The notes below the pieces were generated by a model. The model saw nothing but the letters and a program-made list of their open reading frames with translations. It was not told the origin of the DNA and searched no databases. This document shows positions 1-6,840 of a stretch of 6,840 nt of DNA, one piece after another. The stretch is from IMG/VR virus record IMGVR_UViG_2606217104_000017; one strand, 5' to 3'. Origin of the DNA: a virus (Duplodnaviria; Heunggongvirae; Uroviricota; Caudoviricetes). Numbering within the stretch: position 1 is the stretch's first letter; every line of letters starts with the position of its first letter. The translations under genes were made by a program, and so were the position numbers.

Positions 1-594
1 CTCCGGGGTAAAAAGGTCCGTACGACCATCAGCCGGAAAGCCGTTGCCGCAGGCGACCGCGTAAACCGTCAGTTCGTGGCAGAACGACCTGACCAGCTGT
101 GGGTGGCTGATTTTACTTACGTCAGCACATGGCAGGGCTTCGTCTATGTGGCGTTCATCATTGATGTGTTTGCCGGATACATTGTGGGGTGGCGGGTCTC
201 ATCGTCCATGGAGACGACATTCGTGCTGGATGCACTGGAGCAGGCGTTATGGGCCCGTCGACCGTCCGGCACGGTCCATCACAGTGATAAAGGTTCTCAG
301 TATGTATCGCTGGCCTACACACAGCGGCTTAAGGAAGCCGGATTACTGGCATCAACAGGAAGTACAGGCGACTCGTATGACAACGCGATGGCGGAGAGCA
401 TCAATGGTCTTTACAAAGCGGAGGTAATACACCGTAAGAGCTGGAAAAACCGTGCAGAAGTGGAACTGGCCACACTCACGTGGGTGGACAGGTATAACAA
501 TCGACGATTGCTGGAAAGGCTGGGCCATACTCCTCCGGCAGAAGCAGAAAAAGCTTATTATGCTTCCATCGGAAACGATGATCTGGCAGCCTGA
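1..594 (+). CDS. IS3-family transposase OrfB (DDE integrase-core domain), IS629/IS1203-like; 5' end cut by the window edge
   Basis: Frame +1 is open from nt 1 with no stop until TGA at 592-594, so the ORF-track start at 76 (GTG) is internal and the gene is truncated by the window. The translation LRGKKVRTTISRKAVAAGDRVNRQFVAERPDQLWVADFTYV...HHSDKGSQY...DNAMAESINGLYKAE carries the D, D, E catalytic residues with IS3-family spacing. Assignment to IS629/IS1203 is from memory, not a search. Confidence 0.9.
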   Translation, partial: LRGKKVRTTISRKAVAAGDRVNRQFVAERPDQLWVADFTYVSTWQGFVYVAFIIDVFAGYIVGWRVSSSMETTFVLDALEQALWARRPSGTVHHSDKGSQYVSLAYTQRLKEAGLLASTGSTGDSYDNAMAESINGLYKAEVIHRKSWKNRAEVELATLTWVDRYNNRRLLERLGHTPPAEAEKAYYASIGNDDLAA

Positions 595-636
595 GTTCAC
601 AGATAAAATACTCTCCAGGAAACCCGGGGCGGTTCA
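1..636 (+). mobile_element. Right-hand part of an IS3-family insertion sequence (IS629-like); right terminal inverted repeat at 611-636
   Basis: 611-636 ctctccaggaaacccggggcggttca is the reverse complement of TGAACCGCCCCGGGTTTCCTGGAGAG, an IS3-group style terminal repeat ending in the canonical ...CA-3', 42 bp after the transposase stop. The left end and OrfA lie outside the window. Confidence 0.75.
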
Positions 637-694
637 AAGCAACTTGCAGCCTCTGTTTTGGCACAATCAAACAAAGGGCGTAAGTGACAAATTA

Positions 695-728
695 CAGGGA
701 GAGTAAAACCTCCCTGCGTTTTTTATTT
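695..728 (+). terminator. Rho-independent terminator hairpin (7-bp GC-rich stem, then T-tract); possibly bidirectional
   Basis: cagggag (695-701) / ctccctg (710-716) with an 8-nt loop, followed by cgttttttattt (717-728). On the minus strand the same hairpin sits about 40 nt after the integrase stop and is followed by TAATTTGT, a weaker U-tract. Confidence 0.6.
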
Positions 729-757
729 ACTACGATTGTCTGCTTGCTGGAAGGCGA

Positions 758-2032
758 TTATTGTTTCTGAGCAAACTCAAACGGCCTGACCATCCCATCC
801 CGGTTTGCATCAAGATAATCTGCCCACCACTGTAGCATCAACCTTCGCTGCTCAAGATGTTTGGCCTTATGGGTATAGGCAGCACGAACGCTGTTGCTTT
901 CCTTGTGGCTCATTTGAAGTTCTACCGCATCTTCAGACCATAGCCCTGATTCAATCAGAGCACTACATGCCAGCGTGCGGAAACCATGACCGCAGATGTC
1001 CTGCGTGGTGTCATAGCCCATCTTACGTAGCGCTTTATTGATGGTGTTTTCACTCATGGGCTTGAACGAGTCATAACAGCCCGTAAAAATTAACCCCGCC
1101 TCATTACCTTCTTCATAGGTAAGCTGGCGGATCTCTTTCAGTATTTTAAGAGCCTGCCTGCAGAGGGGAACGAAGTGCTGGCGTTTCATTTTTGCGCCAC
1201 GCGTGGAATATTTGACGCGCTCAATCGCTTCACGCTTTTCTGGTATTACCCATAACTTACTGTTGAAGTCGATTTCTGACCATCGTGCATAGCGGAGTTC
1301 ACTGGAACGAATGAAAATCAACAGATTGAGTTTAATCGCCAGTGTAGTTAGTCCACGACCTTTGTAGGCATCAATACGTTCAAGCAGTAGCGGGATCTCT
1401 TCCAGCTCCAGTGCAGGGCGGTGTTCCGTCTCTGGTTTCTGGACAGCGCCTTCCATATCATAGGCCGGATTATGACGCATAAGCTTTTGCTGGACGGCAT
1501 GACGTAGGATCGCGGTGATGTATTGCTTAATCCGCATGGCAATTTCAAGGTAGCCGAGTGTTTCTGCATTTTTAATCGGAACAAGCAGATCACCCGTATC
1601 CAGATCTGAAACGTTGCTGTCGCCAATATCCGGGAATACATAGGTCTCAAGGCGCTTCCATACCGTATCGGCGTAATCTTCTGACCATTTTGTTTTGGTG
1701 GCAAACCAGCTTCTGGCGACGACACGGAACGAACGGGTTTTATCCCGCTTTTCCTGCAGCGCTTTTTCATCAGCCAGTTTTTTAGCGTTAGGATCGACTC
1801 CCTGAGCAAGCAGCTTTTTTGCTTCATCACGTCGTTGTCTGGCATCAGCAAGAGAAACCGCAGGGTAAACACCAATGGAAAACACTTTCTGTTTACCATC
1901 GAAGCGATAGCCTAACTGCCAGTATTTTGAACCATTGGGATGCACAAGAAGGTAGAGACCAAATCCATCAGTGAGCTTGACGGCTTTTTCCGCTGGTCTG
2001 GCATTTTTTACTTTAGTATCAGTAAGTGACAT
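758..2032 (-). CDS. int: P4-family tyrosine integrase (site-specific recombinase), 424 aa
   Basis: Translation begins MSLTDTKVKNARPAEKAVKLTDGFGLYLLVHPNGSKYWQLGYRF, the characteristic P4-type integrase N-terminus. Catalytic motifs are present: R in IRSSELRYARWSEID, HGFR (box II His/Arg), Tyr nucleophile in RAAYTHK, and the C-terminal EQRRLMLQWWADYL signature. The true start is the ATG at 2032-2030, preceded by GGAGGG with 7-nt spacing; the ORF-track start at 2098 is an upstream TTG and adds 22 residues encoded by the repeat region. Stop TAA at 760-758. Confidence 0.9.
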   Translation of the reverse strand: MSLTDTKVKNARPAEKAVKLTDGFGLYLLVHPNGSKYWQLGYRFDGKQKVFSIGVYPAVSLADARQRRDEAKKLLAQGVDPNAKKLADEKALQEKRDKTRSFRVVARSWFATKTKWSEDYADTVWKRLETYVFPDIGDSNVSDLDTGDLLVPIKNAETLGYLEIAMRIKQYITAILRHAVQQKLMRHNPAYDMEGAVQKPETEHRPALELEEIPLLLERIDAYKGRGLTTLAIKLNLLIFIRSSELRYARWSEIDFNSKLWVIPEKREAIERVKYSTRGAKMKRQHFVPLCRQALKILKEIRQLTYEEGNEAGLIFTGCYDSFKPMSENTINKALRKMGYDTTQDICGHGFRTLACSALIESGLWSEDAVELQMSHKESNSVRAAYTHKAKHLEQRRLMLQWWADYLDANRDGMVRPFEFAQKQ

Positions 2033-2049
2033 GACGGTTCCCTCCGCGT

Positions 2050-2096
2050 GCTGGTAAAACGCAAATCGAACCAGCTTTACCAGCATTTTTACCAGC
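2050..2096 (-). promoter_or_regulatory. Three copies of a 9-bp motif (TTTACCAGC direct at 2076-2084 and 2088-2096; inverted copy GCTGGTAAA at 2050-2058) just upstream of the P4-type integrase start
   Basis: Exact repeats seen directly in the sequence, 18-64 nt upstream of the integrase ATG on the minus strand. Function (operator, integrase arm-type sites or promoter element) is inferred. Confidence 0.3.
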
Positions 2097-2176
2097 AAAG
2101 TAGTGTGGGTTCGAGCGATTTTTAACGAACGAGGGTGAACCTGAAGAAGGGAGTAACCAGTTGATATAAATGCAGA

Positions 2177-2202
2177 AAGCAGACGTCAGTGAACGTCTGC
2201 TT
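2177..2202 (-). terminator. Hairpin 10 nt downstream of tRNA-Asn (candidate tRNA terminator or processing stem)
   Basis: aagcagacg (2177-2185) / cgtctgctt (2194-2202), 9-bp stem with 8-nt loop. On the minus strand it is followed by TCTGCATTTATAT, a moderate U-tract. Confidence 0.45.
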
Positions 2203-2211
2203 CCCTTAAAT

Positions 2212-2287
2212 TGGCTCCTCTGACTGGACTCGAACCAGTGACATACGGATTAACAGTCCGCCGTTCTACCGACTGAACTACAGAGGA
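2212..2287 (-). tRNA. asnT: tRNA-Asn (anticodon GUU), 76 nt with encoded CCA
   Basis: Reverse complement of 2212-2287 is TCCTCTGTAGTTCAGTCGGTAGAACGGCGGACTGTTAATCCGTATGTCACTGGTTCGAGTCCAGTCAGAGGAGCCA, matching E. coli tRNA-Asn as recalled, with anticodon loop CU-GUU-AA. The locus name asnT is by synteny with adjacent mtfA; E. coli has several identical asn tRNA genes, so the symbol is tentative. Confidence 0.97.
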
Positions 2288-2305
2288 ATCGTGTGAACGG
2301 GGCGC

Positions 2306-2334
2306 ATATTACTTAGCGGTACCTTGTCTGTCAA
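2306..2334 (-). promoter_or_regulatory. Sigma70 promoter for tRNA-Asn: -35 TTGACA (2334-2329), 17-bp spacer, -10 TAATAT (2311-2306), then GC-rich discriminator GCGCCCC (2305-2299)
   Basis: Consensus -35, optimal spacer, near-consensus -10 and a GC-rich discriminator typical of stringently controlled stable-RNA promoters, placing the transcription start about 10 nt before the mature tRNA 5' end (2287). The AT-rich region 2335-2387 with two copies of GTTAATTAAT could be an UP element or FIS sites. Confidence 0.65.
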
Positions 2335-2387
2335 CACTAAATTTCATAAGTCATTTCAATTGGTTAATTAATCTGCAAAGTTGTTAA

Positions 2388-3185
2388 TTAATGAACATTC
2401 GTCGCCGAAAACGAGTCTGTATCATTAGTGCGATGTAGTCTCTGCAAAGGATCTTGTTGATAAAATTGGCAGAAACGTTGCCACAATGAAGGGAAACGAG
2501 GAGCAAAAAGTTCTGGGGCGCTAAAGAAATATTCAGAAAGTACGGCAAAACATTCAGCAGGATCACTGGCAGCATAAGCATCAATGCTCGCCGCATTCTC
2601 GCCAACCAATTCGATTTCTTCCTGAATGTTGTTCATTGCAGCATGAAGATCGTGTTCCCAGCCAGCAACCTCACGCAACGGAATAAAGGGAACTCCGCTG
2701 GCGCGATCGCCGTTACGGGTGTCCAGCTTATGAGCGACTTCATGAATAATCAGGTTAAAACCAGAAGCATCAAAAGAATCTTGTATATCCAACCAGTTCA
2801 AAACGATAGGCCCTTGCTGCCAGCTCTGACCTGACTGAACAATACGTTGGTTATGCACCAGACCGATATCGTCTTCCCATTCATCATCGACCACAAATGG
2901 CGCAGGATAAATTAAGACTTCATGAAAACCATCCAGCCATTCCAGTCCTAACTCCAGAACGGGTAGGCAAAATAGAAGTGCTATCCGGCAGCTTCTTAAT
3001 GAATCCAGTTCAAAGCCCTGTAAAGGAACAAGCCGCTTTTGCTGTAAAAAACGTTCGGCAAGAGTGACTAATTTGCTTTGTTCCTGTTCCGTCAGACACG
3101 TTAAAAGGGGGATCGATAGTGCTTCCTGCCAGGGAAGGGCAGTTTGATGTGCTGATTCTTGTACTTTCCAGGGCCACTTAATCAT
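2388..3185 (-). CDS. mtfA: MtfA (Mlc titration factor A / YeeI), zinc-dependent peptidase-like protein, 265 aa
   Basis: Translation [61 protein letters not shown]...[10 protein letters not shown]... matches E. coli MtfA as recalled, including the HEVAH metallopeptidase motif. The true start is the ATG at 3185-3183; the ORF-track start at 3224 is an upstream GTG. Stop TAA at 2390-2388. Confidence 0.9.
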
Positions 3186-3234
3186 CGTTTTGCTCGCAAA
3201 CTCGTCACTTGAACAAAATTGCACGGACAGGGAC

Positions 3235-3243
3235 TGTTAAAAT
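3235..3243 (+). promoter_or_regulatory. Possible extended -10 element (TGtTAAAAT) for tRNA-Ser
   Basis: TGnTAAAAT lies 36 nt upstream of the tRNA 5' end. No convincing -35 at 17-bp spacing (TTGAAC at 3209-3214 is 23 bp away), so this is a weak call. Confidence 0.25.
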
Positions 3244-3278
3244 GCCAAATTTCCTGGCATCATGGCAACCATCTGAAC

Positions 3279-3368
3279 GGAGAGATGCCGGAGCGGCTGA
3301 ACGGACCGGTCTCGAAAACCGGAGTGGGGGCAACTCCACCGGGGGTTCAAATCCCCCTCTCTCCGCCA
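3279..3368 (+). tRNA. serU: tRNA-Ser (anticodon CGA), 90 nt with long variable arm and encoded CCA
   Basis: GGAGAGATGCCGGAGCGGCTGAACGGACCGGTCTCGAAAACCGGAGTGGGGGCAACTCCACCGGGGGTTCAAATCCCCCTCTCTCCGCCA: class II tRNA with anticodon loop CU-CGA-AA (3312-3314), T-stem GGGGG/CCCCC and 3' CCA. It is divergent from mtfA, as serU is in E. coli K-12 (recalled synteny). Confidence 0.97.
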
Positions 3369-3413
3369 AAATTCAATCACTTATACATCATTAAGTCAGT
3401 GACAAAAATCACA

Positions 3414-3460
3414 CTTGGAATTACTTGGAATTACTTGGAATATTTTCTTGGAATATTTTC
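3414..3460. repeat. Tandem direct repeats: 2 x CTTGGAATTA (3414-3423, 3424-3433) then 2 x CTTGGAATATTTT (3434-3446, 3447-3459); candidate integrase arm-type binding sites at attL
   Basis: Exact tandem copies seen in the sequence. They straddle the integrase stop codon (3433-3431), and the last nine integrase codons (ENIPRKYSK) are encoded by the 13-bp repeat pair. A nearby palindrome GTCAGTGAC sits at 3395-3403. Confidence 0.8.
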
Positions 3461-4456
3461 AGGTAACGGGACATCAAGTGTCGGTGAAACTTTAACCTTC
3501 CTGTCATAGATTAGCACTTGCCCCTCGGTTTTGTGACCAGAGAAAAGTTGCTTATCCCGACTGCTTCCTTCATAGTCTGAAATTCCTTTCGCCTTCAGAT
3601 CATGAAAGGTGAAGTCGGTTAAAATACCTGAAATTTTGCCTGCGCGATTTCTTGCTTCTACCCACATTTCGTTAAAGCCTTTGTACATATATCGGTTGCC
3701 GTATTGATTACTGATTACATAGGCGGATGTTGGTAACTGTTTTGCTTTTTCGATCGCCGCCTGTAATCGTGGACTCCATGCTTTTATCTGTTTTTTTCCT
3801 GTTTTCCCTTGCTGGATAAAGATTCCGTCGTTTCCAATCTGCTCCCATTTCAGCGATAACACATCGGAAACCCTCGCTGCACACAGATAGGCAATTTCCA
3901 TTGCGATAAAAACAGGAAGAGGTGCAACGCTTAATACTGCCTGGTATTCTTTGTCGGTTACATATCGTTCGCGGTTTTTGGCCTTGAATTTACTTACACC
4001 TGCACATGGGTTAGCCTTCACGTACCCTCGCTCATACCCCCAACTGTAAACGCGGGACATACTGCTTTTTTCATGGTTGGCTTGCGTTTTACTCTGTTCC
4101 CCTCTCTTGTCCATGTATCGACGGATGTGTTCTGGTTTTATGGAATCTGCCGGCACCTTACCGAATACGGCAAGCAACTTTTTTTGATGTTGCAGATAAT
4201 CTTTTTGTGTTCTTGGACTGAGGTCACTGTAATAGGCGCTGGCGAGGAATTTTTCCCACAAGCGACCGAATGTCATTGCACGATCGCGATTATTTACAGT
4301 TTCCTCATACTTTTTCCATAAAGCAGCTAAACCATCCTTGATGGCGGTTAGTGTGACAGATTCTCTGGATGTTGGTTTCCATACATAACTATATTTATTT
4401 GGGTATACATTTGGAGGTAGTTTTTCGTGTTCAGGATTTTTCCTTCGTCTTCCCAT
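3431..4456 (-). CDS. int: Lambda-family tyrosine integrase, 341 aa
   Basis: N-terminus MGRRRKNPEHEKLPPNVYPNKYSY resembles the lambda Int arm-binding domain (lambda begins MGRRRSHERRDLPPNLY, recalled). The catalytic region has R195 (CAARVSDVL), box II TFHDLK (H285, with K288 where Arg is expected), H308 (SGHKT) and the Tyr nucleophile Y317 (LIYDRK), with the 9-residue H-to-Y spacing of lambda Int. Start ATG at 4456-4454, stop TAA at 3433-3431. Confidence 0.9.
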   Translation of the reverse strand: MGRRRKNPEHEKLPPNVYPNKYSYVWKPTSRESVTLTAIKDGLAALWKKYEETVNNRDRAMTFGRLWEKFLASAYYSDLSPRTQKDYLQHQKKLLAVFGKVPADSIKPEHIRRYMDKRGEQSKTQANHEKSSMSRVYSWGYERGYVKANPCAGVSKFKAKNRERYVTDKEYQAVLSVAPLPVFIAMEIAYLCAARVSDVLSLKWEQIGNDGIFIQQGKTGKKQIKAWSPRLQAAIEKAKQLPTSAYVISNQYGNRYMYKGFNEMWVEARNRAGKISGILTDFTFHDLKAKGISDYEGSSRDKQLFSGHKTEGQVLIYDRKVKVSPTLDVPLPENIPRKYSK

Positions 4457-4659
4457 TAGATTGCACCAAAATTCGGCTCTACCTCGCGTGGTGGTAAAGT
4501 TTTATTGCAGGTAAATAGATCCCGGCTGACAATCGGTTTGCCACTACGATTGGTATAGAACGGAAGCCCGTTTTCCGTTAACCATTTTCGCTGGTGGCTT
4601 GCATATTTGCAGCCCGTTAATATTAGCAATTCATCTTCGGTTAAAAATAAGTTGCTCAT
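4456..4659 (-). CDS. xis: Small excisionase-like protein (recalled as DUF4224-type, often found upstream of phage integrases), 67 aa
   Basis: MSNLFLTEDELLILTGCKYASHQRKWLTENGLPFYTNRSGKPIVSRDLF has the size, position and motif pattern of the small integrase-coupled excisionase-like proteins, as recalled. Its TAA stop (4458-4456) overlaps the integrase ATG by one nucleotide (TAATG), implying translational coupling. Excisionase function is inferred from context. Confidence 0.6.
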   Translation of the reverse strand: MSNLFLTEDELLILTGCKYASHQRKWLTENGLPFYTNRSGKPIVSRDLFTCNKTLPPREVEPNFGAI

Positions 4660-4676
4660 AGCTATATCTCATAACC

Positions 4677-4702
4677 GCCGCTAACTATATACGGTTAGCG
4701 GC
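4677..4702 (-). other. 9-bp stem hairpin in the 58-bp spacer between the large gene and xis (no U-tract)
   Basis: gccgctaac (4677-4685) / gttagcggc (4694-4702) with loop tatatacg. On the minus strand it is followed by GGTTATGAGATATAGCT and then the xis ATG, so it is unlikely to be an efficient intrinsic terminator; more likely an RNA processing or attenuation element. Confidence 0.4.
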
Positions 4703-4717
4703 AATTAGGGTTGAACA

Positions 4718-6838
4718 TTAAAAATCAGCCTGACTCGGGATCAGTTTTTGCCAGATAACTGAAACGTATTTTGCCTGGTAACGGGCGTCATCAAGTGCAT
4801 TATGGCGCTCACCTTCGAATGGAATAGCCGTTCTGGCATCGAAGTCTATGGCTTTCCCCAGCTCAACGATTGTGCGTACATCGCGATCGTTGTAGTAACG
4901 CCACGGGCAGGGGATCCCCTGCCGTTCGTATGAACGGCGCAAAATCGTGTTGTCGAAGTTGGCTCCATTTCCCCAGACCTGAACAAAAAATTCACCGGAG
5001 TTTTCGTCGATAAATTCCCGCAATTGTAACAGTGCATCATCTAACTGGATTTCATCGGTCATAATGGCAGATTGCGCTTCGCGTGATTGCTTAAGCCACC
5101 ATTTAATGGTGTCCCGATCAATGACTCCGCCAGCAGTTTCCAGATCGATAGTCTTACTAAATTCCGGTCCCATATCTCCGGTTTGCGGATCGAAAAATAT
5201 TGCACCTATTGAGATGATCGGGGCATCAGGATTTTTTCCCATGGTTTCAAGGTCGATCATTAGATGGTCACACGTCCTGCTGGTGGATGTGATTTCTTGA
5301 TGACCGTTCACCTTAATTGAGTGATCTGCCGTCTCGCCAGTTTCATTATCGCTGGCATGATGCTGATTGCCGCCAGTGTTCTCCTTGTGTGGATGTTCAG
5401 CGCCTTCCATTTTCTCCGGATCATCTTCCTGAACTTCAACCTGATACTCTTCATCGAATGTTTCCTGGTATGTTGCGTCGCCCATCACCGCGCCACAATC
5501 AGGGCAGTTGCCGCCGCCGGTCTGACCGCAGGCGGTGCAGACTTTTTCCACTTCCTGTTGCGCCACTGGTTCAGGCTGTTTCGTTTCTGGCTCGTTTTGT
5601 AACGCATTTGGGCTGTTTTGTTCCGCTTTTTGGTAGTTCCGTTCCGATTCATGCTGGTTCTGGTTTACAGAATCGCGGGTCTGGATCCCCTTAACCCATT
5701 TCGGATCATTCGGGTCGCTAATCCCTGCAACAAATTCTCCGCGAGAGGCAGCAAGCAACTTATCGGCGTCAGGCTGGCTGATATTGGCTGCCTGCATAAT
5801 TTTGTTTACTTCGTCAGCGGTAACTTTTACCGGCTCTGGTTGTGCGGTCGTGTCAGATGCACCAGTATTTTGTTGTGAACCTGAGTATGTACTGTTTTTG
5901 CGGGCGAAATATTCTTCTTTCGTGATTTCAGTAGCCCCGGCAGCCAGTGCCTTATCCAGACCAGAAAGTTTGTTTGCGCGACCGTATTTTTCGCCATCCT
6001 TGTCGGTGAAGAGGAAGTAGAACGGCCCCTCACGCTCTACAGATGGTTCGACTTCCACTTTGCATTCGGTTTTTTCGTTGTCCGGAATTGCCGTTTCCAC
6101 TGCATCAGTTTCTGGTACTGACGACGAGAGAGTATCAGTTGCGCTCTGATTTGTTCCTTCATCTTCAAACACGCCCTTTGTAGTCAGGTATTCAGTAATG
6201 TATTTGTTCAGTGCCACAGGGTCTTTGTGAATGTCGATCGGACGTTCACGGACAAGGCCAAAAATAGTCTGGCGGTCGTAGCGAAGGGCATCAGGCTGTT
6301 TGCGCATTGATGTCGAGATACGCTTCCAGTCTTCGCGGTCGTTGTCGATAACTTCATTTTTTGCCCAGCGATGGATGCTGCCGTCAATGTTTCCGGCATC
6401 CACATCACCAGGCCAGAGAGCGTAGGCCAGTTCGTCATCCAGTGTTTTCCATGTCTGCTTGTATTCGCGATGAATGGCAGCAATGACCGGGCTGATTTTT
6501 CCTGTTGAATTTTCAGTGTGCTGTTGATTGACTCTGGCGCGGGCGAGATCAACAACAGACGTGTATTTTCCGGTTTCCTTGCGTTCACCTTCGCGACGTT
6601 TTTTCCAGATGCGCATCTCTGCCTGAATTTCGGGCCATTTGGCACCAGGCTTACATTTATGCTTAACCCACCCGATGGCATGCAGCTTAAGCTCCGGATA
6701 CATGGCGTTAACTTCTGGCATTTTCATCAACGCTTCAACGATATGTCCGTTGAATGTTGCCATGTCTTCCTGCAACAATTCCTGTGCGCTAATAACCATA
6801 TCAACGGTGATGTTTTCACATGTGTCGAACTTAACCAT
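4718..6838 (-). CDS. Large prophage protein (706 aa) with C-terminal DnaQ-like DEDDh 3'-5' exonuclease domain, central acidic low-complexity linker with a C4 zinc ribbon, and an N-terminal region of uncertain homology; possibly 5'-partial
   Basis: The C-terminal roughly 185 residues (about 4718-5280) carry Exo I MIDLETMG (D528, E530), Exo [10 protein letters not shown] (D628) and Exo [12 protein letters not shown] (H679-x4-D684) in canonical DEDDh order. The zinc ribbon [16 protein letters not shown] (C-x2-C-x8-C-x2-C) is encoded at 5495-5539. Residues about 400-520 are strongly acidic and Q/N/E/H-rich. The ATG at 6838-6836 is only 2 nt from the window end, so the real start may lie upstream. 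Stop TAA at 4720-4718. Confidence 0.8.
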
Positions 6839-6840
6839 GA

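Follow-up and report, generated by a model that had tools for sequence, protein, structure and literature searches.

The 6,840-nt stretch of DNA analysed here (hereafter the window) is, as we hold with high confidence, the asnT–mtfA–serU segment of E. coli, in which each of the two tRNA genes has been used as the attachment site of a different element. The locus is well known, and its core is flanked in the window by the terminal part of a P4-type island to the left of asnT and by that of a lambda-like prophage to the right of serU. The features are as follows.

1-636, + strand: right-hand part of an IS3-family insertion sequence of the IS629/IS1203 type (Pfam rve/rve_3/rve_2)
637-757: island DNA past the integrase, colinear with the uninterrupted sequence of strain 8E (locus L006, 20001 onward)
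758-2032, − strand: P4-type tyrosine integrase, 424 aa, intact (Pfam; similarity to P4 Int)
2033-2210: island-side arm of the asnT attL (terminator scan; comparison with SCEC020001)
2211-2235: att identity block at the tRNA-Asn 3' end, with the 17-bp attO TTGGCTCCTCTGACTGG at 2211-2227; 25 bp in the SCEC020001 pair
2212-2287, − strand: tRNA-Asn(GTT), asnT (ARAGORN; exact K-12 match)
2388-3185, − strand: mtfA, Mlc titration factor (Peptidase_M90), 265 aa, ATG at 3185 (Pfam E=4.6e-60)
3279-3368, + strand: tRNA-Ser(CGA), serU (ARAGORN)
3307-3368: att identity block of the serU prophage, 62 bp (60/62 repeat at the attR of 8E)
3369-3430: phage P' arm of attL (cross-locus sequence comparison)
3431-4456, − strand: lambda-type tyrosine integrase, intact at 341 aa (aligns with lambda Int over its full length)
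4456-4659, − strand: excisionase (DUF4224), 67 aa (Pfam; PHROG phrog_1266, E=1.7e-21)
4718-6840, − strand: prophage exonuclease, Exo VIII-like N-terminal part plus Rv2179c-like 3'-5' exonuclease domain (Pfam)

Core segment between the two elements

The original prediction placed two tRNA genes about 1 kb apart, with mtfA and the tRNA genes as the only remaining core, and both statements were borne out. ARAGORN gives an asnT-to-serU spacing of 991 nt with mtfA as the sole gene in between, which is also the single core protein gene of the window and is annotated as mtfA across all relatives. The BLAST alignment to K-12 MG1655 is confined to positions 2208-3384, and base-level inspection moved the points of divergence to 2210/2211 on the left and 3368/3369 on the right, leaving a shared segment of approximately 2211-3368 and allowing both junctions to be placed to a single base in the source genome. 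A promoter-like site was found at 2306-2334, near asnT. From the tRNA 3' ends the two elements extend in opposite directions, as predicted, and the distal att site of neither was found within the 6,840 nt; such distal ends as persist would be located beyond the window.

The P4-type integrase and the asnT attachment site

Assignment of the asnT-side integrase to the P4 type was confirmed by its 50% identity to phage P4 Int (residues 1-415 of 424 aligned to 5-413 of 439, E=5e-153) and by its Pfam domains (PF13356 Arm-DNA-bind_3, 2.5e-28; PF22022 Phage_int_M, 1.7e-24; PF00589 Phage_integrase, 2e-20), with 49% identity to the integrase of the HPI. The mechanical ORF listing gave 758-2098 for this gene; the true ATG is at 2032, which yields 424 aa and separates the start from the 3' end of asnT (2212) by 179 nt. 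Inspection of pairwise alignments revealed that the motifs IRSSELR, GHGFRT and SH...RAAY are identical in P4 Int and HPI Int and that the catalytic Arg I, His-x-x-Arg, His and Tyr are all kept. The enzyme is unrelated to the serU integrase (BLASTP E=3.3), and either of the two may still be active. Both integrases are full-length, as originally stated, the exact 424-aa and 341-aa proteins being present in other assemblies (44 and 7,251 collection blocks, respectively) and homologues of the latter ranging from 329 to 346 aa.

The attO at 2211-2227 is the exact reverse complement of CCAGTCAGAGGAGCCAA, the published 17-bp attO of asn-tRNA-integrating islands (PMC2801613). It is present in a single copy; no second copy occurs in the window, which ends inside the insertion sequence. 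In SCEC020001, perfect 25-bp repeats derived from the 3' end of asnT flank a 21,577-bp asnT island that is stacked on the HPI; the integrase region of this island is 94.6% identical to the window, and the 40 nt beside the att core are identical in the two attL arms. A 14-pair terminator-like hairpin detected by the terminator scan on the − strand at 2174-2205 lies immediately past the tRNA-Asn 3' end. In the mechanism we propose, a P4-family integrase would recombine the attP of a circular island with the ~17-25 bp at the 3' end of tRNA-Asn, which would leave asnT intact with an island-supplied terminator and the integrase gene directly downstream.

The asnT island is interrupted by an insertion sequence

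The left end of the window, absent from the earlier reading, is an IS629/IS1203-type element, in which 76-594 encodes the C-terminal, rve-bearing part of the transposase and a terminal inverted repeat ends ...CGGTTCA at 636. It is 99.8% identical to plasmid-borne IS3-family copies and 95.9% identical to O111 IS1203 copies. It interrupts the asnT island 120 bp beyond the integrase and, in our reading, inserted there after the island had been acquired; it cuts an 83-aa island ORF (in 8E, the hypothetical CDS 19800-20051), of which positions 637-687 are the final 51 nt.

The O111 relatives, which are the closest, have lost yeeJ together with part of yeeL, and in O111:H- 11128 the island is down to the integrase alone; in these strains it is a decaying, degraded and fixed remnant. 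A rival explanation is that the source genome has reached the same state as 11128, its asnT "element" being an orphan integrase and the IS at 1-636 marking an IS-mediated deletion of all cargo together with yeeJ/yeeL, with no island DNA left outside the window. Indeed, in 11128 IS1203 is flanked by truncated yeeL and the integrase with the cargo absent, other IS-linked truncations reach yeeL as well (L027, L029, E2863), and a distal att repeat was found in no O111 relative. The window junction 636|637, however, matches that of O111:H8 2009C-3675 nucleotide for nucleotide, and there the IS has simply inserted, with the island going on past it, while the IS junction of 11128 lies 82 bp closer to the integrase and hence stems from a different event. 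Taken together, we consider an orphan integrase possible but doubtful, and read the asnT island of the source genome as disrupted by the IS and probably a decaying remnant.

The distal repeats of the tRNA 3' ends that were proposed to delimit both elements are present in relatives, with 62 bp at serU in 8E and 25 bp at asnT in SCEC020001, and absent at asnT in the O111 relatives. The suggestion that novel cargo was likely outside the window finds no support in relatives, whose cargo belongs to known kinds. Islands with the identical asnT integrase carry a CBASS-like SMODS and S-4TM pair along with pilus and relaxase genes, the mobilisation-type cargo of asnT-island relatives comprising a PilV shufflon, a PilS-type pilin, TraD and a MobA/MobL relaxase; none of the relatives with this integrase has ybt genes. 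At serU, the relatives have a lambdoid prophage with nleC.

The serU attachment site and a probable hybrid tRNA

In O111:H8 strain 8E, a 50.7-kb lambdoid prophage with a full gene set, from replication through tail fibres and with nleC at its far end, reaches from serU to yodB. Its attR holds the 62-bp repeat (60/62 identical) and directly abuts a K-12-type yodB-side flank. Together with the SCEC020001 island, this demonstrates real site-specific integration at both tRNA genes in relatives.

The 62-bp block begins on the 5' side of the anticodon stem and covers the rest of tRNA-Ser up to its 3' end. Within it, two positions of the variable arm that are A/T in K-12 form a compensatory G3326/C3337 pair in serU of the window; 8E has the phage-type G/C in its functional tRNA, and its displaced copy at attR has the host-type A/T. 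The G/C pair is present in 24 of 25 occupied serU loci, keeping in mind that the sampled loci are not independent; the exceptions to the signature are one occupied locus with A/T (L014) and one empty locus with G/C (L010). The crossover was most probably in or near the anticodon stem-loop, and the functional tRNA-Ser would then be a hybrid with a phage-derived 3' portion.

Four copies of CTTGGAA(T) start at 3414, 3424, 3434 and 3447, the last two overlapping the 3' end of int. All four are within 3414-3454, with no copies elsewhere in the whole window, and two more, one of them inverted, are in the P arm beside attR of 8E. We regard these copies as candidate arm-type Int binding sites. In the proposed integration, a lambda-family integrase with its excisionase would recombine serU with a lambdoid attP carrying a 62-bp counterpart of the 3' part of serU; next to the hybrid tRNA-Ser would come the P' arm, where the CTTGGAAT motif is repeated, and then int, xis and the early-left exonuclease gene.

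The serU integrase and its neighbouring genes

The tRNA-Ser element had been called lambda-type, in agreement with the end-to-end alignment of its integrase with lambda Int (phmmer, PDB 1z1b/5j0n/1z1g; residues 1-313 to 1-338 of 356). Residues R195, K218, H285, K288, H308 and Y317 are invariant within the clade, which departs from the canonical R-K-H-R-H-Y set in that Arg II (lambda R311) is K288; this lysine is constant in 13 diverse clade members. Lysine at Arg II is rare in nature but known, and Cre R292K stays active with lowered activity and impaired ligation (PMC2943603). K288 is a clade variant rather than a lesion, and the enzyme appears to belong to a clade of the lambda family that is spread through Enterobacterales and invariably has Lys in place of the near-universal second catalytic Arg.

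The excisionase ORF lies directly upstream of int and overlaps its start by one base. The exonuclease loses its N-terminal ~117 codons to the window end (it matches phrog_2082 positions 118-823 of 823; relatives have 813-823 aa). Given that int, xis and all 706 visible exonuclease codons are intact, unlike in several O111 relatives, the serU prophage may still be excisable. The O157 Sakai prophage at serU, Sp14 (PMC8190617), has an apparently intact integrase and yields circles detectable by PCR after mitomycin C, although its Xis was considered probably non-functional (PMC2669165).

Alternatively, the serU element could be a degraded remnant or a non-phage PAI that has kept the int-xis-exo module, of the kind of PAI-536-serU and PAI-CFT073-serU (22 kb, TcpC). 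Such 22-kb PAIs are indeed found at serU in UPEC (PMC7545054), the content behind the identical integrase is mosaic (T3SS-effector-like genes and IS elements directly behind xis at L012), and in many O111 strains the module is broken by IS1203 or an int–exo deletion. Against this, the module as visible in the window is undamaged, 8E, which is the closest strain with an uninterrupted integrase ORF, carries the full lambdoid gene set, and a typical lambdoid early region follows at most places with the identical integrase. We deem this alternative unlikely and retain the reading of a lambda-like prophage.

Two further ideas, drawn from conservation patterns, are offered as long shots. One is that a natural Lys enzyme, like Cre R292K, might shift the balance of cleavage and ligation, which could go some way towards accounting for the poor excision of Sp14-type prophages and their being "parked" at serU. 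The other, separate from it and just as improbable, is that the asnT integrase, kept intact in O111 while the cargo decays, might act in trans on asn-tRNA islands such as the HPI.

Occupancy of the two sites in E. coli

The frequency of each state was determined in 5,426 complete E. coli genomes. The K-12-type empty junction is present at asnT in 2,679 (49%, with ~51% lacking it) and at serU in 3,856 (71%, with ~29% lacking it), so the proposed comparison with empty-locus strains identified both flanks as accessory. The window-type asnT integrase was found in 318 genomes and the window-type serU attL/int in 1,096; integrases at both sites occur in at least 548, among the combinations being an HPI-type integrase together with the serU integrase of the window (491 genomes). 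Double occupancy is thus ordinary, being seen in at least one tenth of sequenced E. coli genomes. That the flanks are instead ancestral core DNA lost by K-12, a notion with nothing behind it but the trivial point that K-12 is a single reference strain, is exceedingly improbable and was rejected on the empty-junction counts, on the exact coincidence of the junctions with the 3' ends of the tRNA genes, on the repeats of these ends that bound the elements in 8E and SCEC020001, and on the integrases, which are of phage and island types.

Discussion

Both asnT and serU are textbook integration hotspots of E. coli. The inference that the locus is a recurrent hotspot agrees with the identical serU integrase adjoining at least five different asnT states, and both this and the double asnT/serU occupancy are already known from the literature (PMC7545054). 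Since simultaneous occupancy has been published for UPEC reference strains and is common in genome collections, the importance of the window beyond correct annotation is small; its possibly excisable serU prophage may be of some interest, as such prophages carry T3SS effector genes in relatives.

The asn-tRNA islands with P4-family integrases (HPI/ICE family, EhGI1, pks island) share with the window the identical 17-bp attO (PMC2801613), a P4-type integrase beside the asn tRNA 3' end and, in SCEC020001, tandem accretion with the HPI. The integrase of the window nevertheless represents a distinct lineage that shares 49-50% identity with HPI and P4 Int, and the identity block is 25 bp, rather than 17 bp, in the one intact pair seen (SCEC020001). 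The island is not an HPI: the integrase is followed by the IS and a non-HPI ORF, with no ybtS/ybt/irp/fyuA cluster. In UPEC, PAI-536-serU (PAI VII536) and PAI-536-asnT (HPI, PAI IV536), like PAI-CFT073-serU and -asnT, occupy both sites of the same locus with ~1.6 kb of core between the islands (PMC7545054 coordinates). The window differs from these on both sides, as its asnT integrase is only 49% identical to that of the HPI and the cargo of relatives is SMODS/S-4TM/pilus/relaxase rather than yersiniabactin, whereas its serU element begins like a lambdoid prophage, unlike the 22-kb TcpC island.

Compared with lambda, the serU integrase appears likewise heterobivalent, with an N-terminal MGRRR...LPPN arm-binding motif followed by core-binding and catalytic domains; xis is immediately upstream of and overlaps int, int lies beside attL and is transcribed towards it, and repeated motifs occur in both arms (the P arm as known from 8E). 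In contrast to lambda, whose attB lies between gal and bio, this element targets a tRNA gene, with which it has an identity block of 62 bp; furthermore, Arg II (R311) is Lys throughout the clade, Xis is of the DUF4224 and not the lambda Xis family, and the integrase resembles lambda Int only weakly in sequence (E=8e-13). Close counterparts are the serU prophages of EHEC/STEC (Sakai Sp14; O111, O121:H19, O145:H28), which have the same attL-integrase-excisionase-Exo VIII-type module; one O157:H7 strain is 98.6% identical to the window over core and integrase, and serU is a routine prophage site, often with T3SS effector genes (PMC8767318, PMC7067040, PMC8190617). In comparison with these prophages, the P' arm of the window has one additional 10-bp unit, giving four CTTGGAAT instead of three, and its serU integrase, in contrast to that of several O111 strains, is unbroken by IS1203 or deletion.

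Both tRNA genes flanking mtfA are occupied

The entire window consists of E. coli DNA, with O111 EHEC chromosomes as the top matches (98-99.9% identity). Only 2208-3384 was aligned with K-12 MG1655 by BLAST, and base-level comparison placed the beginning of true divergence at 2210/2211 and 3368/3369, the 3' end of each tRNA gene. The features of the region are:

1-636, right-hand part of an IS629/IS1203-type element
758-2032, P4-type integrase, 424 aa from its ATG, with Arm-DNA-bind_3, central and catalytic domains
2212-2287, minus strand, tRNA-Asn(GTT), asnT (ARAGORN)
ATG at 3185, mtfA, Peptidase_M90, 265 aa, the sole gene between the tRNA genes
3279-3368, plus strand, tRNA-Ser(CGA), serU (ARAGORN)
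3431-4456, lambda-type integrase, 341 aa
Codon near 3593-3595, K288 of the serU integrase, at the Arg II catalytic position
Overlapping the start of the serU integrase, 67-aa excisionase ORF
Next gene after the excisionase, Exo VIII-like/Rv2179c-like exonuclease, its first ~117 codons beyond the window end

The two tRNA genes are divergently transcribed and 991 nt apart, in agreement with the original prediction of about 1 kb with only mtfA between them; asnT is the same as in K-12, and serU differs at two positions. The integrases are likewise of the predicted types and full length. The one on the asnT side, with all three domains, shares 50% identity with phage P4 Int across nearly its full length (E=5e-153) and 49% with the integrase of the Yersinia high-pathogenicity island (HPI), and both alignments retain the catalytic R, HxxR, H and Y; a mechanical ORF listing extends it to 2098, adding 22 codons from an upstream TTG. 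The alignment of the serU integrase with full-length lambda Int begins at residue 1 (E=8e-13) and includes an N-terminal MGRRR...LPPN motif common to both. This integrase is full length, since 7,251 collection blocks list the exact 341-aa protein and its homologues span 329-346 aa.

Positions 1 and 6840 both fall inside multi-copy sequence, the former within an IS that can occupy up to ~49 places in one genome, the latter within an exonuclease gene common to several lambdoid prophages. With such sequence at either end, the window probably represents an entire short-read contig that broke off at repeats.

The asnT island and the IS at its edge

Positions 2211-2227 are the exact reverse complement of the 17-bp attO CCAGTCAGAGGAGCCAA published for asn-tRNA islands (PMC2801613). 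Island DNA directly 3' of asnT carries a terminator-like, GC-rich hairpin of 14 pairs followed by a T-rich tail (2174-2205, minus strand), and the island appears to supply a replacement terminator for the tRNA gene. The island is not the HPI, given the integrase identity of 49% and the lack of ybt genes.

That this island family is a genuine site-specific integrative element follows from strain SCEC020001, in which a 21,577-bp relative (integrase region 94.6% identical to that of the window) lies between perfect 25-bp copies of the asnT 3' end. The predicted distal repeat was thus found in this strain, and none was found in the O111 relatives, which have lost yeeJ and part of yeeL. SCEC020001 also shows tandem accretion at asnT, with the 21.6-kb window-type island directly before a complete HPI (L033 13637-44100 plus L010 1-21591, the two loci from this strain). 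The attL arm of that HPI matches the one in an APEC strain at 198/200 positions; no distal repeat was found on its fyuA side.

In assemblies encoding the identical asnT integrase protein, the cargo includes the 83-aa ORF, a SMODS-type nucleotidyltransferase with an S-4TM effector, a PilV shufflon protein, a PilS-type pilin, TraD and a MobA/MobL relaxase. The nucleotidyltransferase (331 aa) adjoins the effector (305 aa) in two comparison loci (L020 12300-14216; L001 17182-19097), and the two constitute a minimal CBASS-like defence pair. In all five O111-type complete genomes examined in which the S-4TM gene persists, it is in three fragments; mobQ is frameshifted in O111 relatives, and an IS1203 cuts pilV short. 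In this lineage the asnT island is a decaying remnant, not promising for new content, and the expectation of novel cargo beyond the window was not upheld: the cargo seen in relatives is of known kinds.

The IS at 1-636, omitted from the original prediction, meets island DNA 120 bp past the stop codon of the asnT integrase and interrupts the 83-aa ORF. As the junction is nucleotide-identical to that of O111:H8 2009C-3675, where the island goes on past the IS, a simple insertion in the window is more likely than a deletion. In the reference O111:H- strain 11128, IS1203 lies 82 bp nearer the integrase, with truncated yeeL directly on its far side, which leaves the integrase as the sole survivor. 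An exact scan of genome_contigs and metagenome_contigs gave 0 matches to the 31-nt IS/island junction. Compared with every O111 IS1203 copy, the IS of the window shows 26 differences over 636 positions, with 22 of these clustered at 156-393 and none in 1-155, and it is 99.8% identical to plasmid-borne copies. This clustering makes an independent insertion of a divergent IS at that junction less likely, and what we see looks like the insertion of 2009C-3675 carrying a patch of IS-to-IS gene conversion.

The serU attachment site and prophage ends

In O111:H8 strain 8E, the serU element is a 50.7-kb lambdoid prophage with nleC at its end adjoining yodB. As predicted, the 3' part of tRNA-Ser recurs at the distal boundary, as a 62-bp repeat (60/62 identical) beyond which the K-12 flank resumes; it reads CGGTCTCGAAAACCGGAGT[A/G]GGGGCAACTC[T/C]ACC...CGCCA. 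The functional serU has the compensatory variable-arm pair G3326/C3337, and the displaced attR copy in 8E has A/T as in K-12, the pattern expected if the 3' part of serU were phage-derived with the crossover left of 3326. The evidence for such an origin is supportive rather than decisive: the G/C pair goes with the phage arm in 24/25 occupied loci, and each kind of exception was seen once. One occupied comparison locus (L014) has the host-type pair, and the empty serU site of SCEC020001 (L010 ~22643-22732) has the phage-type pair, possibly a scar left by excision, possibly a plain polymorphism.

The P' arm contains four copies of CTTGGAAT in the window and three in other loci, and the P arm of 8E contains two; these are candidate arm-type binding sites. 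An extra 10-bp unit, ACTTGGAATT, is present at 3413-3422 in the P' arm tandem repeat and absent from all eight other occupied loci examined, and accounts for the fourth CTTGGAAT motif. It does not alter the integrase C-terminus, since it sits just after the stop codon and leaves the protein unchanged. The partial genome of 'phage' vB_EcoS-689R5 (ON470583.1, 1-2600) is not a clean attP, as it contains host tRNA-Asn, mtfA, tRNA-Ser and part of a P4-type integrase; this host-flanked prophage DNA represents a mis-delimited prophage or else host-flanking DNA that was packaged.

Integrity of the serU integrase module

PGAP/RefSeq flags the serU integrase as 'frameshifted' in several genomes of unrelated lineages (8E, L006 22759-23809; comparison loci L007 4193-5240, L008 4193-5243 and L011 5189-6239). 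In the loci compared, the gene is not broken: its 341-aa ORF is uninterrupted in 8E, a soil isolate and ON470583.1 (L006 and L008 among the flagged loci), the sole difference in O157:H7 F7508 (L007) is an in-frame 3-nt deletion, and the exact protein is extremely widespread. The flag probably reflects a mismatch with a longer reference model.

As far as visible, the int-xis-exo module is intact in the window; several independent events have destroyed it within the O111 lineage (window 4283-4289 equivalent in L001/L005; L004 21722-24109; L031 14903-18588). IS1203 is inserted in int in 95NR1, and 8B has part of an IS copy there; E2863 and 2009C-3675 have a deletion that fuses int to exo; and 11128 has that deletion together with IS1203 in exo. 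The Sakai prophage Sp14 is located at serU (PMC8190617); its integrase is apparently intact and its circles are PCR-detectable after mitomycin C, and its Xis was judged probably defective (PMC2669165).

The most unusual detail of the locus is the Lys at Arg II throughout the serU-integrase clade. The region reads HDLKAKG in this integrase vs. HELRSL in lambda, and each of 13 homologues, ranging from Escherichia to Dickeya, Sodalis, Gilliamella and Hamiltonella, has Lys at this position, which excludes Lys288 as an inactivating mutation. Arg II is reported to be 99.1% conserved, with a few natural Lys cases, a rare but documented variation, and Cre R292K to be active but ligation-defective (PMC2943603).

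Population frequency and comparison with known loci

Frequencies were determined in 5,426 complete E. coli genomes, in 318 of which the window-type asnT integrase is present.

Table. Junction and integrase states among 5,426 complete E. coli genomes
K-12-type empty asnT junction: 2,679 (49%)
K-12-type empty serU junction: 3,856 (71%)
serU attL/integrase of window type: 1,096 (20%)
Window-type asnT integrase with the window's serU integrase: 57
HPI-type asnT integrase with the window's serU integrase: 491

The last two combinations alone make at least 548 genomes (10%) doubly occupied, and the identical serU integrase adjoins at least five different asnT states, in keeping with the predicted recurrent acquisition hotspot. 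Exact-protein look-ups of the two integrases, covering many places, returned none with the full configuration of the window.

Taken together, the double occupancy is confirmed and its interpretation supported, and the arrangement is ordinary and already known: adjacent PAI-serU and PAI-asnT have been tabulated for UPEC 536 and CFT073 (PMC7545054), and serU is regarded in work on STEC as a routine site for prophages (PMC8767318, PMC7067040).

Follow-up and report, generated by a model that had tools for sequence, protein, structure and literature searches.

Does a lysine at the second catalytic arginine position (Arg-II) of a lambda-type integrase mark an enzyme in decay, or an ordinary version of the active site? 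The question is raised by a stretch of viral DNA of 6,840 nucleotides (from here: the window), in which box II of the encoded integrase (from here: Int) reads TFHDLK where lambda Int has TFHELR. The first-pass annotation of this DNA treated the lysine, K288, as an anomaly of the gene and offered two readings, a functional subfamily-specific variant of the active site or an attenuated, domesticated integrase.

Lysine at Arg-II has precedents. Among the 12,049 tyrosine recombinases considered by Gibb et al., the Arg-II position is occupied by arginine in 99.1% and by lysine in 0.5% (PMC2943603, Table 1). In the transition-state structure Arg-II hydrogen-bonds a non-bridging oxygen as well as the tyrosine oxygen; a lysine is able to make the contact to the non-bridging oxygen, but not both contacts optimally (PMC2943603). 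[quoted passage not shown] In view of the ligation defect of Cre R292K, some cost of the lysine is plausible. Moreover, a 2026 study included two natural Lys-type integrases: with Pal_Y-Int_1, site-specific integration was obtained in 18.7% of the P. putida cells that had received the plasmid, and Pal_Y-Int_2 failed in the assay (PMC12884075). Lysine at Arg-II is a recognised, rare and catalytically tolerable state that was already known. Here, we investigated the position of K288 within the active site of Int, its conservation among relatives, and the genetic context of the int gene.

Integrase gene and active site

The int reading frame is intact and encodes a lambda-type tyrosine integrase of 341 aa with three domains: an arm-binding N-terminal, a core-binding and a catalytic domain (coordinates in Table 1). 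Pfam PF00589 (phage integrase family) matches Int with 43.8 bits at a gathering cut-off of 27.1 (E = 3e-11); PF22022 and PF14659 (central and SAM-like N-terminal domains) match as well, and the PHROG 1 'integrase' family is matched at E = 1.4e-53. Lambda Int was the sole strong relative in a phmmer search against the PDB sequences (E = 8e-13). The alignment is full-length, joining residues 1-313 of Int to residues 1-338 of lambda Int and beginning at residue 1 in both, and includes the shared N-terminal arm-binding motif MGRRR...LPPN(L/V)Y. In the AlphaFold model (pLDDT 95.3), residues 17-58 form a three-stranded sheet plus a helix. The top Foldseek matches of this model are the lambda Int structures 1z1b, 5j0n and 1z1g, aligned over the full length, and a probability of 1.00 was obtained for each of lambda Int, Tn1549 Int, XerA, IntI, XerD and Cre. 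Judged from its sequence, Int is a member of the tyrosine recombinase / phage integrase family, of the lambda-type heterobivalent kind; recombination by Int itself is predicted.

Translation of the minus strand from 3604 to 3593 gives HDLK, within the wider motif TFHDLK / FHDLKAKG. Chance is no issue for this motif, because it is the direct reading of one codon. In the phmmer register TFHDLKAKG of Int lies against TFHELRSLS of lambda Int, which places K288 on lambda R311. An alignment of Int, lambda Int and 120 relatives with MAFFT pairs lambda R212 with R195, K235 with K218, H308 with H285, R311 with K288, H333 with H308 and Y342 with Y317 of Int. Translation, phmmer and MAFFT hence all bear out the substitution that had been noticed from the sequence, as well as the clean alignment of H285 and the spacing of 9 between His-III and the tyrosine, which equals that in lambda. 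The column of D198 holds D or E in 82/82 Lys-type relatives, Y317 is kept in 99% of the relatives, and the remaining catalytic residues are invariant across them. The canonical arginine is absent at Arg-II in Int, and K288 represents the documented minority state. As lysine is recorded at this position in 0.5% of the members, the family definition tolerates K288.

Table 1. Features of the integrase locus, with positions counted from the first nucleotide of the window
Feature	Position	Strand	Evidence or remark
tRNA-Asn (asnT)	2212-2287		ARAGORN
mtfA	2388-3224		ORF list, Pfam
serU, tRNA-Ser(CGA), integration target	3279..3368	+	ARAGORN; convergent with int, 62 bp from the int stop
att core, 31-bp 3' end of serU, ACCGGGGGTTCAAATCCCCCTCTCTCCGCCA	3338..3368	+	exact copy at the far boundary of Sp14
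four tandem CTTGGAAT repeats	3413..3455	.	starts at 3413, 3423, 3433 and 3446; repeat search
int	3431..4456	-	ORF and translation; Pfam; phmmer against lambda Int; AlphaFold/Foldseek
Y317 (TAT), nucleophile	3506..3508	-	aligned with lambda Y342
H308 (CAC), His-III	3533..3535	-	aligned with lambda H333
box II H-D-L-K, His-II and Lys at Arg-II	3593..3604	-	translation, phmmer, MAFFT
K288 (AAG), Arg-II position	3595-3593	-	aligned with lambda R311
H285 (CAT), His-II	3604-3602	-	aligned with lambda H308
K218 (AAA), beta-hairpin general-acid Lys	3803..3805	-	aligned with lambda K235; invariant
D198 (GAT), Asp/Glu position	3863..3865	-	aligned with lambda D215
R195 (AGG), Arg-I	3872..3874	-	aligned with lambda R212; invariant in the Lys and Arg groups
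C192, three residues before Arg-I	3881..3883	-	aligned with lambda T209
xis-like gene, 67 aa, DUF4224	4456..4659	-	PF13986, E = 2.8e-16; PHROG 1266 'excisionase', E = 1.7e-21

At an identity to lambda Int of only ~21-23%, the register itself could be wrong, in which case the true Arg-II would lie elsewhere and K288 outside the active site. Two arginines lend some weight to such an artefact, R300 at 12 residues past K288 and the highly conserved R319 at position Tyr+2, and both were considered as substitutes for Arg-II. R300 was rejected, as it is not conserved, with K in ST64B and A in ZF40. R319 was rejected too: Tyr+2 is R in 21 and K in 8 of the 36 Arg-type sequences, and since a basic residue is common in that group as well, R319 is no replacement for Arg-II. 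The annotation had stated that there is no arginine nearby, and indeed a conserved one was not found at positions 283-299, where arginine occurs in at most six of the 82 Lys-type relatives at any position; at the box II position of Int itself the alignment places lysine. Furthermore, phmmer and MAFFT agree on the TFH-x-x-K/R register with identical flanks, and the Arg-type sisters read FHD[LI]RAK at exactly the FHD[LI]KAK motif. A misalignment is therefore very improbable, and K288 is taken as the Arg-II residue in the following.

Conservation and origin of the lysine

The motif H-D-[LI]-K is present in 120/120 of the nearest homologue clusters at 90% identity (the best 120, with 55-99% identity), which come from Escherichia, Salmonella, Klebsiella, Citrobacter, Dickeya, Pectobacterium, Sodalis, Hamiltonella, Gilliamella and other genera. 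Searched exhaustively with HMMER, the 50%-identity representatives yielded 269 proteins at E <= 1e-30. The full-length members (>=280 aa) among the best 150 of these 269 were aligned together with the query and lambda Int. The Arg-II column of this representative alignment contains 119 K- or R-type sequences, 82 with lysine and 37 with arginine. At this level of clustering the Lys-types share 32-60% and the Arg-types 29-40% identity with the query, and the Arg-type sisters have the same motif save for one residue (FHD[LI]RAK versus FHD[LI]KAKG).

With lambda Int as the root of a neighbour-joining tree, every one of the 82 Lys-types, the query included, falls into one pure clade, and Fitch parsimony on this tree requires one change, with arginine at the root. 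On these sequences, and with the single origin taken from the neighbour-joining tree only, the Lys clade is monophyletic, goes back to one ancient Arg-to-Lys replacement and comprises at least 82 clusters at 50% identity. Probably, a sizeable share of the cases of lysine at Arg-II belongs to this one monophyletic clade of phage integrases, with Int as a typical member. The integrases of Klebsiella phage KpF5 and Pseudomonas phage Dobby also bear the Lys motif.

These data bear directly on the simplest explanation of K288, a strain-specific mutation or a sequencing error that turned AGG into AAG, for which a single transition would suffice. Proteins 100% identical to Int are encoded in E. coli ECMA0423 and S. 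flexneri SFBU1023, and the int-xis-exo region is covered to at least 80% in 816 of 5,426 complete E. coli genomes (~15%). Together with the lysine in every one of the 120 nearest clusters, this has already refuted a mutation or error private to one strain. The homologue survey likewise removes K288 from the list of anomalies of this gene: it is a family trait, with the lysine invariant throughout a monophyletic clade.

A scan of one genome per species identified 276 loci encoding Lys-type relatives, spread over Enterobacterales, Aeromonadales, Alteromonadales, Vibrionales, Pseudomonas and Oceanospirillales; the search pattern itself contained the lysine, so that the scan shows breadth and codon usage, not the ratio of K to R. 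In the 80 loci retained, the lysine is encoded by AAG in 41 and by AAA in 39. Synonymous turnover between the two codons at a fixed amino acid indicates selection on the amino acid. The suggestion that conservation at this codon would be informative has thus held, as the residue is kept while AAG and AAA interchange. The pattern seen in these sequences appears best explained by retention of the lysine under selection since its origin, in a clade of phage integrases of Gammaproteobacteria.

Residues that co-vary with the lysine

The column that co-varies most strongly with K288 is that of C192, which is Cys in 71/82 Lys-type and Thr in 34/36 Arg-type sequences. The same branch also saw changes at other clade-specific residues, among them G291, G297, K302 and, immediately following the nucleophile, D318 or N318. 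Because there was only one Arg-to-Lys event, C192 and these residues are statistically inseparable from changes that were merely co-inherited, and the co-variation of C192 with K288 may reflect co-inheritance rather than compensation.

If some of them are compensatory, the changes at C192, D318/N318, G291, G297 and K302 could restore the efficiency of ligation. Alternatively, they could shift the balance between cleavage and ligation, leading to longer-lived covalent intermediates or to an altered control of directionality together with the DUF4224 factors. That the Lys clade constitutes a long-lived natural solution to the chemistry without the bidentate Arg-II contact is an attractive idea, which we regard as rather unlikely. 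Should the active site indeed be compensated, the Lys clade would lend itself directly to studies of what Arg-II does.

Attachment site and gene neighbourhood

The 31-bp att core ACCGGGGGTTCAAATCCCCCTCTCTCCGCCA recurs exactly at the annotated far prophage end of Sp14 in E. coli O157:H7 Sakai. As these 31 nt of serU are duplicated at the far boundary of Sp14, the att core is defined; the window contains the int-proximal prophage end only. The tandem CTTGGAAT repeats occupy the stretch between the att core and the int stop, at a distance of 45-87 bp from the core, and overlap the stop codon. One inverted CTTGGAAT copy also occurs in Sp14, ~140 bp inward from its far end. In phage lambda, the P' arm sites (P'1-P'3) are located between the core and int. 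By analogy, from their position and 10-bp phasing, the CTTGGAAT repeats are plausible candidates for P' arm-type Int binding sites.

On the other side of int, the stop codon of the xis-like gene and the int start share one base (TAATG), so that the description of int as an intact gene coupled to xis is accurate. Upstream of xis lies a large gene for an exonuclease that has an Rv2179c-like domain. The arrangement of xis and int is widespread, as a DUF4224 homologue is positioned directly upstream of int in 62/80 related genome loci, and a DUF4224-type gene is likewise found directly upstream of int in ST64B, ZF40 and KpF5. Furthermore, in 41 of the 60 related loci scanned for it, a convergent tRNA gene follows ~60-160 bp downstream of int. 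The tRNAs beside int in the clade are mostly Leu(taa) of the glyW-cysT-leuZ cluster, and also Ser(cga), Trp(cca) and Leu(caa). With DUF4224 directly upstream and a convergent tRNA just downstream of int, the window fits the layout of the clade. The position of int beside several tRNA targets in many genera points to many independent integrations.

Activity of related integrases

After treatment with mitomycin C, circularised Sp14 DNA was detected, and quantified, by its attP junction (PMC2669165). Excision was weak and occurred only after mitomycin C together with regional replication from the neighbouring prophage Sp15, and the Sp14 Xis was judged probably non-functional (PMC2669165). The conserved pairing of DUF4224 genes with int suggests that the "Xis" of Sp4/Sp14, earlier taken to be non-functional, serves the Lys clade as its regular directionality factor.

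The ST64B integrase Sb28 is 59% identical to Int and carries HDLK. The ST64B prophage excises under stress, while its reintegration was partly attributed to a different, chromosomal integrase, IntA (PMC12455584); the known defect of ST64B is a frameshift in a tail gene, not in int (PMC5322425). HDLK is also present in the integrase of ZF40, a temperate Pectobacterium phage with related prophages in Yersinia (PMC3391216). In addition to these cases, the insertions at several tRNA targets in dozens of genera indicate that these are not dead enzymes. The Lys clade hence largely qualifies as one that contains working integrases, the evidence being direct for a few members and indirect for the clade as a whole. 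The first-pass annotation had asked whether lysine might be the norm in a large, demonstrably active clade: it is the norm, and activity is directly documented for those few members.

Two further candidates for evidence of activity were considered. The phiCTX integrase was rejected as a proven member of the clade, as it is itself unrelated, its best BLASTP segment reaching E = 0.035; the phiCTX-like phage Dobby has an HDLK integrase, and the Dobby paper confirms that this integrase differs from that of phiCTX. Escherichia phage vB_EcoM-606R7, with an integrase 99.7% identical to Int, was set aside as evidence from a free phage. It provides no evidence of activity because the entry is a partial genome that contains mtfA, tRNAs and ybtS, that is, chromosomal flank.

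Discussion

In our assessment, Int is very probably a functional integrase of a serU-inserted lambdoid prophage of the CP-933U/Sp14 type, in which K288 serves as Arg-II within an ordinary lambda-type integration/excision module. The N-terminal domain would bind arm sites, for which the CTTGGAAT repeats are the candidates, and the substrate of the core-binding and catalytic domains would be the 31-bp core at the 3' end of the tRNA-Ser gene. There, the scissile phosphate would be attacked by Y317; in the transition state, neutralisation of the non-bridging oxygens would fall to R195 and K288, and protonation of the 5'-O leaving group to K218. The DUF4224 protein is the putative directionality factor. 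We infer that the epsilon-ammonium group of the lysine contacts the phosphate in place of the guanidinium group and that the rest of the active site is adapted to the lysine.

The main competitor to this reading is that the lysine cripples catalysis, so that the prophage can effectively no longer leave the chromosome, or that the gene persists because of some other function. Such an attenuated or domesticated integrase would be in line with the weak and conditional excision of Sp14, with the ligation defect of Cre R292K and the ~10% activity of TopIB R223K, with the inactivity of the natural variant Pal_Y-Int_2 in its assay, and with the fact that many lambdoid prophages of O157 are defective in other functions. 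Against it stands the invariance of the lysine over a clade that is deep (32-99% identity) and has temperate as well as excising phages among its members. Unlike in decay, the other catalytic residues are invariant too, and the turnover between AAG and AAA indicates selection on the amino acid. Moreover, the enzymes must integrate actively to account for insertions beside several different tRNA genes in dozens of genera. Sp14 has an intact att core at either end, and conservation extends to the xis-int module. We therefore consider attenuation improbable. Of the two readings offered at the outset, the functional subfamily variant is thus favoured, by the clade-wide lysine and by the active members, whereas the evidence from the clade argues against the attenuated integrase. 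The lysine in Int is ordinary and not a sign of decay.

The value of Int as a discovery is small, since it is a well-distributed integrase of the CP-933U/Sp14 type with a recorded minority state. There is a practical consequence, as integrity filters that demand a strict R-H-R-Y tetrad would wrongly flag the whole Lys clade as defective. In addition, the Lys clade and its Arg-type sister group (FHD[LI]RAK) form a clean comparative pair for the role of Arg-II in ligation.

Comparison with known systems

The closest named relative of Int is the Sp14 integrase ECs_2773 of E. coli O157:H7 Sakai, the equivalent of the EDL933 CP-933U integrase. It is 98% identical to Int over the full length and shares HDLK, the serU site and the 31-bp att core; eight substitutions and a one-residue indel separate the two proteins, none at a catalytic position. 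The neighbourhood of Sp14 also resembles the window, with exonuclease, DUF4224, int, serU, mtfA and asnT, but beyond asnT Sakai has an adhesin pseudogene whereas the window contains a P4-like integrase and an IS3-family element.

Sb28 of ST64B, gp02 of ZF40 and the KpF5 integrase belong to the same clade as Int, with 50-59% identity and the motif FHDLKAKG, although the ST64B and KpF5 proteins are ~10 residues shorter at the C-terminus. These phages differ from the window in their hosts and probably in their att sites, and their backbones are unrelated, ZF40 being a dwarf myovirus.

With lambda Int, Int shares the three-domain fold (Foldseek E = 1.7e-16, TM ~0.68 over the full length) at ~21-23% sequence identity; the residue at Arg-II is R311 in lambda and lysine in Int. 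The directionality factor is Xis in lambda and, putatively, the DUF4224 protein beside Int. The lambda attB lies between gal and bio, whereas the integration target of Int is the 3' end of a tRNA gene.

The natural Lys-type integrase Pal_Y-Int_1, from a Pseudomonas alcaligenes island and of the 'Y-BPP1Arm' type, is like Int in having lysine at Arg-II as its native residue, a comparison made by description only. The BPP-1 integrase was considered as a link from Int to Pal_Y-Int_1 and dropped, as no significant similarity between the BPP-1 integrase and Int was detected by sequence comparison. Finally, Cre R292K, TopIB R223K and the equivalent variants of XerC/D have the same substitution at the same position as K288, and in these lysine supports phosphoryl transfer. 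In Int, which also has clade-specific residues elsewhere, such as C192 and D318, the lysine is the wild type, whereas the engineered mutants carry it as a single change in a background adapted to arginine, with reduced activity and a build-up of the covalent intermediate.

Residues and genes associated with the Lys-type integrase

The columns of C192 and D318 were among the best discriminators between relatives with lysine (Lys-type) and those with arginine (Arg-type) at the Arg-II position of the integrase, the Lys column itself ranking first. Column 192 was occupied by Cys in 71 of the 82 Lys-type clusters versus Thr in 34 of 36 Arg-type relatives, and column 318 by Asp or Asn in the Lys-type versus hydrophobic residues in the Arg-type sequences. 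These changes could be compensatory or merely co-inherited. Within the wider family, His-II is replaced by Arg in some Arg-type relatives, such as LESphi2 and KL3 (QFRDIR, QFRDLR), a further natural variant of the active site, carried by phages known to be temperate.

In 62 of 80 related genome loci (L012-L091), and likewise in ST64B, ZF40 and KpF5, the gene immediately 5′ of the Lys-type int encodes a DUF4224 protein. The conservation of this pairing suggests that the DUF4224 protein may be the normal directionality factor of the Lys-type integrase clade. The Xis of Sp4 and Sp14 was previously judged probably non-functional, because it lacks a DNA-binding motif (PMC2669165), and ZF40 was described as 'int only' (PMC3391216). 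The gene of the exoribonuclease-domain ORF probably extends beyond the window end, since its Sakai counterpart has an annotated length of 2,472 bp (823 codons).

Features of the window and of the far end of Sakai prophage Sp14 (L092)
Feature	Position	Strand	Description
IS3-family transposase orfB fragment	76-594	+	rve domains; cut by window start
Second integrase, P4-like	758-2098	-	Arm-DNA-bind_3, Phage_int_M, Phage_integrase domains
tRNA-Asn	2212-2287	-	adjoins P4-like integrase
att core	3338-3368; L092 about 845-875		31-bp 3′ end of tRNA-Ser(CGA), exact duplicate
Four tandem repeats with CTTGGAAT	3413-3455; starts 3413, 3423, 3433, 3446		10-bp phasing
D318	3503-3505	-	directly after catalytic Tyr; separates Lys-type from Arg-type
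C192	3881-3883	-	three residues before Arg-I; separates Lys-type from Arg-type
DUF4224 protein gene	4456-4659	-	67 aa; PHROG 1266 'excisionase'; directly upstream of int
706-aa ORF	4718-6838	-	C-terminal Rv2179c-like 3′-5′ exoribonuclease domain, E = 2.4e-67

Chromosomal context and integration sites

The P4-like integrase, beside which the orfB fragment lies, has a canonical box II (H-G-F-R), in contrast to the Lys-type enzyme of the same window. This asnT island looks like an HPI-type island with an IS beside its integrase, because the equivalent island in a related record runs on into yersiniabactin genes (ybtS).

The Int of Escherichia phage vB_EcoM-606R7 (ON470580.1) is 99.7% identical. 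This record is a partial genome and includes chromosomal flank, as it additionally holds serU, mtfA, asnT, split integrase fragments and ybtS; it should not be taken for a packaged phage genome.

In other genera (L018-L091, about 40 loci), among them Yersinia, Serratia, Xenorhabdus, Pantoea, Aeromonas, Glaciecola and Photobacterium, the neighbour of the Lys-type integrase is mostly tRNA-Leu(taa), part of a Gly-Cys-Leu tRNA cluster; in a few cases it is Trp(cca) or Leu(caa). The serU specificity in E. coli is a minority among Lys-type integrases.

An exact second copy of the 31-bp tRNA-Ser(CGA) 3′ end is present at the far boundary of Sp14, which sets the att core used by phages of this type that insert at serU. 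A single inverted copy of the repeat, ATTCCAAG, lies ~140 bp inside that far end (L092:1012). The CTTGGAAT repeats of the window lie on the int side of the serU att core, in the interval up to the int stop codon, which they overlap; similar in position and phasing to the P′ arm-type sites of lambda, they are candidate arm-type sites.

Follow-up and report, generated by a model that had tools for sequence, protein, structure and literature searches.

RecE, the 866-residue product of the Rac prophage of Escherichia coli K-12, degrades DNA with 5′-3′ polarity, and its gene is followed by recT. T4 DexA (PDB 8KEL/8KEN), by comparison, is a stand-alone DNA exonuclease of 227 residues from a virulent phage, whose W152 and D169 are reported to recognize 5hmC (PMC12153337). 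An E. coli homolog of DexA, named EcD (“HREX”), is likewise stand-alone and is the only E. coli member of the DexA family with published biochemistry: T4 DNA is degraded by EcD in vitro, and plasmid-borne expression of EcD protects cells against T4 (Kang et al., NAR 2025, PMC12153337). For lambdoid phages, Zheng et al. (Genome Res 2025, PMC12315714) describe DnaQ-like 3′-5′ nuclease genes in early-left operons, often beside int, with the caution that those beside int may lie outside the recombination module. Some, for example that of phage epsilon34, are nevertheless accepted there as module members, while 3′-5′ DnaQ-like nucleases are noted usually to inhibit homologous recombination (PMC12315714, citing Lovett 2011). 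The main text of that paper gives no account of a fusion to a RecE/YdfE scaffold, of an exact junction or of reciprocal module combinations. What is already known, then, is the occurrence of DnaQ-like nucleases in early-left operons (PMC12315714) and the name of the domain in current databases; the fusion itself is uncharacterized in these sources. A literature search found no functional study of a RecE-like DEDDh protein of the YdfE family, nor any reported function for ydfE of the K-12 Qin prophage, which has the same neighbors as the gene described here (dicF-dicB-ydfD upstream, int downstream) and whose reading frame is broken by IS2E after codon 256, so that neither the exonuclease domain nor the RecE-like middle is left. 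E. coli also possesses ExoX and ExoI, host DNases of the DnaQ superfamily with 3′-5′ polarity, which are chromosomal housekeeping enzymes without a scaffold.

The gene examined here lies in a 6,840-nucleotide stretch of a tailed-phage record (IMGVR_UViG_2606217104_000017), referred to below as the window, and encodes a protein that the evidence supports as a RecE-like scaffold on which a DexA-like exonuclease replaces the 5′-3′ nuclease of RecE. It is the intact form of the K-12 pseudogene ydfE and a very common prophage protein. A first-pass annotation had recognized the reading frame, which is real, but had taken its 706 residues for the whole protein. These are the C-terminal portion of an 823-residue protein whose first 117 codons are cut off by the window edge, as indicated both by the PHROGs profile match (phrog_2082, aligned at profile positions 118-823 of 823) and by full-length copies of 823 residues in E. 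coli 2013C-4991 and in phages mEp460 and Tritos, the Tritos copy being 94.8% identical. The true start codon, which the same annotation had left to be located upstream, lies 351 nt past the window end, and the Met at 6838 is internal, corresponding to residue 118. Over the first 256 residues the full protein shares 97% identity with the K-12 pseudogene, and both Pfam PF27430 (YdfE_N) and PF27432 (YdfE_C) are precomputed for homologs at 73-99% identity. The gene is the last in the early-left (dicF-dicB-ydfD) operon of lambdoid prophages of the Qin/mEp460/Tritos type, with xis-int directly after it, and no terminator-like site was found between its stop codon and xis. Some phage records name the protein “exodeoxyribonuclease VIII,” bearing out an earlier remark about automatic naming, and RefSeq now uses “exonuclease” or “3′-5′ exonuclease.” Features of the locus are collected in Table 1.

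Table 1. Features of the YdfE-family exonuclease gene and its neighbors (positions in the window; residue numbers refer to the 706-residue fragment unless stated otherwise).
Feature	Position	Strand	Remarks
YdfE-family/RecE-like DEDDh exonuclease, partial CDS	4718..6838	-	residues 118-823 of 823 aa
YdfE-type N-terminal scaffold	6161..6838	-	full-length residues 118-343; helical blocks
RecE-homologous non-catalytic middle	5315..6406	-	aa 145-508 = RecE 278-591
Small conserved beta/alpha domain (...EYFARKNG)	5885..6037	-	full-length 385-435; AF2 pLDDT ~85
Short conserved 33-aa motif	5672..5770	-	aa 357-389; common to RecE (453-485) and other scaffold variants
Acidic low-complexity linker	5270..5602	-	111 aa, residues 413-523; 24 D+E vs 6 K+R
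Zinc ribbon C-x2-C-x7-C-x2-C	5495..5539	-	aa 434-448; common to RecE (CNACGQTGGDNCPDC)
DEDDh 3′-5′ exonuclease domain (PF16473, DexA/Rv2179c-like)	4751..5266	-	aa 525-696
Exo I (MIDLETMG)	5237-5260	-	aa 527-534
Exo II	4952-4975	-	aa 622-629
Exo III	4778-4804	-	aa 679-687
Chi site (GCTGGTGG)	5279..5286	+	inside exonuclease gene; same site in phage Tritos
Second Chi site	4590-4597	+	in xis, orientation as first
Excisionase (DUF4224)	4456..4659	-	58 nt downstream of exonuclease stop
Prophage tyrosine integrase	3431..4456	-	adjoins tRNA-Ser(CGA)
tRNA-Ser(CGA)	3279-3368	+	probable attachment site

By both profile and fold, the C-terminal domain is a DEDDh domain with the RNase H-like alpha/beta fold of DnaQ. 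Pfam assigns it to PF16473 (Rv2179c-like 3′-5′ exoribonuclease domain) with an E-value of 2.4e-67 and 226.5 bits against a gathering cut-off of 27, covering positions 2-177 of the 177 in the profile. This score is far past chance. All five catalytic residues are present, D529/E531/D629/H679/D684 in the fragment, equivalent to D646/E648/D746/H796/D801 in the full protein; the intact Exo I/II/III motifs that the first-pass annotation had read at the C-terminus are thus confirmed, although its numbering of the first two residues as D528 and E530 was off by one. Among 40 homologs at 39-60% identity, the first D and E, the second D and the H never vary, and at least 90% keep the final D. An AlphaFold2 model of the domain (pLDDT 93.3, pTM 0.89) has T4 DexA as its best Foldseek match (E 2e-11, TM 0.76). 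Next come RNase T, DnaQ, REXO2 and Orn, and every one of these matches has a probability of 1.00. The domain belongs to the same DEDDh subfamily as DexA, aligns with it over its whole length and keeps its catalytic residues (D7, E9, D119, H186 and D191), and both proteins are phage-encoded. Their identity is nonetheless only ~22-27%, DexA has extra loops, the contacts that build the DexA tetramer are not conserved, and the domain here is tethered to a scaffold of ~630 residues. From ExoX and ExoI it differs in DEDDh subfamily, with PF00929 reaching only E 1.5e-4 against the 2.4e-67 of PF16473, while the predicted chemistry is the same, and a role like theirs in trimming 3′ ssDNA tails is possible. 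The Met at residue 527 was considered as an internal translation start, but its nearest AGGA, 14 nt upstream, is not convincing.

The enzymatic class is thus likely that of a 3′-5′ exonuclease. Its polarity and its preference for DNA over RNA are predictions from family membership, and the Pfam family takes its name from an exoribonuclease, Rv2179c. The name is consistent with an RNA- or signal-directed exonuclease that serves either anti-defense, an alternative raised in the first pass, by removing host immune oligonucleotides or the signals of retrons and other systems, or turnover of host or phage RNA in the lytic cycle. The structural neighbors RNase T, oligoribonuclease and REXO2 act on RNA or dinucleotides, and DEDDh proteins with auxiliary domains can be RNA-directed, since ISG20-like enzymes of this kind act on phage RNA 3′ ends (PMC13344964). 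TONDO/ISG20-like enzymes, however, form a different DEDDh subfamily, and no evidence was found that links the PF16473-type family to signaling nucleotides. A profile search of the PDB returned DexA at E 3e-22, with the next match at 1e-5 and the rest weaker, and the scaffolds on which this domain sits also carry the dsDNA exonuclease of RecE beside recT, which points to DNA ends. We therefore regard an RNA or signal target as improbable. The substrate is most probably DNA, because a DNA exonuclease, DexA, is by far the closest solved relative, and nucleotides would be removed from free 3′-OH ends by two-metal-ion hydrolysis at the five catalytic residues.

Where this nuclease is joined to a RecE-like protein is visible in the alignment. 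BLASTP against K-12 RecE matches full-length residues 262-625 to RecE 278-591 (E 2e-61), with ~80% identity over the last ~140 residues, a stretch comprising the conserved motif, the zinc ribbon and the acidic linker. Divergence sets in after RecE residue 591, exactly where the PD-(D/E)xK nuclease domain of RecE begins, and the linker ends at this junction. The NCBIfam model of RecE (NF007259) recognizes the protein only in part, at profile positions 271-602 of 877 and 280.8 bits against a cut-off of 1269. The PD-(D/E)xK domain itself (PF12684/DUF3799), which Pfam detects at residues 606-866 of K-12 RecE with E 4e-28, is absent from the protein, and the profile test that had been proposed to separate DEDDh from PD-(D/E)xK thus comes out for DEDDh. 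The earlier suggestion that the middle segment resembled RecE is verified by the BLASTP alignment, and the swap of a 3′-5′-type nuclease onto a RecE-like scaffold, proposed with it, is supported by BLASTP, NCBIfam, Pfam and the fold alike. A comparison of the N-terminal part with RecE models gives a divided answer: PF06630 (Exonuc_VIII), the N-terminal domain of RecE, is absent by Pfam from the full 823-residue protein, which has a YdfE-type N-terminus instead, while the homology to RecE 278-591 is clear. The zinc ribbon and acidic linker described in the first pass are both present, the linker at 111 residues, but the spacing between the cysteine pairs is x7 and not x8 as claimed. Judged by their sequences, both are features inherited from RecE and constitute no novel tether. 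In overall length the two proteins are similar. Polarity is 5′-3′ for RecE and predicted to be 3′-5′ here. A function transferred from RecE, that is 5′-3′ resection with RecT as a recombineering partner, would consequently be wrong for the form that is commoner in E. coli, because the nuclease domain is of a different superfamily and of opposite predicted polarity.

The protein has a beads-on-a-string layout, with a YdfE-type N-terminus, a RecE middle and then the DEDDh domain. No solved structural relative was found for the YdfE-type N-terminal scaffold, and no DNA-binding fold was detected in the scaffold. The small beta/alpha domain at residues 385-435 is kept in the alignment of homologs and falls in a gap of the RecE alignment, showing it to be absent from K-12 RecE. 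RecE-type and YdfE-type N-termini each occur with either nuclease. For example, PF06630 is joined to a DEDDh domain in 10 representatives at 50% clustering and to PD-(D/E)xK in RecE and in one further homolog (P0155), while a YdfE-type N-terminus is joined to PD-(D/E)xK in another (P0154). One homolog (P0124) is 88% identical to RecE 1-591 and switches to the DEDDh domain after ...ETGETADPLI. In two more scaffold variants (P0150 and P0147) the C-terminal domain shows a weak Rad52-like signature; in P0150 the Pfam Rad52-like E-value is only 0.027, the PHROGs label “exonuclease” is probably a name transfer, and the C-terminus gave no match against PDB sequences. Stand-alone E. coli copies of 183 residues (P0061) looked at first sight like a split gene, but owe their appearance to N-runs or contig ends that interrupt the long gene.

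Such variety could also arise as a neutral mosaic, through illegitimate or homologous recombination between prophages and without a selected function. Prophage early-left regions are highly mosaic, K-12 retains only its IS2-truncated pseudogene, and internal-deletion variants exist (for instance P0122). This explanation is nevertheless highly improbable in our judgment: thousands of genomes and several viable phages keep an unbroken reading frame, homologs down to 39% identity show no change in the catalytic residues, and the architecture of scaffold plus DEDDh domain turns up again, in divergent sequences, in Klebsiella, Kluyvera, Enterobacter and Phytobacter.

The two nucleases keep different company. 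In Rac, recT follows RecE; it follows the nuclease in 75 of the best 80 Rac-like viral loci, and it is found after the YdfE-type protein with a PD-(D/E)xK domain (PF03837, E 2e-36). Beside the long DEDDh form, RecT, Bet and Erf were absent from all of the best 80 close viral loci and from all 11 diverse long-form genome loci, and none was found in mEp460 or in the complete genome of phage Tritos, which answers the check for an upstream annealing partner proposed in the first pass. Because the best-80 viral sets are near-clonal, the association of recT with nuclease type rests on few independent lineages together with a species-level scan of genomes, and because the search used tblastn with RecT, Bet and Erf probes, it speaks to these three families and a divergent annealase may escape it. 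Under the lambdoid Rec module definition of Zheng et al. (2025), the gene falls outside such a module, the nuclease standing alone at the int end of the operon.

These observations bear on the possibility that the protein is a true replacement for RecE, promoting phage recombination independently of RecBCD, whether alone, with an unrecognized annealase or with host RecA, for example by generating 5′ overhangs or by trimming away 3′ flaps as strands anneal. Its position and scaffold are those of RecE, short DEDDh homologs lie 1.2-1.6 kb downstream of erf in 6 of 80 diverse loci, and the C-terminal domain of the two scaffold variants mentioned above bears its weak Rad52-like signature. DexA takes part in T4 intron homing, a process of double-strand-break repair (PMC12153337), and Zheng et al. 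count the epsilon34 DnaQ-type gene as part of a recombination module (PMC12315714). We consider this possibility unlikely all the same. Not only is an annealase missing near every long-form copy by the tblastn search, but 3′-5′ degradation destroys the very 3′ tail that annealases and RecA use, consistent with the usual inhibition of recombination by 3′-5′ nucleases (PMC12315714, citing Lovett 2011), and the abundance of Chi in the carrier phages speaks for dependence on RecBCD.

The abundance of Chi can be seen in the window and beyond. The prophage part of the window holds two sites against 0.21 expected, and phage Tritos has nine on its top strand and two on its bottom strand against ~0.9 expected per strand. 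Carriers of the Tritos type lack both an annealase and Gam. According to Zheng et al., Tritos belongs to a rare nuclease-only type that is Chi-rich and has no SAP, SSB or anti-RecBCD protein, and growth of the related phage LLS, which has no Rec module, is aided by RecBCD (PMC12315714). The DEDDh domain is far from rare, occurring in 4069 of 5426 complete E. coli genomes (75%) at 8111 places, mostly at 95% identity or more, whereas the RecE nuclease domain is found in 32%. Viable phages with the intact reading frame include mEp460, Tritos, HannyBb and PhiR42_1.

The biological role of the YdfE-family DEDDh protein is at present a matter for hypothesis, and the account we favor, to which we give an even chance, is that of a 3′-5′ DNA exonuclease, tethered to a scaffold, that works on DNA ends in the lytic cycle and trims 3′ tails in phages that rely on RecBCD and RecA. 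The scaffold would bring the nuclease to DNA ends, as suggested by the fact that the same scaffolds also carry the nuclease of RecE, which acts on dsDNA ends. The protein would be made upon prophage induction or infection and not in the repressed lysogen. Its most likely task would be to trim the 3′ tails of DNA ends, whether of phage or host, with the host supplying RecBCD and RecA, a role suggested by the abundance of Chi in the carrier phages and by their lack of both annealase and anti-RecBCD protein. RecBCD requires nearly blunt ends, and for this reason ends might, for example, be made blunt enough for RecBCD loading, as distinct from the strand resection of a SynExo-type system. Against this account weigh the usual inhibition of homologous recombination by 3′-5′ DnaQ-like nucleases and the caution over genes beside int (PMC12315714), as well as the scaffold, in which no DNA-binding fold was detected. 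Short stand-alone DEDDh homologs, moreover, are found at the int-proximal position of prophages of many unrelated kinds, an arrangement typical of accessory or “moron” genes, and they show that the nuclease can do without the scaffold. The question matters for the handling of DNA ends by lambdoid phages that are rich in Chi and have no annealase, and the viability of carriers such as Tritos and mEp460 makes it testable.

A quite different role is suggested by the kinship with DexA, namely that of a superinfection-exclusion or defense nuclease that protects the lysogen, or the cell after induction, by degrading modified DNA (with 5hmC, for example) brought in by T-even phages. No solved structure is closer to the domain than DexA, and the degradation of T4 DNA and protection against T4 by EcD (PMC12153337) offer a precedent. 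The dicB operon neighbors are accessory genes, the int-proximal slot is typical for such genes, and the very high frequency of the domain in E. coli, together with its occurrence in multiple copies, would suit a protective function. DicB itself reportedly makes cells resistant to phages. Several features of the protein speak against this role, which we hold to be unlikely. In an alignment at 27% identity, which is moderately secure, the W152 with which DexA is reported to read 5hmC aligns with Tyr, and the insertion that contains D169 is absent. EcD, moreover, is a different and more distant homolog: its sequence starts MIDTET and ends TIPETYD, and none of the 384 homologs collected here has EcD-like ends (MIDTET at the start, ETYD at the end). 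A 23-mer derived from the EcD primers had no match in viral or metagenome contigs, and the cloned EcD gene was probably synthetic. PADLOC has no defense-system model that matches the protein. Since the gene sits in a repressor-controlled early-left operon, it is expected to be silent in a stable lysogen, and exclusion leaves unexplained why the domain should be exchanged, at a precise junction, with the RecE nuclease and recT cassette.

That exchange may have a broader meaning. We tentatively suggest, as an idea with a small chance of being right, that the RecE/YdfE N-terminal region is an autonomous targeting module that brings interchangeable effectors to one DNA-end substrate or host partner, the DEDDh form being “pro-RecBCD.” The effectors observed on such scaffolds are PD-(D/E)xK with recT, DEDDh and possibly a Rad52-like annealase or non-nuclease domains. 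The clean reciprocal exchange of modules would in any case provide an experimental handle on the unexplained N-terminal ~590 residues of RecE. If the suggestion holds, the DEDDh form would blunt 3′ tails such that RecBCD loads and acts at the many Chi sites of the phage, the opposite of lambda Gam plus Red, and this pro-RecBCD strategy would be the commoner of the two among E. coli prophages, at 75% against 32% of genomes.

The C-terminal domain of the window protein (residues 525-696 of the fragment) matches Pfam PF16473, the Rv2179c-like 3'-5' exoribonuclease domain, at E 2.4e-67, with the generic RNase_T model PF00929 reaching only 1.5e-4. RecE's own Pfam domains, the N-terminal PF06630 and the C-terminal PD-(D/E)xK nuclease PF12684, are both absent from the protein. 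The Exo I, II and III motifs lie where the first-pass annotation had placed them, although its residue numbers were one too low: the catalytic residues are D529, E531, D629, H679 and D684. In an alignment of 40 homologues (39-60% identity) the first four are invariant and the last aspartate is conserved in at least 90%. An AlphaFold2 model of the domain (mean pLDDT 93.3, pTM 0.89) has T4 DexA as its top PDB structural match (8KEN/8KEL; E 2e-11, TM 0.76), followed by RNase T, the DnaQ domain, REXO2 and oligoribonucleases, while a homologue-built profile finds DexA among PDB sequences at E 3e-22 across its whole length, the runner-up scoring only 1e-5. By sequence and predicted fold, the domain is assigned with high confidence to the DexA subfamily of DEDDh exonucleases, from which 3'-5' polarity and a preference for DNA are predicted. 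The enzyme would be Mg2+-dependent, and since no other relative comes nearly as close as DexA, its substrate is most probably DNA. An RNA-directed or signal-directed anti-defence nuclease is suggested by the family name and by the RNase T and oligoribonuclease neighbours, but DexA is much closer. Current databases name the domain correctly: RefSeq uses 'exonuclease', '3'-5' exonuclease' and '3'-5' exoribonuclease domain-containing protein', and 'exodeoxyribonuclease VIII', the label of which the first-pass annotation had warned, survives in several phage records.

The gene itself is incomplete in the window. Its open reading frame encodes 706 residues without a stop and matches positions 118-823 of the 823-position PHROG 2082 profile, and near-identical genes of 2472 nt (823 aa) are carried by phages mEp460_ev081 and Tritos and by E. 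coli 2013C-4991, the last at 99.7% DNA identity. Together these indicate that the first 117 codons are missing, so that the length first assigned to the protein is that of a fragment. The N-terminal 256 residues of the full-length protein, covered by YdfE_N and YdfE_C in newer Pfam releases, share 97% identity with ydfE, a K-12 pseudogene that lies after dicF-dicB-ydfD in the Qin prophage and is interrupted by IS2E; the window gene is thus ydfE in its intact form. Literature searches turned up no functional work on ydfE or on the fusion of a RecE scaffold with a DEDDh domain. Excisionase and integrase genes lie downstream, with no terminator-like site found between the exonuclease gene and xis.

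Coordinates of features in the window and in related loci
Sequence	Feature	Position	Strand	Remark
Window	DEDDh exonuclease gene (partial)	4718-6838	-	
Window	DUF4224 excisionase	4456-4659	-	downstream of exonuclease gene
Window	Tyrosine integrase	3431-4456	-	downstream of exonuclease gene; abuts tRNA-Ser(CGA) and mtfA
Window	tRNA-Ser(CGA)	3279-3368		adjoins integrase
Window	Second integrated element	76-594; 758-2098; 2212-2287	+; -; -	other side of mtfA
Window	Chi sites	4590-4597; 5279-5286	+; +	one within exonuclease gene
L001 (E. coli 2013C-4991)	SMODS nucleotidyltransferase and SLATT-domain genes	17178-18618		beside replication genes
L005-L008 (Salmonella prophages)	yfdP to int string	2637-6570		
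L009 (E. coli)	P0061 artefact locus	737-3127		
L010-L012 (E. coli)	P0061 artefact gene	108-679		
L014 (E. coli GCA_039763085.1)	RecE(1-591)+DEDDh locus	5001-8705		Rac-like prophage

Upstream of the nuclease, full-length residues 262-625 align to K-12 RecE 278-591 (BLASTP, E 2e-61), bearing out the resemblance suggested in the first-pass annotation. Identity is about 80% from a conserved motif onward, across the zinc ribbon and the acidic linker, as far as ETGE(T/V)AD; ribbon and linker are therefore RecE's own features and not a new tether, and the ribbon spacing is C-x2-C-x7-C-x2-C rather than the x8 first given. The NCBIfam RecE equivalog model scores 281 bits, below its cut-off of 1269, and is matched only at its positions 271-602. 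The function of the RecE N-terminal domain is unknown, according to a review by a group studying such enzymes.

Pfam scans of the hits from an exhaustive search over 1.84 billion cluster representatives recovered reciprocal combinations of these modules. A YdfE-type N-terminus carries the DEDDh domain in the window protein and PD-(D/E)xK in the homologue P0154; a PF06630 (RecE-type) N-terminus carries PD-(D/E)xK in RecE and P0155, and DEDDh in ten divergent representatives. The 805-aa P0124 is 88% identical to RecE residues 1-591, after which the sequences part, which places the substitution of DEDDh for PD-(D/E)xK at one precise point, the end of the acidic linker. The first-pass reading of a RecE-like scaffold with a swapped nuclease held in profile, BLASTP, structural and junction comparisons. 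P0124 is encoded in a Rac-like prophage (KilR, YdaE, SieB) that adjoins mtfA with the DUF4224 xis type and a 341-aa integrase, as in the window. Locus L014 provides a natural case of cassette exchange inside one integration module: in a Rac-like prophage encoding KilR, YdaE, SieB and YdaT, RecE(1-591)+DEDDh replaces recE-recT, and this prophage too adjoins mtfA with the xis type and integrase length of the window.

Other proteins combine the YdfE-type scaffold with neither nuclease. The C-terminal domain of P0150 (778 aa) and P0147 (531 aa) contains ...KKSLTDALKKALSLLGFSADVWLGLYD, resembling a Rad52/Sak-type annealase signature; the Pfam Rad52_Rad22 match is weak (E 0.027), comparison with PDB sequences gave no hit, and the PHROGs label (7838) is 'exonuclease'. 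If the signature is real, the scaffold would also be fused to an annealase. The C-terminal ~260 aa of P0130 (702 aa) match no Pfam family (phrog_26058, function unknown), and this protein may correspond to the nuclease-less 'RecE-2' proteins of Zheng et al. 2025 (PMC12315714). P0122 (527 aa), P0270 (532 aa) and P0350 (392 aa) carry internal deletions that skip the RecE-like middle, so that the YdfE N-terminal region runs straight into a portion of the DEDDh domain; these may be either functional or decaying copies.

The nuclease type is accompanied by a difference in partner gene. In Rac, recT follows recE, as it does in 75 of the 80 viral contigs of Rac-like type, and the stop codon of P0154 is overlapped by a gene of the RecT family (PF03837, E 2e-36). 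Around the long DEDDh forms, a tblastn scan of 7-8 kb with RecT, Bet and Erf as queries detected no annealase in any of 80 close relatives, none in 11 long-form loci from different Enterobacteriaceae species, none in the mEp460 region shown and none in the complete Tritos genome, whose annotation lists neither annealase nor Gam; xis-int directly follows the long gene in all loci searched. The units exchanged are thus PD-(D/E)xK plus recT on one side and DEDDh alone on the other, although the viral locus sets are nearly clonal and a divergent annealase could escape three tblastn probes. A true RecE replacement partnered with an unrecognised annealase is one rival reading of the gene.

Stand-alone versions of the nuclease are widespread. 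A species-level genome scan found a 182-286-aa DEDDh protein, 45-61% identical to the window domain, in 69 of 80 loci; these proteins occur in Enterobacterales, Vibrio, Aeromonas and other genera. About 30 have an integrase match within ~1.5 kb downstream, and ~17-22 (among L175-L254) are preceded by yfdP and yfdQ homologues and by a 179-aa gene whose match to a YfbR-like HD domain is weak. Five loci have erf 1.2-1.6 kb upstream, and a sixth Erf match lies at the same distance from a 286-aa form. The nuclease therefore does not need the scaffold, and the int-proximal slot is a general home for it. The string yfdP, yfdQ (DUF2303), 179-aa gene, exonuclease, xis, int recurs in Salmonella prophages L005-L008 and those ~17-22 loci, sometimes with a DndB-like gene before the exonuclease; the first three genes are noted by Zheng et al. 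(PMC12315714) in phages LLS, which is RecBCD-aided, and ST64B. The 183-aa '3'-5' exoribonuclease' copies in E. coli (P0061, 277 members) were rejected as assembly artefacts, arising where a draft assembly has an N-run or a contig end within the long gene, which also accounts for many of the 'partial' entries that databases list for this prophage gene with its multiple copies. In complete E. coli genomes, DEDDh-domain DNA occurs in 4069 of 5426 (8111 places, at most 7 per genome) and RecE nuclease-domain DNA in 1736 (1827 places), which makes the DEDDh form the commoner of the two in E. coli.

Kang et al. (NAR 2025, PMC12153337) solved the DexA structure and reported T4 DNA degradation by EcD, a homologue from E. 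coli that also protects cells from T4, terming this 'HREX'. An HREX-like exclusion nuclease is disfavoured here: EcD differs in sequence from the window protein, PADLOC has no match for the latter, the gene sits in a repressed operon, and of the DexA residues linked to 5hmC recognition, W152 is Tyr and D169 falls in a DexA-specific insertion missing from the window domain. According to Zheng et al. (Genome Res 2025, PMC12315714), DnaQ-like 3'-5' nucleases can be encoded in the early-left operons of lambdoid phages, often beside int; a rare nuclease-only type, with Tritos as prototype, has Chi-rich genomes and lacks annealase, SSB and anti-RecBCD; and RecBCD helps growth of LLS, a related Chi-rich phage without a recombination module. 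The Tritos copy of the window gene is 94.8% identical and lies between dicF-dicB-ydfD and xis-int. The Chi bias was confirmed, the sites (GCTGGTGG) being over-represented and favouring one orientation in Tritos (9 top-strand, 2 bottom-strand; ~0.9 expected per strand), in the prophage part of the window (2; 0.21 expected) and in the 20-kb stretch of L001 (5 top, 0 bottom).

RecBCD needs nearly blunt ends. Since the carrier phages have many Chi sites and no annealase or RecBCD inhibitor, we favour, with low-to-moderate confidence, the view that the enzyme trims 3' tails for phages whose life style depends on RecBCD/RecA, perhaps rendering ends blunt enough for RecBCD loading. The exonuclease would be made on induction together with dicB and ydfD, and the scaffold, which elsewhere bears RecE's dsDNA-end nuclease, would deliver the DEDDh domain to DNA ends. 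Conservation, and the presence of the gene in viable phages, argue against a neutral mosaic. The finding does not represent a new kind of system, as the nuclease family is known, its domain is correctly named in current databases, and lambdoid DnaQ-like nucleases were reported in 2025. What appears to be undescribed is that on shared scaffolds a DexA-like domain takes the exact place of the RecE nuclease and recT cassette, along with the reciprocal module combinations and the numerical excess of the DEDDh form over canonical RecE in E. coli; the seen part of PMC12315714 does not describe the RecE/YdfE fusion, junction or reciprocal combinations.

Two neighbouring features deserve mention. The second integrated element in the window has a P4-type integrase (Arm-DNA-bind_3 + Phage_int_M + Phage_integrase) beside tRNA-Asn, then an IS3-family (IS1203-like) transposase fragment, and the exact arrangement, over 80% or more of 1-2400, recurs in no more than 4 of the complete E. 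coli genomes (O111-type strains). In L001, the same prophage in E. coli 2013C-4991, the adjacent SMODS and SLATT genes look like a defence system.
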